64,000 nucleotides of DNA, taken from NCBI GenBank assembly GCA_963802945.1, contig CAWDKY010000015.1, positions 344,919-408,918 of the forward strand. The letters run 5' to 3'. Position numbers and translations under genes: made by a program. The notes beneath the pieces were generated by a model, which saw only the letters and a program-made list of their open reading frames with translations, was not told the DNA's origin and searched no databases. Below, piece by piece: positions 1 to 64,000 of this stretch. This DNA comes from an uncultured delta proteobacterium. GTDB lineage: Bacteria; Desulfobacterota; RBG-13-43-22. Numbering within the stretch: the first letter of the stretch is position 1; each line of letters starts with the position of its first letter.

Positions 1-2039
1 GGCTGCTCAAAGGCCTGTCGTAAAGTGTCTTCGTTGAAATAGTGGGTGGGAGAATTCAAACGATGAGCCAGGTCTTCCCATTCTTCGTCAGCGAGTTCCT
101 CGCCCCGGAAGATCTTCTCCACGGTGGGATCGGTCCGCCTGAATTCGACGACCTTCTTTTCCCATTCTTCACGATAGGTTTTCCGGTCTATGGCCAATCC
201 TTCGGGGCCAACCAGAATGATTTCGCGGGCACGGATTTCATCCTCTAGTGATCCTTCGGCGAGTAATAAAAATTCACGGGAGCCGCCTTCGGGATATTTG
301 GTTAAAGGTTGGGCTTGTTGTGCATCACCTTCTACAATTTCGCCTGTTTCGGTTGTCCTGGAACCTGGAGCGGCACCGACCAGTTTTGGCTTTTGATAAG
401 CCTCACCAGGATCGTTGAAGCGCTTGGAGTTGCCGACAAAATCATAAATGATAAATTCATTCTTCCCGATCTTGGGACAAAGGCGGCTGCCACGGCCTCG
501 CATCTGAGCGTATTTGATCGGCGACAGAGTGGGGCGCAACATGATCAGATTTTCAATGTCTTTCTGGTCATAACCGGTATCCAGCATGTCCACCGATACG
601 GCGATCAGAGGGAGCGGATCATACTTGAATTCATCGATTACCGGTTTGGGATTGCCGTTATTGGTATAGCAGGTAATTTTTTTAGCAAAATCCTGCCGGA
701 CCTGGGCTGGGGAACGGTTGATTTGTCCGGCAATGCGCAGACAATCCTCATCAGTTAATAATCGGTTGAACAAACGGGCCAGGACTGAGGCCTGTTTCTC
801 AGAGACGGAAAAGACGACGGTTTTGCGTGGACGTTCCCGGATACGCTCGGAATCTGCCGAATAATACTCTTGAAGGATGGTTATCAATCGGTCTTCGGAT
901 TCCACATCACGTCCCCAGGCACCGGGTTTGATCTCTTCGCCTTCCCACTCCGCGCCTTCATAGGTCAAAACACTTTCAGCATGATAAATTCGGTATTTGC
1001 TCAGATAACCTTCATTAATCCCTTTCTGGATGCCATATTCAAAGGTAGGACGGCCTTCCTTCCTGACGGCATCCCAACAGTCGAAAAAGATATAGGTATT
1101 ACGAACCAGACGGCGTTCATGTTCACTGATGTACTGTAGTTCTCCGGGATTCGGCGTAGCGGTCAAGCCGATGTGGATGGCATCGAAATGTCCAAGAGTA
1201 GTTCGGTGTGTATTATAAATAGAACGGTGGCATTCGTCAGTTACGACGAGATCAAAGTAACCATGTCCAAAACCGTTAGCACCGAGTTGGGAAGCAATGG
1301 TGTCGAGAGTGCCGACAACAATCTGACCTTCGAGGCTATGCTTTCCCCCATAGAGAATGACGGTAGGCCAGTCGGAAAGGTATTCATCGAAAGTCTCTTT
1401 GGCTTGTTTGGCCAGTTCGATGCGGTCAACCAGGAAAAGGACACGCGAGATGATGGCCGCCTGAAACCAACGCTTCATGAGCATGGCGATGGTCAGGGTC
1501 TTTCCGGTTCCGGTGGCCATTTCAAAAAGCATACGCCTGCGACCGGCAATCAAGGCCTCATCGGCTTTTTGTAAACAGTTAATCTGGTAGGGACGGGCCT
1601 CAATTTCTTCCCCCTTGAAACTAAACCGATGAGGAAATGGCAGGAGTTCAAGACATTGCTTAATATCACCCTTGCGATGCAGTTTAATATTCGCCCTTCG
1701 CTCCAGGTCGGCCTGACCCGGGAAACCCATAATCGGGCGAGCGTCGCCGTCCGCATAATCCCAGAAATAATGATCTTGCCCATTGCTGAGGATGACGAAG
1801 GGAGCGGAGAGCGATTGCGCATAATCACGTGCCTGTTCCTTGGCCGAGTATGGATCGATGGAAAAACGCTTTGCTTCAATGACAGCCAGAGGCCGCGTAC
1901 GAGAATCCCTCAGAAGGTAGTCTGCGCGGCCATCGGCGGATGGTTCTTCCGTAGATACCTGAGCTTTGTTGGTGATCTTCCAGGAGGCGGCCTCCAGTAG
2001 CTTGTCAATCACCATTCTGGCATCGGCTTCAGTAGGCAT
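1..2039 (-). CDS. hsdR: Type I restriction enzyme R subunit-like nuclease-helicase (HsdR family); 5' end complete, 3' end runs off the window
   Basis: The reverse-strand frame is uninterrupted from ATG at 2039 to the window edge. It is missing from the ORF track because there is no stop inside the window. My translation starts MPTEADARMVIDKLLEAASW. It shows an N-terminal nuclease-like ADYLL...IEAKR, helicase motif I MATGTGKT, motif II VVTDECHRS, motif III GLTATP and motif VI QMRGRGSR. The + strand track ORFs at 42-2000 are short shadow ORFs. Confidence 0.8.
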   Translation of the reverse strand, partial: MPTEADARMVIDKLLEAASWKITNKAQVSTEEPSADGRADYLLRDSRTRPLAVIEAKRFSIDPYSAKEQARDYAQSLSAPFVILSNGQDHYFWDYADGDARPIMGFPGQADLERRANIKLHRKGDIKQCLELLPFPHRFSFKGEEIEARPYQINCLQKADEALIAGRRRMLFEMATGTGKTLTIAMLMKRWFQAAIISRVLFLVDRIELAKQAKETFDEYLSDWPTVILYGGKHSLEGQIVVGTLDTIASQLGANGFGHGYFDLVVTDECHRSIYNTHRTTLGHFDAIHIGLTATPNPGELQYISEHERRLVRNTYIFFDCWDAVRKEGRPTFEYGIQKGINEGYLSKYRIYHAESVLTYEGAEWEGEEIKPGAWGRDVESEDRLITILQEYYSADSERIRERPRKTVVFSVSEKQASVLARLFNRLLTDEDCLRIAGQINRSPAQVRQDFAKKITCYTNNGNPKPVIDEFKYDPLPLIAVSVDMLDTGYDQKDIENLIMLRPTLSPIKYAQMRGRGSRLCPKIGKNEFIIYDFVGNSKRFNDPGEAYQKPKLVGAAPGSRTTETGEIVEGDAQQAQPLTKYPEGGSREFLLLAEGSLEDEIRAREIILVGPEGLAIDRKTYREEWEKKVVEFRRTDPTVEKIFRGEELADEEWEDLAHRLNSPTHYFNEDTLRQAFEQ

Positions 2040-2562
2040 CGGTATTTTTAGCTTTCCTTGATGTTAAATGACCTGGAGATTAGGTTGAAGGAATCGTGGT
2101 CATGGGGTCGCATCTTAAATGTACACATTTCTTAATCTGTGAACTTGATGTTGATTCTGAATCAAATTATTTTCTACCCTTGTCCGATTGTTATTGATTT
2201 AATCCAAATATTCTACTCCCTTTTATCACACACCCCAAACAAAAACCCCATCTCCTATTAGAAAAAATGGGGGCTTGTCGGACTGCTTTATGTAAGGCCT
2301 TTCAAGGTGGGATGTTGTCGGAATCCGGAAGAATTATACCAACCTCTTGAAAAATAATCAAATTGTTCTATTATCCAGAATAAAGTCTAGGATGGAGAAA
2401 AGAGCAGATGGATAAATGGATAAATGGAGGGCAAGAGAGATTGAATTAAAAACACTCCCTGATGACCAATGGAAATGGGGTTGCAAAAGATTTTTTTACT
2501 TGATATGAAAGAAAACGAATAATGAATTCAATCTGAAAAGTTTCAGAAAAGGAGGATATGGG

Positions 2563-3147
2563 ATGCAGATACTGGCTTTCAACGGGAGCCCGCGTAAAAA
2601 CGGAAATACCTCGACCATCATCGAGGCCATGCTGAAAGGGGCAAGATCAGCCGGTGCGAAAACCACCGAGATTCGATTGCACGACATCAATCTGAAAGGA
2701 TGTCAAGGATGTCTGTCCTGCCGCAGGAGACCGGGAAAATGCAAGCAACGGGACGACCTGAGTCCTTATCTGGAAGCGATCAAGACCTGTGACGGGGCTA
2801 TCTTCGGCACGCCGATCTATATGTATCACGTGACCGGTCAAATGAAGATCTTTATTGATCGATGTTATTCTTTATACATCAGCAGTCCTGAGGGAACAGG
2901 CTATCTTTCCGCCGTACCGGCGGGAAAGACCTTCGCTCTGGTGACCTCTCAAGGACATCCTGATGTAGAGCGCTTTCAAAGACCCATCCGCTGGCTGGCC
3001 GCCATGACCGGCACCGGTCTGGGGATGGAGGAAGTCGGCAGGATCATTCAGGGGGATAGCCATGTGACACCTGCCAAAATGGATAAGGCTCTTCTCGAAA
3101 AGGCTTTTAAAATCGGACAGAAGCTGGTGAAAAGGGATAAAACTTGA
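2563..3147 (+). CDS. Flavodoxin-like NAD(P)H-dependent FMN reductase / iron-sulfur flavoprotein family
   Basis: 194 aa. The N-terminus ILAFNGSPRKNGNTS is typical of this fold. A CQGCLSC cysteine cluster is present, and there is an AAGGAGG-like RBS upstream. Confidence 0.7.
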   Translation: MQILAFNGSPRKNGNTSTIIEAMLKGARSAGAKTTEIRLHDINLKGCQGCLSCRRRPGKCKQRDDLSPYLEAIKTCDGAIFGTPIYMYHVTGQMKIFIDRCYSLYISSPEGTGYLSAVPAGKTFALVTSQGHPDVERFQRPIRWLAAMTGTGLGMEEVGRIIQGDSHVTPAKMDKALLEKAFKIGQKLVKRDKT

Positions 3148-3186
3148 GATGGACTCACTTAAATAACATTTTTGGGTACTTTCCAG

Positions 3187-3513
3187 TTACCAAAACTGTA
3201 TTTGAGATATTCCTTCGGTTTCCCTGATGTGCCGTCGCACATCTTCTCTGATCTCCGGGTCCATAACGGGCTCGACCAGGGATATGAATCTTCCTTCCGT
3301 ATCCTTGGAGCTTTTCCAGGTTACGACCGATCCGGGGACCAAGGCGTAACGAAACCTTCCACTACCGCAGCAGGCGGATTCCGCCGCCCCTTCCCCCAGG
3401 AGAAAGAGGATCCGTCTTCCATCCTGCTCGATGGTTTCCTCCTTATAAAGGGTGTACCATCCTGCGATGTTTCTAAATTCTTCATTGAGTGCATGAACAA
3501 ACGGCCTACTCAT
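3187..3513 (-). CDS. Hypothetical protein
   Basis: 108-aa ORF with AAGGGG about 7 nt upstream of the ATG. I prefer it over the overlapping + strand ORF 3172-3537, which has low-complexity composition. I recognise no family. Confidence 0.4.
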   Translation of the reverse strand: MSRPFVHALNEEFRNIAGWYTLYKEETIEQDGRRILFLLGEGAAESACCGSGRFRYALVPGSVVTWKSSKDTEGRFISLVEPVMDPEIREDVRRHIRETEGISQIQFW

Positions 3514-3697
3514 GAGATTTCCCCTTTAATTCGATGATTCAAGGGCTCGAGGGGCCAAGAGTTCAAGTGAAAAGCGAAAATTTTAAAACCGCTTTTCCCC
3601 CTGGACCCCTCGAATCATCCGCTCATTTTCTCTTCACAAACAGGCTACCTTAAAGAAGGGGGCTCGCCAACTCCGAACTACACACTCTGAACTTGAA

Positions 3698-4906
3698 TTA
3701 GGCCCCCTCTAAGCCGACAATACCTACAAAAATAGCACATCCATCAGGGGCCCCGCCAAGATTATGGGTCAAACCCAGTTTCGGGTTTTTTAGTTGTCTT
3801 GAAGGGAATCCCGGATTAAGCAGTTCATCGGCCCGGCCCTGAAGCTGGAGATACATCTCATAGATCATCCGCAGCCCGCTGGCCCCGATGGGATGGCCGA
3901 AGCATTTCAGTCCGCCGTCAACCTGAACGGGAAGTTTGCCGTCCAGGTCAAAGAAACCGCTTTCAATGTCATCCCTGACCTTTCCTCGGGGACTGAATCT
4001 CAGATCTTCCATGGTCACGGCTTCGGTGATGGAAAAACAGTCGTGAACCTCGGCCATACTGATCTCTTCACGTGGATTTTTGATCCCGGCCTCTTGATAG
4101 GCCTTTTCTCCGGCCCGGACAGTGGCTTCAACGTGAAGGAAGTCAAAATTCTGGTTAAAATTCCCATCCCTGGGGGCCATGGCAATCTGAAGGGCCTTGA
4201 CGAATACCGGATCTTTCTTCCTGGCCTTGGCGATTTCAGGCGTCGTTATAATAGCCGCGGCACAGCCGTCACTGACCCCGCAACAATCAAACAGGCCCAG
4301 TGGCCAGGAAACCATGGGGGCATTGATAATCTGGTCCATAGTCACATTCCCCTGGAAGTGGGCATTCTTATTCCTCATACCGTTCTGATGACTCTTCCAG
4401 GAAACCCTGCCGATCATGTGTTTCCCCTCATCATAGGTCAAGCCATATTTGGCGAAATAAGTGGTGGCCAGCATGGCAAAAGATCTCGGAGGCGTGGATT
4501 CGGCGAGCATGGAATGGCTGGGACCAGGTGTTCCTCCATCACCCAGACCGCTGATCCCGCTGTCTTTGAACTTATCTACCCCGATGGCCAATACCATGTC
4601 ATAAATCCCGGCCGCCACGGAATAACAGGCATTCCGAAAGGCGTCCGAGGCGGTGGCACAGGCGTTTTCAACCCGCGTCACCGGAATATATTGGAGCCTC
4701 AATGGTTCTGAGATAGTCATTCCCGTTTGGCCAGTGGCCGTCCCAACCCAGGCGGCTTGAACCTCTTCAGGCCCAATCCCGGCATCATTAAAGGCCTGAT
4801 AAGCGGCATCAACGATCAGGTCTGCCGCACCGGCATCCCAACGTTCGCCAAACCTGGTACATCCCATTCCCAGGATGGCTACCCTGTTTCTAATACTTCC
4901 TGGCAT
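3698..4906 (-). CDS. SCP-x / archaeal-type thiolase (acetyl-CoA C-acyltransferase family)
   Basis: 402 aa. The N-terminus is RVAILGMGCTRFGERW, ENACATASDAF surrounds the nucleophilic Cys, and the C-terminus has GHPIGASG. It lies directly downstream of the HMGCS-like gene. Confidence 0.85.
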   Translation of the reverse strand: MPGSIRNRVAILGMGCTRFGERWDAGAADLIVDAAYQAFNDAGIGPEEVQAAWVGTATGQTGMTISEPLRLQYIPVTRVENACATASDAFRNACYSVAAGIYDMVLAIGVDKFKDSGISGLGDGGTPGPSHSMLAESTPPRSFAMLATTYFAKYGLTYDEGKHMIGRVSWKSHQNGMRNKNAHFQGNVTMDQIINAPMVSWPLGLFDCCGVSDGCAAAIITTPEIAKARKKDPVFVKALQIAMAPRDGNFNQNFDFLHVEATVRAGEKAYQEAGIKNPREEISMAEVHDCFSITEAVTMEDLRFSPRGKVRDDIESGFFDLDGKLPVQVDGGLKCFGHPIGASGLRMIYEMYLQLQGRADELLNPGFPSRQLKNPKLGLTHNLGGAPDGCAIFVGIVGLEGA

Positions 4907-4929
4907 GTTATACCTCCTTTAAACTCAAT

Positions 4930-6366
4930 TTAGTCCCTTACTGGTTTACATTTCCAAAAATAGGTATGGGCTCCGAGTGTGTGTCGCAATTGTCTGAAGG
5001 TCATCTCGACGCGCATACCCACTTGACATTCATCCGGTTCACGGTCAACCATAAGAAATTGACCCCGTCCCCCTCCATCAAAATCGACGACCGCGGCCGT
5101 GGCCGGAGGATCGATTCCGCCGGCTAAAAAGTCGTGGCTGAAGCTTCTGACCGTTCCCGCCTTGTCGGCAAATCGATAAGGTTCAAAATCATCCCTGGCC
5201 TGGCATTGGAGGCAGATATGGGCCCGTGTGGAACTCTGGCTGAGATACAACTGCGGAGTCCCGCATTTTTTGCACTTCACCCCATAGAGCGGCAGGGCCG
5301 TTTCATGTTCCCTCCATTGGGCCGACATGGAGGCTGCAGCTGCAGGGGGTCTGGCCGCAGGCGCCAGGGAGATCATTTCCCTCCACCTCAGGTATCGGCC
5401 GTAGCTGTTCAGTATTTTTTTGATTTCCAGGTGTTTCTTGATGCCTCTGCGATTTTTGATATTCTTAATCTCTTCCGTCACCCGGAGCAGAATCGCTGCA
5501 CTTCCGTTGCCATAACTCACCAGTAGAATCCGGTCCCCGGGCTTGGCCACCTCCAGGGCCGCTACCAGGATCATCAGCGGAAGGGCCGTGCCGGTATCCC
5601 CCACAGTTCCCAGCAAGGGATCCTGGATCTGTTCTGGTTTAAAGCCCATCTGTTTGCCTAATGTGGCCTGAACTCTGGCGTTGGCGCCATAAAGACAGAC
5701 CTTGGCGATATCTCCTTTGGCCACGTTGCTTTTTTTCAGTAAACCTTCAACGGCTTCCTTCGGGATTTTCAGATAACCCTGCTCACGTCCGAATCGATCC
5801 TCCCAATGACGGACGAATTTATCATCGCTGTCCCGCCAGTAATCGCTCAAATCATCGGATAAGGTATAGGAATCTTCGACTTCAACCGCGACCTTATCCT
5901 TTCCAAAAAGCAAGGCGGCACTCCCGTCGCCAAAGGCCATTTCATCCCCACCGGCCGCACCGCCCAAACGCATATCCGCGGCTGTGACTAATACCTTATT
6001 CAATGAACCCGCTTTAACGGCATCCAGGGCAGATAGCATGGCGGTTGTCCCGGCCCGGAGGCAGTTGCTAAAGTCCGCATTGCGAGATGCTCTCGGAAGA
6101 TCAAGGGCACTCGCGACGATGTTCGCGCATTGTCGTTCTCGATAAGGTGAACAGGTTGTTGCCATGAACAGGGCATTGACGGTTTTAGGATCAATGCCTT
6201 TCAGGCAGTCCAGGCCGGCGGCGACCGACATGGTTACCGGATCCTCGTCGGATCCTGCGACTGCCTTCTCCCCGCGTCCCCCGGGCTGACCCCACATCTG
6301 CCCGATGACACTTTGAGGCAACCTATAATATGGAATGTATGCGCCGAATGATACAATACCTGCCAT
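4930..6366 (-). CDS. HMG-CoA synthase-like condensing enzyme fused to a C-terminal DUF35 (zinc-ribbon + OB-fold) domain
   Basis: The N-terminus MAGIVSFGAYIPYYRLP resembles archaeal HMGCS. The C-terminal ~130 aa carry CKKCG...CLQC and a (D)FDGGGR...VGMRVE OB-like segment. I moved the start to ATG at 6366 because the track start at 6381 overlaps the AAGGAGG RBS. Confidence 0.8.
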   Translation of the reverse strand: MAGIVSFGAYIPYYRLPQSVIGQMWGQPGGRGEKAVAGSDEDPVTMSVAAGLDCLKGIDPKTVNALFMATTCSPYRERQCANIVASALDLPRASRNADFSNCLRAGTTAMLSALDAVKAGSLNKVLVTAADMRLGGAAGGDEMAFGDGSAALLFGKDKVAVEVEDSYTLSDDLSDYWRDSDDKFVRHWEDRFGREQGYLKIPKEAVEGLLKKSNVAKGDIAKVCLYGANARVQATLGKQMGFKPEQIQDPLLGTVGDTGTALPLMILVAALEVAKPGDRILLVSYGNGSAAILLRVTEEIKNIKNRRGIKKHLEIKKILNSYGRYLRWREMISLAPAARPPAAAASMSAQWREHETALPLYGVKCKKCGTPQLYLSQSSTRAHICLQCQARDDFEPYRFADKAGTVRSFSHDFLAGGIDPPATAAVVDFDGGGRGQFLMVDREPDECQVGMRVEMTFRQLRHTLGAHTYFWKCKPVRD

Positions 6367-6761
6367 TTTTCCTCCTTTCAAATCTTCTGTGTTTTTTCTC
6401 TTATTTTGTTGCTTAAAAGACCCCTAAGTAATCAGGTCTTTTCCCCATTGTCCTTTGAAGTCAGGACATATATCTCTTCCCATCTCGTGAGATGTTAAAA
6501 CAAATTTATTTGGGTAAAACTATAATTATTTATAATTTAAACTAAAAAGGCCGTCAAGGAAAAATAAAGGGGGAAAAGAAGAAACAACTTACGGTCGAAA
6601 ACAGGGCATTCTGTGGGGTGGTTTCATTTGAGGCTCCCTGCACCAAAGTGTTATCATACAAGGCAAATAGCTACCTATTTGAATTTGCTTGCCAATACAG
6701 TAAAAAGCTAAACGTGATTGCCATGCAGTCAAATTAACGAGGATGATTTAGATAATCAAAC

Positions 6762-6793
6762 AAAAAGAGGGCTTTGAAAATGGCCCTCTTTTT
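6762..6793 (-). terminator. Intrinsic terminator hairpin downstream of the thiolase operon
   Basis: AAAAAGAGGGC-9 nt-GCCCTCTTTTT forms a perfect 11-bp stem with a T-run on the minus-sense RNA. It lies 18 nt past the stop at 6811. Confidence 0.6.
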
Positions 6794-6810
6794 GTTTGGT
6801 ATCGTAAAAG

Positions 6811-8106
6811 TTAATTAAGTGCTTCTATAATAGTTGTAGCTCCTTGACCTCCTCCGATGCACTGTGTGGCCAATCCATAACGCTTACCGCTGCGCCGGAG
6901 TTCCTTGGCCACTGTGAAAACGAGCCGATTGCCTGTCGCGCCGATCGGGTGTCCGATACCGAGAGATCCGCCGTTGACGTTCACCTTGTCCTCAGAGATG
7001 CCGAGTTCCTTCAATGTGCCAATAACCTGACAGGCGAAGGCCTCATTGAATTCAATCCGATCGATCTGATCAATCGTCAGTCCGGCATGCTTAAGTGCTT
7101 TTTTGGTTGATACGACCGGCCCCATGCCCATGATCTGCTGCTTGACCCCACCGTTTCCCCAACCGATGATCCGGGCCAGAGGTTCTAATCGCATTTTAAT
7201 GGCCATCTCTTCACTCATGATCAGACTGGCCGTGGCACCATAATTGGTCGGGCAGGAATTTCCGGCCGTGATCCTGAGCTCCTGACCGCCGTAACTGACA
7301 ATATCCTTGACCGGTGGCAACTTAGCCAAAGAGGCCACGTTCGTCTCCGGTCGCAGGCATTCATCGCGGTCAAAGAGGATCATCTTTCCATGGGCATCTT
7401 CCACCCATTGTTTTTTGTCATCAAATACCGGTTCTTCGATTTCCAAAGGTATGACCTCGTCCTTATAGACGCCCTTGCCATAAGCGGCAGCCAGCTTTTT
7501 ATGGCTCCTTTCGGAAAAGGCATCTATCTCCTGCCTGGTCATGTTATACATCTCAACCACATTCTGGGCAGTCTGGACCATCGAAGCGTTTGGAGGGGAA
7601 TCAAGGAGAAAATCAGGTATGGGCGTAGAAAAATATTCAAAATGGTCATGGGCCATATCCCGCTGGACCTTATTTTTCTCCAAGGTTCTTGGGTTGAAGT
7701 TGCCCACCCGTGTCGTATTCTCCGAGAAACCACGCGGACCGAACTGGCGTTCAACACCAAAAGAGATACCGCATTCATATTGACCTAAGGCGATGGCCAT
7801 GGCAATCCGCAACAGGGCCTCCATGCTGGAGGCGCAGTGCCGGTCGGTATAGAAGTTGGTCACTTCATAGGGGAGGCCGGCCAGACGGGAGATATTGTTC
7901 AGCATTGAAAGATCCTGGGCCCTGCGCCCGTTGCCGATCCCGAATTCAGCGATCATGGTCGGTTTAACTTTAGGATTCCGGGCCAATAAGGCCTGGACAA
8001 TCTTGGCCCCCAATTCATCCATACGCGTTGCTTCCAACTTTCCTTTGCCGCCGCGGGAAAAGGCCGACCGGCATCCATCAACAATGACTACATTCCTTGC
8101 GTTCAT
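6811..8106 (-). CDS. Thiolase (acetyl-CoA C-acyltransferase), paralog 1
   Basis: 431 aa with DRHCASSMEAL (active Cys), NEAFACQV, GGSLGIGHPIGATG and CIGGGQG motifs. An AAAGGTG RBS is present. Confidence 0.9.
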   Translation of the reverse strand: MNARNVVIVDGCRSAFSRGGKGKLEATRMDELGAKIVQALLARNPKVKPTMIAEFGIGNGRRAQDLSMLNNISRLAGLPYEVTNFYTDRHCASSMEALLRIAMAIALGQYECGISFGVERQFGPRGFSENTTRVGNFNPRTLEKNKVQRDMAHDHFEYFSTPIPDFLLDSPPNASMVQTAQNVVEMYNMTRQEIDAFSERSHKKLAAAYGKGVYKDEVIPLEIEEPVFDDKKQWVEDAHGKMILFDRDECLRPETNVASLAKLPPVKDIVSYGGQELRITAGNSCPTNYGATASLIMSEEMAIKMRLEPLARIIGWGNGGVKQQIMGMGPVVSTKKALKHAGLTIDQIDRIEFNEAFACQVIGTLKELGISEDKVNVNGGSLGIGHPIGATGNRLVFTVAKELRRSGKRYGLATQCIGGGQGATTIIEALN

Positions 8107-8177
8107 TTGTTCACCTTTCTTTTATTTAAAAGAAGAGCCTTTATCAAAGTCCTTCTCAATTAACATTCACTGATTGT

Positions 8178-9482
8178 TTAGTTAAGGGCCTCCAAAATGG
8201 TTGTGGCTCCTTGCCCTCCGCCGATACATTGGGTGGCTACGCCGTAACGCTTACCGCTGCGCCGGAGTTCTTTGGCTACGGTGAGCACAAGACGGCAACC
8301 TGTGGCTCCAATCGGGTGCCCGATACCCAGAGAGCCGCCGTTGACATTCACCTTTTCCTCCGGGATACCAAGCTCTCTCAAGGTGATGATAACCTGGCAG
8401 GCAAAGGCTTCATTAAATTCAATCCGGTCGATCTGATCAAGCGTAATACCGGCGTGTTTGATGGCCTTCTTGGTTGAGACGATGGGACCTATTCCCATGA
8501 TCTGCTGTTTGACCCCGCCGTTCCCCCAGCCGATGATCCGGGCCAGCGGTTCCAGTTTCATCTTAAGGGCCATTTCTTCACTCATCAATAAAGCGGCTGA
8601 AGCCCCGGAATTGGTCGGGCAGGAATTGCCGGCTGTGATCCTAAGCTCCTGATTGCCATAACTGACGATACCCTTGACCGGACCCAATTTAGCCAGACCT
8701 TCCATGGAGCAATCCGGACGCACGCATTCATCGCGGTCGAAGAGGACCTTTGGACCATATTCGTTCTCTACCCATTGACGTTTATCATCAAACACAGGTT
8801 GTTCTATCTCCACCGGAATGATTTCATCCTTATAAATACCTTTTTCATAAGCCGCAGTCAGCTTTTTATGGCTTCGAACAGCAAAGGCATCCAATTCTTC
8901 CCTGGTCATGTCATACATTTCAACCACGTTCTGGGCAGTCTGGACCATGGAGGCATTGGGTGGAGAATCCAGGATAAAATCTGGTATAGGTCTTGAAAAA
9001 TATTCAAAATGGTCGTGGGCCAGATTCCGTTGGATTTCGTTCTTCTCCAATGTCCTGGGGTTAAAATCGCTGACCCGCGTCGTTACCGGAGCAGCACGGC
9101 CGCCAAGGAGTTCTCGAGTCATACGCTCTACGCCGAAGGCGATGCCGCAGTCATACTGGCCGAGGATGATGGCCATGGCAATGCGCAGCAGGGCTTCCAT
9201 GCTCGAAGCACAATGCCTGTCCGAGTAAAAATTAGTTACTTCGTAGGGCAGGCCGGCCAAACGGGAAATATTATTCAGGGCTGAAAGATCCGCGGCCCTG
9301 GCGCCGTTACCGATCCCGAATTCGGCAATCATGGTCGGTTTGACCTTGGGATTCCGTTCCAGCAGTGCCCGGACCACCGTTGCCCCGATTTCATCCATGC
9401 GAGTCGCCTCGAACTTCCCCACGCCGCCGCGGGAAAAAGCCGATCGACATCCATCTACAATTACTACATTTCTTGCTTTCAT
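8178..9482 (-). CDS. Thiolase (acetyl-CoA C-acyltransferase), paralog 2
   Basis: It has the same motifs as 6811-8106 and is roughly four-fifths identical to it by eye. I trimmed the track ORF (to 9578) to MKARNVVIVDG at 9482, which aligns with the paralog start and has a GAGAGGTGA RBS. Confidence 0.9.
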   Translation of the reverse strand: MKARNVVIVDGCRSAFSRGGVGKFEATRMDEIGATVVRALLERNPKVKPTMIAEFGIGNGARAADLSALNNISRLAGLPYEVTNFYSDRHCASSMEALLRIAMAIILGQYDCGIAFGVERMTRELLGGRAAPVTTRVSDFNPRTLEKNEIQRNLAHDHFEYFSRPIPDFILDSPPNASMVQTAQNVVEMYDMTREELDAFAVRSHKKLTAAYEKGIYKDEIIPVEIEQPVFDDKRQWVENEYGPKVLFDRDECVRPDCSMEGLAKLGPVKGIVSYGNQELRITAGNSCPTNSGASAALLMSEEMALKMKLEPLARIIGWGNGGVKQQIMGIGPIVSTKKAIKHAGITLDQIDRIEFNEAFACQVIITLRELGIPEEKVNVNGGSLGIGHPIGATGCRLVLTVAKELRRSGKRYGVATQCIGGGQGATTILEALN

Positions 9483-9674
9483 TAAGTCACCTCTCATTTT
9501 TTTTAAATTATCCCTTTGACAGAGAATTGAAAAAATTATTGGAAATAGCACAGACAACCGTATTATAATTTTTGTCAACTGTTATATTAAAGTTGGATTT
9601 CCGATGTCAAGGGGAAAAAAAGAGGCTGCCTTAAACCAACAGGAAAAATTGACTCGACGTTCAATAGAATGGCT

Positions 9675-10055
9675 TCAGGAGGGAGCGTTAGTTTTTTTAC
9701 CGAATAACTGATTCAGACGAAGGAGCAGGGAAAAGTCGCCTATGACTTTGTACTTCTGTTCCATAAACATCTGCTGACCGTCGGCCTTGCGGGTTAAGAT
9801 ATCCATCCAGATCTCAAAAGGGGATTCAATGGTCACCTCCGGGTTTTCGGCCTCACCCATTCCCGTGGTGATGCCGCCGTTTTCAATTTTAAAATAACAA
9901 GGCCCCTCAACTTCCCCGGAAAAATTAAATTGCATAACGGCCTTCAAGTCCTGGGCGGCTTCCGGATTGAAGCCCATAGACATGATTATCAGGAAGGTCT
10001 CGATGGAGTCTGGTCGCGGCATGATTTCTTTTTCGTCAAATTCCCTGGGGGACAT
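9675..10055 (-). CDS. SCP2 sterol/lipid-carrier domain protein
   Basis: 126 aa. The pattern VMQFNFSGE..G.CYFKIENG...GEAENPEVTIE...W..I..G...GQQMFM..KYK..GD is typical of SCP2. Confidence 0.75.
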   Translation of the reverse strand: MSPREFDEKEIMPRPDSIETFLIIMSMGFNPEAAQDLKAVMQFNFSGEVEGPCYFKIENGGITTGMGEAENPEVTIESPFEIWMDILTRKADGQQMFMEQKYKVIGDFSLLLRLNQLFGKKTNAPS

Positions 10056-10279
10056 TTTAACTTTGGTAGCACAACCTTGCTTTTTCTCCTTGACCCTTCA
10101 TCAGGCTTATTTTATGCTTTAACTATTCCCAAAAGTCCTCACTGCATTGACTGCAGGGGAAGAGAGGATAAACCCCCTGGATATTTAGAAGGGACAACAA
10201 TTCATTCTATTTCAGGGCTTCCTTTTAGTGAATGGTTTTCAATGAAGCCCTGATAATAAACTTAAGAAGGAGAAAGCAG

Positions 10280-11957
10280 ATGGCTGAAGTAAGAGCAGGT
10301 AAAATCTTGGTTAAAATACTTAAAGAGGCGGGCGTCAAGTTTTTATCGGGGATTCATGGCGGTCATCTGTGGCCCCTATTGAGTGCCCTTGATGAAGACA
10401 TGAGAATGATTCATCTTCGCCATGAACAGTCAGGACCTTATATTTCGGATGGGTGGGGCAGGACCACGGGCCGTCCCGGGGTATGCTTCGGGACCGCTGG
10501 ACCGGGGATGTACAATATGGTACCCGGTATCGCCCACGCCTTTTTATGCAAAAGTCCGGTGGTGGCCATCGCCGGTCAGCATGAGGCCTTTCATGATGGC
10601 TGGGCCCCATTCCAGGAAGGATACGGGGAAGAGGTCTGCCGGAGCTTCACCAAGTGGTCTAAAAGGATCGTTGATCCCCGGACTATGACCTTCCATCTCC
10701 AGAAGGCCTTGAGGGATGCGGTGGCCTATCCTCCAGGGCCGGTAGTCCTGGAGATCCCGGTGAATGTCCTGGGTAGAAGGGAAGAGGAGGCCAGGCAAAT
10801 AGGCTATATCCCGACGGATCAATGTGCTGATATGAGTAAATCTGTGGCCGATCCGATCCTGGTTGATAAGATCGTACAAATGTTTCTTGAGGCTAAAAGA
10901 CCGGCTATCATCGGGGGAGATGGGATCTACTGGTCGGGGGCCTCGGAAGAATTGAGGGAATTTGTTGAACTGCTGAATATTCCGGTCATCACCAGGCGAA
11001 TGGGAAGAGGGGCGGTTCCCGAGACCCATCCCCTGGCTTTTACCGGTGCTTTCCGGAGACCCATCTTAATGGTGCGGACGTGATCGCCGTCTTTGGGCTG
11101 CGGATGAGCAATCTGGAGCACTATGGCCAACCCCCGACTTACAGTCACCAGGCCAAATATATCCTGGTATCGGAGGCCTATGAAGATCTGGATGCCAGGG
11201 TCCCCACAGAAATCAGGCTCATGGCCAATCCCAGGCTGGTCCTCAGGCAGATGATCGATTGTGCCAAGGATCTGATCAAAGAAACCCCCGAGCGGACCGA
11301 ATGGCTTAAACAGGTAGCCACGGCCAAAGAGGCTGCCCGGAAAAAGCGGGTCGAGATGGTCGAAGGGGTACGTGAGCGCCAGGCCCATCAATCCGCATTT
11401 TCTGGCCCAGGAGGTCGTGGATTTTCTGGATGACAGCGCCACCATTATCCTTGGATTCCTATTCCATGGCCGGTTTTACCACCGACAAGATCGATGCCAA
11501 ATTCGCCGGGCAGGTCCTGGATGCGGGCACGGACGGAGGGGTCGGCCACTCGGTGGGGATAGCCATAGGCGCCCAGATGGGCAGACCCGGGAAGCAGGTG
11601 CTGGCCTTGCTGGGAGACGGCGGTTTAGGGGTCGCCGGATTCGATATTGAAACCGCCGCCAGGTACAAAATTCCGGCCGTGTACCTCCTTTTCAACAACA
11701 GCTCCTGGATAAGCACGGAGTTTCAGAAGACGACTTTACCCAAGGTGGATTCCTGGGGGATGCTGCCCGATATTCGATACGATAAGATGTTTGCCGAGGT
11801 GGGCTGCCACACCGAGTTTGTTACCGAACCGGAGCAGATCCGCCCGGCCCTGGAGCGGTCTTTTAATTCCGGGAAGACTTCCCTGATCAATGTTATTCCC
11901 GACAATACGATTTTACCTCCACAGATAGGCGTAAGCCAGGCCAGGGCACGCGAGTAG
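10280..11957 (+). pseudogene. ThDP-dependent enzyme (acetolactate synthase / oxalyl-CoA decarboxylase superfamily) interrupted by three frameshifts
   Basis: The Pyr domain (10280-11083), middle domain (11080-11433) and PP domain with GDGG...NNSSW (11430-11957) lie in three different frames. I located joins near 11066-11070 (TTAAT), 11372-11385 and 11453-11454 (GG). RBS AAGGAG precedes ATG at 10280. Confidence 0.75.
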
Positions 11958-11977
11958 TCCGGAAAGGAGAGGGTTTT

Positions 11978-12694
11978 ATGAGGATCGACGACAAAGAATG
12001 CGTAGGGTGCGGACTGTGTCTGGTCTATTGCCCCATGGGGGCTATCAGCATGGATGAGGAAACTGAGGCCGCTATGATCGATGAGGATGAGTGTGTGGAA
12101 TGCGGCGTCTGTTTCAGATCCAAGGTGTGTCCGGTAGATGCCTTTGAGGAAGAGGTCCATTCCTGGCCCCGTTCCATAAGGGCGGCTTTTTCCAATCCTC
12201 TTCTGGTCCACAAAGAAACCCGGGTTCCGGGTCGGGGAACAGAGGAGGCCAAAACCAACGATGTAACCGGGCAGTTCAGAAAGGGCTTTGTCGGTGTAAC
12301 CACAGAGATGGGCAGACCGGGTCTTGGAGCAAGATTCTATGATGTCGAAAAGGTGGCTCAGGCACTGGCCAGGGCCGGGGTTGACTTCGCTCCCAATAAT
12401 CCGGTCACCTATTTGATGGTTGATCAGAGAACCGGGAAATTAAATAAGGAGATTATCAACGAGAAGGTTTGTTCGGCCATGATCGAAAGCACCACCCCCA
12501 TTGAAAATCTCCCTAAAGTGATAAAGGAGCTGAAAGGGGTCGCTCCTCAGATAGAGACCGTTTTTAGTCTGACGATTTCAAGCCGGCTGGAGGATGACGG
12601 CACAGCGCCCTGCGAGAAAATATTGAAAGACCTTGAGGTGCCGTTTTACATCAATGGGAAAGACCAATGTGGGCCTGGGCCGTCCCTTGTTTGA
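11978..12694 (+). CDS. 4Fe-4S dicluster ferredoxin-domain protein with an uncharacterised C-terminal domain
   Basis: 238 aa. CVGCGLCLVYCP and CVECGVCFRSKVCP lie in the first 55 aa. The rest has no family I can name. Confidence 0.7.
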   Translation: MRIDDKECVGCGLCLVYCPMGAISMDEETEAAMIDEDECVECGVCFRSKVCPVDAFEEEVHSWPRSIRAAFSNPLLVHKETRVPGRGTEEAKTNDVTGQFRKGFVGVTTEMGRPGLGARFYDVEKVAQALARAGVDFAPNNPVTYLMVDQRTGKLNKEIINEKVCSAMIESTTPIENLPKVIKELKGVAPQIETVFSLTISSRLEDDGTAPCEKILKDLEVPFYINGKDQCGPGPSLV

Positions 12695-12706
12695 GGAGGT
12701 ATAGTT

Positions 12707-13330
12707 ATGACCCATACATTACACCGGCGAGGATCGGAAAAAAGTTTAGAGAGGGATTATGTCCTGTTGTGCATGGCCGCCAAGGGGATCAATGAAAAAG
12801 GCTCTGAGGAGAAGATGCGGGAGTTTCTGAGGATCAATCTGCGTCATAATCCGGTCAATATTGGGGATATGAGAACAGGCAATATGTACAATGTACCCAT
12901 CGATGAGATCATGAAAAAAGTCACCAGCACGAGCATTGTTCATGGTGTTTTCACCGATCAGGAAACGGTGATGAATGTCCTGAAGGATCTTAAGAAAGCC
13001 GATCTGGGACTGTCGGTCGTGGTCAGCGGTCCTTTCGGCTGTGTGGGAGAGCTTTGCCGGGCCGCCGGACTCCGTCCCCATTCTGTGGATTACTCAGGGG
13101 ATATCTGGGGGAAAAGGGATAAATTGCCGTCGGATGAGATACTGGAAGTGACCACCATGTGCGGTCACGCCATGGTGGCAACTAACTTGGTGAAGTCCCT
13201 GATCGATGAAATAAAAGCCGGGGAGAGAAGCGCCGAGGATGCCGGTAAAGAACTGGCCAGGATCTGTGAATGCGGGATATTCAACCCGGTCCGTGCAGCT
13301 GAACTTTTGAAGGGAATGGCCTCAAAATAA
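12707..13330 (+). CDS. Hypothetical conserved-looking protein
   Basis: 207 aa with a strong GAGGAGG RBS 8 nt upstream. Its composition is globular and it lies in the same operon as the ferredoxin-domain gene. I recognise no family. Confidence 0.5.
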   Translation: MTHTLHRRGSEKSLERDYVLLCMAAKGINEKGSEEKMREFLRINLRHNPVNIGDMRTGNMYNVPIDEIMKKVTSTSIVHGVFTDQETVMNVLKDLKKADLGLSVVVSGPFGCVGELCRAAGLRPHSVDYSGDIWGKRDKLPSDEILEVTTMCGHAMVATNLVKSLIDEIKAGERSAEDAGKELARICECGIFNPVRAAELLKGMASK

Positions 13331-13435
13331 GGTTAAGGTTCAAGTTCAAGGTGTAAGGTTCAAAGATAAAGACCGAGACCCTATACCCTACCCTTAGACC
13401 TTGTACCGGGGTTTTTTAGTTTAGGAGGTCTGAAA

Positions 13436-14613
13436 ATGGGTCTGCCATTGGAAGGAATAAGGGTCGTAGATTTTACCCAGTATCAACAGGGAACGGTCTG
13501 CACGGAGATGCTGGCCGACTGGGGAGCGGATGTAATCAAGATAGAGCCCCGCAATATCGGTGAACCGGGCAGGGGAGGAAACGCCTGGGGGCCTAAAGGT
13601 GTGCCCGTTTATTTTGAGGCTTATAACCGCAACAAGAGGAGCATGACCATAGACCTTAAGAAAGAGAAGGGCAAGGAGATCGTCTATAAACTGGTAAAAA
13701 CAGCAGATCTATTTGCCCAGAACTTCCGCCCTGGTGTGGCCGAACGCCTGGGTTTTGGGTATAAAGCCTTGTCCGAGATCAACCCCAGGATTATCTATCT
13801 GAGCGGGTCGGGTTTTGGCCTGAAAGGTCCCATGTGGGACCGTCCCGGATTCGATTCCGTGGGCCAGGCCATGGGGGGACTCATGAGCATCAACGCCCAG
13901 CCCGGTATGACCGAGCATATGGTAGGGACTGGAATCGGCGACCAGACAGGGGGTTTCCTGCTCAGCTGGGGGGCCTTGCTGGCCTTGATCGATCGTGAAC
14001 GGACCGGGAAAGGTCAGGAAGTTGATGTTTCTCTGATAGGCAGTGTGATCGCTTTACAAAGTTCGACCTTCCTGGCCCACCTTTTGACCGGCCATGTCCC
14101 AGAAAAACGAAGGGGTCGAATCACCACCACGGTCTTTGCCAGCAGCTTCACAGCCAAGGACGGCAAGTCTTTCATCATCCAGACCGTCGGCGCGGAAAAA
14201 AGGGACAAGGTCTTTGAACTGGCAGGTCTGGACAAAGACCCCAGGTTTGATACCAAGGAAAAAGGCGCCAAAATGAAGATGAAATGTTTAAGGCCTTTGA
14301 TGCCGTCTTTGCCACCAAGACCCGTGATGAATGGCTGAAGATTCTGGTGGAGGCTGATATCGTCTGCGCCCCGGTTTACAGCTACCCTGAGGTGGCCAGT
14401 GATCCTCAGGTGTTGGCCAATGAATATGTTGTTGAGATAAACCACCCGACAGAGGGTTCAGCCAGAATTATCGGTAATCCTATCCACCTCAGCCGATGTG
14501 AGGCCAGGACCGGCGTAGCCCCTCTATTGGGACAGCATACAGAAGAGATATTTAAAGAGGCAGGATATTCCTCGGAAGAGATCGCCGCCTTCAGAAAGGA
14601 AGAAGTGATTTGA
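13436..14613 (+). pseudogene. Family III (CaiB/BaiF/Frc-type) CoA-transferase with one frameshift in an A-run
   Basis: The N-terminus LEGIRVVDFTQYQQG...GADVIKIEP is diagnostic. The C-terminal part continues in ORF 14284-14613 in another frame. The join is at AAAA 14270-14273, where one more A would restore ...KGAKNEDEMFKAFD. Confidence 0.8.
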
Positions 14614-14757
14614 CTGTTCCCTCTTTAGGGAAACATGAAAGAAGAAAATTTCGAATATCAAATAATAAATGATGAATGTCGAAGAGGGAAGGGCATTACT
14701 TCATGATCAGAAATTTGATGTTCGATATTCAATATTTCTATTTTTGAATTAAGCCCT

Positions 14758-14785
14758 CATGCCCCTTGGTACCCCAAGGGGCATG
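14758..14785. terminator. Bidirectional terminator hairpin between convergent genes
   Basis: CATGCCCCTTGG-TACC-CCAAGGGGCATG forms a perfect 12-bp stem. It is flanked by AT-rich sequence between the CoA-transferase and ilvC 3' ends. Confidence 0.6.
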
Positions 14786-14838
14786 AAATTTGGCTTTTCA
14801 CCGAACACCGAACTCTTAACTCGAAACTTATCTTCGTA

Positions 14839-15938
14839 TTAAGCCTTCCGTCCTCCGACACCCTTAGTGCTCTTGGTAACGGTTTTGGCCTTCTCTTTGG
14901 GCCGCAAGGCTCGAACGGCAGCACCGGTCCGCCACATCTCGGAGTTACGCATTTGGCCTAATTCTTTGGCCAAGAGCGCCTGATAGTTCTTCCCACCGCA
15001 GCTCTTAATAACCCGTTCGGCTTCTTGGCCCGATGCAACGCGTTGGTATAGTACCTTGAATATCGGGGCAACGGCCTTTTTAAATTTCGGTTTCCAATCC
15101 AAGGCCCCGCGCTGTGCGGTGGCCGAGCAGTTGGAGTACATCCAATCCATGCCGTTTTCATCCACCAGTCGGATGAGACTCTGGGTGAGTTCTTCAACGG
15201 TTTCATTGAAGGCCTCGCTGGGGGAGTGACCATGCTTACGAAGTTCGTCGTACTGCGCCTCCATGACACCGGCCAAGCAGCCCATGAGTACACCCCTCGT
15301 TCGCCGACCAGATCGCTGTTGGTTTCGTGTGGGAAGGTCGTTGGGAACAGGTAGCCCGATCCAATGGCAATGCCGATGGCCAGGCAGCGTTTTTCGGCAT
15401 TGCCGGTGGCGTCCTGCCAAACGGCATAGCTGGAGTTGATACCGGCCCCGGAAAGAAAATTTCGGCGGACATTGAGGCCGGAGCCTTTTGGAGCCACCAT
15501 GATGACATCCACATTCTTCGGAGGCACCACCCCGGATTTCTTTTTATAAGTAATAGAAAACCCATGCGAGAAATAGAGGGCTTTGCCCGCCTTGAGATTG
15601 GCCTTGATAATCGGCCAGATCGCTCTTTGGGCGGCATCGGAGACCAGCATCTGGATGATCGTACCCCGTTTCGCCGCTTCTTCAATGGAAAAAAGGGTCT
15701 TACCGGGAACCCAGCCGTCGGCGACAGCACGGTCCCAGTCTCTTTTGAACTCACGGGCTTGACCGACGATGACATTGAAGCCGTTGTCTTTCATGTTTAG
15801 GGCCTGTGCGGGTCCCTGGACGCCGTAACCGATAACGGCGATAACTTCCTTCTTCAACACCTGGCGGGCCTTGGCCAAGGAAAATTCCTTTCGTGTCACC
15901 ACGGTCTCCCGGACTCCGCCAAAATTAATCTTTGCCAT
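14839..15938 (-). pseudogene. ilvC: Ketol-acid reductoisomerase with one frameshift
   Basis: ORF 14958-15938 reads MAKINFGG...VIGYGVQGPAQALN...SDLVGERGV and then goes out of frame. ORF 14839-15420 supplies ...GVLMGCLAGVMEAQYDELRKHGHSPSEAF... to the C-terminus. The join is at the GGGG run near 15291-15296. Confidence 0.85.
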
Positions 15939-16340
15939 AGTTTGCTATTCCTCCTTTTTAAATATGTCGAGTTATTACTTCGTCACCTATTCTTTCTGTT
16001 TTGAGATTATAGAATCAAACGGCCTATCTGTCAAATCCTTATCGGCACAACAAAGAATACATAAGGATTCAGGGGGCCAAGAAAAGGTTCAAGGTAAACC
16101 CTAAACCGTATACCGTCTTCCTTATACCAGCGGTTTATTTGAATCCTGGAATCCTCGAGCCCTATTTTAGTTATAAATACTTATTGACTTCAGGGAAAGA
16201 GTTTAGTAACGATTTTCTATAAATCCAAAAAGACAAGCCATGAGAAACCGGAAGGTCATTGTCTTGGCCACTGCCAGAAACTCTTTTTACCGGAAAATAA
16301 CTAACAAGAATCCACAAACAAATATTGAAAGGATCGGCCT

Positions 16341-17597
16341 ATGAACTTTTCCAATGAATACAATAAGGAACAGAAAGAATTCGCTAAAGAAGTTCGCACC
16401 TGGCTGAAGAATAACGTCCCTAAGGGACTCATCAAGCCCAGGAGTATTATGAAGATAAGCCGCGAACAATGGGAGATGCGACGCGATCTGTGCCGCAAAC
16501 TCGGAGAGAAAGGATGGTTGTATCCATCTTATTCACAGGAATACGGGGGGGGCGGCCTTGACGGAGACAAAGCCGCTGTTCTGTATATTGAGATGGCCAA
16601 ACAGGAGTTGAGCCTTCCCCCTGTATACGACTCAGGCAAACTGGCGGCACCGACCTTAATGGCCTGTGCAACGGATGAGCAAAAAAAACGTCTGCTTCCG
16701 CCCATACTCAAAGGCGAAGCGATCACCTGGCAGCTTTTCACCGAACCGGAGGCCGGTACGGACGAAGCTAACCAGCAGACCAATGCCCTGCGCTCAGTCC
16801 AAGAAAAAGATTATTTCATCGTCAACGGCAGTAAAATATTTGTCGGTGGGCTTTACGCCCCACCCGATCAATTTTTGCTTCTAACCCGAAGCAGTCTTGA
16901 AGCACCCAGGCATCAGAACCTGGCCATGTTTCTGGCCCCGGCCAATTTGACCGGTATTCAAATTTATCCGCTTGATCTTTTCCCAGAGGGCACGCTTGCC
17001 CAGGTCTGTTATCAATCCGCGGACAGCGCGCCGGGGGTCAAACATTCCGTATTTTTTGAAGATGTCAAGGTCCATGAATCCTACCTGATCGGCGGGGATC
17101 AGGACGGCTGGAAAGTCACCAACGCTACCTTGACGGTTGAACATGGAGACAGGGATAGCGACCATGCCGGTACCGGCGCCGCCTTTATTCCCCAAAATCA
17201 CCTGGTGGAAAAATTTCTTGACCAGTGCAAAAACAATCCGGAAATAAAGAGCCGGTTACTGGAAAATCCTCATTTGCAAGGGGACATGGTGGAGGCCTAT
17301 ATTGGCGGTCAGATAGAGAGACTTTTTTATATGCGAAACGCCGGTTTGCCCAGGGCCGGGAGGCGCGCCGCTTATGCGGGACCACAAACCAGCTTGTTTA
17401 CAAAAAATTTCGGCTTAAACATGACGAGTTACCTGTCCCAGGTTCTCGGTCCCTATACTCTGACCAGCGATGAGGAGTGGGGTCTGGAGGACGGCCTTTT
17501 TGAAGTCTGCGCACGAAGCGGCCTTTGTCTGGCACCGGGCGGCACCCCTGAGGCCTTGAAAATCATCATATCCCGGGCCTTGCGTATCGGAAGGTAG
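16341..17597 (+). CDS. Acyl-CoA dehydrogenase family protein
   Basis: 418 aa with typical ACAD N-terminal and middle segments (GWLYPSYSQEYGG, LFTEPEAGTD, F.VNGSKIFV). Confidence 0.85.
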   Translation: MNFSNEYNKEQKEFAKEVRTWLKNNVPKGLIKPRSIMKISREQWEMRRDLCRKLGEKGWLYPSYSQEYGGGGLDGDKAAVLYIEMAKQELSLPPVYDSGKLAAPTLMACATDEQKKRLLPPILKGEAITWQLFTEPEAGTDEANQQTNALRSVQEKDYFIVNGSKIFVGGLYAPPDQFLLLTRSSLEAPRHQNLAMFLAPANLTGIQIYPLDLFPEGTLAQVCYQSADSAPGVKHSVFFEDVKVHESYLIGGDQDGWKVTNATLTVEHGDRDSDHAGTGAAFIPQNHLVEKFLDQCKNNPEIKSRLLENPHLQGDMVEAYIGGQIERLFYMRNAGLPRAGRRAAYAGPQTSLFTKNFGLNMTSYLSQVLGPYTLTSDEEWGLEDGLFEVCARSGLCLAPGGTPEALKIIISRALRIGR

Positions 17598-17646
17598 ACG
17601 GTAGCTGGTATCCAAATATTAACAGGATGTGGAAAAACTCTTTTTT

Positions 17647-17803
17647 ACAGGTTGCTCAAAAAGGTTCAAATACAAGGCGTCCCGAAACCGGGAACCCGCC
17701 CCGAAGGGGTGGGACTGAGCGTTGCCCTTTAGGCGAAGAAATCCCGAGGAATGAGGACAATCCCGCCATTGGCGGGATTGATGGGCCTTTTTCAGCAACC
17801 TGT
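17647..17803 (+). repeat. MITE-like element with ~18-bp terminal inverted repeats, copy A
   Basis: ACAGGTTGCTCAAAAAGG ... CCTTTTTCAGCAACCTGT. The same ends and the internal CCGAGGAATGAGG recur at 55883-56007. Confidence 0.6.
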
Positions 17804-17840
17804 TGACGGAGCAAACCTTTTCAATAAGAGGAGATGACCT

Positions 17841-18971
17841 ATGAACTTGGATTTTAGGCTTAACGAAATGGAAGAAATACTTAAAACAACAACCGTTAAT
17901 TTTCTAAAACGGGATATCAATAAACAAACCCTGGAAGCTTTGCATGACTCCGACACCGGATACAACGAGGGTATCTGGCAAAAAGTCTGCGATATGGGCT
18001 GGCTGGGGATCATCACCCCTAAGAAGTATGGGGGGACAGGGTATCCCTTGACCACTGCCGGGGTCTTATTCGAAACCCTGGGGACCGCCCCCTTGCCCGG
18101 ACCTTATTTTTCCTCCGGCATACTGGGGAGTCTGATCATCCAGGAAGCCGGAACAGCAGAACAAAAAAAGGCCATTTTACCCAAGATTGTCACTGGAACC
18201 CTGGTCCCAGCCTTGGTCATGACCGAATCCGTAAACGGTTGGGGTGCTGGGCCGGGGAAAATCAGCGCCGAGAAAAAAGGGAAGGATTATTTAATAAAGG
18301 GGAATAAATTGTTTACTCCCGAAGCCATGTCGGCCACCCATCTGATTGTGCCGATCCGGACCGGGAAAAAAATCGATTCCGTTTCCCTTTTTCTGGTGGA
18401 CAAAAAGGCGGCTGGTGTTTCCATACGGCCACTGCCGGGTTATTTGATCGGCAGGGCCTTTGAAGTCAAGTTGGACTCGGTGAAAGTTCCGCCATCGGCT
18501 TTGTTGGGGGAAAAGGATAAAGGAGGAGCCGCCTTGATGAAGGCCATCCAGAAATCCATACCCGTGCTTTGCGCCTATCAGGTCGGGGGTTGTCGGGCGG
18601 TTTTCGAGATAGCCGTGGAACACAGCCGCGTCAGGGTTCAATTTGGCCAGGCCATTGGTCGTTTTCAACGGGTCCAAGATATGATCATTGAGATCATCAA
18701 TCAGGTCGAAGCCGCCCGCTGGACCACCTATGAGGCCCTGTGGAAACTGGATACCAAGGGGCTTGTTCCGGAAAGCATTCATCTGGCCAAAGCCGTGGCT
18801 AGTGAGGCCTATTGGCAAGCCTGCAATTTTGCCCATCGGGCCATCAGCGGCATCAGTTATTCCATGGAGCATCCCTTGAGCCTGCATACCAGGGCCTCCC
18901 GATATCTTTACAATTATCTGGGTGAGCCGGCTTATCACAAACAGCAGTTGGCCAAATTTTTATTACAATGA
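17841..18971 (+). CDS. Acyl-CoA dehydrogenase family protein (second adjacent paralog)
   Basis: 376 aa with GWLGIITPKKYGG and an ACAD-like C-terminal helical domain. RBS AGAGGAG is present. It sits beside the other ACAD, so a heteromeric pair is possible. Confidence 0.85.
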   Translation: MNLDFRLNEMEEILKTTTVNFLKRDINKQTLEALHDSDTGYNEGIWQKVCDMGWLGIITPKKYGGTGYPLTTAGVLFETLGTAPLPGPYFSSGILGSLIIQEAGTAEQKKAILPKIVTGTLVPALVMTESVNGWGAGPGKISAEKKGKDYLIKGNKLFTPEAMSATHLIVPIRTGKKIDSVSLFLVDKKAAGVSIRPLPGYLIGRAFEVKLDSVKVPPSALLGEKDKGGAALMKAIQKSIPVLCAYQVGGCRAVFEIAVEHSRVRVQFGQAIGRFQRVQDMIIEIINQVEAARWTTYEALWKLDTKGLVPESIHLAKAVASEAYWQACNFAHRAISGISYSMEHPLSLHTRASRYLYNYLGEPAYHKQQLAKFLLQ

Positions 18972-19119
18972 TGAGATCTCCTGGCCGCCAGCCATTGTAA
19001 GACATCGAAGCCCTTTTCTTTCCGGTTGTCGGTGAACCGGCAGATTGAAATCGATCCAGGCGACGAGGGGTTGAATCTATTTGTTGAGCATTGCAGAAAT
19101 TTTGAAGAGGAATTAGTTA

Positions 19120-19941
19120 TTGCCTGGTTCGACGATTTATCCGGTTCACCTCTGCCAACCGGATTCACAAAAGTCCTGTGGGGCCTGCTGCGGTCTTTAT
19201 AATTTTCAAGATCACTCCCGGGCAGCAGTGACGTCCTTATTGGAAAAAAGGACGCATCTTTTGCATTCATTCCAAGGAGGGATTCCTTTCGAGGAATATG
19301 TCCAAAAAGCCGCCTCTCTTGCCCGAAGCCCAAAGCTATTTGAGGTGATCCATAATTGTGATTATCTCGGTTTTTTGGATCTGGACCAGAAAAAAGTAGG
19401 TTGCCTTCTCCACCCTTCGGGCCATCAAGGTCAGGACCTCCGCCGGCACTCCTTTTATGGAGCCGAATTATGCGCCGGTCATTATTGCCCGAGCTATTCT
19501 TACTTGGATTCTATCGAGCAGAGAGCGGTCATTGCCGTTCTTCAGAATTGGTATTTGTACGGTCTGGTGATCACCGACATCGACCTGGTTAAGGAATTCT
19601 TTCACCATACCCAGACTCGTCTTGGGGAAAGTATTCGCCTGGAACGATTTGAGAATGAGGCCGTACGGAATGCTCTTGTGGACTTTTTTAGACTGAAAGA
19701 AGATTGGCCCTATGCCTCGGCTGAAAATCGGTTGGGTAAATATTATTTCTCTTATTCGGAATACCAGATTGCCCGAATCGAGTATGAAAAAAAATGGGGG
19801 ATAAAACCGTCCCGGTTCGACAAGATTCTGGTAAGCCTGTCTTCAGAATTTTCCTCTCTTGAGGATGTCAAGAGAGCCGAGGAAATCCTAGAAGAAAAAA
19901 TACAAAATTTCGTGAAGGCCTATCAGGAGATGAACCTCTGA
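19120..19941 (+). CDS. Cysteine-cluster protein (YkgJ/UPF0153-like CxxCxxCC motif), function unknown
   Basis: 273 aa with SCGACCGLYN near the N-terminus and further Cys/His residues. The track start is a TTG, so the start is uncertain. Confidence 0.5.
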   Translation: MPGSTIYPVHLCQPDSQKSCGACCGLYNFQDHSRAAVTSLLEKRTHLLHSFQGGIPFEEYVQKAASLARSPKLFEVIHNCDYLGFLDLDQKKVGCLLHPSGHQGQDLRRHSFYGAELCAGHYCPSYSYLDSIEQRAVIAVLQNWYLYGLVITDIDLVKEFFHHTQTRLGESIRLERFENEAVRNALVDFFRLKEDWPYASAENRLGKYYFSYSEYQIARIEYEKKWGIKPSRFDKILVSLSSEFSSLEDVKRAEEILEEKIQNFVKAYQEMNL

Positions 19942-19954
19942 TTTAAAGGACTCG

Positions 19955-20944
19955 CTAGATCTTGAGAACGATTTTTCCGAATTGGACATTAGAAGCCATA
20001 TAAGCGTGCGCATCCGCCGCCTGATCCAAAGAAAATATTCGGTCGATGACTGGTTTCAACCGGCCATCAGCCAGGGACGGGAGCAGATCATCGATGACTT
20101 GACGGGCGATTTCGATCCGTTCGGAAAGGGTTCTGGTACGGAAGGTGACACCGATAAGCTCCAGTTGTTTCAGGGCCAGGAGATCCATATTCAGTTGACC
20201 GATTTCCCCTCCCAGCCTGCCGACACTGACCAGACGGCCTTTCAAGGCCAGGCATTTCAGATTATCTTTCAAGTGGGGACCGCCCACATGATCGATAATC
20301 AAGTTAACGCCTTTTCCTCCCATGGTCGAGAGAACAGCCTCCTTAAAATTATCTAACCGGTAATTGATGCCCACATCCATCCCCAGATTGCTAAGGGCAG
20401 CCAGTTTTTCTTGGGAGCCCGCCAGGCCGATAACCGGTTTTGCGCCCCATAATTTGGCAATCTGAACAGCGGCTACCCCAACACCCGATGAGGCTCCATT
20501 GATCAACACAGATTCGCCAGCCTGAAGACGGCCGTTGGTGATCAGGGCATTGTATTCGGTCATGTAGGAAACGGGTATCGTTGCGGCTTCTTCCCAGTTT
20601 AGCCTCTCCGGCTTAGGCATGGCCAGGTGTTGATGGATAGTGGTGAATTCGGCATATCCTCCATTACACATACCCATAACGCGGTCACCGATGGCGAAAC
20701 CGGCTACATCCTTTCCAATCTCAGTAACGATCCCGGCGGCTTCTCCTCCGACAATTTCCGGTTGACCTTCTGCCGGTGCCGCTGCCGTTTGGTATGTTCC
20801 TTGTACACGAAAAAGGTCAGCACGGTTCAAGGCCGCGGCTTTCACCTCGATTAACAAATCTTGCGGACGCGGCTTTGGCCTTGGGACATCTTGCAAGGCT
20901 ATGGTCCCACCTTGTTCTCCCCTGATAATGACAATGGCTTTCAT
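19955..20944 (-). CDS. NADPH:quinone oxidoreductase / zinc-type alcohol dehydrogenase superfamily (MDR)
   Basis: 329 aa with ALNRADL..VQG.Y, GASSGVGVAAVQIAK and an overall MDR pattern. Confidence 0.85.
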   Translation of the reverse strand: MKAIVIIRGEQGGTIALQDVPRPKPRPQDLLIEVKAAALNRADLFRVQGTYQTAAAPAEGQPEIVGGEAAGIVTEIGKDVAGFAIGDRVMGMCNGGYAEFTTIHQHLAMPKPERLNWEEAATIPVSYMTEYNALITNGRLQAGESVLINGASSGVGVAAVQIAKLWGAKPVIGLAGSQEKLAALSNLGMDVGINYRLDNFKEAVLSTMGGKGVNLIIDHVGGPHLKDNLKCLALKGRLVSVGRLGGEIGQLNMDLLALKQLELIGVTFRTRTLSERIEIARQVIDDLLPSLADGRLKPVIDRIFSLDQAADAHAYMASNVQFGKIVLKI

Positions 20945-21273
20945 GTCTGTCTCCTTTTGGCTGAATACTCGCTTATTTTTATATGAGACTGGAAGTGGCG
21001 GATCGAACTGGAAAGAGTATAAAATAACCCTTGAGAGGGAGCAAGGAGAAATAAGCTTCCTGCAAACAATTCAGTGATCGCTAAAAGTCCCTAAATCCTA
21101 TTTAGAGAATGCTTTATAAAAAGAAAGCCAGGGACCTGATTCTTTTTGACGAAACCCAAAAGAAACGTTATATAGAAGTTACGATAGTGAACCACCTTTT
21201 CTATCTATGCGGATAAAACCAACTGTAAATTAAACGGCTCGATGAATACCCATCATCCTTTTCAAGGACAAGT

Positions 21274-22044
21274 ATGAAAGAACACCTACCCCCCGCCATG
21301 GATGATTACCAGGATTTAAGGAAGCTCTGCCTGGAGTATTCCCTTTCCATCGGCCCTCCCATATTCTACAAGGAGAAAAGAGATAGTATCGAATTATCCC
21401 GTAATACTTTCGAGGATAATGAGATGGTCCAAAAATGTTTAGAGATAGTGGCAAAAGAGGGGTTTTTCGCCGGCCATGCGGAGGAACACATCCGCAACGT
21501 CGCCATTGAGGCCGGGGCGATTGTTCTGATTGAAGCGGATGGCCTGCCTCCCAATTGTAGAACCGGCCAGAGGCTTTCTTTCCTGGCCCACATCGCCGGG
21601 GTCCTTCATGACATCAAAAGGTCGGAACCCGAACATGCCCGTATCGGTGCCATAGAAGCCGGGAAGATTCTTGAGAATCTCAATTTTAAAGAGACCGAAC
21701 GCCGTATGATCGTGACGGCCATTGCCAACCACGAGGCCTTTCAGGCACCTGAAGCCCTTGCTTCTCCAGAGGCTCAACTTCTGTCCGATGCCCTTTATGA
21801 TGCCGATAAATTTAGATGGGGTCCGGAAAACTTCACTGATACCCTCTGGTCCATGCTGGCTTTGCGAAAGAGTGAAAACATCCCCCAGCTTTTCGCCCGA
21901 TTTCCCAAAAGCATGGAAGGCATTGAACGGATAAAGGAAACCTTTCGTACCCACACCGGTAAGGTCTACGGTCCGGACTTTATTGAACGGGGCATGGAAA
22001 TAGGCAGGAGGCTTTATGCCCAATATATGGCCAAGGAGGACTAA
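21274..22044 (+). CDS. HD-domain phosphohydrolase family protein
   Basis: 256 aa with H...HD signatures (HIRNV, GVLHDIKR, ANHEAF). Confidence 0.7.
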   Translation: MKEHLPPAMDDYQDLRKLCLEYSLSIGPPIFYKEKRDSIELSRNTFEDNEMVQKCLEIVAKEGFFAGHAEEHIRNVAIEAGAIVLIEADGLPPNCRTGQRLSFLAHIAGVLHDIKRSEPEHARIGAIEAGKILENLNFKETERRMIVTAIANHEAFQAPEALASPEAQLLSDALYDADKFRWGPENFTDTLWSMLALRKSENIPQLFARFPKSMEGIERIKETFRTHTGKVYGPDFIERGMEIGRRLYAQYMAKED

Positions 22045-22074
22045 GGGCTGGGACAATTAGGCTAGATCTTATTT

Positions 22075-22185
22075 TATTCTGACCAGTAGTTGGGTTGACA
22101 GACAGTGTCCAGATAACTCTTCTAAAGCAATCGTTCCGAAAATTAACGATTACGGATTGAAATGTGCATAAAAAAGCAGATCCAT
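22075..22185 (-). repeat. Dispersed repeat family B, copy 1 (reverse orientation)
   Basis: The reverse complement reads GGATCTGCTTTTTTATGCACATTTCAATCCGTAATCGTTAATTTTCGG...CTTTAGAAGAGTT...GTCAACCCAACTACTGGTCAG. It matches 35378-35450 and 52183-52295. Confidence 0.55.
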
Positions 22186-22471
22186 TTCTAACTCTGTTTT
22201 TCATTTTCTATGAGGCAATGTGAAGTTGTTTTTTTAACTACCTTCCAGAACTTGCAAGGCCATTTAATTAAAATTCAAGCGGAGGGATGGTGACCTCTTG
22301 TCCTTGGAACGGTAGATGATATGGGAATCTTCCGGGAGATAGGTCATTCGTTCCTGAGAAAAAGAGGCCCGGATGATAGCTTTTGTGGTCATAATTCACT
22401 TGACACACAAACTCTTTTTTCATATAGTCCAGCCGCAAAAAAGGAAGTTTTTAACCATAAGGAGGATTATT

Positions 22472-23599
22472 TTGGTCATTCTGGATATGCTTCAGGCCAT
22501 GGCAAAAGGAACGGGACTCGCTAATTTTACTCTCGCTCATATAATCATGATTTGCGTCGGGGCATTGTTTATCTGGCTTGGAATCAAGAATAAATTCGAA
22601 CCTTTTTTACTGGCGCCACTGGGTATTGGCTGCATTTTAGTCAATGTGCCGGGTACGGGTTTAATGGATCCGGGCGGTTTACTGTATTACAACTACCGAG
22701 GCATAACCGAGGTGATTTACCCTCCTCTGATATTTCTTGGAGTAGGTGCAATGACCGATTTTGGACCGTTGATCGCCAATCCCAGTACTATCATTTTGGG
22801 AGCGGCGGCTCATTTGGGCATTTTTATTGCCTTGGTTGGAGCAAAACTCATTGGCTTCAATATAGCAGAAGCCTGCGCCATTGGTATTATCGGAGGCGCC
22901 GACGGTCCTATGGCCATATATGTGACAACCAAATTGGCGCCCCATCTCTTGGGACCTGTTGCTGTTGCCGCCTATTCCTATATGGCTTTATTACCGGTCA
23001 TTCAACCGCCGATCATGAAATTACTTGTGCCGGAAAAGGAACGAAAAATAATCATGGCGACCATGAGGCCAGTTTCCAAAAGAGAAAAGGTGATTTTTCC
23101 TGTTATGATGATTTTACTTGTGTTGATTGTCTTGCCGCCCATTGCCCCCCTGATCTCCTGCTTTATGCTGGGAAATATGATCAGAGAATCTGGAGTTATG
23201 AAGAGAGTGGCCGACACGATGGCCGGAGTTTTTCTGGATATTATCACCGTTTTCATTGCCGTGGCCATCGGCACAACCATGAGCGCAGAAAATTTTGCCA
23301 ATGTCAAAACATTACAAATTATTATGCTGGGTTTTATTGCCTTCGCCTTCGGCACGGCCAGTGGTCTTTTATGGGGAAGGCTCTTGTGTTGGGTAACCAA
23401 AGGAAAGATTAATCCTCTGATTGGTTCGGCAGGCATCGCCGCCGTGCCCATGGCGGCACGCGTTTCACACAGCGTTGGCATGCAGGCTAACAAACACAGT
23501 TATCTGATTATGCATGCTATGGGACCGAATTTGGCCGGGGTGCTGGGGACTGCTGTTGCCGGGGGAATTATGTTGACTTTGCTGGGGGTGATTAAATGA
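22472..23599 (+). CDS. Na+-translocating decarboxylase beta subunit (OadB/GcdB/MmdB family)
   Basis: A polytopic membrane protein with LLAPLGIGCILVN, MTDFGPL and GGADGP segments typical of the family. I chose TTG at 22472, 6 nt after AAGGAGG. ATG at 22487 is an alternative. The track start at 22373 is unlikely. Confidence 0.85.
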   Translation: MVILDMLQAMAKGTGLANFTLAHIIMICVGALFIWLGIKNKFEPFLLAPLGIGCILVNVPGTGLMDPGGLLYYNYRGITEVIYPPLIFLGVGAMTDFGPLIANPSTIILGAAAHLGIFIALVGAKLIGFNIAEACAIGIIGGADGPMAIYVTTKLAPHLLGPVAVAAYSYMALLPVIQPPIMKLLVPEKERKIIMATMRPVSKREKVIFPVMMILLVLIVLPPIAPLISCFMLGNMIRESGVMKRVADTMAGVFLDIITVFIAVAIGTTMSAENFANVKTLQIIMLGFIAFAFGTASGLLWGRLLCWVTKGKINPLIGSAGIAAVPMAARVSHSVGMQANKHSYLIMHAMGPNLAGVLGTAVAGGIMLTLLGVIK

Positions 23600-23745
23600 G
23601 TATCATTCAAGACACCATTACTGGAGCATTAATGCTGAGTATTTTTGATTTTATTGCTTGCTTTTTTGTTCTATATTTTATCGGTATTTTTATTAAGATT
23701 CTCCCATTTCTTAAGAGAAAAAAGAAGGATGATGTGCGAGTGTAA
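23596..23745 (+). CDS. 49-aa hydrophobic peptide translationally coupled to the decarboxylase beta subunit (possible OadG/GcdD-like small subunit)
   Basis: It is not in the ORF track because it is under 60 aa. There is an ATGA start/stop overlap at 23596-23599. It reads MSIIQDTITGALMLSIFDFIACFFVLYFIGIFIKILPFLKRKKKDDVRV, one TM helix plus a basic tail. Confidence 0.45.
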   Translation: MSIIQDTITGALMLSIFDFIACFFVLYFIGIFIKILPFLKRKKKDDVRV

Positions 23746-23903
23746 ATATTTCAGACCATCCTCCTGATCCTGTTTCCAAAGGTCGTCCTTTATCTCCCCA
23801 ATCTATTGAAATAGAATACAGCAGTATAAGCTTAAAAATTATACCGTCTCGCCGGATCGATCCAATTCCTCTGGCCATTGGAGTACCCGGATAAAGGCTT
23901 ATC

Positions 23904-24101
23904 CTATTCTTTTTTATCAGTCGTGTCTTTTTCAATTTCTTTGGGTTTAGGCGGTGGCTCTTCTTCTTGTCCTGAGATACCCTTTTTAAACTCCTGGATT
24001 CCTTTCCCCAAGCCTTTCCCAATTTCTGGTAATTTTTTAGCCCCAAAGATAAAAGCGGCTATTATCAAAATAACTATTAAATCTTGATTTATACCGATCA
24101 T
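23904..24101 (-). CDS. tatA: Twin-arginine translocase TatA/TatE family protein
   Basis: 65 aa. It has an N-terminal TM helix followed by [18 protein letters not shown]. Confidence 0.85.
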
Positions 24102-24424
24102 AACTACCTGCCTTCCTTGTTACCCATTTTATTATAAAAAGATTAAGTTAACCCCTTGTTTGTCTTCCAATAAATATACTTATCCTGCTTAGCCCTTAAT
24201 ATGGATTACAAATGGTAGTATACACCATTTTCAAACTTTTTAGAAATGAGAACTTTAGGAAGAAGTCGTTATCAAACTTGACATTGCCTGTATATTCAAA
24301 TCCTGACTTTCACAGCTAAATAAAACCGAAATAAGATTCAAGACCCGCGATCTCACGACCCTTTACGATTCCCTTTGAAGCTCTACACCCCCTGTTTTCA
24401 AGGAGCTTTTGACATAAAACCTTG

Positions 24425-25795
24425 CTAAGTTTGTTTTCCTAATATCGCCTTTTTCTTCCACCGTCCGCCTTTGTAGTAGAGCCAGTTCAATCCGACGGAC
24501 AGGGCAGTGCTCGTCAACATGGCCATCCAGATACCGTTCTGTTTGAAACCGACCGGGCCGGCAAGCACATAGGCTAAGGGAACGCGGATGACGATCATGC
24601 CGATAAACGAGAGGGCCAGCAAGGCCATCGTGTCGCCGGCGCTGCGGAGAACGCCCTGGATGGCGAAGATGACGGCAAAGCAAGGGTAAATAAAGGCCAT
24701 CCAATGGTAATAATCGTGGACAATAGCCAGCACTCTGACCTTTTCCGCTGATTCCTTGAGGAAAATACCGCCGATCTGATGAGAGAAAAATATCAGCACG
24801 GAGGTGCATACCAGGGCAACGCCCATACCGAAAAGCATGGACATACGCAGGGTCTGGAAAACGCGGTCGATCTTCTGCGCCCCTAAGTTCTGGCCGGAAA
24901 TGCTGGTCGCCGCCATCCCGATGGACATGAACGGGATCATGGCCAGCATATCGATCTGCATGCCGATGCCGAAGGCCGCCGTAACATCTGTGCCGTATCG
25001 ATTGACCAGGGAGATGATGATGACTCCGGCCAGGGAGATCACAAGCATCTGCAGCGATGCGGGCAGGCCGATGGCAAAAACCTCCCGGATGATGTGCCAA
25101 TTCAAACGGTAGTTCCAACTGCGCATGTTGATATAAGGATTGTGCCTCAGCAGGTAAATATAGCCGACGATGCCGGTCGTCGCGGCCGCCAGCGCCGTGC
25201 CGCAGGCCGCACCGGCCACGCCAAGAGGCGGCAGAGGGCCGATGCCGCGAATGAAGAACGGGACGAAAATAATATTAAACACCGTAAGCAGAACAAGGAT
25301 TTTCACCACCGTAACAGCATCACCCAGACCATTCAGCATGCCGTTCATCCAGCTGATAAAAAATTGAAATACCAGCGCGGCCATAACGATGGTCAGATAA
25401 GAAAGGGCCATGTCCCGAATTTCCTTGGGAACATGCACCCAGTCAAGCAACCGTTGACGGAGTGCCAGAGCGGTGATAGAGATGATGAGGCAGAACAGTA
25501 TCGAGGTAAAAAATGAATTCGCCAGGATTTTTCTGAGCAGCTCGGTGTCTTTGCGACCGAAGGCCTGGGCGATAAGGATATTGGTGGCCATGCCCAGGCC
25601 GATGAGAATGGCGGGCATCAGCATGATAATCGGCAGGCTGGCGGAGATGGCGGCCACGGCCGTGTGGCCCAAGAGGCGTCCGACCCAGATCATGTTGATG
25701 ATGCCATAGATGGACATCAACACATTACCGAGCATGATCGGCGTACTAAAATTTATGACCTGTTTTCCAATATGGCCTTCAGTGAAATCCTGCAT
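24425..25795 (-). CDS. MATE family efflux transporter
   Basis: 12-TM-like protein starting MQDFTEGHIGKQVINFSTPIMLGNVL. I trimmed the track ORF (to 26056) because its R/G/P-rich extension overlaps the upstream gene. Confidence 0.85.
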   Translation of the reverse strand: MQDFTEGHIGKQVINFSTPIMLGNVLMSIYGIINMIWVGRLLGHTAVAAISASLPIIMLMPAILIGLGMATNILIAQAFGRKDTELLRKILANSFFTSILFCLIISITALALRQRLLDWVHVPKEIRDMALSYLTIVMAALVFQFFISWMNGMLNGLGDAVTVVKILVLLTVFNIIFVPFFIRGIGPLPPLGVAGAACGTALAAATTGIVGYIYLLRHNPYINMRSWNYRLNWHIIREVFAIGLPASLQMLVISLAGVIIISLVNRYGTDVTAAFGIGMQIDMLAMIPFMSIGMAATSISGQNLGAQKIDRVFQTLRMSMLFGMGVALVCTSVLIFFSHQIGGIFLKESAEKVRVLAIVHDYYHWMAFIYPCFAVIFAIQGVLRSAGDTMALLALSFIGMIVIRVPLAYVLAGPVGFKQNGIWMAMLTSTALSVGLNWLYYKGGRWKKKAILGKQT

Positions 25796-25868
25796 AAGGT
25801 AAGCCCTTGGGTGTCTTAACGATCCCTTTTCCCTTTCCCGGATGCGTCCGAGAAAAAAATGAGGGCCG

Positions 25869-27338
25869 TCATTTGCCTCTTTGCTTGCGGGTATGGCTCT
25901 CCAGATACCGGCGGTATTGGTCCAGCTCGGCCAGTACCCGGGCCGCCTGGGGGAAGGTAGAAAAGGTGGCGAACCCGGCGTCCGTGTACCGGTCCTCCAA
26001 CTCCTGCCTGAGGATCTCCCCCTCAATGCCCCCGCGGCCCCTGTCCAAAACCACATAGATCGGCTTGCCCATCCGTTTCATAGAATCCTTAACCAACTGA
26101 GGGAGGAGGGAAATCATGGAACGCCCAATCACACGAGTGATGAGGTCCACCGGCTGATTGAAGATAAGGGCATCGATGTTCGGATCGTCTCGAAGCAAAT
26201 CCATGAGCACCTGGAGATTTTCATAGCCTTGACCGAAGAAGGCGCCCATGATGTCCAGCGGATTCTTGGCGCTGCTGCCCTGGATGGGAACGAACTCTTC
26301 GATGGCCTTGATGGTTTTATCGGTCAGGTGCGGCACGTAAAGGCCGGCCTCTTCGGCCATATCGGTCATGGTGACCGAGCCGCCGCCGGCACCGCCCAGC
26401 ACGGCCACATTCCTTCCGGGCGGTAGAGGCAGCCCCATCAAGGCGGTCAGGGTGACGGCCATGTCCTCAAGGGAATGGACGGAGATAAGCCCGGCTTGGC
26501 GGCACACGGACTTCCAGAGTTGCATAGATCCGGCCAGAGAGGCGGTATGGGACTGGGTGGCTCGAGATCCGCCCTCGGTCACACCACCTTTAAAGACGAC
26601 GATCGGTTTTATCAGTGAAATCTTTTTGGCCTGTTCGAAGAAGGCCCGTCCGTCTTTCAGCCCCTCCACATAGGTGGCGATGTATTTGGTTTTGTCGTCC
26701 TGGGCCAGGTATTCGAGGAACTCGTGGTTTTGCATGTCGGCGGCGTTGCCGTAACTGACGACCTTGCTGAAACGCACACCTTTTCCCTCGGCCATGGAGA
26801 TGAACATCCCGGCCAATTGACCGCTCTGGGAGACAAGGCCGACCGGTCCGGACCTGTCCGGGAACTCATTGGTCCAGGCCAGGCCACCCTCCGGACAGTA
26901 CAGTCCCATGCAGTTCGGGCCGATAACCCGGATACCGGCCTGGCGGGCCATCTGAATCATGTCTTTTTCAAGCCGGGCCAAATCCTCACGGCCGGTTTCG
27001 CTAAAGCCGGCTGTAAAGAGATGGACGTATTTTACATTCTTGGCCGCACAATCAGACATGACTTCGAGCACAACTTTGTAGTTCACGCTGAAGATGACCA
27101 GGTCAACCTCGTCCGGGATGTCACGAACGCTTTTATAGACCGTAAATCCGAGGATGCTTTTAGCCGTGGGATGAATTGGGAATATTTTTCCTTTGAAATG
27201 TTGTTTAATAGAACCTTCGATATAGGTGTTGCCGCCCCACCGGCCGCCGGGCAGCCCGCCTCTGGGTGAGGCGCCGACTACGGCGATGTTTTTGGGGTAA
27301 AATAGGGTTTCTAAGGGATGTTCAGACAATTTACTCAT
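25869..27338 (-). CDS. ADP-forming acyl-CoA synthetase alpha-like protein (CoA-binding + CoA-ligase domains), copy 1
   Basis: 489 aa with IAVVGAS, VIGPNCMG and SQSG...H(T)ASLAG(S) (phosphohistidine loop). No ATP-grasp beta gene is adjacent. Confidence 0.8.
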   Translation of the reverse strand: MSKLSEHPLETLFYPKNIAVVGASPRGGLPGGRWGGNTYIEGSIKQHFKGKIFPIHPTAKSILGFTVYKSVRDIPDEVDLVIFSVNYKVVLEVMSDCAAKNVKYVHLFTAGFSETGREDLARLEKDMIQMARQAGIRVIGPNCMGLYCPEGGLAWTNEFPDRSGPVGLVSQSGQLAGMFISMAEGKGVRFSKVVSYGNAADMQNHEFLEYLAQDDKTKYIATYVEGLKDGRAFFEQAKKISLIKPIVVFKGGVTEGGSRATQSHTASLAGSMQLWKSVCRQAGLISVHSLEDMAVTLTALMGLPLPPGRNVAVLGGAGGGSVTMTDMAEEAGLYVPHLTDKTIKAIEEFVPIQGSSAKNPLDIMGAFFGQGYENLQVLMDLLRDDPNIDALIFNQPVDLITRVIGRSMISLLPQLVKDSMKRMGKPIYVVLDRGRGGIEGEILRQELEDRYTDAGFATFSTFPQAARVLAELDQYRRYLESHTRKQRGK

Positions 27339-27676
27339 TACTCAAACCTCCTCCATACTTCCTTCCCGCTCGACGTTCATCAATATGGGCATGCTGGCTG
27401 AAGTCATTCAACACGATCGCGTTCCCGGTATTTCCAGAGAAAATGAGGATGTTACGTGACGACATCGATGTTTTTATTGTCGCGGTGCAACTACAGGCGA
27501 TAATAAAAATTCTCGCCGCGGCCGAAATCGATGTCCAGCGGGGTCCTTTGATAGGAAATTGTTTTTTGTTAATATAAGAGTATAGGATAAAAAAAACAAG
27601 GTCAAGGAGAAAAAGGGACCTTCTTTTTACGAAATTGTTGGAAGGGATACTTGCTTAATATTATGAAAATTTTACC

Positions 27677-27705
27677 TGTTACCGAATAGGATAAGGTGTT
27701 ATAAT
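27677..27705 (+). promoter_or_regulatory. Sigma70-like promoter with extended -10 upstream of the HNH gene
   Basis: TGTTAC-N17 with TGT-TATAAT (27697-27705), about 60 nt upstream of ATG at 27765. Confidence 0.4.
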
Positions 27706-27764
27706 ATCGGGCAAGAAATCGGAAAAAGAGAACTTCGTATATTAATTGTTAAATATAGAATAAT

Positions 27765-28442
27765 ATGAAATACGAATTAAATACATATCATAGGAACACT
27801 CCCGATCAAGAATTATTGGATGACCTTAAAAAAGTCGCTGATCAAATTGGAATGGAGAAAATTACAAGGGAACAGTACGATCAGAAAGGAGAATTTAATT
27901 CTGGAACATTAATCAAGCGATTTGGGACTTGGAATAAAACTTTAGAAAAGGCGGGTTTAGCAGTAACAGTAAAACAAAATATTCCAGAAAAAGAACTATT
28001 TGATAATATTGAGGCAGTATGGATTGCGCTTGGGCGACAACCTTTATACGTGGAAATGAAGCCTCCTCTTTCAAGATGTTGGCCAAAACCTTATGAGAAA
28101 AGATTCGGGTCATGGCGAAAAGCACTTGAAGCCTTTGTTGAGTATGTTAATTCCGATAAGGACGAAAATCAAGAAACGGCAGAAAATAGGCAAGATGAAA
28201 AATATTTCGATGCAGTTGAAACAGAATTTAAACATAAAACAAAGAGGAATATTAGTGAAAGATTAAAAGTCAAAGTATTAATGAGGGATGGTAACAAATG
28301 CAAGCTTTGTGGCATCTCCGTAACTGGTGAAAACATTCACTTTGATCATATAAAACCTTGGTCTAAAGGAGGCGAAACAGTTTTAGAAAATATTCAAGTA
28401 TTATGTGCACGACATAATTTAGCCAAAGGTAATATGGAATAA
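27765..28442 (+). CDS. HNH endonuclease with N-terminal homing-endonuclease-associated repeats
   Basis: 225 aa. The C-terminus CKLCG...HFDHIKPWSKGG...N.QVLCARHN is an HNH motif. Two N-terminal repeats end RFGTWNKTLEKAGL and RFGSWRKALEAF. It lies in a conspicuously AT-rich ~0.9-kb patch. Confidence 0.8.
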   Translation: MKYELNTYHRNTPDQELLDDLKKVADQIGMEKITREQYDQKGEFNSGTLIKRFGTWNKTLEKAGLAVTVKQNIPEKELFDNIEAVWIALGRQPLYVEMKPPLSRCWPKPYEKRFGSWRKALEAFVEYVNSDKDENQETAENRQDEKYFDAVETEFKHKTKRNISERLKVKVLMRDGNKCKLCGISVTGENIHFDHIKPWSKGGETVLENIQVLCARHNLAKGNME

Positions 28443-28789
28443 TAAAAATATTTAACCAGGCAATCCACCGGGCCCGCCCCGCGTGGCCGAACGAAAAGAT
28501 CACCGGTCCGCGGAATGCGTGCCCGAATGGCGCGTTGCGCCTGCGCAGGCGCTGTTGGGCAGAGGAGAGAACCTTGAACTGCGAACCGATGGAAGAACGG
28601 GTGTGAAAAAGTAGACGGTTGTGATAGTCTTCATTTCCCTGCTTCAATTTGGGTTCGGGACAGCAACACAAGCCGCCGGTATCTCTGGTTAGAAAAGCGC
28701 CGAAACAGCCGGCATTGACCTTACCCGAACAGTCAAAGCCCTCAGGCAGATCAGGACTGACAGCTCCGATACAACGATACCGCTTGACC

Positions 28790-29257
28790 TTATTCTCTTC
28801 CCACAGGTTTCGGCCTTTCTTTTTTAAAGGCCACCCAGCCTTCGTTGGCCTCTGGAAAACAATCAAAACGCGGGATATAGGGTTTGATGTCGATAAGAGG
28901 CGTTCCATCCAGGACATCGATCCCTCTGACTTCAAGGATATTTTTATGACGGTTTATAAGTTTGACAATGGTTAAACCCAGCCCATTCGGACGGCAGGGA
29001 TGTCTGGAAGCAAAGACCCCATGGGGTTTATCGTCCAAGAATGTGGGACGTACCAGTTTGACTTCACCGGCTTGGTGAAACTGATAGAAAAGCATGATAT
29101 GGGAAAAGGTCTCAATATCTTTCAACCCTTTCATATATTCTAAAAACACAACCACCTGCCCGATGCCTTCCGGGGAAAAGATGCCCTGTATCGGGGCCTC
29201 TTCTTTGCTGGCATAGGGAGAATGAATAAGGCCAATGGGCGTTAGCGTCATGCTCAT
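28790..29257 (-). CDS. trmO: TrmO/TsaA-family tRNA methyltransferase (short form)
   Basis: IGLIHSPY, FSHI.L.Y.FH, GVFASR.P.RPN.LGL and LDGTPL(I)DIKPY are present. I set the start at ATG 29257, which has an AAAGGTG RBS. Confidence 0.8.
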   Translation of the reverse strand: MSMTLTPIGLIHSPYASKEEAPIQGIFSPEGIGQVVVFLEYMKGLKDIETFSHIMLFYQFHQAGEVKLVRPTFLDDKPHGVFASRHPCRPNGLGLTIVKLINRHKNILEVRGIDVLDGTPLIDIKPYIPRFDCFPEANEGWVAFKKERPKPVGRE

Positions 29258-29561
29258 AATCAACACCTTTCTGACAGGAGAGCCGAAAATGAGGTTCGCC
29301 TGCCTCTGTCCATAATCCAAATATTTATCACAGGAATTTTAAGAAGGTAAGCTTTTTCTCCCCCATCAATGACGGTTGGCGGGATTTTTTTACCAGCCCA
29401 TCAAAATGAAAGGGAGAGCCAGAGGCCGCGGGATATTGACAGGAGCGGCTTAAATAGGTAAAGTGTCCATGATCAAGTTGTGCCGATTACTGAGGATATA
29501 TCATGATCAAACACAGAACTCGATGAAGAGATGAGTTCACTGATCATAGAGGAGAGCGGGA

Positions 29562-30581
29562 ATGATTATCATTTTAAAACCCACGGCCCATAAAAAGGAT
29601 GCCGATGAAATCATCGCCCAGATCGCCAGGCTGGGCCTGAAGCCGCTTTATTTGCCGGGAACGGAACGGACGGTTTTGGGTGCAATCGGTGACGAGAGGG
29701 TCCTGGCCGGCCTGCATCTTGAAAGTCATCCGCTGGTCGAGCGCATCACCCCGATCCTGACACCCTACAAAATGGTGAGCCGCGATATCCACCCGGAGAA
29801 TTCGGTGGTTGAAATCGGTCAGGTTCAGGTGGGTGGAAAACCGTTTGTGGTGATTGCCGGCCCCTGTGCCGTGGAAACAAGAGAACAGATGATGGCCACC
29901 GCCCAGGCGGTCAAGAAAGCCGGAGCTCACTGCCTGCGGGGCGGGGCTTTCAAACCGAGGTCCAGTCCATACAGCTTTCAGGGATTGGGGGTCAAAGGCC
30001 TACGTATCCTCAAAGAAGCCGGGGAAAAGACCGGGCTGGCCATCACGACCGAGGTTGTTGAGGCAGGGGATGTCCCTATGGTGGAACGCTATGCCGATGC
30101 CTTTCAGGTCGGTGCCCGCAACATGCAGAATTTTCGCCTGCTGACCAAGTTGGGCCAATGCCGAAAACCGGTGATCTTAAAACGCGGGATGGCGGCCACC
30201 GTGGAAGACCTGCTTCTGGCGGCGGAGTACATCGTTTCTGAAGGAAATCCCAAGGTCATCCTTTGCGAACGAGGCATTCGCACTTTTGAAACCGCCACGC
30301 GCAATACGTTGGATTTGAACGCCGTCCCTTTTCTTAAACAGAAAACGCATCTTCCGGTCATCGTGGATCCCTCCCACGGTACAGGTGTTCGAGACTTCGT
30401 GGCCCCAATGGCCAAGGCTGCGGCGGCCTGTGGTGCGGACGGACTTTTGATCGAGGTTCATTGCAATCCCAAAGAGGCCCTTTCCGACGGACAGCAATCC
30501 CTTTATCCCGAACAGTTTTCACGCTTGATGAAAGAGTTGCGCCCATTTGTTAAAGCAGCGGGGCGTGAACTCAATGTCTAA
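29562..30581 (+). CDS. 3-deoxy-7-phosphoheptulonate (DAHP) synthase, type I-beta with N-terminal regulatory domain
   Basis: 339 aa with VIAGPCAVE, LRGGAFKPRSSPYSFQGLG, KRG and DPSHG motifs. The first ~70 aa form a ferredoxin-like extension. Confidence 0.9.
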   Translation: MIIILKPTAHKKDADEIIAQIARLGLKPLYLPGTERTVLGAIGDERVLAGLHLESHPLVERITPILTPYKMVSRDIHPENSVVEIGQVQVGGKPFVVIAGPCAVETREQMMATAQAVKKAGAHCLRGGAFKPRSSPYSFQGLGVKGLRILKEAGEKTGLAITTEVVEAGDVPMVERYADAFQVGARNMQNFRLLTKLGQCRKPVILKRGMAATVEDLLLAAEYIVSEGNPKVILCERGIRTFETATRNTLDLNAVPFLKQKTHLPVIVDPSHGTGVRDFVAPMAKAAAACGADGLLIEVHCNPKEALSDGQQSLYPEQFSRLMKELRPFVKAAGRELNV

Positions 30582-31377
30582 CGGCATGTCGGTTATTACG
30601 CTAAGCACGGATTTTGGCTGGGATGATCCTTATGTGGGGGTCATGAAAGGGGTAATCTTGGGGATCAATCCTCGGGTCCATTTGGTGGATCTGACCCATG
30701 CCCTGTCCCATCACCACCTCCTGGAAGCGGCCTTTATTCTTAATACGGCTTATCCCTATTTCCCCAGGGGAACCATCCATCTGGCGGTAGTCGATCCGGG
30801 GGTCGGAGGAGAGCGGCGGCTTATTGCCATCCAGGCGAAAGATGCTGTTTGGGTCGGGCCGGACAACGGGCTTTTTACCCTGGTGATGAAAAACAGGCCG
30901 GAAGCAATCATAGTCCACCTGAATAACACCACTTTTTTTTTGAAAACGATTTCCTCCACCTTTCATGGCCGTGACATTTTAGCTCCGGCAGCGGCTCATC
31001 TCAGTTTGGGTGTTCCGATTACCAAATTAGGGAAAACGATATCGGATCCATTTTTACTTACTATTTCGGACCCGGAGATTAAAGACAACCGACTGATCGG
31101 CCGGGTCATCTGGAGCGATCACTTCGGCAACCTGATTACCAACATCAGTCGAGAAACCATTCTTCCCTTTTTGTCCGGTCCGGGTTTAAAAATTATTTTA
31201 GGATCCCACACTATTAACGAAATACACCAAACCTACTCCCAGGGCCGACCAGGCCAATTGATGGCCTTGATCGGCAGCAGCGGCTATCTGGAAATCGTCT
31301 GTAATCTGGGCAGTGCTGCAGAAAAAATGGGGCTACAGTCCGTGGTAGGTTTGAAGGTCGAAGTTCTCGCTTCCTGA
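30574..31377 (+). CDS. SAM hydrolase / SAM-dependent halogenase family protein (DUF62)
   Basis: ITLSTDFG..DPYVG.MKGVI and HLAVVDPGVG are present. I placed the start at ATG 30574, which overlaps the DAHP synthase stop. ATG at 30586 is also possible. Confidence 0.8.
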   Translation: MSNGMSVITLSTDFGWDDPYVGVMKGVILGINPRVHLVDLTHALSHHHLLEAAFILNTAYPYFPRGTIHLAVVDPGVGGERRLIAIQAKDAVWVGPDNGLFTLVMKNRPEAIIVHLNNTTFFLKTISSTFHGRDILAPAAAHLSLGVPITKLGKTISDPFLLTISDPEIKDNRLIGRVIWSDHFGNLITNISRETILPFLSGPGLKIILGSHTINEIHQTYSQGRPGQLMALIGSSGYLEIVCNLGSAAEKMGLQSVVGLKVEVLAS

Positions 31378-31438
31378 AATTTATTGTGGGTGCAGCAAGG
31401 AAACGACATTCTGCCTTATGTGAATAGTTTTTATTCCT

Positions 31439-31552
31439 GGACTCCGGCTGGAGTCTATCCCGCATGGGATGCGGGACCGGAGTGACGAATATTAGGAAGT
31501 TTTCTGTCGTCATTCCGGGCTTGACTAAGCCTGCCCCGTACTTGATACGGGG
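31439..31552 (+). repeat. Cluster of short GC-rich hairpins in a convergent intergenic region
   Basis: GACTCC-GGCT-GGAGTC, CCCGCAT-GGG-ATGCGGG (31459-31475), the outer pair ACTCCGG/CCGGAGT, and CCCCGTA-CTTGA-TACGGGG (31534-31552). Confidence 0.5.
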
Positions 31553-31607
31553 GAATCCAGTGACTTTATGTTAATTCTATTTTGAAAATCTTTTAATAGT
31601 ATGGTTT

Positions 31608-33035
31608 TCAGCTTTTCCTTCTTCGATAATAACCGGCGAGTTTTTTGGCTGCCTTGGCCGCGCGGCCGATCGAAGGAAAATAAGGAATGCCCTTGGCCAG
31701 AAGCTTGGTCCTGATCTCGTAGATGATTTTCCAGTTCCAATCCGCATAGTGGTCGATGCCTGGGCATCGATCCGGAACGATGGTCATCACCGGCTTTGGT
31801 TTGCAGTTCTCGATATGATATTCTCCCAGGTAATCATCGGCCGTCTTTCCCTTATATCTCTCATGATGAGGTTCACCGAACATGACGATCAGCAGATCGA
31901 ATTGCTCATTTTTGGCCATCAAGGCCAGCAACTCGCTGTGGTCGAATTTGGCATCCTCCCCTCTGATCGAATGGTCTACCGGATTGCCGATCCAGTCCCA
32001 GATACTGATCCCCTGGCTTTTAAGCTCCTCCCGAATCTCCGGCGGGATAGGGATCACATCCAGACCTGCTGCCTCACATTGATCCGCCGCCAACACGCTG
32101 GCGCCGCCGGCCCCCCCCATCACTCCGACTTGAAGACCTCTGATCGGCGGCAAGTAGTGGAAAGCGACGGCCAGGTCAATGAATTCCTCCATGCTGTCCG
32201 CGGAAACTGCCCCGGCTTGCGCCAAAGCAACTTCCAATAAATCGGCGGACCCGGCCAAAGAGGCGGTGTGGGAAGCGACGGCCCTGGCCCCTGATTGTCC
32301 CCGACCGCCCTTCAATATCACCACCGGCTTTTGGGCTGCTGCCTGACGAAGGGAATCGAAAAACCGGCGGCCTTCTCTCAGCCCTTCAACATACATCAAG
32401 ATCAGCTTGGTCTCCGGGTCCTGGGCCAGGTAGTCCAAGAAATCACACTCATTGAAATCCAGGGCGTTTCCATAGCTGATCGCTTTGCTGAAAAAAAGGC
32501 CTCTCAGGGCGGCCGAACGAACGATCTCTTCTACCGCTTGACCGCTCTGGGAGATCAGTCCCACGGGACCATAATTTTCATGAGGCATGGCATCACTAAA
32601 AGAAATGCCCAATCTCGGGAAAAAGAGACCCATACAATTCGGGCCGATAAGACGTATACCGTATCCCCTGGCCAATTTCAGTACTTCCTGCTCCAGTTGG
32701 GCAGCATCCGACCGGCCGGTTTCGCTGAAGCGGGCGGTAAAAAGGTGAATAATTTTTACTCCATTGTGAGAGCAATCCTTGATCATGGCCGGCACCAGCG
32801 GTGCCGACACGGCGGAGATCACATAGTCCACCGGATCGGGAATGTCTTTTACGGTAGCATAGGCCTTCAGTCCCAGAATTTCAGAGTACTTGGGGTTCAC
32901 CGGATAAATATTCCCTCGATAGCCATATTTCAGAAGCGCATCCGTAAAATTATATCCTGCAGTTTGGGGATTGTTGGAGGCGCCGACTACGGCAATGGAT
33001 CGAGGGTTGAAAAGCTCTTCGATAGGATGTGACAA
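31608..33035 (-). CDS. ADP-forming acyl-CoA synthetase alpha-like protein, copy 2
   Basis: 475 aa with the same motif set as 25869-27338 (IAVVGAS, LIGPNCMG, SQSG, HTASLAGS). Confidence 0.8.
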   Translation of the reverse strand: MSHPIEELFNPRSIAVVGASNNPQTAGYNFTDALLKYGYRGNIYPVNPKYSEILGLKAYATVKDIPDPVDYVISAVSAPLVPAMIKDCSHNGVKIIHLFTARFSETGRSDAAQLEQEVLKLARGYGIRLIGPNCMGLFFPRLGISFSDAMPHENYGPVGLISQSGQAVEEIVRSAALRGLFFSKAISYGNALDFNECDFLDYLAQDPETKLILMYVEGLREGRRFFDSLRQAAAQKPVVILKGGRGQSGARAVASHTASLAGSADLLEVALAQAGAVSADSMEEFIDLAVAFHYLPPIRGLQVGVMGGAGGASVLAADQCEAAGLDVIPIPPEIREELKSQGISIWDWIGNPVDHSIRGEDAKFDHSELLALMAKNEQFDLLIVMFGEPHHERYKGKTADDYLGEYHIENCKPKPVMTIVPDRCPGIDHYADWNWKIIYEIRTKLLAKGIPYFPSIGRAAKAAKKLAGYYRRRKS

Positions 33036-33293
33036 GAATGGACCTCCTCAATTAATTCCACTTTATCGTTGGGTTGGATATGGAATGTTTTGATGGGATA
33101 TTTCTTCTGATAAATAAAATATAGGTGAAGGGGATTTTGTAAGTCAAGACAATTTTACCGGACGGAAAGCGGTTTCCCATAGACTCCAGTGGACATCCCA
33201 AACGGAATCTCATTTATTTACAGGTAACTTTATGTTATAATTTTAGTATACCGCAAGTGCGGCTTAATCTAACCAATACAGATTGAAATCACT

Positions 33294-34286
33294 TTGAAAG
33301 CAAAAGGGAAATATGTTGGAATAACCTCCACCGTTCCGGTGGAAATCCTCTTTGCGGCCGGCTTAATCCCGGTGGATTTGAATAATATTTTTATCACCTC
33401 CCCACAGGCGTCGGTCTGGGTGGATGAAGCCGAAGAAAAGGGCTTCCCCCGAACTCTGTGCAGTTGGATCAAAGGTATTTATTCCGCCCTTCAATATTGG
33501 CCTGAAATTAAAACCGTTATCGCCGTTACCCAGGGGGATTGCAGTAATACTCAGGCCCTGACTGAAATCCTGGATCATCAGGGGACCCAGGTTATCCACT
33601 TTAATTATCCCTATGATCGGAGCCCCCAGGTCATTAGAAAAAACATTGAGGAACTGATGGCCACCTTCGGGGTATCCTGGCCGAAAGTGATCGGGGCACA
33701 AAAACGAATAAAGGGCATTCGGGAAAAACTCCTATGGCTGGATAAGGCAACCTGGGAAGGCAACCGAGTCCACGGCTGGGAAAACCATCTTTTTTTAGTC
33801 AACAGTTCAGACTTCAAAGGGAATTTAAATTTTTATGAAGAAGAGTTGACCGACTTTTTAGAAACCCTGGCTCTTCGATCTAAAATAAGGGAATCGGTTC
33901 GTCTGGGGTACATCGGTATCCCGCCCATACAATCCGGGCTTTATGAATTTGTTGAACAATGCGGCGGCCGGGTGGTATTCAATGAAATTCAGCGTCAGTT
34001 CAGTATGCCCCATTATAAGCAAAACCTGATCAGTCAATATCTGGCCTACACTTATCCCTATGACATCTTCGGGCGGATAAAAGATATTGAAGCAGCGATT
34101 CGGGTGCGACAATTGGACGGTTTGATCCACTACACCCAGACCTTTTGCTTTCGGCAGGTTCAAGACCTTTTGATCCGGAAGCATCTTTCCATTCCCATCC
34201 TGACTCTGGAGGGAGATAAACCAAGACCTATCGATAACCGCACCAAATTTCGTATCGAGGCCTTTATTGATGTGCTGAGGAAATAA
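33294..34286 (+). CDS. 2-hydroxyacyl-CoA dehydratase / benzoyl-CoA reductase subunit family (HGD-D) protein, single subunit
   Basis: 330 aa with VGITSTVPVEI..AAG..P, C.W.K and Q.DCSN segments typical of the family. The start is a TTG and is uncertain. Confidence 0.7.
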   Translation: MKAKGKYVGITSTVPVEILFAAGLIPVDLNNIFITSPQASVWVDEAEEKGFPRTLCSWIKGIYSALQYWPEIKTVIAVTQGDCSNTQALTEILDHQGTQVIHFNYPYDRSPQVIRKNIEELMATFGVSWPKVIGAQKRIKGIREKLLWLDKATWEGNRVHGWENHLFLVNSSDFKGNLNFYEEELTDFLETLALRSKIRESVRLGYIGIPPIQSGLYEFVEQCGGRVVFNEIQRQFSMPHYKQNLISQYLAYTYPYDIFGRIKDIEAAIRVRQLDGLIHYTQTFCFRQVQDLLIRKHLSIPILTLEGDKPRPIDNRTKFRIEAFIDVLRK

Positions 34287-34287
34287 T

Positions 34288-35103
34288 ATGCCGATTGGAA
34301 TAGACCTGGGAAGCCGATTTGTCAAGATCATCCAGACCCATGATTTTAGGGCCTTCCATAAAATCCGTCTCGACACGGTTGGGTTTCTAACTCAAAGAAT
34401 AAAAACAGGGCCGAAAAAAACCGATCCATTCCTGGCCCTGAAGGATTTGGGATTCCGACCTGAAAAATCCCTGGTGGTAACCGGCTATGGCAAACACCTT
34501 GCGGGTAAAAAGATAAAAGCCATCACCGAGATCCGGGCTCATTTTCGCGGCGCCTGTTTCCAAACCGGCTTGACAGATTTTATTTTAGTCGAAATGGGCG
34601 GTCAGGACAGCAAGGTCCTTTGGGTTCAGGACAAAAAGGTTATGGATTTTCAGACCAATGATAAATGTGCGGCTGGAACCGGCCGCTATCTGGAGAATAT
34701 GGGCCGGTTGTTGAACCTGAGCTTAAAAAAGCTTTCTCAGGAAACCGAAGACCCGGTGGCGATCAACAATACCTGTGCGATTTTTGGAGAGAGCGAGATC
34801 ATCGGATTTCTTATGGAACAGGTGCCGGTAAAAAAGATTTGTGCCGGCATCAATGATTCCATTGCCCGACGGATCATCCAGATGATCCGCCGCTACCCCA
34901 CCATGCCTCTGGTTCTTTGCGGCGGCGTGGCTTTAAATAAGGGAGTGGTGACCCTGCTTTCCCGCCGCTATGGTCGATCGATCATTACCCCTAAAGAGCC
35001 CCAGTTTAATGGGGCCATCGGCTGTTGTCTGGAAGGAATTTCCATAGAAGAAATTTATAAATTGGCTGGGAAAGGTAGGAACTGTGGTCACAATAATGGT
35101 TAG
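34288..35103 (+). CDS. BadF/BadG/BcrA/BcrD-type ATPase, dehydratase activase (HgdC-like)
   Basis: GIDLGSRFVK, TGYG, NDKCAAGTGR and CAIFGESE (cluster-bridging Cys) are present, with GG.ALN near the C-terminus. Confidence 0.85.
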   Translation: MPIGIDLGSRFVKIIQTHDFRAFHKIRLDTVGFLTQRIKTGPKKTDPFLALKDLGFRPEKSLVVTGYGKHLAGKKIKAITEIRAHFRGACFQTGLTDFILVEMGGQDSKVLWVQDKKVMDFQTNDKCAAGTGRYLENMGRLLNLSLKKLSQETEDPVAINNTCAIFGESEIIGFLMEQVPVKKICAGINDSIARRIIQMIRRYPTMPLVLCGGVALNKGVVTLLSRRYGRSIITPKEPQFNGAIGCCLEGISIEEIYKLAGKGRNCGHNNG

Positions 35104-35302
35104 TTACTTCGGCCCGATCCAGGGTTCATCGGTTGTATCGTTCAACGGCGTATCTGCTACGGTCTCCTCGTGGTCGGGAGCCACGATTAAGTGCAAAGTT
35201 CCAACTGGTGCCTCTACCGGACCTGTGGTGGTGACGACTTCTGTTGGCCCATCCAATAGAAAAAAAATTACCGTGACAAGGTCAATAAAGAATAAGCTAT
35301 AA
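35084..35302 (+). pseudogene. Isolated IPT/TIG-domain fragment
   Basis: GSSVVSFNGVSATVSSWSGATIKCKVPTGASTGPVVVTT is a typical single IPT/TIG beta-sandwich segment. It has no signal peptide or partner domains, and it overlaps the activase 3' end. Confidence 0.4.
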
Positions 35303-35377
35303 CAAATCGAGAAGGAATGGCTGTAATGGCTATCCTTTCCCGTGTTTTATTACACAGAAAACTCTTTCACCCAGGTA

Positions 35378-35450
35378 GTGGTTCTGCTTTTTTTTGCACA
35401 TTTCAATCCGTAATCGTTAACTTTTGGAATGACCTCTTTAGAATAGTTGT
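35378..35450 (+). repeat. Dispersed repeat family B, copy 2
   Basis: GGTTCTGCTTTTTTTTGCACATTTCAATCCGTAATCGTTAACTTTTGGAATGACCTCTTTAGAATAGTTGTAG is near-identical to the reverse complement of 22110-22185. Confidence 0.55.
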
Positions 35451-35608
35451 AGATACCTTTAAATCCGGTTCTGCATAGTCCCGTTTTCTTAAAAAGACGC
35501 CTTCCACCCCCTTGCCTTTTGCCCTGTTTTTCTCCTTGATCCTTCCTTTTTTTTTATACTCTTTCCTATCAAAAGCAAAGTTTTACAAATTTTTAAAGGA
35601 GGCCCAAC

Positions 35609-35863
35609 ATGTTTTCACCAAAAAGCATTCTGGTACCCACAGATTTTTCCGTATATTCGGACAAGGCACTACAAAACGCAATAGACATCGCCAAACAATT
35701 CACAGGCAAGATCTATCTATTACATGTGGTCGGAACAGTCATTCAGTACATGGCCTATTATGAGATTGATTCACAAACCGTTAATTTGGTGGAAAAGGAA
35801 AATATCGCTGCGGCCAAAATTCGATTGACAAACAAGAACGTCCTTCATATACTCCCCCACTAA
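35609..35863 (+). CDS. Universal stress protein (UspA family), truncated to about the N-terminal half
   Basis: SILVPTDFSVYSDKAL..A.DIAK....K.YLLHVV with RBS AAAGGAGG. It is 84 aa, compared with about 140-150 aa for the family. Confidence 0.6.
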   Translation: MFSPKSILVPTDFSVYSDKALQNAIDIAKQFTGKIYLLHVVGTVIQYMAYYEIDSQTVNLVEKENIAAAKIRLTNKNVLHILPH

Positions 35864-35915
35864 AAAGCAATGTCTTATCACTACCCTGCCAATTTTTTCG
35901 ACGGAGAATCAACAC

Positions 35916-36971
35916 TTGAATATTGCAACCCGCATCCATGGAGTCGGTGCCTATATTCCCGAGCGTAAAATTACGAACGAAGATGTAATTGAAATGCTTC
36001 GCTTGGCAAGCGCCGCTTATCTGTCCCCCGAGGATCTGGTTAAATTGATCCAAAAAGCAAAATCAAACCTGGACAAAACCGGGAACAGCACACGTTATTG
36101 GTGCCGGGAAAACGAGTATTGCACGGATATCGCCCGGATCGCGGCCGAGCGGGCCCTCGATGACGCAGAAATTGATCCAAAAGATGTGGATCTGCTGATT
36201 TTTACGGGCATGTCCAAGGCTTTTGTCGAACCGGCCACCGGCCATGTGCTGCGCCACGAAATGGGCCTGGTCAATGCCAATGTGATCGATACCCAGGACG
36301 CTTGCACGAGCTTCATCAAATCGATGGAAATCGCCAATAGCCACATCAAATCCGGCGCCTATAAGACAGTATTGATTGCGGCCGGTGAACGCTCTTACGA
36401 CTGGGCGGATTTCACCTGTAAGACGATCGAAGACCTGGCCTGGAAGTTCGGGTCGCTGACGATTGGCGATGCCGCCGGTGCCATGGTGCTGCAATCCACC
36501 GACGATCCGGAGTATACGCAGGAAAACCGCCATATGCGGTTCTATTTTAAAATCGCCGATGGTACTTTCCAGACCTGTCACATCGGCCTCAATTACCGCT
36601 TTGGAACGCGCTACCGTCTCAATTCGCATTCATCGCGCTTGATCAATACCGGTTTGCAAATGGTGATGGAACTGTTGTTCGAAATATTGGAACAGGATTT
36701 ATGGAAGGACATTGAATACGACAACTTGTTCATCCACGACATCGGCAAGATCATTGACGACATGGTGTTGCCGATGATACGTCAGGCCAATATCTGCGTG
36801 CCCGACACCTATAAATCCTTCTTCCCCAAATATGGTAACATCGCTTCGGCCACCCTGCCGGTCAGCTTGTATCTGGCCAAGCAGGATGGTCGTCTGAAGC
36901 GGGGGAATTTGGTGGTCTACGTCTGTCCGTCGGCGGGCGTACAGGCGGGCGTTTCGGTGTTTCGTTATTGA
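35916..36971 (+). CDS. 3-oxoacyl-ACP synthase III (FabH/KAS III)-like condensing enzyme
   Basis: 351 aa with GVGAYIPER.ITN, DACTSF (active Cys) and GN..SA..P near the C-terminus. The start is TTG. Confidence 0.8.
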   Translation: MNIATRIHGVGAYIPERKITNEDVIEMLRLASAAYLSPEDLVKLIQKAKSNLDKTGNSTRYWCRENEYCTDIARIAAERALDDAEIDPKDVDLLIFTGMSKAFVEPATGHVLRHEMGLVNANVIDTQDACTSFIKSMEIANSHIKSGAYKTVLIAAGERSYDWADFTCKTIEDLAWKFGSLTIGDAAGAMVLQSTDDPEYTQENRHMRFYFKIADGTFQTCHIGLNYRFGTRYRLNSHSSRLINTGLQMVMELLFEILEQDLWKDIEYDNLFIHDIGKIIDDMVLPMIRQANICVPDTYKSFFPKYGNIASATLPVSLYLAKQDGRLKRGNLVVYVCPSAGVQAGVSVFRY

Positions 36972-37189
36972 TTTTCGTTCGCCATGGATCTTTGGTATTC
37001 CAGGGACATCCATGATAAGTAATGTCAAGGGAAAAATGAAGGTTTCCCCTGACCATCAGGAACAATAGTCTCCCGGTGGTTTATTTACAACAATCTGCCG
37101 TCACTTGATCTTTTTTTTCATAGTTTTGGGTCGACCTTGATCGATCAGGCGACCAGACATCTATTTGCTGTATCTGGGTCGGAGAGGGT

Positions 37190-37644
37190 TTGCTTTACAC
37201 CCTATCCGCAATGACCTTTACAGAAGATTGTGTTTGGGTCTACCCGCCGGCCTCGAAACATAATAATGGTTACATGACCCTGGGGGCCTATCTTTTGATG
37301 ATCTTGTTTATTTTACTCTGGACCATCCTGCTTGTTATTTCCGGCATTGTCGCCGCCTTTCCTATTCCCAGATCTTTTTCATATTGGCAGATAACCCTCA
37401 GATGACCGGTTCGGACAGCTTACGAAAAAGCAAGGCCATGATGAAAGGAAACCGTTGGAAGTTGTTTTGTCTTTTCTGGAGATTCTTTGGCTGGTTCCTG
37501 TTGGGAATCCTGAGCCTGGGAATAGGCTTCCTGTGGATCATGCCTTATCTGCAAACTACTTTAATCCGATTTTATGATGTTCTGAAGGCGGGAGAAGGGC
37601 TTCCGGCTACGGAAGGTGTTGTCTCTCAACCGGTCCAACCATAA
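37190..37644 (+). pseudogene. DUF975-like membrane protein, apparently frameshifted and short
   Basis: ORF 37384-37644 has ADNPQMTG..SLRKSKAMMKGNRWKLF...G.GFLW..PY. That frame extends upstream as YSQIFFIL without a start. The N-terminal TM part sits in ORF 37190-37405 in another frame, with the join near 37350-37365. Confidence 0.45.
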
Positions 37645-37655
37645 ACGATAAAAAA

Positions 37656-38837
37656 ATGATGTCCGAATATATTTCCCGGGTCAGTGTCTGCCGCTGTCCG
37701 GATTATCAACCAACCAACCTGACTATGGCGGTAGAGAAATGTTTATCCGCCCTGGAACCCCTCCCTTTGTCCTATGGTGCCCGGGTCCTGCTCAAACCCA
37801 ATTGCCTTTCGGCCGACCGGGGTCCTGACCAGCCGGTCAACACCCGGGTTGAGGTGATTGAGGCGGTCGGAGATTACCTGCGTAACCGTCATCAAGTCAA
37901 CCTGGTTATCGCCGATTCCTGTGGAATGGGATCTTACGGCAAGACCAAACGGGCCTATACACTCATGGGGCTGGATCAGGCGGCGGTGCACCTCAAGGCC
38001 GAATTAGTCAATCTGGAAGAACTTGGGCTGATTGAAATCCAAAGTCCTTCGGGCAGGATATTGCCTAAGTTCAAGGCCACGGCCTTGCTGGATCAAATCG
38101 ACATCATAGTCAACTTGCCCAAGTTAAAAACGCACTTACTGACCGGGATCAACGGAGCAATAAAAAATTATTTAGGTTTACTACCCGGTTCGCTCAAACG
38201 GGCCGTCCACTTAGCCGCACCCAGCGGCCCGGCCATGTCCCAAGCCCTGGTCGATATTTTCAGCGGGATAAGGGCTAAAGTCCCTTTGACCTTGAATCTC
38301 ATGGATGGGATCATCGCCATGGAAGGGATTGGCCCTGGCCACGGCCAGGCCAGGCAAACCGGCTGGCTTCTGGCTTCGACTGACCCAGTGGCCCTGGATG
38401 TCACTGCGGCAACTATCATGGGTTTTAATCCCACAAAGGTTAATATGATTATCCGGGCCGCCGAGGCCGGATTAGGAACAGCCGATTCCTCTCGAACCAG
38501 GCTTCTGGGCGCTTCCTGGCCTGAGCTGCCGGTCCCCGGTTTTCGACATCCCTTCACCAGGTCCCGTGAATGGGCTGAGAGGATGGTTCCCCCCTGGTTG
38601 TTCGGAAAGGTCCTTGAATGGCTGTCCGAAGCCAGACCCAAAATAAGGTCAGAACACTGCCGGCAATGCGGCCTGTGCGTCCAGGCCTGTCCGGCCCAGG
38701 CCTTAACGCTCTCCGAACAAGGATTAGCCCTCAATCAGGAACTGTGCATTGAGTGTTATTGTTGTCTAGAACATTGCCCTCATGAAGGGTTATGGGTCCC
38801 CCGGGGGTTTTTAGACAAGATACGAGTCAGAAATTGA
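37656..38837 (+). CDS. DUF362 domain protein with C-terminal 2x[4Fe-4S] ferredoxin domain
   Basis: 393 aa with LLKPN, NLPKLKTH and MDGI.AMEG.GP (DUF362 signatures), plus CRQCGLCVQACP and CIECYCCLEHCP. Confidence 0.8.
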   Translation: MMSEYISRVSVCRCPDYQPTNLTMAVEKCLSALEPLPLSYGARVLLKPNCLSADRGPDQPVNTRVEVIEAVGDYLRNRHQVNLVIADSCGMGSYGKTKRAYTLMGLDQAAVHLKAELVNLEELGLIEIQSPSGRILPKFKATALLDQIDIIVNLPKLKTHLLTGINGAIKNYLGLLPGSLKRAVHLAAPSGPAMSQALVDIFSGIRAKVPLTLNLMDGIIAMEGIGPGHGQARQTGWLLASTDPVALDVTAATIMGFNPTKVNMIIRAAEAGLGTADSSRTRLLGASWPELPVPGFRHPFTRSREWAERMVPPWLFGKVLEWLSEARPKIRSEHCRQCGLCVQACPAQALTLSEQGLALNQELCIECYCCLEHCPHEGLWVPRGFLDKIRVRN

Positions 38838-39029
38838 TTTTTTTAACTTTTTTTTATTTGGATAGTGAGGCCGCTAAAAACCGATTTGGGCATTTGATGC
38901 GCACCGGAACCCTAAAGAAGGAGAATGCGAGGCTTATCTCTGACACCCATGGGATCCCATTATATTAATTGATTTAGCCTTCCTGCCATAATTTAAGAAC
39001 TGCTTTTTTTAATCCGGATTTGTGGCAAT

Positions 39030-40697
39030 CTACTTGGCCCTTTCCCCTCCGCAGGCATAAAGTGCCCATAATTCCGGCAATACAGGCCCCCCCATCTTCT
39101 CCACCAGAGTGTTGCTGTGGAGCAGGATACTGGAAGATATCAGGAGGGTTTTGCAATCCATCTCCTGGAGTAGATGATCCTTTACCAAACGGTCGCGGGT
39201 GGATACGAAATAGGTGTTGGGTTCATGATCCTTCACTATGCCGAGGAACTCGGACCGTTCCTGGATCGTCTTCATGGCAATGTTTGGCTTCTTACCATGC
39301 AGGTAGTAGGTGGCCACATTTCGGGCAAAGGGGGTTTCATAAGGTGTTCTTTGGTAGAAGATCACGGTTACGGGTGTATGCTCATTGAAATACTGATTCA
39401 ACCTCTTGGAAAACTCAATATGCTGAGCCACTGGCACAAAAAGCAGGAGAACCAGAAGGAGGGTATTGATCAAGACGGAAATCAGCACCACCACCTTGAC
39501 CGCCGAGGAAAGATCGGCTTTCCGAATGCGTACCGGCAGCTTATTAAGATAGTCCCTGAGTCCGTAGCCGAGGATTACCGGTAAAATTCCAAAGATGGGG
39601 AAGAGAAAGCGATCCTCTTTATGTGGAATGAGGCAGTGGCCCAAGAGGAAGAAGCCCACGCTCAAGCTGTAAGGATCGCGGAAGGTTTTGATTAAACCTC
39701 TCCCCAGGAAAAATAGGAAGATGACGCTCAGGGGAGGGGCGGTGAGGGCTATGGAAAGAACCCCCACATAAATCCAGACCGAGTTTGTACTCATGGCCCT
39801 GCCCTGTATCACATTGATCTTCCAGTAGGTATAGGGTGTGAAGGCGAACTGTCCATAGTAGTGGCTGTCAAGTAGAACATTGAAGGCGGTTCCAATGAGG
39901 AAACCCAGGGCGATTCCGGAAATCGTCGGTAACGAAGCTTTTTCAAAGAACAGCAGCCAAATGCCCAGTCCGATCATGGCGAATCCCATTTGAAACCGGA
40001 AAAAGAAGGCCAGGCTCAGTACAAACCCGACCAGCAGGCCTTTCCACACCGTCATCGAACGGGCACTCAAGTACCTGTAAAGCAGGATCGCTGAAAAGTA
40101 AGTAAGACCTCCGAAGATTTCAGAAGAAAAGAGGGTCTTGATGAAAGGGAAAGCCCAGGAGAAGTTGGCGATCAGAAGCAGGAGGTAAAGGGTCAGTCTG
40201 CTGTCGTTCCTGAAGGTTCGCAGAATGATGTAGTTAAATAGCGTAAAATTCAGGAGGCTGGTGATTATTCGCAGGATCGTGTGCGCTGTATAAGGATCTC
40301 CCAAATGCAAGAATTGCATGGCCTGGTAGAAGCCGAGAAAAAGATAGACCTGAAGGGTCTGACGTACTTGCTCTGGGAGCTCCCGGGCCATCAGATTGAA
40401 GGGCGTGATGCCCAATTTGTAGGTGGCAAACTCGATGATCGAATGATGCTGATCCGGGTGATAATATCCAATAGCGTTCAGGGCTGAAATCATTTGAATG
40501 ATGAATCCCGAGAAGATTATTAGGGAAATATTTCTATCCCAGGTTCCGGATAACCCGTTGTTGCCAAACACGGGAGGGGGTACGTCGTTCAAAAGATTTT
40601 GCGAGTCAGTCCTCATATCTTGTCCGATCGCCTTAGGTGAAGTTCCTGGAGCGCTATAGGAGGCTGGTCTTGCTCTCAGGAGATTTTCCTTTTTCAT
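39030..40697 (-). CDS. Polytopic membrane glycosyltransferase (GT22/PimE/Alg9-like mannosyltransferase family)
   Basis: 555 aa with many TM helices and a YYHPDQHHSIIEF loop resembling the HPDE motif of GT22 enzymes. Confidence 0.65.
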   Translation of the reverse strand: MKKENLLRARPASYSAPGTSPKAIGQDMRTDSQNLLNDVPPPVFGNNGLSGTWDRNISLIIFSGFIIQMISALNAIGYYHPDQHHSIIEFATYKLGITPFNLMARELPEQVRQTLQVYLFLGFYQAMQFLHLGDPYTAHTILRIITSLLNFTLFNYIILRTFRNDSRLTLYLLLLIANFSWAFPFIKTLFSSEIFGGLTYFSAILLYRYLSARSMTVWKGLLVGFVLSLAFFFRFQMGFAMIGLGIWLLFFEKASLPTISGIALGFLIGTAFNVLLDSHYYGQFAFTPYTYWKINVIQGRAMSTNSVWIYVGVLSIALTAPPLSVIFLFFLGRGLIKTFRDPYSLSVGFFLLGHCLIPHKEDRFLFPIFGILPVILGYGLRDYLNKLPVRIRKADLSSAVKVVVLISVLINTLLLVLLLFVPVAQHIEFSKRLNQYFNEHTPVTVIFYQRTPYETPFARNVATYYLHGKKPNIAMKTIQERSEFLGIVKDHEPNTYFVSTRDRLVKDHLLQEMDCKTLLISSSILLHSNTLVEKMGGPVLPELWALYACGGERAK

Positions 40698-40794
40698 GGT
40701 GCGAAACCTACAGCCACCTTCAGGGTATTGCCTGGAAAATCTCCGGGAGGATCATTCCTTCAATTATTTTTAAACACTTGCCCTTAAAATGAAA

Positions 40795-40823
40795 AGTATA
40801 AAAAAAGAAAAAAACACAGTCAA
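40795..40823 (-). promoter_or_regulatory. Promoter-like module (T-run-CTCCTTGAC-N17-TATACT) upstream of the glycosyltransferase
   Basis: The reverse complement reads TTTTCTCCTTGACT-N17-TATACT. It belongs to a recurrent motif family (see findings). Confidence 0.45.
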
Positions 40824-40929
40824 GGAGAAAATAGGGCGGAAAGCGGAGGAGAACCTTTTCGGGAGAAAACGAGAACAATGAGGGAGAGACAACTCCATGT
40901 TTTAAGGTTTGAAGACCCTTCAGGACTGT

Positions 40930-41186
40930 CGATATCTTTTATTTTAAAAGAATATGCAATCTCCAGGTATAGGCCTGTGCCTGCACCCGTATATCGGCCC
41001 CGAAATCCCAAACAGACCCCTTACTATCGCTCCGTTGAAGACCAGCTTGAAACCCTGGAGCAAGTCTATGAAGATCGTTTTGAAAGGATATCCGGATTCT
41101 TTTGCCCCCATGTCAAACAAGTTATGGAGCGGTATCTGGATTGCGGCAATCTCCTCAAAGGAAAGATCAGGACATCTAAATATTAG
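40930..41186 (+). mobile_element. IS91-family transposase N-terminal fragment (zinc-binding domain region), truncated
   Basis: YRPRNPKQTPYYRSVEDQLETLEQVYEDRFERISGFFCPHVKQVMERYLDCGNL matches the conserved N-terminus of IS91/Y2 transposases. It stops before the Cys-rich zinc motif. Confidence 0.65.
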
Positions 41187-41302
41187 AAGCCTGCTCCTAT
41201 GTTTTCACTTTTTGGCTTCTGTTGGCTCAAGAAGGTCCTTCTATCCTTCAGCTAATCGGCCTAAACCTCCTTAAATCCCTTGGCTACCCCTATTTTTTCT
41301 CC

Positions 41303-41331
41303 TTGACCGCTCTTTCGTTTTATTTTATACT
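41303..41331 (+). promoter_or_regulatory. Promoter-like module TTGACC-N17-TATACT
   Basis: TTTTTCTCCTTGACC(41303-41308)...TATACT(41326-41331), part of the recurrent motif family. Confidence 0.45.
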
Positions 41332-41360
41332 CTTACCATTCAAAAGCAAAGAATTATCAA

Positions 41361-41528
41361 ATGGGCGGTAACGAATTTCATCTGGCTTTTAAGGTGGATG
41401 ATCTTGCAGCATCGTATGCTCCTCCTGAAACGATGGACTGCATCTGTTTTGAAGACAAGGCAATGGGCATTTACTTCATCCACGATCCGGATGATTATTG
41501 GATTGAAATTATCCTTCAAAAGAAATAG
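41361..41528 (+). pseudogene. VOC/glyoxalase-family C-terminal fragment
   Basis: 55-aa ORF not in the track: MGGNEFHLAFKVDDL....MGIYFIHDPDDYWIEIILQKK. It covers only the last beta-alpha-beta-beta-beta module. Confidence 0.45.
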
Positions 41529-41601
41529 AAATATAACCATTGGTGCCGATCACTATGGTCCGTATGCGATCGGATGAATAATAAATAAAGGAGGCAATCC
41601 G

Positions 41602-42225
41602 ATGAAGAAGTCAATTTTTAAAATGTTATTTTTGACATTGGTGATTATCACACCTGTTTCAGTAATGGCCCAGGTAAGCGTGAATGTCAATATTCCTCTG
41701 CCTCCGCCGATTATCTTTCCGGCGCCACCCGAGATGGTAGTAATACCTGAAACGTATGTCTATGCTGTGCCTGATGTGCAAGAGGAAATATTTTTTTACA
41801 ACGGCTGGTGGTGGCGTCCATGGGAAGGGCGCTGGTACCGCTCACGGTACTACGACAGAGATTGGGTGTATTTTAATCATGTCCCTCATTTCTATTTGAA
41901 CATACCCCCGAGCTGGAGGGATGATTATCGACATCATCGCTGGAGAGGGCAACGTTGGGAGCACCAGCGGATACATTATTCCGAACTGCAAAGCAACTGG
42001 CGTGATTGGCAAAAAGACAGGCGTTGGGAAAAGCAAAACACCTGGGGTGTCCAGGGCCTGCAGCCAAGACCGCAAGGGCCGCAGTCAAAACCACAGGGCC
42101 TGCAGCCAAGGCCACAAGGGCCGCAGTCAAAACCACAGGTCATACAGCCAAAACCACTGGTCAGGCAGCAGCCAAGACCACTGGTCAGGCAGCCAAAACC
42201 ACTGGGACATAAACCAGAAAAGTAA
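41602..42225 (+). CDS. Secreted W/R/Y-rich protein with tandem-repeat Pro/Gln C-terminus
   Basis: Signal peptide MKKSIFKMLFLTLVIITPVSVMAQ with RBS AAAGGAGG. The C-terminus has GLQPRPQGPQSKPQ twice, then PKPLVRQ-type repeats. Confidence 0.6.
   Translation: MKKSIFKMLFLTLVIITPVSVMAQVSVNVNIPLPPPIIFPAPPEMVVIPETYVYAVPDVQEEIFFYNGWWWRPWEGRWYRSRYYDRDWVYFNHVPHFYLNIPPSWRDDYRHHRWRGQRWEHQRIHYSELQSNWRDWQKDRRWEKQNTWGVQGLQPRPQGPQSKPQGLQPRPQGPQSKPQVIQPKPLVRQQPRPLVRQPKPLGHKPEK
42055..42205 (+). repeat. Tandem repeats inside the secreted-protein gene
   Basis: A 42-nt unit GGCCTGCAGCCAAGRCCRCAAGGGCCGCAGTCAAAACCACAG lies at 42055-42096 and 42097-42138. It is followed by two CCACTGGTCAGGCAGC-containing units. 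Confidence 0.75.
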
Positions 42226-42363
42226 AAGTTAAGGCACTTACTTGATGGTTTTGGTAGTCCTTCGAGAGATAGCTTTTGTTTTTTAAATAGAAAGGGGAGG
42301 CATAGCCTCCCCTTTAAAGGCTGGACCAATTAGTTTTTAGAAAGTTTTAAGCGCAGATTTCAA

Positions 42364-42478
42364 TTGATAACCATTATCAAGTCGGTAAAAGATTTAATCT
42401 TTAGCAAACCAACCAGAGACCCCCACCCAAACACAAAGTCCGCGAACTTAAGAGAGACTCCTTGGATTCCCTGCTTCC
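42364..42478 (+). mobile_element. IS91-family transposase C-terminal relic, copy 1
   Basis: It encodes ...FSKPTRDPHPNTKSANLRE... Positions 42400-42478 are a near-direct repeat of 45656-45735. Confidence 0.55.
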
Positions 42479-42508
42479 TTCTACTTGTTGTTCGCTCTAT
42501 TTTTCTCC

Positions 42509-42538
42509 TTGACGGTGTTCTTTTTCTTGTTTTATATT
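42509..42538 (+). promoter_or_regulatory. Promoter-like module TTGACG-N18-TATATT upstream of the MBOAT gene
   Basis: TTTTTCTCCTTGACG...TATATT lies about 150 nt upstream of 42691, immediately after the IS91 relic. Confidence 0.45.
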
Positions 42539-42690
42539 CTTCCTATTAAAATTAAAAAGAAAATTCTTATCAAAAAAGACAAGACCTATGGATAAAGTAA
42601 TGATTGACTCCGGTTGAATATACCGATATTGTTTTTTATTAAAAAAACAAGAAAACCCATCTTCTTTGCCATCCGGCAACCCAAAACAAA

Positions 42691-44160
42691 ATGGTTTTCA
42701 GTTCACTTCTTTTCCTTTTTCTATTCTTGCCCATCGTCTTAACCGGCTATTTTCTGTTCAGGAAGAACACCCGCAATTTTTTTCTCCTGGTGGCAAGTCT
42801 TTTCTTTTATACCTGGGGAGAGATGCAATTTGTCCCGATAATAATGATTTCCATGATTTTTAATTATTTTTTTGCCATCCTCATCAAAACCTTCCAAAAA
42901 TCAGAAATTTTGAAATCAAAAGAGGCCAGGATCGTTTTATGGCTGGCTGTTATTTTCAATCTGGGTCTCTTAGGTTTTTACAAGTACGCCCTTTTTTTAG
43001 CGGCAAATTTCAATTCGGCCATGCATGTCTTGGGTTTGTCCTATTCGTTGACCTTCCAGGCGATCCACCTGCCTCTTGGCATCTCTTTCTTGACTTTTCG
43101 AGCCCTATCATATGTGATCGATGTTTACAACCGTAAAGTGACCAGTTCAAAAAGCTTGGTGACCATATCCCTATACCTGTCCTTTTTCCCTTTGACCATA
43201 GCTGGACCCATTGTTCGCTACAGTGAAATGGCCTCCCGGCTGCTGAAAAGGGTTGTGACCCTGGAAATGTTTTCGATGGGAATGAGACGATTTATTTTCG
43301 GGCTGGGAAAGAAGTGCCTGATAGCCAATACACTGGCTTCCGTTTCCGACCGGGTGTTTGCCATATCACCCGACCGGATTACTTGCGAACTCGCCTGGCT
43401 TGGAATCCTTTGTTACACCCTTCAGATCTATTTCGATTTCTCAGGTTACTCCGATATGGCCATCGGTCTGGGAAAAATGTTCGGATTCGAATTTCTGGAA
43501 AACTTCAATTACCCTTATATCTCCCAATCCATCAGAGAATTCTGGAGGAGATGGCACATTTCCTTATCGACCTGGTTTCGGGATTACCTCTATATTCCCT
43601 TAGGCGGAAATCGTGTCCAACCCTACCGGACATATGGGAATCTGATCACCGTCTTCTTCCTTTGCGGATTATGGCATGGTGCCGAGTGGACTTTCGTCAT
43701 CTGGGGACTGTGGCATGGATTTTTTATCATTTTGGAACGGCTTGGATTAGGTAGGCTGCTCGATTCATTCTGGAAACCTTTGAAACATCTATATGTCCTG
43801 CTGGTCGTCATCTTTGGTTGGGTATTCTTCCGGTCGGAGTCCTTGTCTTATGCAGCGGCCTATTTCCAGGCTTTGTTGGGGTTGACGAAAGGAAACGGAT
43901 TGGAATTTCCCCTGTCACTATTTCTGAATAGGGAAATTGCAACAGCCCTCTGTGCCGGTGTGGTCTTTTCAGGACCTGTTCTGGCGTGGGCCGACGGACT
44001 GAGGAGAAAAGCCTTCACAAGATCCGGCGCAGTTTCCATCAGGCTTGTGGACCACGGGATTTCGATCGGAAAGGTGATGGTCCTGGGGATTCTTCTTGTT
44101 GCCTCGGTCATTTCTTTAGCCGGAGGGACCTATAATCCTTTCATCTATTTCAGGTTTTGA
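42691..44160 (+). CDS. MBOAT family O-acyltransferase (AlgI/DltB-like)
   Basis: 489 aa, polytopic, with FWRRWHISLS.WFRDYLYIPLGGN and the conserved His region (GLWHGA). Confidence 0.9.
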   Translation: MVFSSLLFLFLFLPIVLTGYFLFRKNTRNFFLLVASLFFYTWGEMQFVPIIMISMIFNYFFAILIKTFQKSEILKSKEARIVLWLAVIFNLGLLGFYKYALFLAANFNSAMHVLGLSYSLTFQAIHLPLGISFLTFRALSYVIDVYNRKVTSSKSLVTISLYLSFFPLTIAGPIVRYSEMASRLLKRVVTLEMFSMGMRRFIFGLGKKCLIANTLASVSDRVFAISPDRITCELAWLGILCYTLQIYFDFSGYSDMAIGLGKMFGFEFLENFNYPYISQSIREFWRRWHISLSTWFRDYLYIPLGGNRVQPYRTYGNLITVFFLCGLWHGAEWTFVIWGLWHGFFIILERLGLGRLLDSFWKPLKHLYVLLVVIFGWVFFRSESLSYAAAYFQALLGLTKGNGLEFPLSLFLNREIATALCAGVVFSGPVLAWADGLRRKAFTRSGAVSIRLVDHGISIGKVMVLGILLVASVISLAGGTYNPFIYFRF

Positions 44161-44167
44161 TAGCTCT

Positions 44168-45277
44168 ATGATGAAAATCCTCAAATCATTCACCTCAATA
44201 AAGTCCTCTTCCCATCAAATCATTAGAAGGCCGTGGGAGGCCTTCCTGAGGATGTTCTGGATCGGCTTGTTTTTCATTTTCCTTTGGGTGCCTCTGATAA
44301 ACATGTTTTTCCCCCTGCTTCCGAGACCGGAAAATGCCGAAAAAAGAATACTCGCTCAAAGGCCAGAACTCCAGCGGAGGACCATTACCGATTACCCTAA
44401 AAATTACGAGCGCTATTTCAATGACCATTTTGGAGGTCGAAATCTCCTTGTTCATTTGAATAGTTACATTCAAGTCCGGTGGTTTAAGGTGTCGCCTCTC
44501 AGGAGTGTTCTGATCGGTAAGGAAGGCTGGCTCTTTTATACTCTGGATAATGGCATTAACGACTATAGGGGATTAGCCCCTTTTTCTCAGGAACACCTGG
44601 AGGCAATCCGTCGGAATATCCTCAAGCAGACTTCCTGGTTAAGGGAAAAGGGAATCCACTACCTTATTCTGATATGCCCTAATAAACATACGATCTACCC
44701 AGAGTATTTACCGGACGGGATTACACGGGTGAACCCAATGACGAGATTGGATCAAATCGTCGAATATTTGAGGGGGAATGAAAAGGCCGTTCTTATCGAT
44801 GTCCGGAAGGAAATTAAAGAAGCAAAAAATAATCTTTTGGTTTATTCGATGACCGATACCCACTGGAACAGTTATGGGGCCTTTATTGCTTATCAGAAAA
44901 CCATGGAGGCCCTTTCAAAAAGCTTTCCCTCGGCGGCTCCCCTGGCGGTTTCCGATTTTGCTGTTTCGGTTAAACCCAACCAAGGTCTTGGGGACCTGGC
45001 CGTTATGTTATCTCTAAAAGGGAAACTTAAGGATCAGGACGTGAACTTAGAACTGAAAGATGATTCGTCGGCTCAAAAAAAGAAAATCCCCAAGGCCGTC
45101 ATCCTCCATGACTCTTTTATTTTCTCCATAAACCCTTTCCTGGAACACCATTTCGACCAGATGGTTCTGCAACACTGGGGTGAACATGGATTCGATTACC
45201 ATTTGATCGAACAGGAAAAACCGTCGGTGGTCATTTTTCAAATAGTCGAACGCCGTCTTGATGCTTTGCTCAAGTAG
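44168..45277 (+). CDS. AlgJ/AlgX-like (DHHW-motif) SGNH-type O-acetyltransferase partner
   Basis: 369 aa with an N-terminal TM anchor, P(N)KHTIYPEYLP and TDTHWN. It is the typical partner immediately downstream of an MBOAT gene. Confidence 0.7.
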   Translation: MMKILKSFTSIKSSSHQIIRRPWEAFLRMFWIGLFFIFLWVPLINMFFPLLPRPENAEKRILAQRPELQRRTITDYPKNYERYFNDHFGGRNLLVHLNSYIQVRWFKVSPLRSVLIGKEGWLFYTLDNGINDYRGLAPFSQEHLEAIRRNILKQTSWLREKGIHYLILICPNKHTIYPEYLPDGITRVNPMTRLDQIVEYLRGNEKAVLIDVRKEIKEAKNNLLVYSMTDTHWNSYGAFIAYQKTMEALSKSFPSAAPLAVSDFAVSVKPNQGLGDLAVMLSLKGKLKDQDVNLELKDDSSAQKKKIPKAVILHDSFIFSINPFLEHHFDQMVLQHWGEHGFDYHLIEQEKPSVVIFQIVERRLDALLK

Positions 45278-45309
45278 AAAGGGCGGAAGATGATGTCTCT
45301 GAATAACCT

Positions 45310-45430
45310 TCCAAGGTAACTTCCGGATCACCCCCCCCTTATAGAAAGGAAAGTAACCATAATAGCGAACCATTTGTTCATCCTGGTCGGGGAGATGATT
45401 GCATAAGGCAGTCAAAGGTGGGATCAATCA
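45310..45430 (-). mobile_element. IS91-family transposase internal fragment (reverse orientation)
   Basis: The reverse strand encodes LTALCNHLPDQDEQMVRYYGYF, the HIP...VRYYG motif region of Y2 transposases. It abuts the AlgJ-like 3' end. Confidence 0.5.
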
Positions 45431-45439
45431 TTCTAGGAC

Positions 45440-45754
45440 ATCGAAGCTCTTTTCGTGTAGATTATCCTTGGATCGATAGATGATCTAGAACTACTCCGGG
45501 AGATCAAATACGGTTCTTCAATTAAGACGCCGGTCGCTTAAGTAAAAATCATGAGGTCGATCCCCTAACCGGCCACAACTGCCGGGGTATGAAGCGGATT
45601 AACAGCATTATCGTAGACCAGGAAGTGATCAACAAGATTTTAGGGCACGTGGCCTTTTAGCAAACCAACCAGGGACTTCCCACCCAAACACAAAGTCCGC
45701 GAACTTAAGAGAGAGTCATCGGATTCCCTGATTCCTTTCTATGAGGATCCCTGA
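45440..45754 (+). mobile_element. IS91-family transposase C-terminal relic, copy 2 (degenerate, with stops and a frameshift)
   Basis: It encodes ...DPLTGHNCRGMKRINSIIVDQEVINKILGH and then, in another frame, WPFSKPTRDFPPKHKVRELKRESSDSLIPFYEDP*. This is the CPxCGG...ILxHLGLW... tail typical of IS91 transposases. Confidence 0.6.
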
Positions 45755-45962
45755 TTAGGATTTCGGGGCTCATGAAGATTACTCGACCGCGAATTACACG
45801 AGTCTGCCATCCATCCACCCAACCTTCGAAACCTGAATTCGCGTAAGGTCACTTACACCGAAATGATATTTTTTGTCTGCCTCAGCGATATGGATAGGCG
45901 CCACATCGGGAAGGAGTGTGGCCTTAGCGCCAGGTGAAAACAGAAGGAAATTCGGCCAGGCA

Positions 45963-46889
45963 TCACCTGAGGGGTAGCCGCTCCAAGAGTTGACCGACGA
46001 TGCCATCCCCTTCATTCGGTTCCTTGAGGCCCACGACCCCCACCACAAATGAACCAGACTGGTGCAAGGCCGTACCCTGGTAAAGGGGGTCGATCACCTG
46101 GAGAGAGGCGCCCTTTTTATCGCCGGAAATTTGGGGTACAACCTTGGCCTCCTTGAGGTACTTCACGTATTCGTGGAAGGTCCGGCCGGCCGCCTCCTCT
46201 GACCCGGCCAGTATGACAATAGCCTTGGCCGGCTTCCCCTTGGTCGTCACCTCTACGGTGAGACCCCTTCCAAAGAAGCTGTAGCCAAGCAACCCCCGGG
46301 GATAGTATTTTTCTGTGAGGGCAACGGCGCCGGCCACTTTGAGGAGCTCGAGCTCCCGGGGTTTTTCCCGGCCTTGGGGAAGGTTGTGTGAGACGGCTTC
46401 AGCGCACGACAGAAACAGGCTTGGTTCCTGGGTGAGCGTCCCGGAGGTCTCGATCTGAACGAAGTAACGATCCTGGTAAAACATCAATTCCGTTTCATCA
46501 AGGAAACCTTCTGCACCCACTTTCATTTGCGGTAGCGTTGCACTACGATAGTTCGAATAGATGCCAAAGGCATCGAGCGGCGATCCCATCTCGAAGATGT
46601 TGACTACCAGGCCGTTCTCCTGGGGTCCGCCTGAGGGTGTAGTGACCTTCATGTATCTAACTGTCGTGGCCCTCTTGAAGCCGTACGGCAAATAGAGCTC
46701 AGCCTCCCCGTTGATATACCTGTAAAGGTTCTCCGGGGTATAAGTCGCCACCTTGCCCTCCATAGCCCATTCAGGGGCACAACTCGTTGGAAGGAGACCC
46801 TCAGGTAGCTTCTCAGCCGCTGATCCCGGAGAGACAAAAGACAGCACGGCCGCCGTGCAAAGAATAAAAACCAGAGCGAAACGGGTCAT
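45963..46889 (-). CDS. Secreted protein of unknown function
   Basis: I trimmed it to MTRFALVFILCTAAVLSFVSPGSAAEK (signal peptide). The ATGA overlap with the upstream AKR stop suggests translational coupling. It contains the LYRYINGEAELYLPYGF motif. Confidence 0.6.
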   Translation of the reverse strand: MTRFALVFILCTAAVLSFVSPGSAAEKLPEGLLPTSCAPEWAMEGKVATYTPENLYRYINGEAELYLPYGFKRATTVRYMKVTTPSGGPQENGLVVNIFEMGSPLDAFGIYSNYRSATLPQMKVGAEGFLDETELMFYQDRYFVQIETSGTLTQEPSLFLSCAEAVSHNLPQGREKPRELELLKVAGAVALTEKYYPRGLLGYSFFGRGLTVEVTTKGKPAKAIVILAGSEEAAGRTFHEYVKYLKEAKVVPQISGDKKGASLQVIDPLYQGTALHQSGSFVVGVVGLKEPNEGDGIVGQLLERLPLR

Positions 46890-48055
46890 GCAAATAGGCT
46901 CCTGGCTTGACGCATCTTTTCGGCAATATTCAGCCCGTGTACGCATTGGGCAACACATCCGGGGCAGGTCGAGCAAAGGGAGGCCTTAGGCGCCTCATCG
47001 AAGGTGGCCTTGGCCAGCGCATATTCTTTATAGCCCTGGGCATACATGAGAGCGCGGTTGACAATGCTGATGCCTACCCCGTTGGGACAGGTGTCTTCGC
47101 ATTGCCCGCAGAGCCTGCAGTAGTAAGGATCGATGGCCTGTGCAGTAGTTTCGAAGAATGCGCTCATCGGTCTTCGTCAGTTTCATTCCCATGACAGGCA
47201 CCATTTGGGTGACCTGCTCGATCGTCCTCATCCCCGGAATTGCGGTACTCACGTTCGTATCCTGGAGCACCCACTTCAGATTGGCAGCGGCCTGCTCGGG
47301 AGTTATGGCTTTGGCATCTTCCCTCGTCCTGTAACCGCCCATCTGGATCTTCATGGCGATCACGCCGATCCCTGCCGCCTTTGCCCTGGCGATGGCCTCT
47401 TTCACGGAGGGTTCCGTCTTGAAGTTATAGGCCACTAGGACAGTATCGAAAAACTTTTCCGGGTCATTTACCACCGCATTGATGACCTCCGCCTGGTTGG
47501 TATGGGTGGTGACGCCGAAGAAACGGACCTTCCCCTGTTCTTTAAGTTTGGCATAAGCCTCCCTCACCTCTGGTATAAAGGCCCGCTCACGACTGTCAAG
47601 ATTGTGGAGTTGGATCACGTCGATACGGTCGGTATGGAGATTCATAAGACTCGTCTCCACATCCTTCATGATGGCTTCCTTGGTGTTCGAGGCTCGGCAG
47701 GGTTTTCGTCGCCACATAAACCTTGTCGCGTATTCCCTTGAGGGCCCTCGACACGATCTCTTCGCTCCTTCCGTTCAGATATCGCCGGGCCGTATCCACG
47801 TAGTTGATGCCCATATCGAGACCGGCTCTTATCACCTCAGACTCCGGGGTGAGCATGGCACCGAAGCTGAGGGTTGTGACCTTGAGCCCGGTTCGGCCCA
47901 GCGTGCGAAAGGCGAGCTGTTGCGGCCAGCTCGGCCCCGAAAAGGTTGCCCACGCCCGTAAGACCAAGGGCGACTGCCCCGGCACCGGCCACCCCGATCT
48001 TCAGTAAATCTCTCCTGTTTATTGAACGTTCCTCATCCATCTTCGTATCCTCCAA
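46886..48055 (-). pseudogene. Aldo/keto reductase with Tat signal and C-terminal Fe-S (CxxCxxC...CP) domain, broken by three frameshifts
   Basis: There are four consecutive ORF pieces in different frames. These are the Tat leader SINRRDLLKIGVAGAGAVAL (47837-48055), the AKR N-terminus FRTLGRTGLKVTTLSFG (47596-47985), the AKR core DRIDVIQLHN...GVIAMK (47028-47717) and the Fe-S tail YYCRLCGQCEDTCPNG...CSTCPGC (46886-47167). Confidence 0.7.
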
Positions 48056-48154
48056 AGGTTTAAGTGTTGTTACCTAAAATTGCACTCAGTAAAATATTAT
48101 ACCTCTTTCTGAACAGTAGTCAAATGGGGTGACCAGCAAATGAAGCCCCTCGCG

Positions 48155-49657
48155 CTACCGTCTTTTCTTGGTCTTCTTGAAGACCTCTATCCCGGCCTTC
48201 TCTTCAAGAGGGCAGACGTATTCACAAACGCCGCAGCCGGTGCACAATTGGTCGACCACGTACGGTTTCTTAAGGGTGATCCGTTTTCCCATATAGTTGA
48301 CCTCTTCAACCGACTCGAACCTTATCGCCTTGTCGGGAATGGGGCAGTGTTCCTCGCAGACCATGCAGTTCATCTTCTTAGCATAAGGCAGGCATTGATT
48401 TTTATCGAAAACGGCCAGTCCGATGACCGCTTTTTTCTTGACCTCCAGGGGCAGTCTCGGTATCGCGCCCGTGGGACAGACCTGTCCACAGAGGCTACAG
48501 TTGTATTCGCAGTAACCGAGGCGGGGATGGAGGACAGGCGAATAGAGACCATACAGACCCGCCTGGAGGGAGGCGGGATAGAGGGCATTCTTCAGGCAGA
48601 CCTTCATGCACTCGCCGCACCTCACACACCTTTGTAAAAATTCTCCTTCATCCTTGACGCCAGGAGGCCGCAGCAATCGTGTCTCCCTCTCGGCTGACAC
48701 TACGGTGAAGATCTGCGAGGCAAAAAACCCCGACACAACCCCGGTCAAAAAAACCCGTCGGCCGGGCGAGAAAAGGGGCTCTTTCCCGGTCTTCAGGGAG
48801 GGCAGGAAGCTCACGCGCTGAAAGGTGCATTTTCTCTGACAGTCGAGGCAGAGGATGCAATCGGGCTTTTGCAAAATTTCCTCATCGAAAGTAGTGGGAC
48901 AAAGGGTCCGGCAGTCGCCGCAGTCTGCGCAGAGCCTGGCAGGAAGCCTTCTGAAGATGGAAAAGCGACCGAGAAGCCCCAGGAGCGTGCCGAGGGGACA
49001 GAGATTCCGGCACCAGTTTCTCCGCTCGAACCTCTCCAGTACCAAGACCGCTGCAAAGATGATAAGCGACAAGAAAGCGAGTGGGTAGAAGGTCGCTCGA
49101 AAAGGGAGCAAGTAGGTCTTGAGAAAACTGTAGCCCGGGTCCAAGTAATCCCTCGAATCTCCGAGGATCCGGTAAATGCCTACCCATCCTTGTCTGGCCA
49201 GGAAGCCGATGAGAGGGTAAAGGGAGAAGGTGAGGAAGCGGACGAGGATCGCCATGGGATCGAAGAGACCGGAGAGGTTCATGTTGAAGAGGGCTGCAAA
49301 AAGAAGGGTGAAGAGCAGATAATATTTGAGCTTGCCTTTGAGAAAGGAGAGGGGGCGTCCTTTCTTTATCCGTTTGGTCACCAGGTCTATGACCGTACCC
49401 AGGGGGCAGATCCAGCCGCAAAAAAACCTGCCCAGGATGAGAGAGAACAGGAGAACTAAAAGGCCGGGCAGGAGAAGGAGGGTGAAGGTCTTGGCCGACA
49501 AGAGGTAGCTCAGGGCCACGAGGGCATTGGCCCGGAAGAAGGCGTTGAGGGCTATGGAAATCTCATCCTTGCCCCGGTAGTCGGTGGTAATAAAGAGAAA
49601 GAGAAAAAGGGCCAGGAAGAAAAGCTGAAAAATGCGGGACAGACTGATCTTCATCAA
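48155..49657 (-). CDS. Membrane-bound polyferredoxin (NapH/MauN-like 4Fe-4S binding protein)
   Basis: 500 aa with several TM helices carrying CGWICPLG and CRNLCPLG motifs. The C-terminal soluble part has CVRCGECMKVC, CSLCGQVCP, CMVCEEHCP and CTGCGVCEYVCP. Confidence 0.8.
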   Translation of the reverse strand: MMKISLSRIFQLFFLALFLFLFITTDYRGKDEISIALNAFFRANALVALSYLLSAKTFTLLLLPGLLVLLFSLILGRFFCGWICPLGTVIDLVTKRIKKGRPLSFLKGKLKYYLLFTLLFAALFNMNLSGLFDPMAILVRFLTFSLYPLIGFLARQGWVGIYRILGDSRDYLDPGYSFLKTYLLPFRATFYPLAFLSLIIFAAVLVLERFERRNWCRNLCPLGTLLGLLGRFSIFRRLPARLCADCGDCRTLCPTTFDEEILQKPDCILCLDCQRKCTFQRVSFLPSLKTGKEPLFSPGRRVFLTGVVSGFFASQIFTVVSAERETRLLRPPGVKDEGEFLQRCVRCGECMKVCLKNALYPASLQAGLYGLYSPVLHPRLGYCEYNCSLCGQVCPTGAIPRLPLEVKKKAVIGLAVFDKNQCLPYAKKMNCMVCEEHCPIPDKAIRFESVEEVNYMGKRITLKKPYVVDQLCTGCGVCEYVCPLEEKAGIEVFKKTKKRR

Positions 49658-49834
49658 CGAGTTCCTATCAAGCGAATCTGTAAACTGGGAATTTACACCT
49701 AACTTTTTATCAACTCGGGGGCAACAGCTCCTTTGGAGCGATGCCGGATACTGGATTAAATTGCCGATACTGGATGTTGGTTTTTATTTTTATCCAGTAT
49801 CAAGGATAAAGTATCAAGTATCAGCTAATTTTTG

Positions 49835-50716
49835 TTAGGCCTTTATTATCCTCACCTTATCCAGATTCATCTCGCCCAGCCCCCTTTTATAGGCGGTGAC
49901 CGTGATCGGCACGTCCTGAGGCTTGAGCCCAAAAAGGCCCGTCGCATAGGCATCAGCCGCCACGATATCGGTCGAGGCGATCACCTTGTTGACGATTTTC
50001 ACATCCCGTAGGCTGCCCCCCGTAGGGCCATGGGCCGTGAGGATGCGCGTGGCATCGATCACCACGAGATGGCTTTTGACCGCACTGTTCACATCGGCCA
50101 GGGCATCTTCGATCTGTCTGTGGATAAACCCCCGATCGCCCCCCATGATGCCCATCATGTTCTTCAGTCCAAGGGTCAGGCTGGTGAGCGAATGGTGCTT
50201 GGCAATAGGGACGTTAATGAAAACATCAGCCGTGAGGGCGTCGCTGTAAAGCTCCCATTCTTTCAGGAATGTCCCCTTGAGGTTTACCTTTTTATAACGT
50301 TCCTCCTCCACGTACCTGACGTCCACATTCTTGAGGTCTTTCAAGGCGGCCGGGATGCCGCTGTTTTCGTAGCTCCTTCTCATGTCGTTGCAGGGATTGT
50401 CAAAGACCTTCACCCTTTTTACGCCTGCCTTGAGGCACTCCTCCGCAATGGCCCTGACAACGGACGGGTGGGTTGTGGCGGCCTGTTCCGGTTTTCTATC
50501 CCAGCCGATATTCGGCTTGACGGCCACTGTATCGCCAACCTTCACGAACCGGCCCATGCCCCCCAGGGCATTGATCGCCTTTCTCGTTATGGCCCCATAG
50601 TCCTGGCCCTCGGCCACCGCAACGACGGGCATCTCCTTGGCCCAAAGACTCTTTAGCAACAATGAATGCAAGGAGATGAAGAGCCCTGAAAGTTTGAGAA
50701 AATCCCTCCTATTCAT
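49835..50716 (-). CDS. DUF362 domain protein with twin-arginine signal peptide
   Basis: MNRRDFLKLSGLFISL...WA is a Tat-type leader. V.VKPN, PIAKHHS and DA....HGP(T)GG are DUF362 signatures. Confidence 0.8.
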   Translation of the reverse strand: MNRRDFLKLSGLFISLHSLLLKSLWAKEMPVVAVAEGQDYGAITRKAINALGGMGRFVKVGDTVAVKPNIGWDRKPEQAATTHPSVVRAIAEECLKAGVKRVKVFDNPCNDMRRSYENSGIPAALKDLKNVDVRYVEEERYKKVNLKGTFLKEWELYSDALTADVFINVPIAKHHSLTSLTLGLKNMMGIMGGDRGFIHRQIEDALADVNSAVKSHLVVIDATRILTAHGPTGGSLRDVKIVNKVIASTDIVAADAYATGLFGLKPQDVPITVTAYKRGLGEMNLDKVRIIKA

Positions 50717-51012
50717 GGTGCAACCTCATATCTTTGTTTTTAAGACAGAATAACCGACCATCCTGCGCAAAGCGTACAGCGCGCCGGAACATAGAAGCAA
50801 GTATAAGCCCTCATCGCTATGGAGTCAAGACTCCTTCAATAGTCAAGGTCCTTTCCTTGCTTCTCTATCAAGATAAAATCATTCCCGATCATATTAATCT
50901 GCTGAAACCCTGGAGGGTCCCAATTTACTAATCTTTTGCTTCATTTAATATGGAGTGACTTGTTGACTTCTTCCTTGTTATCCTCGGCTTGCCATTTTTG
51001 GAAAAAGATAAG

Positions 51013-51036
51013 ATTTCAAACAGTAATCGTCAATAA
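51013..51036 (+). repeat. Repeat family B core-only copy
   Basis: ATTTCAAACAGTAATCGTCAATAA matches the ATTTCAAWCMGTAATCGTYAAY core of the other copies. Confidence 0.4.
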
Positions 51037-51268
51037 GAGGGCCTTGATATTTATTGGACTTAGAAACGGCAGCGGCATGATTTAGACCAACTTTGGGATA
51101 TTGAACAAAGGATGTTAAACAGAAACTGGATAACATGACGAAAGGTATATTATCCAGTCTTATAAACACAACAAAATTAAACAGTTGCCTTTTGGAGCAT
51201 TTTTTACTTTATTGAATATGCTTAAACTTTCTGATATTATCCAGAGAACTGTTCAATAACTTGTTATT

Positions 51269-52066
51269 TTGAAGATTATACAGAAACTACTCAATCACTG
51301 GTTGCCGCACCAAAGGGAAATCATGAACACGTTGCTGAAGAAAGTACTTCTAAGTTTTAAAAAACCGCCCAAATTAATAGAATCAAGGTCCGATACAGAA
51401 TTCATAGCGCCCGATGTCCCTCTCTCAAAAATTGTTAGCCATCAAAAATGGCAGAAGCACCTATATGAAATCGGCAACAAACCTGGCATGAGAGTGTTAG
51501 AAATAGGTAGCCGTGAAGTTACTGGCGCATCAAATGCTCGAAATGAGTTTTCCAAAGCAGAGTATGTGGGGTTTGACTATTACCCCGGTGATAATGTTGA
51601 TGTTGTAGGAGATGCTCATAAACTATCTTCCTATTTTGAAGGAAATGAGCGGTTTGATATCGTTTATTCAAGCGCTTGCTTTGAACACTTTGCAATGCCT
51701 TGGGTTGTCGCCACTGAGATTGCAAAAATACTTAAAGTGGGTGGTTTGGTTTTTGTGGAAACTCATTTTTCGTTTTCATCGCATGAAAGACCATGGCATT
51801 TCTTTCAATTTAGCGATATGGCATTAAAAGTCCTGTTTTCCGAGGCGCTTGGGTTCGAATGTGTCGAGGCAGGAATGTCTAACCCAATTGTTGGAAGATT
51901 TTCCTCGCTGGCGGATCCCTACTTGAAAAACAAACCCATTGTTGGTCTGTATTGCCACAGTGAGTACCTTGGCAAGAAAGTGAGAGATGTAGAGAGATTT
52001 GATTGGGAACAAATTGATTTAGCAAGTGTTGTAGGAGAAATAAAATATCCAAAACCAAAACCGTAA
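51269..52066 (+). CDS. Class I SAM-dependent methyltransferase
   Basis: 265 aa with the VLEIGSRE SAM-binding motif I, DVVGDAH and FD.VYSSA.FEH. The gene and its flanks are AT-rich. The start is uncertain: TTG at 51269 or ATG at 51323. Confidence 0.75.
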   Translation: MKIIQKLLNHWLPHQREIMNTLLKKVLLSFKKPPKLIESRSDTEFIAPDVPLSKIVSHQKWQKHLYEIGNKPGMRVLEIGSREVTGASNARNEFSKAEYVGFDYYPGDNVDVVGDAHKLSSYFEGNERFDIVYSSACFEHFAMPWVVATEIAKILKVGGLVFVETHFSFSSHERPWHFFQFSDMALKVLFSEALGFECVEAGMSNPIVGRFSSLADPYLKNKPIVGLYCHSEYLGKKVRDVERFDWEQIDLASVVGEIKYPKPKP

Positions 52067-52182
52067 TTCATCGCATTTGCCACATCATCCAACGAAGGTA
52101 GCGGCTAAACCATCATTGCAGCGGACTCTGCGCCTACAGCCTCCGCCGCTGAACTAAAGTGTTCTCACCGCCGTTTTGCTCG

Positions 52183-52295
52183 ATTTCAATCAGTAATCGT
52201 CAATTTTCAGGATTCCCTCTTTAGAAGAGTTGTAGGTGTAAGCTGCAAAAAAGGGTCATCTTGGCACTTTCCGTCAACCCAACTACTGGTCAGGA
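52183..52295 (+). repeat. Dispersed repeat family B, copy 3
   Basis: ATTTCAATCAGTAATCGTCAATTTTCAGG...CTTTAGAAGAGTTGTAGG...CCGTCAACCCAACTACTGGTCAGG shares both the core and the distal block with copy 1. Confidence 0.55.
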
Positions 52296-52508
52296 CAGTT
52301 ACCAGACATACCGAATGAGTTTCTTCATTATTGATTCCTGAGAAGTAACTCACGTTTAAGTGGATCGTCGCAATATGCTGTATCCAATTTCCGGTAAATA
52401 CTGCAAAATATTTTTATGTAAGCCGTCAGTATTTCAAAAAACCGAGTTACTTCTCACGAATCATTATTTACCAGCGTCCCTATTTTCACGATAGGGTTCC
52501 AGGAGGCG

Positions 52509-53288
52509 TTATTTCCCGCTCACGGCCGGCTCGTAGAAACCTTTAATTCTTTTTCTAAGCTTGGCCCAAGAGTTAGTGATCAAGAAGCTCTCCTCCATAT
52601 TATCAACCATGCCTCTGAACTTGTTCATTGGAATAGAAAAGCTAAGGATTTCTTTAGGAACATAAGGCCTGGCTGAAACGTCAAACAGGCCCAAAACAGC
52701 CCTGGGTCGGTCCAGATCTTTTTCTAAATAGGGGTACAAAACAATGGATCCGCACCCGGCCCCAAAAGGAGCGATGACACTCTCACGCCCTGTTTCTTCA
52801 AAACCGGACAAGGTAAAAAGCCCGGACAATACATCCGGGGGTGCATAAAAAATGACCACCTCGACATCGTCCTCCTGAACAAGGTTATCCCATCTTTTAA
52901 AGACAATATACTTGCCCGGGGCCTCATACCAGGGAGATTCTTCCATCAGTTGTTTTACTATTTCCGGAGATTTTTTGTACCGTTCTCCTTCCATTTTTCC
53001 TTTTATTCCGCAGGAAAGGAAATATTCGAAGCCGGGTCTCAGGTCACGAGCATATCCTAGATACCTTTTCCCACCAGCACAACCGAACGAATCCCCTCCA
53101 AAGCATAAAGACTTCCCTTTTCTCGCTTTATTTAAGACCCCGATGAAGCACTGGTGACCTGTTGCCGGACCCTTGACCAACTCCCCCCGTCCTTCCTGAT
53201 CCGTATAATAGAAGGCTATCGGGAGTTCAGCCCCATTAAAATATTTTTTCCACAAACTGAGAAACTTGTCCTTAAATTCTAAATCCAT
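52509..53288 (-). CDS. DUF169 domain protein
   Basis: 259 aa. The pattern FYYTD......H.C.I..L..ARKG.....G.D.FGC.GG..YLG is as in DUF169 proteins. Confidence 0.7.
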   Translation of the reverse strand: MDLEFKDKFLSLWKKYFNGAELPIAFYYTDQEGRGELVKGPATGHQCFIGVLNKARKGKSLCFGGDSFGCAGGKRYLGYARDLRPGFEYFLSCGIKGKMEGERYKKSPEIVKQLMEESPWYEAPGKYIVFKRWDNLVQEDDVEVVIFYAPPDVLSGLFTLSGFEETGRESVIAPFGAGCGSIVLYPYLEKDLDRPRAVLGLFDVSARPYVPKEILSFSIPMNKFRGMVDNMEESFLITNSWAKLRKRIKGFYEPAVSGK

Positions 53289-53414
53289 GGCACCCTCCTA
53301 TTGTTTTTGTCTTTTCTCATGTTTCTTGCCCCGCTCACATAACCCCTTTTTCTTCAAGAAACGATATGAATTGTAAAAATTAAAGATTTTACCCCGTACC
53401 CCCTGGTTCGATAG

Positions 53415-53765
53415 TCATTCTGTTTTTAATAATTTCTTTTCCTTCAATAGCTTTTCCACCTGGTCGGCATGCTCTACAGTAAATCCGATATCGATCCACT
53501 GACCTTTCAGCTTGGCAAAAAAGATTCTATCTCGTTTGGGGCGTTTGAGGTCCAGGGGAAACCAAGTCTTGAAGTTCCCCGTACCGTGGATCCTCCACTT
53601 CCCATTCCAAATGGTCGGTGTCTTTACGGTTACCCATTCAATATCGACCAGTTGCACAACCTTTTTCTTACCAGTCGGGAAATAATAGTGATCAAAGACA
53701 ATTTCATTCTCAGTCATAGAAATCAGATTGTCACGGTATATCATCTCGGGCTCTATTCTCCTCAT
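53415..53765 (-). CDS. Hypothetical protein (possibly bacterial PH-like fold)
   Basis: 116 aa with plausible coding composition. The family is not recognised with confidence. Confidence 0.45.
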   Translation of the reverse strand: MRRIEPEMIYRDNLISMTENEIVFDHYYFPTGKKKVVQLVDIEWVTVKTPTIWNGKWRIHGTGNFKTWFPLDLKRPKRDRIFFAKLKGQWIDIGFTVEHADQVEKLLKEKKLLKTE

Positions 53766-53855
53766 CGAATATTCGCTTAACTTGCGAACGGGCTTGGTCC
53801 CTGAGTCAAGTTGAAGCGGTTATTAGACAACTGGAATATTTTTATCCTGTCGAGA

Positions 53856-53916
53856 ATTACAGGGAACGGTTCTGATTATTTATTATTTCACCTTAAAGAA
53901 ACCGTCCCATTTATCC
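53856..53916 (+). repeat. Hairpin repeat family H, copy 1
   Basis: ATTACAGGGAACGGTTCTGATTATTTATTATTTCACCTTAAAGAAACCGTCCCATTTATCC. Its right end supplies the last codons and the stop of the reductase gene at 53911. Confidence 0.8.
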
Positions 53917-55833
53917 TATCTTTCTTCCTGCGGCAAAGCCTTCCTCAACCGCCTCTAAAACTCTTCTGACCTGAACGGCATCGCCTATGGCCATGACTTT
54001 ATAGGGCTTGCCCTCCAGTTGATGGGTCAGTTTGTTTTCCGGATTAGATCCTACGGCCAGGATAACAGTATCGGCGGGAATTATTTCTTCTCGGCCGTCC
54101 CTGGAAACGAGGATGCTTTTATCTAATATTTCTTTAACCGTGGTATTCACATAGATCTTTACTCTCTCCTTTTCCAGCCCTTTCAGGAGCAGCTCTCTTG
54201 GAATGGCCTCCACATCCTGAGCAATCTCAGCCAGTTGTTCGACGATGGTTACGGTCCTGCCAAGGCTTGCCAAATGATAAGCCGTTTCTGCACCTACCAT
54301 ACCGCCGCCGATGATTACCGATGTTCGTCCGCATTCTTTTTCGCCGTTAAGTACGGCGTTCGCGAATACCACCTGGCTTTTTTCAACGCCCTTTATTTGA
54401 GGCACTATTGGCACACTTCCCGTGGAAAGGATAACTGCATCCGGCTGCTCCGCATCAATCAGTTCTGCGGTCACTTCCGCATTCAGATGAACTTCAACAC
54501 CCAGTTTATTTATCTGGTTGATCTGCCAGGTCACAAAGGAGCTGAATTCTCCCTTGGCCGGCGGTATGGCCGCCAAATAAAATTGGCCGCCCAGTCTGCC
54601 TCCCTTTTCGAACAACTTTACCCGGTGACCTGTCTTGGCAGCAATGATCGCCGCCTCCATTCCGGCCGGTCCCCCGCCAACGACGACCACTTTTTTCTTA
54701 ACCCATTTTGGTTCAGCGGACAGCTCATATTCCCTTCCCAGTTGGGGGTTAAGAGAACATTTAATCGGCTGGTATCGGCCGAGCATGCCTATACACCCCT
54801 GCATACAGCCGATGCAGCGGACAATATCCTCAAAATCACCGGCCGCCGCCTTGATGGGCAGCTCAGGGTCGGCCAGGGAGGCCCGACCCATGGCAATAAA
54901 ATCCGCTTTCCCGGAGGTCAGGATTGTTTCTGCTACCAGGGGTTCAATAATTCTTCCCACCGTCATTACCGGAATAGTAACCACTTTTTTTACTTCCTCG
55001 GCAAAATCCACGATCCAGCCTTGGGAAGTGGCGGCACTGGGCGTAATGGCGGCACTGCTTCCATAAACGCCGGCAGATACCAGGATGACATCAATTCCCG
55101 CCTCCTGCAATAAAACAGCGATGGCTTTGGTTTCCTCAATAGTCCTGCCGCCGGGGACATATTCATCCGCGGAGATTTTGAAGCCCAGGGGGAAATCCCT
55201 GCCCACCTTTGCCCTGATATTGGAGATAACCTCTAAGGTAAAGCGTACCCGATTGGGCAGGTTACCGCCGTATTGATCGGTTCGTTTATTGGAATAGGGC
55301 GATAGAAATTGGGCGATAAGATATCCATGGGCACCGTGTATTTCTATACCGTCAAACCCGGCCTTTTGGGTCCTTAAGGCGCAATCGCCAAATTTTTCTA
55401 TTGTTTCCTGGATTTCATTTATGGTCATTTCGTGGGGCATGGTTTGATTGATCGGACAGGGTATGGGAGAGGGTGCCCAGGGTTGTCCGCCGATTACCAG
55501 GGGATTGGTCTGCCGGCCGGCATGATAAATTTGGGCGAAAATTTTACTGTGGTATTGATGAACTCTCCGGGTAAGCTCGGCATGGCTTTTGATTTGAGCG
55601 TCCGCCCATAATCCGGCCAGCCTGGGGAAGCCCCTGCCTTGCGGGTCAATGGCATAATCCTCGGTAATGATCAGCCCCCAACCGCCTTTGGCCTTGGCCT
55701 CATGGTAGGCAATATATTTTTCAGTAGCCGTACCGTCATCATGGCAATAGAGGGTTACCATGGCCGATACAACCAGTCGGTTGGTAATTTCCAAATTTCC
55801 AATTTTCATTGGGCTAAATAAATTTTTTAACAT
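53911..55833 (-). CDS. 2,4-dienoyl-CoA reductase / 2-enoate reductase family (OYE domain + 4Fe-4S + FAD/NAD(P)-binding domain)
   Basis: It has an OYE-like N-terminus (TNRLVVSAM, HGAHGYL..QFLSP), CIGCMQGC and VVVVGGGPAGMEAA. I moved the start to ATG at 55833 (AGGAAGG RBS). The track start at 56004 reads through the MITE-like repeat. Confidence 0.85.
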   Translation of the reverse strand: MLKNLFSPMKIGNLEITNRLVVSAMVTLYCHDDGTATEKYIAYHEAKAKGGWGLIITEDYAIDPQGRGFPRLAGLWADAQIKSHAELTRRVHQYHSKIFAQIYHAGRQTNPLVIGGQPWAPSPIPCPINQTMPHEMTINEIQETIEKFGDCALRTQKAGFDGIEIHGAHGYLIAQFLSPYSNKRTDQYGGNLPNRVRFTLEVISNIRAKVGRDFPLGFKISADEYVPGGRTIEETKAIAVLLQEAGIDVILVSAGVYGSSAAITPSAATSQGWIVDFAEEVKKVVTIPVMTVGRIIEPLVAETILTSGKADFIAMGRASLADPELPIKAAAGDFEDIVRCIGCMQGCIGMLGRYQPIKCSLNPQLGREYELSAEPKWVKKKVVVVGGGPAGMEAAIIAAKTGHRVKLFEKGGRLGGQFYLAAIPPAKGEFSSFVTWQINQINKLGVEVHLNAEVTAELIDAEQPDAVILSTGSVPIVPQIKGVEKSQVVFANAVLNGEKECGRTSVIIGGGMVGAETAYHLASLGRTVTIVEQLAEIAQDVEAIPRELLLKGLEKERVKIYVNTTVKEILDKSILVSRDGREEIIPADTVILAVGSNPENKLTHQLEGKPYKVMAIGDAVQVRRVLEAVEEGFAAGRKIG

Positions 55834-55882
55834 GCCTAGCCTTCCTAAATTATTTAACAGTTTTCTGAAAAACTTTTTTTTA

Positions 55883-56007
55883 ACAGGTTGCTCAAAAAGG
55901 TCCAGATGCGAGGCGCCCGAAAACCCGAGGAATGAGGCGTACATAGCAGTACGCCGCAGTGACGAGGGGTAAGGGCAACAAAGCAGATGGGCCTTTTTCA
56001 GCAACCT
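55883..56007 (+). repeat. MITE-like element, copy B
   Basis: ACAGGTTGCTCAAAAAGG ... CCTTTTTCAGCAACCT, with the same termini and internal CCGAGGAATGAGG as 17647-17803. Confidence 0.6.
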
Positions 56008-56041
56008 TTTAAAAGATCATGAATGATTATCTTAGCCGTTG

Positions 56042-56644
56042 TCATTTCTGAAACTTCGATGGTTTGAGCGCCTCCTGAAGTGTGGAGGCCATGTCCTGCT
56101 CCAAGGTTGCGACCCCTTTGATAACCCAAGGGCCGCCATTCTGCCAGTGAGCAGTAAAGTTGGTAATGGTTTGCCCGGTGGAAGGAGAGACGGCGAGAAT
56201 CTCAAGGACCACGTCGGTTCCCCCCTCAACCAGGGCGAGGGAGGAGAAGAGCTTCACTATCGGTCCGAGTTCGCGGACAGTGACGAAGAGAACCTGACTG
56301 AAGGTGCTCCCATAGACAGCGGCGATGGCAGGAACCTCTGTGGGCAGAAGGTCGATGGATTCTCGGTCGCCTATCTTGCGGATGACCCTGACCTGGGCAA
56401 AGCACTCAGACGTGGAAAAGAATCGCTCAATCCCGCGCTGGGCAGCGGCCTCGCGGAAGGGAACATTCTTCTGATCGGGGCGCCACTTCGGACCCCAAAA
56501 AACAAGGGCCGAAGCCTGTTGGTTGGGCCCTTGACACAGGGGCTGCTGGGGAGCTTGCCCCGTGATTTGAAAATGCGTGCTGGCGCAGCCGGACAGCACA
56601 AGACCTAAGAGTAAAATCAATTTAACGGAACAGACGATGCGCAT
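56042..56644 (-). CDS. Lipoprotein of unknown function
   Basis: The signal peptide has a lipobox LVLSGC near residue 20. Total length is 200 aa. Confidence 0.6.
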   Translation of the reverse strand: MRIVCSVKLILLLGLVLSGCASTHFQITGQAPQQPLCQGPNQQASALVFWGPKWRPDQKNVPFREAAAQRGIERFFSTSECFAQVRVIRKIGDRESIDLLPTEVPAIAAVYGSTFSQVLFVTVRELGPIVKLFSSLALVEGGTDVVLEILAVSPSTGQTITNFTAHWQNGGPWVIKGVATLEQDMASTLQEALKPSKFQK

Positions 56645-56717
56645 GGAGAGAACCTCAATAACGCACTGGTAAAATTTAAAAAGAATTAAAGGGGACCTCC
56701 CCTTTATGCTACACGTT

Positions 56718-57176
56718 TTAAAAAAATATCATGGCCAGCGCCTGGGCAACACAAGCTGGTTTTTCCTGTCCCTCAATTTCGATGGTGTGGGTCTGTATCA
56801 TGAGAAGCCGGTTGCCGGGCTTTTCTTCCAGCCCTGTAAGCACAATCCGGTCACGTATTTTTGCACCGGAAACCACAGGGTTGAGAAATCGCACCCTGTC
56901 CAGGCCATAGTTGATACTCATCACGACGCCTTCCATTTTCAACGGCACCTGATAGCTGAAAAACGGTAAATGGGAGAGGGTTAGATACCCGTGGGCGATG
57001 GTTTGACCGAACGGTCCTTTGGCGGCTTTTTCCAAATCCACATGAATCCATTGATGATCTTTCGTGCTGTCGGCGAATTGATTGATCTGTTCCTGTGTCA
57101 CCTGTGTCCAATCGGATAGGAAAATTTCTTTCCCGATGGACTTCTCCAGACTTTTTAATACCGATGCTAGTGACAT
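56718..57176 (-). CDS. MaoC-like (R)-specific enoyl-CoA hydratase / hot-dog fold dehydratase
   Basis: 152 aa with F...(T)KD.Q.IHVD...A.....FG.TIAHG.L. Confidence 0.8.
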   Translation of the reverse strand: MSLASVLKSLEKSIGKEIFLSDWTQVTQEQINQFADSTKDHQWIHVDLEKAAKGPFGQTIAHGYLTLSHLPFFSYQVPLKMEGVVMSINYGLDRVRFLNPVVSGAKIRDRIVLTGLEEKPGNRLLMIQTHTIEIEGQEKPACVAQALAMIFF

Positions 57177-57449
57177 GATTCATTTCCCCTTTCAGTCTTT
57201 AACCTAAAGTCATCATAGCTGATTTAAGACATTTGCACAATACCGTATAATTCGAAAGCGGCATTCATTTTGGACTGTGCCACCTGCGCTTATTCACGAT
57301 TCGATCAAAAAGTTCAGCGATGGTCGAACAGGTCAAAACTCCATTGACACACCATATTGATCTTCATATACTCTCATCATGAAAAAGTAATGCCTTACCA
57401 ATATATTCTCAGCGCTTTTTAAGAAAACAATTACACCAGGAGGGTTATC

Positions 57450-57833
57450 ATGTCCGCAATCGAAGAGGCCAAAAAGACTATGGAAGATTACTTTGCCGCT
57501 TTTAACTCAAGGGATGTGGAGGCTATCCGCAGACACCTGCATTTCCCGTTTAGCTGGATTATTAACACGCGTGTGCGGCCTGTCGCCAAGGCGTCTGAAT
57601 TCGAATCTCCCACCCAAACACTTATCGAGACCGAGGGTTGGCATCACAGCGCCTTTGATTATATCGAGCCGGTGCAGGTGTGGGAAAATAAGGTTCACTT
57701 CAAGCTGGCTTACAGCCGTTTCAAGGCCGACGGCACCAGATACATGACCCATGAAGCACTCTGGATCGTGACCAAAGTTGACGGTCGGTGGGGGATCTGT
57801 CTGATGTCCTTGAATATTCCCAAAACCGTCTAA
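57450..57833 (+). CDS. SnoaL-like / NTF2-fold protein
   Basis: 127 aa. The N-terminus ...Y(F)AAFNSRDVEA(I)..H and the size are typical of the fold. Confidence 0.6.
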   Translation: MSAIEEAKKTMEDYFAAFNSRDVEAIRRHLHFPFSWIINTRVRPVAKASEFESPTQTLIETEGWHHSAFDYIEPVQVWENKVHFKLAYSRFKADGTRYMTHEALWIVTKVDGRWGICLMSLNIPKTV

Positions 57834-57839
57834 TAAATA

Positions 57840-57903
57840 ATTAATTGGGCCGGTTCTGATTACTTAATTATTTCGCCTTAAAGAGAACCGTCCCTTTTAT
57901 TCT
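57840..57903 (+). repeat. Hairpin repeat family H, copy 2
   Basis: TAATTGGGCCGGTTCTGATTACTTAATTATTTCGCCTTAAAGAGAACCGTCCCTTTTATTC, between convergent genes. Confidence 0.8.
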
Positions 57904-57915
57904 CACAGTTAGGAA

Positions 57916-58461
57916 TCACCTATTCTTTAAAAACTGCTCGATCTCCTGCTTGTGTTGGGCTACGTAACTACAGCTTGGCTCTTGGCCGCACTTTCGACAT
58001 TTCAGGTCGTAGGTGGAATTGATGGTCTGGCACCGTGGACAGGTATAGTCTTTCCTAATTTCCTTGAGCCATTGTTTGTAACCCTTAGACTTGATTCGCT
58101 CAAGATTTTCCCAAAGGTCGATCCGATGAGGCATGGCAGATTGAAACTGCTTCAGTTCATCGCAGGGATACTCTTCACATTGGCTGCAAAAGGCGATGCC
58201 TCGTTCCGCTGCGCAAGCAAACATCTTGCATTTCTCGCAATAGGGCAACCTCTTGTCCGACCGGCATCCATAGCACTTGCTCTCTTCCGCTGATAAATGC
58301 AATTGTACCGCAAGCTTTTTGAGCCTTTCCTGATCTTCCGTGGTGGCGATAAACCATGAGCAGGCTTCACAGTAAAGGCCGCATACAGCGGCTAATTTTT
58401 TGTCCAATTCTTCAAATTGCTTTTCTTCATTTTGCATGACGACCTCCATCCTCATTTTCAA
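57916..58461 (-). CDS. DUF3795-like cysteine-rich protein
   Basis: 181 aa with CGLYCEAC, CYGCRS....YC.KCKMF.C and FCSQCEEYPC. Confidence 0.7.
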   Translation of the reverse strand: MKMRMEVVMQNEEKQFEELDKKLAAVCGLYCEACSWFIATTEDQERLKKLAVQLHLSAEESKCYGCRSDKRLPYCEKCKMFACAAERGIAFCSQCEEYPCDELKQFQSAMPHRIDLWENLERIKSKGYKQWLKEIRKDYTCPRCQTINSTYDLKCRKCGQEPSCSYVAQHKQEIEQFLKNR

Positions 58462-58475
58462 ATACCTGCGGAATA

Positions 58476-58537
58476 AAATAAAGGAGCCGGTCCTGATTAT
58501 TTATTGTTTCGCCTTAAAGAGAACCTTCCCATCTATC
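58476..58537 (+). repeat. Hairpin repeat family H, copy 3
   Basis: AAATAAAGGAGCCGGTCCTGATTATTTATTGTTTCGCCTTAAAGAGAACCTTCCCATCTATC. Confidence 0.8.
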
Positions 58538-58611
58538 ATGCTTCTCCCTATTGCCTTGAATTAAGTAACCTGTCCTCGGGATAGCACGGCACTTTGTTTA
58601 TTTCTATAAGG

Positions 58612-60114
58612 TCATCCGTTCGGTCCCTTGGTCACCGGTTTGCCTATGTCCCTGACAATGGCCTTCAATAAGGCCAGGTAAAGCAAACGGTGAAAAGGAT
58701 ACAGGACATACCAATAGAGGATCCCACCCAACCCTCGGGGTAAAAAGCGGGAGATCTGCTCAAGCTCGGTATTGCCATCCGGAAGAGGCCGGATTTTGAA
58801 TTCCAGGAGGGCTTCGCCGGGCAGCTTCATTTCAGAGACTAATATTAAATGAACCAAAGGTGTTATTTCCAATACTCGCCAAAAATCCAGGGCTTCGCCG
58901 GGCAGTAAATCAGTCGGATGGCGTCTTCCTCTCCTGAAACCGACACCCCCGACCAGGCGGTCAACCCAACCCCTGATTTTCCAGAGAATGTTTTCAGAAT
59001 ACCAGGCTTTCCCGCCCCTGCCTTGAATTACAGATTTCCAGACCTCTTCCGGATGGGCTTTAAAGCGAACACGAAAGCTCATTTCCAGAATAGTCCCACC
59101 GGCATACTGAGTATCCCCGCAATAGTACCATTCCTGGGGAACAATAGCGCCGGCATCCATCCAGCAGGTATCAATTCGTTGCTGATCAATGCGGTCCAAG
59201 GCCAAGCGAATGGTTTGTCGGCAGTCCAGTAATTCTTGGGGGATGATGTCCCGGATCCGCTGGTCCTGGCAAGTAACTGGATTACGCAATCCTTCAGTCA
59301 GAGGTCTGGCGATGGAAGAAGGGATCGGGGTGAGGAGATGGATCCAATAAGAACTAAACCTTGGGGAAAGGATTGGGATCGGAATAATCCACCGCTTGTG
59401 AAGATGGGCCTCTTGGGCATAGAGCTGAAAAAGTTTCCGATAGGTTACCACATCAGGCCCGCAAATATCAAAGTTCTCACCTAAAACCTCATCATGCTCC
59501 AGACACCCCTGCAGATAATTCAAGACGTTTCGGATGGCGATGGGTTGAACCGGAGTATTCACCCAGCGGGGGGCGAGCATAATGGGTAACCGATCCCCAA
59601 GATAACGGACCAACTCAAAAGAAGCACTCCCGGATCCCAAAATCATGGCGGCCCGCAGGAAGGTAGCCGGCACCTGGCCGGACTGTAAAATCCGGGCCAC
59701 CTCCTGCCGGGAGCGCAGGTGTTCACTGAGCCGGCGATCATCGCGACCGCCCAATCCCCCCAGATAGATGATCCGATTTAAACCGGCCTTGGCAGCCGCT
59801 TCAACCATATTTTGGGCTGCCCGCCGGTCGGTCTTGGTATACCCTTTAGGGTCGGCATTCATGGAGTGGACCAGATAGAAGGCAGCCCAGCATCCAGCCA
59901 CAGCCTGATTTAAGGATTCTTGGTTCAAGACATCCCCGGTTGCCAACTCGACTAAGGGATGATTCCCCCAGGGACGCCCTTTTAATTTAGCCGCCGATCG
60001 CCCTAGAGCACGAACCTTATAACCGGCTCTTAAAAGTTGGGGAACCAGCCTTCCCCCCACATATCCTGTCGCTCCGGTAACTAATACAGGTTGGGTGTGC
60101 ACGAAGATCTCCAA
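58612..60114 (-). CDS. NAD(P)-binding (atypical SDR/NmrA-like) protein with C-terminal DUF2867-like domain
   Basis: 500 aa with a VLVTGATGYVGGRLV Rossmann motif. The long C-terminal domain resembles DUF2867 fusions. Confidence 0.7.
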   Translation of the reverse strand: MEIFVHTQPVLVTGATGYVGGRLVPQLLRAGYKVRALGRSAAKLKGRPWGNHPLVELATGDVLNQESLNQAVAGCWAAFYLVHSMNADPKGYTKTDRRAAQNMVEAAAKAGLNRIIYLGGLGGRDDRRLSEHLRSRQEVARILQSGQVPATFLRAAMILGSGSASFELVRYLGDRLPIMLAPRWVNTPVQPIAIRNVLNYLQGCLEHDEVLGENFDICGPDVVTYRKLFQLYAQEAHLHKRWIIPIPILSPRFSSYWIHLLTPIPSSIARPLTEGLRNPVTCQDQRIRDIIPQELLDCRQTIRLALDRIDQQRIDTCWMDAGAIVPQEWYYCGDTQYAGGTILEMSFRVRFKAHPEEVWKSVIQGRGGKAWYSENILWKIRGWVDRLVGGVGFRRGRRHPTDLLPGEALDFWRVLEITPLVHLILVSEMKLPGEALLEFKIRPLPDGNTELEQISRFLPRGLGGILYWYVLYPFHRLLYLALLKAIVRDIGKPVTKGPNG

Positions 60115-60135
60115 TAATTTTTGTGGAACATGGGG

Positions 60136-60872
60136 TCAAGTTTGGTACAGACCGCCATTGACCTGGATGGTTTGTCCGGTCATATATCCATTGCCAACCA
60201 GCATAAGGGCCACATCGGCCACCTCTTCCACGGTCCCGAAACGACCGACCGGAATCCGGTCCGGTCTGGCCTTGATGCCATCACTCATCATATCGGTGAT
60301 GATCAGGGCCGGGCATATGGCATTGACCGTGATCCCCTCCTTGAATAACCGGGAAGCGTAGGAATGGGTGAGGCCCAGGATACCGGCCTTGGAGGCCGCA
60401 TAATGAGGGCCCACAACCCCGCCGACCTGGGCGGCGGTCGAGGACAGGTTGATGATCCTTCCCCATCGCTGGGACCGAAGGCCCGGCAAAACCGCTTGGG
60501 TCACCAGGTAACAGGATTTCAGATTGATCCTGAGCGTTTCGTCCCAGACTTCTTCGGTCATTTCCTCAAGGCCCCGGGGTTTGGCAATCCCGGCATTGTT
60601 TATAAGGATGGATATGGGTCCCAGTTCCATCTCGATGGTTTCTGACCAATCGGCTCACCTCTTCCGCCTGGCTGACATCGGCCTGTACGGCCAGACTGCG
60701 ACGGCCAAGACTTTTGATCTCCGAACTCACCTCCTGGGCCTCGTTTTCATGGGTTTTAAAATTGACCGCCACATCAGCACCGGCTTTGGCCAAGGACACC
60801 GCAATGGCCCGGCCGATTCCCCGACTGGCCCCGGTCACTAAAGCGATCCGGCCGCTTATTTCCGAATGTCAT
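60136..60872 (-). pseudogene. Short-chain dehydrogenase/reductase (FabG-like) with two frameshifts
   Basis: LVTGASRGIGRAIA (60566-60838) and NNAG...YAASKAG...(60136-60630) lie in different frames, with the join near 60630-60645. The only ATG (60872, MTFGNK) is out of frame with the TGASRGIG segment, so there is a second join near 60845-60855. Confidence 0.75.
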
Positions 60873-60895
60873 CTTTTCATCCCTTCTTTATTGAA

Positions 60896-61300
60896 TTAGG
60901 CTTTCGTGAACAGCTCGGGGTTGGCGTATTTGGTAATGTCAATAGCGAAATGGACAAACAAATCCTTTTGGCCCCCGATGGGGAGCCAATAGGAATCCAC
61001 GAACCGTTTACTGGGGGCATAATAGCCGACGGATCTTTTGCCCACCCCTTCTTCCAAAGCCGAATTTCCCAGACACTGTTTATGAATACAATCATCTCCG
61101 GATAATTGATAGCATTTCATTCCCAAGCGAACCCCTCTGTCTCTGGCTGTTTGGTTGAAATCTACAATAGTCCGATCTTTTCTTAAGAGGAAAACAGGAG
61201 TAGGAAACATATCCCACATCAAATGAAAGGCTTTTAAAATCTCCGGATTGACCTCAATATTGTCAGGCTCTTGACTCTTTTCCATTTTTGTTCCTTCCAA
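60896..61300 (-). CDS. Small PAS-like protein, copy 1
   Basis: 134 aa. PVFLLRKDRTIVDFN..A.. resembles a PAS core, and several Cys are present (CYQLSGDDCIHKQC). A duplicate 3' end lies at 63928-64000. Confidence 0.55.
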   Translation of the reverse strand: MEGTKMEKSQEPDNIEVNPEILKAFHLMWDMFPTPVFLLRKDRTIVDFNQTARDRGVRLGMKCYQLSGDDCIHKQCLGNSALEEGVGKRSVGYYAPSKRFVDSYWLPIGGQKDLFVHFAIDITKYANPELFTKA

Positions 61301-61320
61301 TGCTTACCGACCATATAAAA

Positions 61321-61382
61321 ATTAAAGGGGATGGTTCTGATTATTTATTATTTCGCCTTAAAGAGAACCGTCCCATTTATCC
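61321..61382 (+). repeat. Hairpin repeat family H, copy 4
   Basis: ATTAAAGGGGATGGTTCTGATTATTTATTATTTCGCCTTAAAGAGAACCGTCCCATTTATCC. Confidence 0.8.
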
Positions 61383-61437
61383 ACAAGATCTCAAATAAAA
61401 AAATGATAACACTCCAATTTGTTGAAGTCAAATTACC

Positions 61438-61467
61438 TTGACAGGCCATATTTTCTCCCTCTATACT
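61438..61467 (+). promoter_or_regulatory. Sigma70-like promoter TTGACA-N18-TATACT
   Basis: The TTG used as the start by the ORF track (61438) is the first base of a consensus TTGACA box. TATACT is at 61462-61467. Confidence 0.5.
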
Positions 61468-61518
61468 TCACTCACCCAAAAGAAAATCCAAATCAAAGAT
61501 AAAGAAAGAGAAAATAAC

Positions 61519-62604
61519 GTGAACCAGATTGATCCAATTTACCAGGAATTAGCGGAAAAAATGGGGAGTCCCGATTCAAAAATATTACCCAGAGTACTCC
61601 AGAGGCTGGCTACTCTGGAACAGGCCCAAATCCTGCGCGAAATGCCGGCTTCCTTTGAGGAAATCGCCAAAAAGTTAGGCTTGAGCTTGGAAACAGTGGA
61701 AAAGCTAATGCAAGGGCCGTTTGAAAATGGGGTTATTTTCCATGGCAAGCATGGTTGGCGTATGCCGGCAAACTGGTTTTTCTTACACGACATGGCTGGG
61801 TCATCCGAGTCCAAGTATGACGATGACGTATTTTTTGATTTGATGATGGATGTGCATAATGAGAACATAGAACGGCTGGTAAAACGATTAAAAGAAGCCA
61901 AGGAACCGACTCTGAAGCAAGTGCAGAGAGTAGTTCCCGACTGGAAAGCCATCCAGGGTATACCCGGCGTTCTACCACATGAAAACACATTCGTAGGCTT
62001 TAAAGATGTATCACCGGTCGTTTCGATTAATTGCGCCTGCAAGAGGCTCTACCGTGACAGGAAGTGCAAAGATGATATCCCTCTCCGAGTATGCTTTACT
62101 GCCGGCAGATCCGGAAAGGTGGCTCTCGAACGCGGACTCGGGAGGGAGATCAACCACGATGAATATTTGGAGATTCAGGAGCGAGCTACCGAATATGGAC
62201 TCGTTCATCTTTATCCGAATAATTCCAAAATACCCGACGGGATATGTAACTGCCATCATTGCTGTTGCGGTCAATTCTTGATCAGTGCCCATACGAAGCC
62301 GAATTTTAATCTGCTCTCGATTGCCAAGAGTCGTTTCATTGCGGAAGTGGACCAGGAGAAGTGCAGGGGTTGCAGGAAGTGCGTGGATAAGAGATGCCCG
62401 GTCGGTGCGGCTCAGATGAAATTTTCCCCTGAATATGGTGAGGACCGTGCCTTTATTGATACGGAAGAATGCATTGGCTGCGGACTCTGTGTGCTGACCT
62501 GCCCAACTGGGGCCCGTAGGATGGAGTTAGTCAGACCGCCGGACCATATTCCGGAACCCCGTAACTTTTCTTTATCTGAAATAGTTGCTGATTTAGTGTC
62601 CTAA
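61519..62604 (+). CDS. Fe-S protein with C-terminal 2x[4Fe-4S] ferredoxin domain and Cys-rich middle region
   Basis: CRGCRKCVDKRCP and CIGCGLCVLTCP lie at the C-terminus, and CNCHHCCCG lies upstream of them. I moved the start to the in-frame GTG at 61519, downstream of the predicted promoter. ATG at 61561 is an alternative. Confidence 0.7.
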   Translation: MNQIDPIYQELAEKMGSPDSKILPRVLQRLATLEQAQILREMPASFEEIAKKLGLSLETVEKLMQGPFENGVIFHGKHGWRMPANWFFLHDMAGSSESKYDDDVFFDLMMDVHNENIERLVKRLKEAKEPTLKQVQRVVPDWKAIQGIPGVLPHENTFVGFKDVSPVVSINCACKRLYRDRKCKDDIPLRVCFTAGRSGKVALERGLGREINHDEYLEIQERATEYGLVHLYPNNSKIPDGICNCHHCCCGQFLISAHTKPNFNLLSIAKSRFIAEVDQEKCRGCRKCVDKRCPVGAAQMKFSPEYGEDRAFIDTEECIGCGLCVLTCPTGARRMELVRPPDHIPEPRNFSLSEIVADLVS

Positions 62605-62711
62605 ATTTGGTGCGAACACGACTTATTTCTTCAAAAATTCGAGGGACCATATTTATTTCCAATTTAAAAATTAAATTAGTATGGATGTCCCCCGATTTAG
62701 TCCCGCTTTAA

Positions 62712-62772
62712 ATTAAAGGGGACGGTTCTGATTATTTATTCTTTCGCCTTAAAGACAACCGTCCCCTTTATC
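62712..62772 (+). repeat. Hairpin repeat family H, copy 5
   Basis: ATTAAAGGGGACGGTTCTGATTATTTATTCTTTCGCCTTAAAGACAACCGTCCCCTTTATC. Confidence 0.8.
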
Positions 62773-62800
62773 TTTTTCCCGATGTCGTGGAATTCAACAA

Positions 62801-63550
62801 TCAATCTTTAAATCCGAATATTGCACTTTGAATGATTCTGGTTGCCATGATCATTTGTTCTGCCTTCATATAGGCACCACTCATTCTATGTGTCTCTTTT
62901 CTATATTCTCTTGCATGTTCTTCTGACCAGAAGAAAACACACTCAGTTCAGAATGAATCGATAATACTATCGTCTTTGAGTTTGAATAAATCTATATCCG
63001 GTACAAAGATTACCGGTTCGCATCCTCCGTCCTTGACCTTATAGCGAAGATCACTGTCAATCTCGATTTCCATCGGACAAGAGCAGTGGGCACATTCGGT
63101 TTCAATTTGTACCATCAGGTGTTCGTTTCGTAATTTCCCTTGCACGAAGGGCGTTGCAAATGCATCTGCCGCTCAGGCGGCATACAATTTTTCACCTGTG
63201 CTAAAAGAAATTTTGTGTGGGGTTTTATCAACCGTGACCGGATAGGCCCACACCACATCTCCCTTTCTGTTTCTATAGAGGAAGGTCATGCGCTTTTCCA
63301 GATAATCCAATGCGGTTTTAACACCATCAACCGAAAAACCAATCTCGTTCGATATGAATTCCGGGGATAAAGGCTTACTTTGACGCGGGAGTTCTCTTAC
63401 CACGAAATGATGAATCAGACGATATTCCTCGGATAGAGCGCCTTGTTCTTTTTCAAATTTTCTTCTTCCTTTAGCTATTTGTTTCTGCCATAAAAATGGC
63501 GGGACTTTAATTATATACCGCCACATTCCAAGCATGAGTTTATTACTCAC
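62801..63550 (-). CDS. MerB-like (alkylmercury lyase family) protein, predicted selenoprotein with two Sec (UGA) codons
   Basis: A single reverse frame runs from GTG at 63550 to TGA at 62801-62803, with in-frame TGA at 63173-63175 and 62948-62950. It reads ...GEKLYAA-U-AADAFATPF...IIDSF-U-TECVFFWSEEHAREY...FGFKD*. The track lists only two pieces (63173-63550 and 62948-63145). The third piece (62804-62947) has no ATG, yet it still matches the MerB C-terminus. Confidence 0.7.
62918..62935 (-). promoter_or_regulatory. SECIS-like hairpin downstream of the second UGA
   Basis: On the mRNA it reads UUCUUCU-GGUC-AGAAGAA, a 7-bp stem extendable by further pairs. The GGUC loop starts 19 nt after the UGA. 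Confidence 0.6.
63140..63159 (-). promoter_or_regulatory. SECIS-like hairpin downstream of the first UGA
   Basis: On the mRNA it reads UUGCA(A)CG-CCCUU-CGUGCAA, a 7 bp stem with one bulged A, starting 13 nt after the UGA. Confidence 0.4.
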
Positions 63551-63694
63551 AGAAATTTTCCTTTCAATCTATTTGAGGTTTCAAATGTTTAGTCGCATAA
63601 AATTTCAGCTAACCTGCCGCGCCAATGACCCACCCTTGGCCCTTTTCCAATTTTAAATGATATCGGAACCTAAAGTAGAACAACGGTCTTGTTT

Positions 63695-63757
63695 AATTAA
63701 TTGGGAGGATTCTGATTATTTATTATTTCGCCTTAAAGAGAACCACCCCATTTATTC
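63695..63757 (+). repeat. Hairpin repeat family H, copy 6
   Basis: AATTAATTGGGAGGATTCTGATTATTTATTATTTCGCCTTAAAGAGAACCACCCCATTTATTC. Confidence 0.8.
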
Positions 63758-63927
63758 TATGCCAAATATAATTGGGAATAAAATATCGATTAGCTCCTGG
63801 CATCGCTGTTCTGCTTAAACCGTCATACCCTGAATGGAATTTCAATCTGTTGTCCCGGTCCGACCCTTATTTGATTATTGAAATCTCAGTTATGTCAACA
63901 GAATTTTCAAGGTAACCTTAAATTGGA

Positions 63928-64000
63928 TTAGGCCTTCGTGAACAGCTCGGGGTTGGCGTATTTGGTAATGTCAATAGCGAAATGGACAAACAAATCCTTT
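63928..64000 (-). CDS. Small PAS-like protein, copy 2 (3' end only; runs off the window)
   Basis: 63931-64000 matches 60898-60967 at 69 of 70 positions. The single difference is synonymous (AAA/AAG Lys) in the ...FTKA* frame. Confidence 0.6.
   Translation of the reverse strand, partial: KDLFVHFAIDITKYANPELFTKA

Follow-up and report, generated by a model that had tools for sequence, protein, structure and literature searches.

The chemistry of MerB relies on two thiolates and an aspartate. The Desulfobacterota have the largest known bacterial selenoproteomes, and a MerB-like protein that uses selenocysteine (Sec) has been described: SaoL (NF040728) is a MerB-like organometallic lyase selenoprotein containing one Sec (Haft & Gwadz 2022/2023). 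SaoL was the only MerB-like selenoprotein found in the literature search, which covered neither the journal version of Haft & Gwadz 2023 nor Haft & Tolstoy 2025 (mSystems). The one-Sec MerB-like form is already known from SaoL, and the double-Sec form, together with its family, is new as far as was found. The gene analysed here lies on the minus strand of the window (the whole stretch of 64,000 nucleotides under study) and is predicted to encode a MerB-like protein in which both thiolates would be selenolates.

Gene organization and reading frame

The gene forms a single frame of 250 codons, from a GTG start (63550-63548) to a final TGA stop (62803-62801), in which two TGA codons, UGA-1 and UGA-2, are the sole interruptions (Table 1). 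This frame had been claimed in an earlier note on this DNA and was confirmed, and the motifs quoted there, LYAA-U-AADAF and IIDSF-U-TECVFFWSEEHAREY, were found in the translation. The GTG start agrees with the N-termini of the homologs, which are of the type MxxKLMxGxWR. In the ORF listing the gene appears as a 125-aa ORF (63173..63550) and a 65-aa ORF (62948..63145), and the third piece is absent from all ORFs of at least 30 aa, which matches the previous description of two separate small ORFs and one unannotated segment. The third segment had also been said to have no start codon of its own; this holds for its first 21 codons (TECVFFWSEEHAREYRKETHR), which are conserved and contain no start codon, but not from codon 22 onwards, where in-frame ATGs do occur. 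The predicted protein begins with a family-specific N-terminal extension of about 40 residues, which precedes a winged-helix-like domain and the region matching the MerB catalytic domain. In the clade of the window, UGA-2 belongs to a U-x-x-C motif, which reads UTEC.

Table 1. Positions of the predicted selenoprotein gene, its proposed elements and the adjacent repeats in the window
Feature	Position	Strand	Description and basis
63-nt palindromic repeat element	62710..62772	.	Just downstream of the gene, before a convergent Fe-S protein gene
Predicted MerB-like selenoprotein gene	62801..63550	-	Complete, 249 codons plus TGA stop; frame, full-length family homology
MerB catalytic-domain match, residues 107-235	62846..63232	-	Pfam PF03243, 52.8 bits; Foldseek to MerB structures
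Proposed SECIS-2, region encoding VFFWSEEHA	62914..62939	-	GUGU-U-UUCUUCU-GGUC-AGAAGAA-C-AUGC; pairing, compensatory switches
UGA-2, putative Sec codon, residue 201, MerB Cys159 position	62948..62950	-	TGA in 84/84 loci; alignments
Proposed SECIS-1, region encoding TPFVQG	63135..63164	-	Pairing and codon conservation across the family
GAT, Asp129, +3 from Sec-1	63164..63166	-	Corresponds to the MerB proton donor Asp99; invariant in family alignments
UGA-1, putative Sec codon, residue 126, MerB Cys96 position	63173..63175	-	TGA in 84/84 loci; MerB2/MerB alignments
N-terminal winged-helix-like domain, residues ~41-106	63233..63430	-	AF2 secondary structure, weak DUF4423 match, MerB N-domain alignment
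Ribosome-binding site GAAAGGAAAA	63556..63565	-	AGGA core 63562-63559, 8 nt before GTG; direct sequence reading
Second copy of the 63-nt repeat element	63694..63756	.	Upstream of the gene

Conservation of the two TGA codons

Both positions are TGA in 84 of 84 loci (83 related loci and the window), in the same alignment columns and with the frame continuing past them, so that the homologs, which the earlier note had proposed to inspect at these columns, do not terminate there. That note considered two TGAs on the catalytic codons unlikely to have arisen by chance; since the same two TGAs are found at the same columns in the 83 related loci and in the window, the coincidence is far beyond chance. 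The 84 loci show 52-82% protein identity, come mostly from Desulfobacterota MAGs and represent different orders and phyla. A scan of species-representative genomes gave 416 matching stretches, and the family comprises 889 clusters at 50% identity, with hosts in the Desulfobacterota (Desulfobacterales, Syntrophales, Desulfomonilaceae) and in the Nitrospirota.

Cys at both sites is almost never found in the family. TGT (Cys) occurs at site 1 in three variants (L084-L086), GGT and TTA occupy the two sites in another (L087), and Cys is present at site 2 in the distant members P0121 and P0125; some distant relatives that have neither catalytic residue still persist. A coding signal in the last segment (62804-62947), raised beforehand as something to look for, is given by the codon-position differences, which are 0.31/0.27/0.64 in segment 3 and 0.34/0.23/0.59 in segment 1, with segment 2 alike. 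In the databases the last residues are exactly ...YAA in 66 of 120 homologs and ...IIDxF in 4 of 120, and gene callers nearly always predict a 125-aa 'hypothetical protein'.

Relationship to MerB and the putative catalytic site

The read-through product scores above the cut-off of the Pfam MerB model (27 bits; Table 1), and homologs bear a precomputed PF03243 annotation. With hhalign, the alignment to E. coli MerB reached a probability of 95.5% and paired U1 with Cys96, Asp129 with Asp99, U2 with Cys159 and Cys153 with Cys117; the E. coli MerB sequence used has the correct Cys96 and Asp99 numbering but is one residue short before Cys159. The alignment to MerB2 (PDB 5c17) likewise sets the two TGAs in the columns of the catalytic Cys residues. 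The placement of both U residues in the Cys96 and Cys159 columns with Asp99 retained, as first made by eye, is therefore common to the Pfam, MerB2 and hhalign alignments. The family member P0003, which shares 57% identity with the window protein, gave an AF2 model with a pLDDT of 88.5 and a pTM of 0.86. The significant Foldseek matches of this model in the PDB were 11 MerB/MerB2 chains only (probability 1.0, target-normalised TM 0.57-0.81), and the match ranked after them had E = 0.046.

The columns of the catalytic triad are occupied by U126, D129 and U201, with putative Sec replacing Cys at both ligand positions. Cys153 is present in 99% and Cys156 in 89% of the family, forming a conserved C-x-x-C, and in most members (70%) Ser rather than Cys is found at +3 of site 2. 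With the NCBIfam MerB equivalog models (NF033555 / NF009710, EC 4.99.1.2) the protein reached 47.7 of the required 193 bits and 41 of the required 200 bits, and NCBIfam release 20 contains no model for a double-Sec MerB-like family. As judged from these alignments and the structural model, the predicted protein is a MerB-fold relative in which a putative Sec/Asp/Sec site replaces Cys96/Asp99/Cys159.

Putative SECIS elements

The hairpins that follow the two UGAs look like bacterial SECIS elements. The bSECISearch model calls for a stem-loop directly after the UGA, its apical loop containing G/U and lying at a distance of about 16-37 nt, and both proposed loops (GGUC at 19 nt, CGUGC at 26 nt) fall within this range. 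The hairpin UUCUUCU-GGUC-AGAAGAA previously noticed after UGA-2, whose loop (62928-62925) is separated from the UGA by 19 nt, is present, and proved to be conserved and compensated across the family: 99.3% of cells are paired, and the stem is closed by U-A in 64 sequences, by C-G in 12 and by U-G in 3. These switches are recurrent and independent, a W to R replacement (UGG to CGG) being offset by a synonymous UCA to UCG change. The codons TTC TTC and GAA of this proposed SECIS-2 have a conservation of 1.00.

The proposed SECIS-1 consists of a 3-bp mini-hairpin (63164-63155) and, after it, the main hairpin (CG)CCCUU-CGUGC-AAGGG(CG), whose 5-nt loop lies 26 nt after UGA-1; pairing of the main hairpin in the window is restricted to the 5-bp core CCCUU/AAGGG. 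Pairing reaches 93.4% of cells, compared with 33-56% when the partner is slid, and the conservation of the codons is 0.99 for CCC and 1.00 for each of TTC, GTG and GGG. A different, bulged hairpin had been proposed after UGA-1; it does exist in the window but is not the best-supported structure of the family, since, although it is 90.6% pairable, 181 of 500 shuffles reach its covariation score, and it was rejected as SECIS-1. On these sequence comparisons we prefer the CCCUU/AAGGG hairpin as the candidate UGA-1 element.

For both hairpins, shuffled and slid controls all pair less than observed. The codon differs despite the same amino acid at a frequency of 0.12 in SECIS-1 and 0.25 in SECIS-2, against 0.50-0.58 elsewhere. 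In single-sequence folds, the 60 nt after each UGA are no more stable than their shuffles (z = 0.37 and -0.34), and a search of the gene region against Rfam at permissive thresholds returned chance matches only, with no SECIS family; support for the putative hairpins is comparative only. Both SECIS-1 and SECIS-2-like hairpins are kept in the variants with Cys at site 1 (L084-L086) and in the GGT/TTA variant L087, which are probably recent conversions. Some of the conservation at the nucleotide level could have another role.

Genomic context

The gene is flanked by two copies of a palindromic repeat (Table 1), the downstream one being possibly a terminator. In the window, a neighbouring SDR gene is frameshifted. 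The absence of merA, merR and merT from the vicinity, as stated in the earlier note, was borne out by a search for mer-related Pfam domains, with none among about 40 window ORFs; standing alone without merA, merR, merT or merP, the gene is outside a classical mercury-resistance operon. Clustering of neighbours in 82 loci revealed no conserved transporter or efflux genes and no conserved mer neighbour; the recurrent neighbours are a MarR regulator, upstream in 22 of 82, along with PAS kinases, a thioesterase and genes of that sort. No selA, selB, selC or selD gene is located within the 64-kb window or the short flanks of the loci, no tRNA, and hence no tRNA-Sec, was found in the window or in the flanks of 60 loci, and an in-frame TGA scan of the window for further selenoprotein genes yielded nothing convincing.

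Decoding of the UGA codons and possible function

Seen in the window alone, where the gene is split into three pieces and the nearby SDR gene is frameshifted, the locus might be taken for the decayed remnant of a merB-like gene in which two nonsense mutations arose by chance. The probability of such a pseudogene is negligible given that all 84 loci, across orders and phyla, have the identical pair of TGAs in an intact frame that has no further stops and is under purifying selection over all three segments. It is likewise highly improbable that the UGAs specify one of the standard amino acids, whether through an alternative code (TGA = Trp or Gly) or near-cognate read-through. The 45 'full-length' database homologs with W at both sites would speak for it, but they derive from JGI gene calling with a TGA=Trp code, and at locus L001 real stop codons are found where the database entries show W. 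Among the 39 long ORFs of the window, 15 have TGA as their stop, and so do 45 of the 83 genes of the family, at the homologous C-terminus; TGA is otherwise an ordinary stop codon in the host genome. The Desulfobacterota and Nitrospirota hosts use the standard code, the TGAs coincide with metal-ligand Cys columns and are each followed by conserved hairpins, and natural variants have Cys (TGT) at site 1. On the comparative data, both the pseudogene and the alternative-code readings were rejected. Bacterial Sec insertion competes with termination, and two UGAs would multiply the resulting loss; the main product might thus be a 125-residue N-terminal winged-helix protein ending at UGA-1, as gene callers predict everywhere, with the full-length form rare or selenium-dependent. 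This is improbable, as in every locus the downstream two thirds, where the MerB catalytic domain lies, show protein-level conservation and a codon-position pattern matching that of the first third, and a stand-alone N-terminal gene would not keep 124 more in-frame codons and a second TGA in 84 of 84 loci.

The gene combines a single conserved frame, TGA at the catalytic columns family-wide, coding constraint past each TGA, RNA-level constraint with compensatory changes after each TGA, and the MerB fold; very probably it encodes a genuine double selenoprotein with Sec at both UGAs. Each UGA would be decoded under the direction of its own SECIS hairpin, located just downstream within the coding sequence, with SelB and tRNA-Sec inserting Sec at both sites. 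The two selenolates may then bind a soft metal or metalloid between them, and Asp129 would protonate the carbon and break its bond to the metal, as happens in MerB; methylmercury or another organometal might be the natural substrate. For such lyase chemistry, carbon-metal bond cleavage at a diselenolate site, we see an even chance by analogy with MerB. Se-Hg bonds are stronger than S-Hg bonds, which makes release of the product Hg(II) without a MerA partner hard to picture, and no partner gene is conserved that would hint at a substrate. If Sec is accepted at both sites, the protein could instead be a MerB-fold double selenoprotein without lyase activity, either a metal or metalloid binder or chaperone (for instance a sink for Hg(II) or methylmercury), or a redox protein cycling between diselenide or selenenylsulfide and selenols. 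Several observations favour this: neither merA nor another product-accepting partner is conserved nearby, the U-x-x-C at site 2 in the window clade and the conserved C-x-x-C are both typical of redox proteins, and the very strong Hg-Se bonding would hamper turnover; moreover, distant relatives survive without either catalytic residue, which implies that the fold has non-catalytic uses. It is nevertheless rather unlikely, because the Asp at +3 of Sec-1 is invariant and a full MerB triad would be superfluous for simple binding or redox cycling, and because the residue at +3 of site 2 is mostly Ser and not Cys. Overall, a double-Sec MerB-fold protein with a lyase-type site is likely to be the best explanation.

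Significance and comparison with known systems

The family is not rare, yet almost always annotated as a 'hypothetical protein' of 125 residues, and it is overlooked by methods that require Cys homologs or a domain match before the first TGA. Two SECIS elements in one coding sequence would shape the protein itself, the stretches encoding FFWSEE and PFVQG being frozen at the nucleotide level. The hosts are anaerobic sediment bacteria with a driving role in the cycling of mercury and metalloids, and their groups, Desulfobacterota and Nitrospirota, include the main mercury-methylating guilds; the identity of the substrate could bear on methylmercury turnover. A speculative and, in our estimate, unlikely extension is that the diselenolate MerB-like family is the enzyme responsible for a breakdown of methylmercury or other organometals that operates independently of mer operons in anoxic sediments. 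If this were true, the selenolate pair would confer a much higher affinity for trace substrate than the dithiolate of MerB, and the gene would serve as a marker of a process that has lacked a known enzyme for decades.

The E. coli fdhF-type SECIS resembles the proposed elements in being a hairpin that lies within the coding sequence directly after its UGA. It shares the GGUC apical loop with SECIS-2, and in fdhF 18 nt separate the UGA from this loop, compared with 19 in SECIS-2; the loops of SECIS-1 and SECIS-2 both contain GU. Unlike the fdhF type, SECIS-1 is more distant (26 nt) and has the 5-nt loop CGUGC; an obvious bulged U is absent from the proposed elements. E. coli R831b MerB (PDB 3F0O/3F0P) and B. 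megaterium MerB2 (PDB 5C17) have the same fold, with target-normalised TM values of 0.72-0.81, and share the winged-helix-like N-domain; MerB Cys96/Asp99/Cys159 correspond to U126/D129/U201, and the structural Cys117 to Cys153 of the family. The family differs from MerB in that both thiols are putatively selenols, identity is only about 14-20%, an N-extension of about 40 residues is present and mer neighbours are lacking.

SaoL and the window protein have in common the MerB fold, PF03243, Sec at the Cys159 site (putative in the window protein) and the retained Asp; both are confined to anaerobes, truncated at TGA in databases and found outside classical mer operons. In SaoL, however, the single Sec is in a C-U dipeptide and the Cys at the Cys96 site is kept, whereas in the window family Sec is predicted at both sites, with F-U-x-x-S/C and no C-U at site 2. 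The window motif is F-U-T-E-C, lacking the C-U that characterises SaoL, and the window protein scores 41.5 bits against NF040728, below the cut-off of 140. SaoL belongs to a nine-gene SAO locus (the ABC transporter SaoABP, SaoE, SaoC and others), mostly in Firmicutes and spirochaetes; the window-type gene, by contrast, stands alone, mostly in Desulfobacterota, outside any such nine-gene neighbourhood. The NF041072 'FtrB family double-selenoprotein' is alike in having one mRNA with two UGA-Sec codons. Its fold is unrelated, and the match to it, being at chance level (E = 0.1, 12.4 bits), was rejected as a relationship; the existence of NF041072 means that double selenoproteins are already recognised by NCBI curators.

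Reading frame, fold and catalytic positions

Read on the reverse strand, the MerB-like gene is one continuous frame, as the earlier note had described, interrupted internally only by two TGA codons (TGA-1 and TGA-2, at residues 126 and 201, here sites 1 and 2) and terminated by a third (Table). It begins with GTG at 63550, just after GAAAGGAAAA, in agreement with homolog N-termini. A mechanical ORF list contains its first two pieces as ORFs of 125 and 65 aa and lacks the third. The claim that this third piece has no start codon of its own holds for its conserved first stretch (TECVFFWSEEHAREYRKETHR), untranslatable alone because the first in-frame ATG lies at codon 22; from that codon on ATGs do exist.

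When U is replaced by C, the translated protein reaches 52.8 bits in the Pfam MerB model (cut-off 27). A PDB sequence search led to MerB2 (5c17), whose LFAWCA and GGTCKQIHYF motifs have their Cys opposite TGA-1 and TGA-2, respectively. Profile comparison with E. coli MerB (probability 95.5%) aligns LYAA-U-AAD with LYAW-C96-ALD99, IIDSF-U with VRQSF-C159 and Cys153 with Cys117; the E. coli sequence used is correct in Cys96/Asp99 numbering and one residue short before Cys159. These two alignments and a structural one concur in placing both TGAs at ligand columns, those of MerB Cys96 and Cys159 proposed previously. P0003, a family member sharing 57% identity with the window protein, was modelled confidently by AlphaFold2 (pLDDT 88.5, pTM 0.86); the model significantly matches eleven MerB or MerB2 chains in the PDB and nothing else (TM 0.57-0.81 normalised by target), the next hit coming at E = 0.046. 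The window product is on these grounds a MerB-fold protein with both TGAs at metal-ligand columns.

Conservation and translation of the interrupted frame

A search of 5.8 billion database proteins gave 120 homologs, of which 66 stop exactly at ...YAA, the residue preceding site 1, and four carry a Cys at site 1 and break off at ...IIDxF, just before site 2. Another 45 are 'full-length' with W at both sites, all from short metagenome contigs; the DNA of one (L001) has stop codons at both sites, so that the W residues are an artefact of TGA=Trp gene calling. These Trp/Trp entries, found among P0001-P0050, are JGI metagenome annotations; the artefact exposes full-length selenoproteins and could be mined deliberately. 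Scanning 185,579 species-representative genomes turned up 416 stretches that code for a relative; nearly all of the 80 best belong to Desulfobacterota MAGs (Desulfobacterales, Syntrophales/Smithellaceae, Desulfomonilaceae, Desulfatiglandales), and Nitrospirota, Abyssobacteria and Omnitrophota supply a few. Whether relatives carry TGA or Cys was answered by the 83 fetched loci (proteins 52% to 82% identical to the window protein): all of them, like the window, have TGA at both sites, spaced by 74 codons in 80 of the 83. An exhaustive profile search (E ≤ 0.001) returned 889 clusters at 50% identity, the majority being 125-residue fragments ending at site 1.

Such a frame could also reflect a TGA-reassigned genetic code or a decayed gene. 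TGA otherwise acts as an ordinary stop, terminating 15 of the 39 long window ORFs as well as 45 of 83 family genes at the homologous C-terminus, which excludes reassignment; a pseudogene is excluded by the retention of both TGAs across orders and phyla. Pairwise differences at codon positions 1/2/3 are 0.34/0.23/0.59, 0.37/0.24/0.60 and 0.31/0.27/0.64 in the segments before, between and after the TGAs, and amino-acid identity is 0.53-0.58 in each. The coding signal demanded for the last segment is therefore present, resembling that of the other two, and the FFWSEEHAREYR motif, G225, Y227, Q241 and F245 are invariant there or nearly so. These patterns argue that the stretch after each TGA is translated. 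The finding as a whole is real, and its earlier interpretation as a double-Sec gene is supported.

SECIS-like hairpins

Synonymous variation drops sharply directly 3' of both TGAs. After TGA-1, T-P-F-V-Q-G is encoded by ACG (0.86), CCC (0.99), TTC (1.00), GTG (1.00), CAA (0.82) and GGG (1.00); after TGA-2, F-F-W-S-E-E by TTC (1.00), TTC (1.00), TGG, TCA (0.80, the remainder TCG), GAA (1.00) and GAA (0.89). Comparably invariant residues elsewhere in the gene reach a top-codon use of merely 0.3-0.75. Given the same amino acid, the chance of a codon difference is 0.12 in SECIS-1 and 0.25 in SECIS-2, the proposed hairpins after UGA-1 and UGA-2, versus 0.50-0.58 elsewhere.

Both frozen stretches fold as hairpins. 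The SECIS-2 consensus, GYGU-N-UUCUUCU-GGUC-AGAAGAA-N-AYGC, confirms the hairpin first noticed, with the GGUC loop 19 nt from the UGA; pairing occurs in 99.3% of cells (slid-partner control 40-63%). Its loop-closing pair is U-A (n=64), C-G (n=12) or U-G (n=3), never C-A, with about 12 state changes on a rough tree; C-G arises when a Trp-to-Arg replacement (UGG to CGG) is accompanied by synonymous UCA to UCG, and for several C-G sequences the nearest neighbour carries U-A. SECIS-1 is (CG)CCCUU-CGUGC-AAGGG(CG), with its loop 26 nt downstream of the UGA and a 3-bp mini-hairpin 5' of it; 93.4% of cells pair (slid control 33-56%), compensatory changes from G-C to U-A and C-G to U-A are seen, and the window copy pairs in a 5-bp core only. 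The bulged hairpin originally suggested after UGA-1 is pairable, but its covariation is no higher than that of shuffles, and it was rejected. Single-sequence folding energies are unremarkable, and an Rfam search gave no matching family.

Natural variants

The family is overwhelmingly Sec/Sec, with minor Cys/Sec forms (L084-L086, P0122-P0130) and a single GGT/TTA sequence (P0027). The hairpins are retained even in the few variants where TGT or GGT/TTA replaces TGA. Among more distant members, P0121 and P0125 are Ser/Cys, and both residues are gone from P0126, P0127, P0131, P0175 and P0185; no close Cys/Cys form was seen among the variants inspected. SAM methyltransferases of TPMT, TehB or UbiE type lie near Cys/Sec or GGT/TTA loci and were not seen as conserved neighbours of the Sec/Sec form. 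Selenium and tellurium compounds are substrates of bacterial TPMT and TehB.

Gene neighbourhood

The window is ordinary chromosomal DNA from an anaerobe, with genes for thiolases, acyl-CoA dehydrogenases, CoA transferases and ligases, a BcrAD/HGD-D-type dehydratase, ferredoxins and an old-yellow-enzyme-type reductase. As noted before for merA, merR and merT, no mer genes are found within its 64 kb, nor are Sec-machinery genes or a tRNA. Neighbours of the MerB-like gene are not conserved across 82 loci, and it looks like a stand-alone unit. The commonest, a MarR-family regulator immediately 5' of the gene and co-oriented with it (22 of 82 loci, the window not included; ~150 aa, ~0.5-0.9 kb upstream in related loci among L004-L083), is a candidate dedicated regulator; PAS kinases (17) and 4HBT thioesterases (11) also recur.

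Features of the window and of related loci
Feature	Sequence	Position	Strand	Remark
MerB-like gene	window	63550..62801	-	single frame, 250 codons
TGA-1	window	63173-63175	-	internal stop
TGA-2	window	62948-62950	-	internal stop
Terminal TGA	window	62803-62801	-	
4Fe-4S protein gene	window	61438..62604		388 aa; convergent with MerB-like gene
~63-nt palindromic repeat	window	53868-53899, 58489-58520, 61319-61381, 62710-62772, 63694-63756		5 copies, one orientation
134-aa ORF	window	60896..61300	-	C-terminus KDLFVHFAIDITKYANPELFTKA; 3' end repeated at window end
Short-chain dehydrogenase (FabG-like) gene	window	60136-60895	-	frameshifted
CoA_transf_3 gene	window	13436-14437	+	profile positions 1-273 of 366
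TPP enzyme	window	10232-11433	+	N + M domains only
Acyl-CoA dehydrogenase	window	16341-17597	+	N + M domains only
SAM methyltransferase	L084	8944-9618		near variant
SAM methyltransferase	L085	1882-2724		near variant
SAM methyltransferase	L087	407-1015		near variant

All five repeat copies (core GGTTCTGATTATTTATTnTTTCGCCTTAAAGA; inverted arms GGGGAyGG / CCGTCCCC) are intergenic, with zero matches predicted by chance, and two bracket the MerB-like gene; the repeat resembles a REP or MITE-type element, or else a shared terminator. The window's final 79 nt (63922-64000) are 97% identical to 60890-60968, the 3' end of the 134-aa ORF, and a paralog of that ORF, which has no Pfam match and looks PAS-like by eye, therefore sits directly upstream of the MerB-like gene. 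In the FabG-like gene a frameshift separates the N-terminal part (TGASRGIG motif) from the C-terminal 164 aa (adh_short_C2 profile positions 69-235); the gene is a pseudogene unless the assembly is wrong here. The partial CoA_transf_3 match is followed by TGA and 34 further in-frame codons; such partial-profile metabolic genes could have been split or frameshifted, or could have an unusual domain arrangement.

Proposed mechanism and comparison with known systems

Direct support extends to a conserved MerB-fold gene, a TGA at each of the two ligand columns and, following each TGA, a hairpin under constraint. SelB and tRNA-Sec would insert Sec at both UGAs, the two selenolates would hold a soft metal or metalloid between them, and the invariant Asp129 would donate a proton to carbon, breaking the carbon-metal bond in the manner of MerB. 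Selenolates are better nucleophiles than thiolates and bind Hg more tightly, which would suit very low substrate levels and would make product release problematic without MerA. Auxiliary thiols (the conserved C153-x-x-C156, Cys183 and the U-x-x-C of the window's clade) may, speculatively, provide a hand-off route. The main functional rival is that the MerB-like selenoprotein serves as a binder, sink or redox protein.

For the window protein, the SaoL model gives 41.5 bits (cut-off 140) and the MerB NCBIfam model 47.7 (cut-off 193), and no further NCBIfam model fits; family members in NCBI entries are named 'hypothetical protein'. A literature search, not exhaustive, found no MerB-like selenoprotein besides SaoL, and such a family is absent from the main texts of the deep-Sep and BSepDB papers. 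In SaoL the Cys159 site holds a C-U dipeptide with the protein's one Sec, the Cys96 site is still Cys, and the gene belongs to a nine-gene SAO locus mostly of Firmicutes and spirochaetes (Haft & Gwadz); a 2026 review also gives it one Sec. The window family, in contrast, would have Sec at both sites, and the window gene stands alone. A MerB-like selenoprotein was thus already known in SaoL; what appears to be new is a separate, large, unannotated family in which, as predicted from sequence, both catalytic chalcogens would be selenium.
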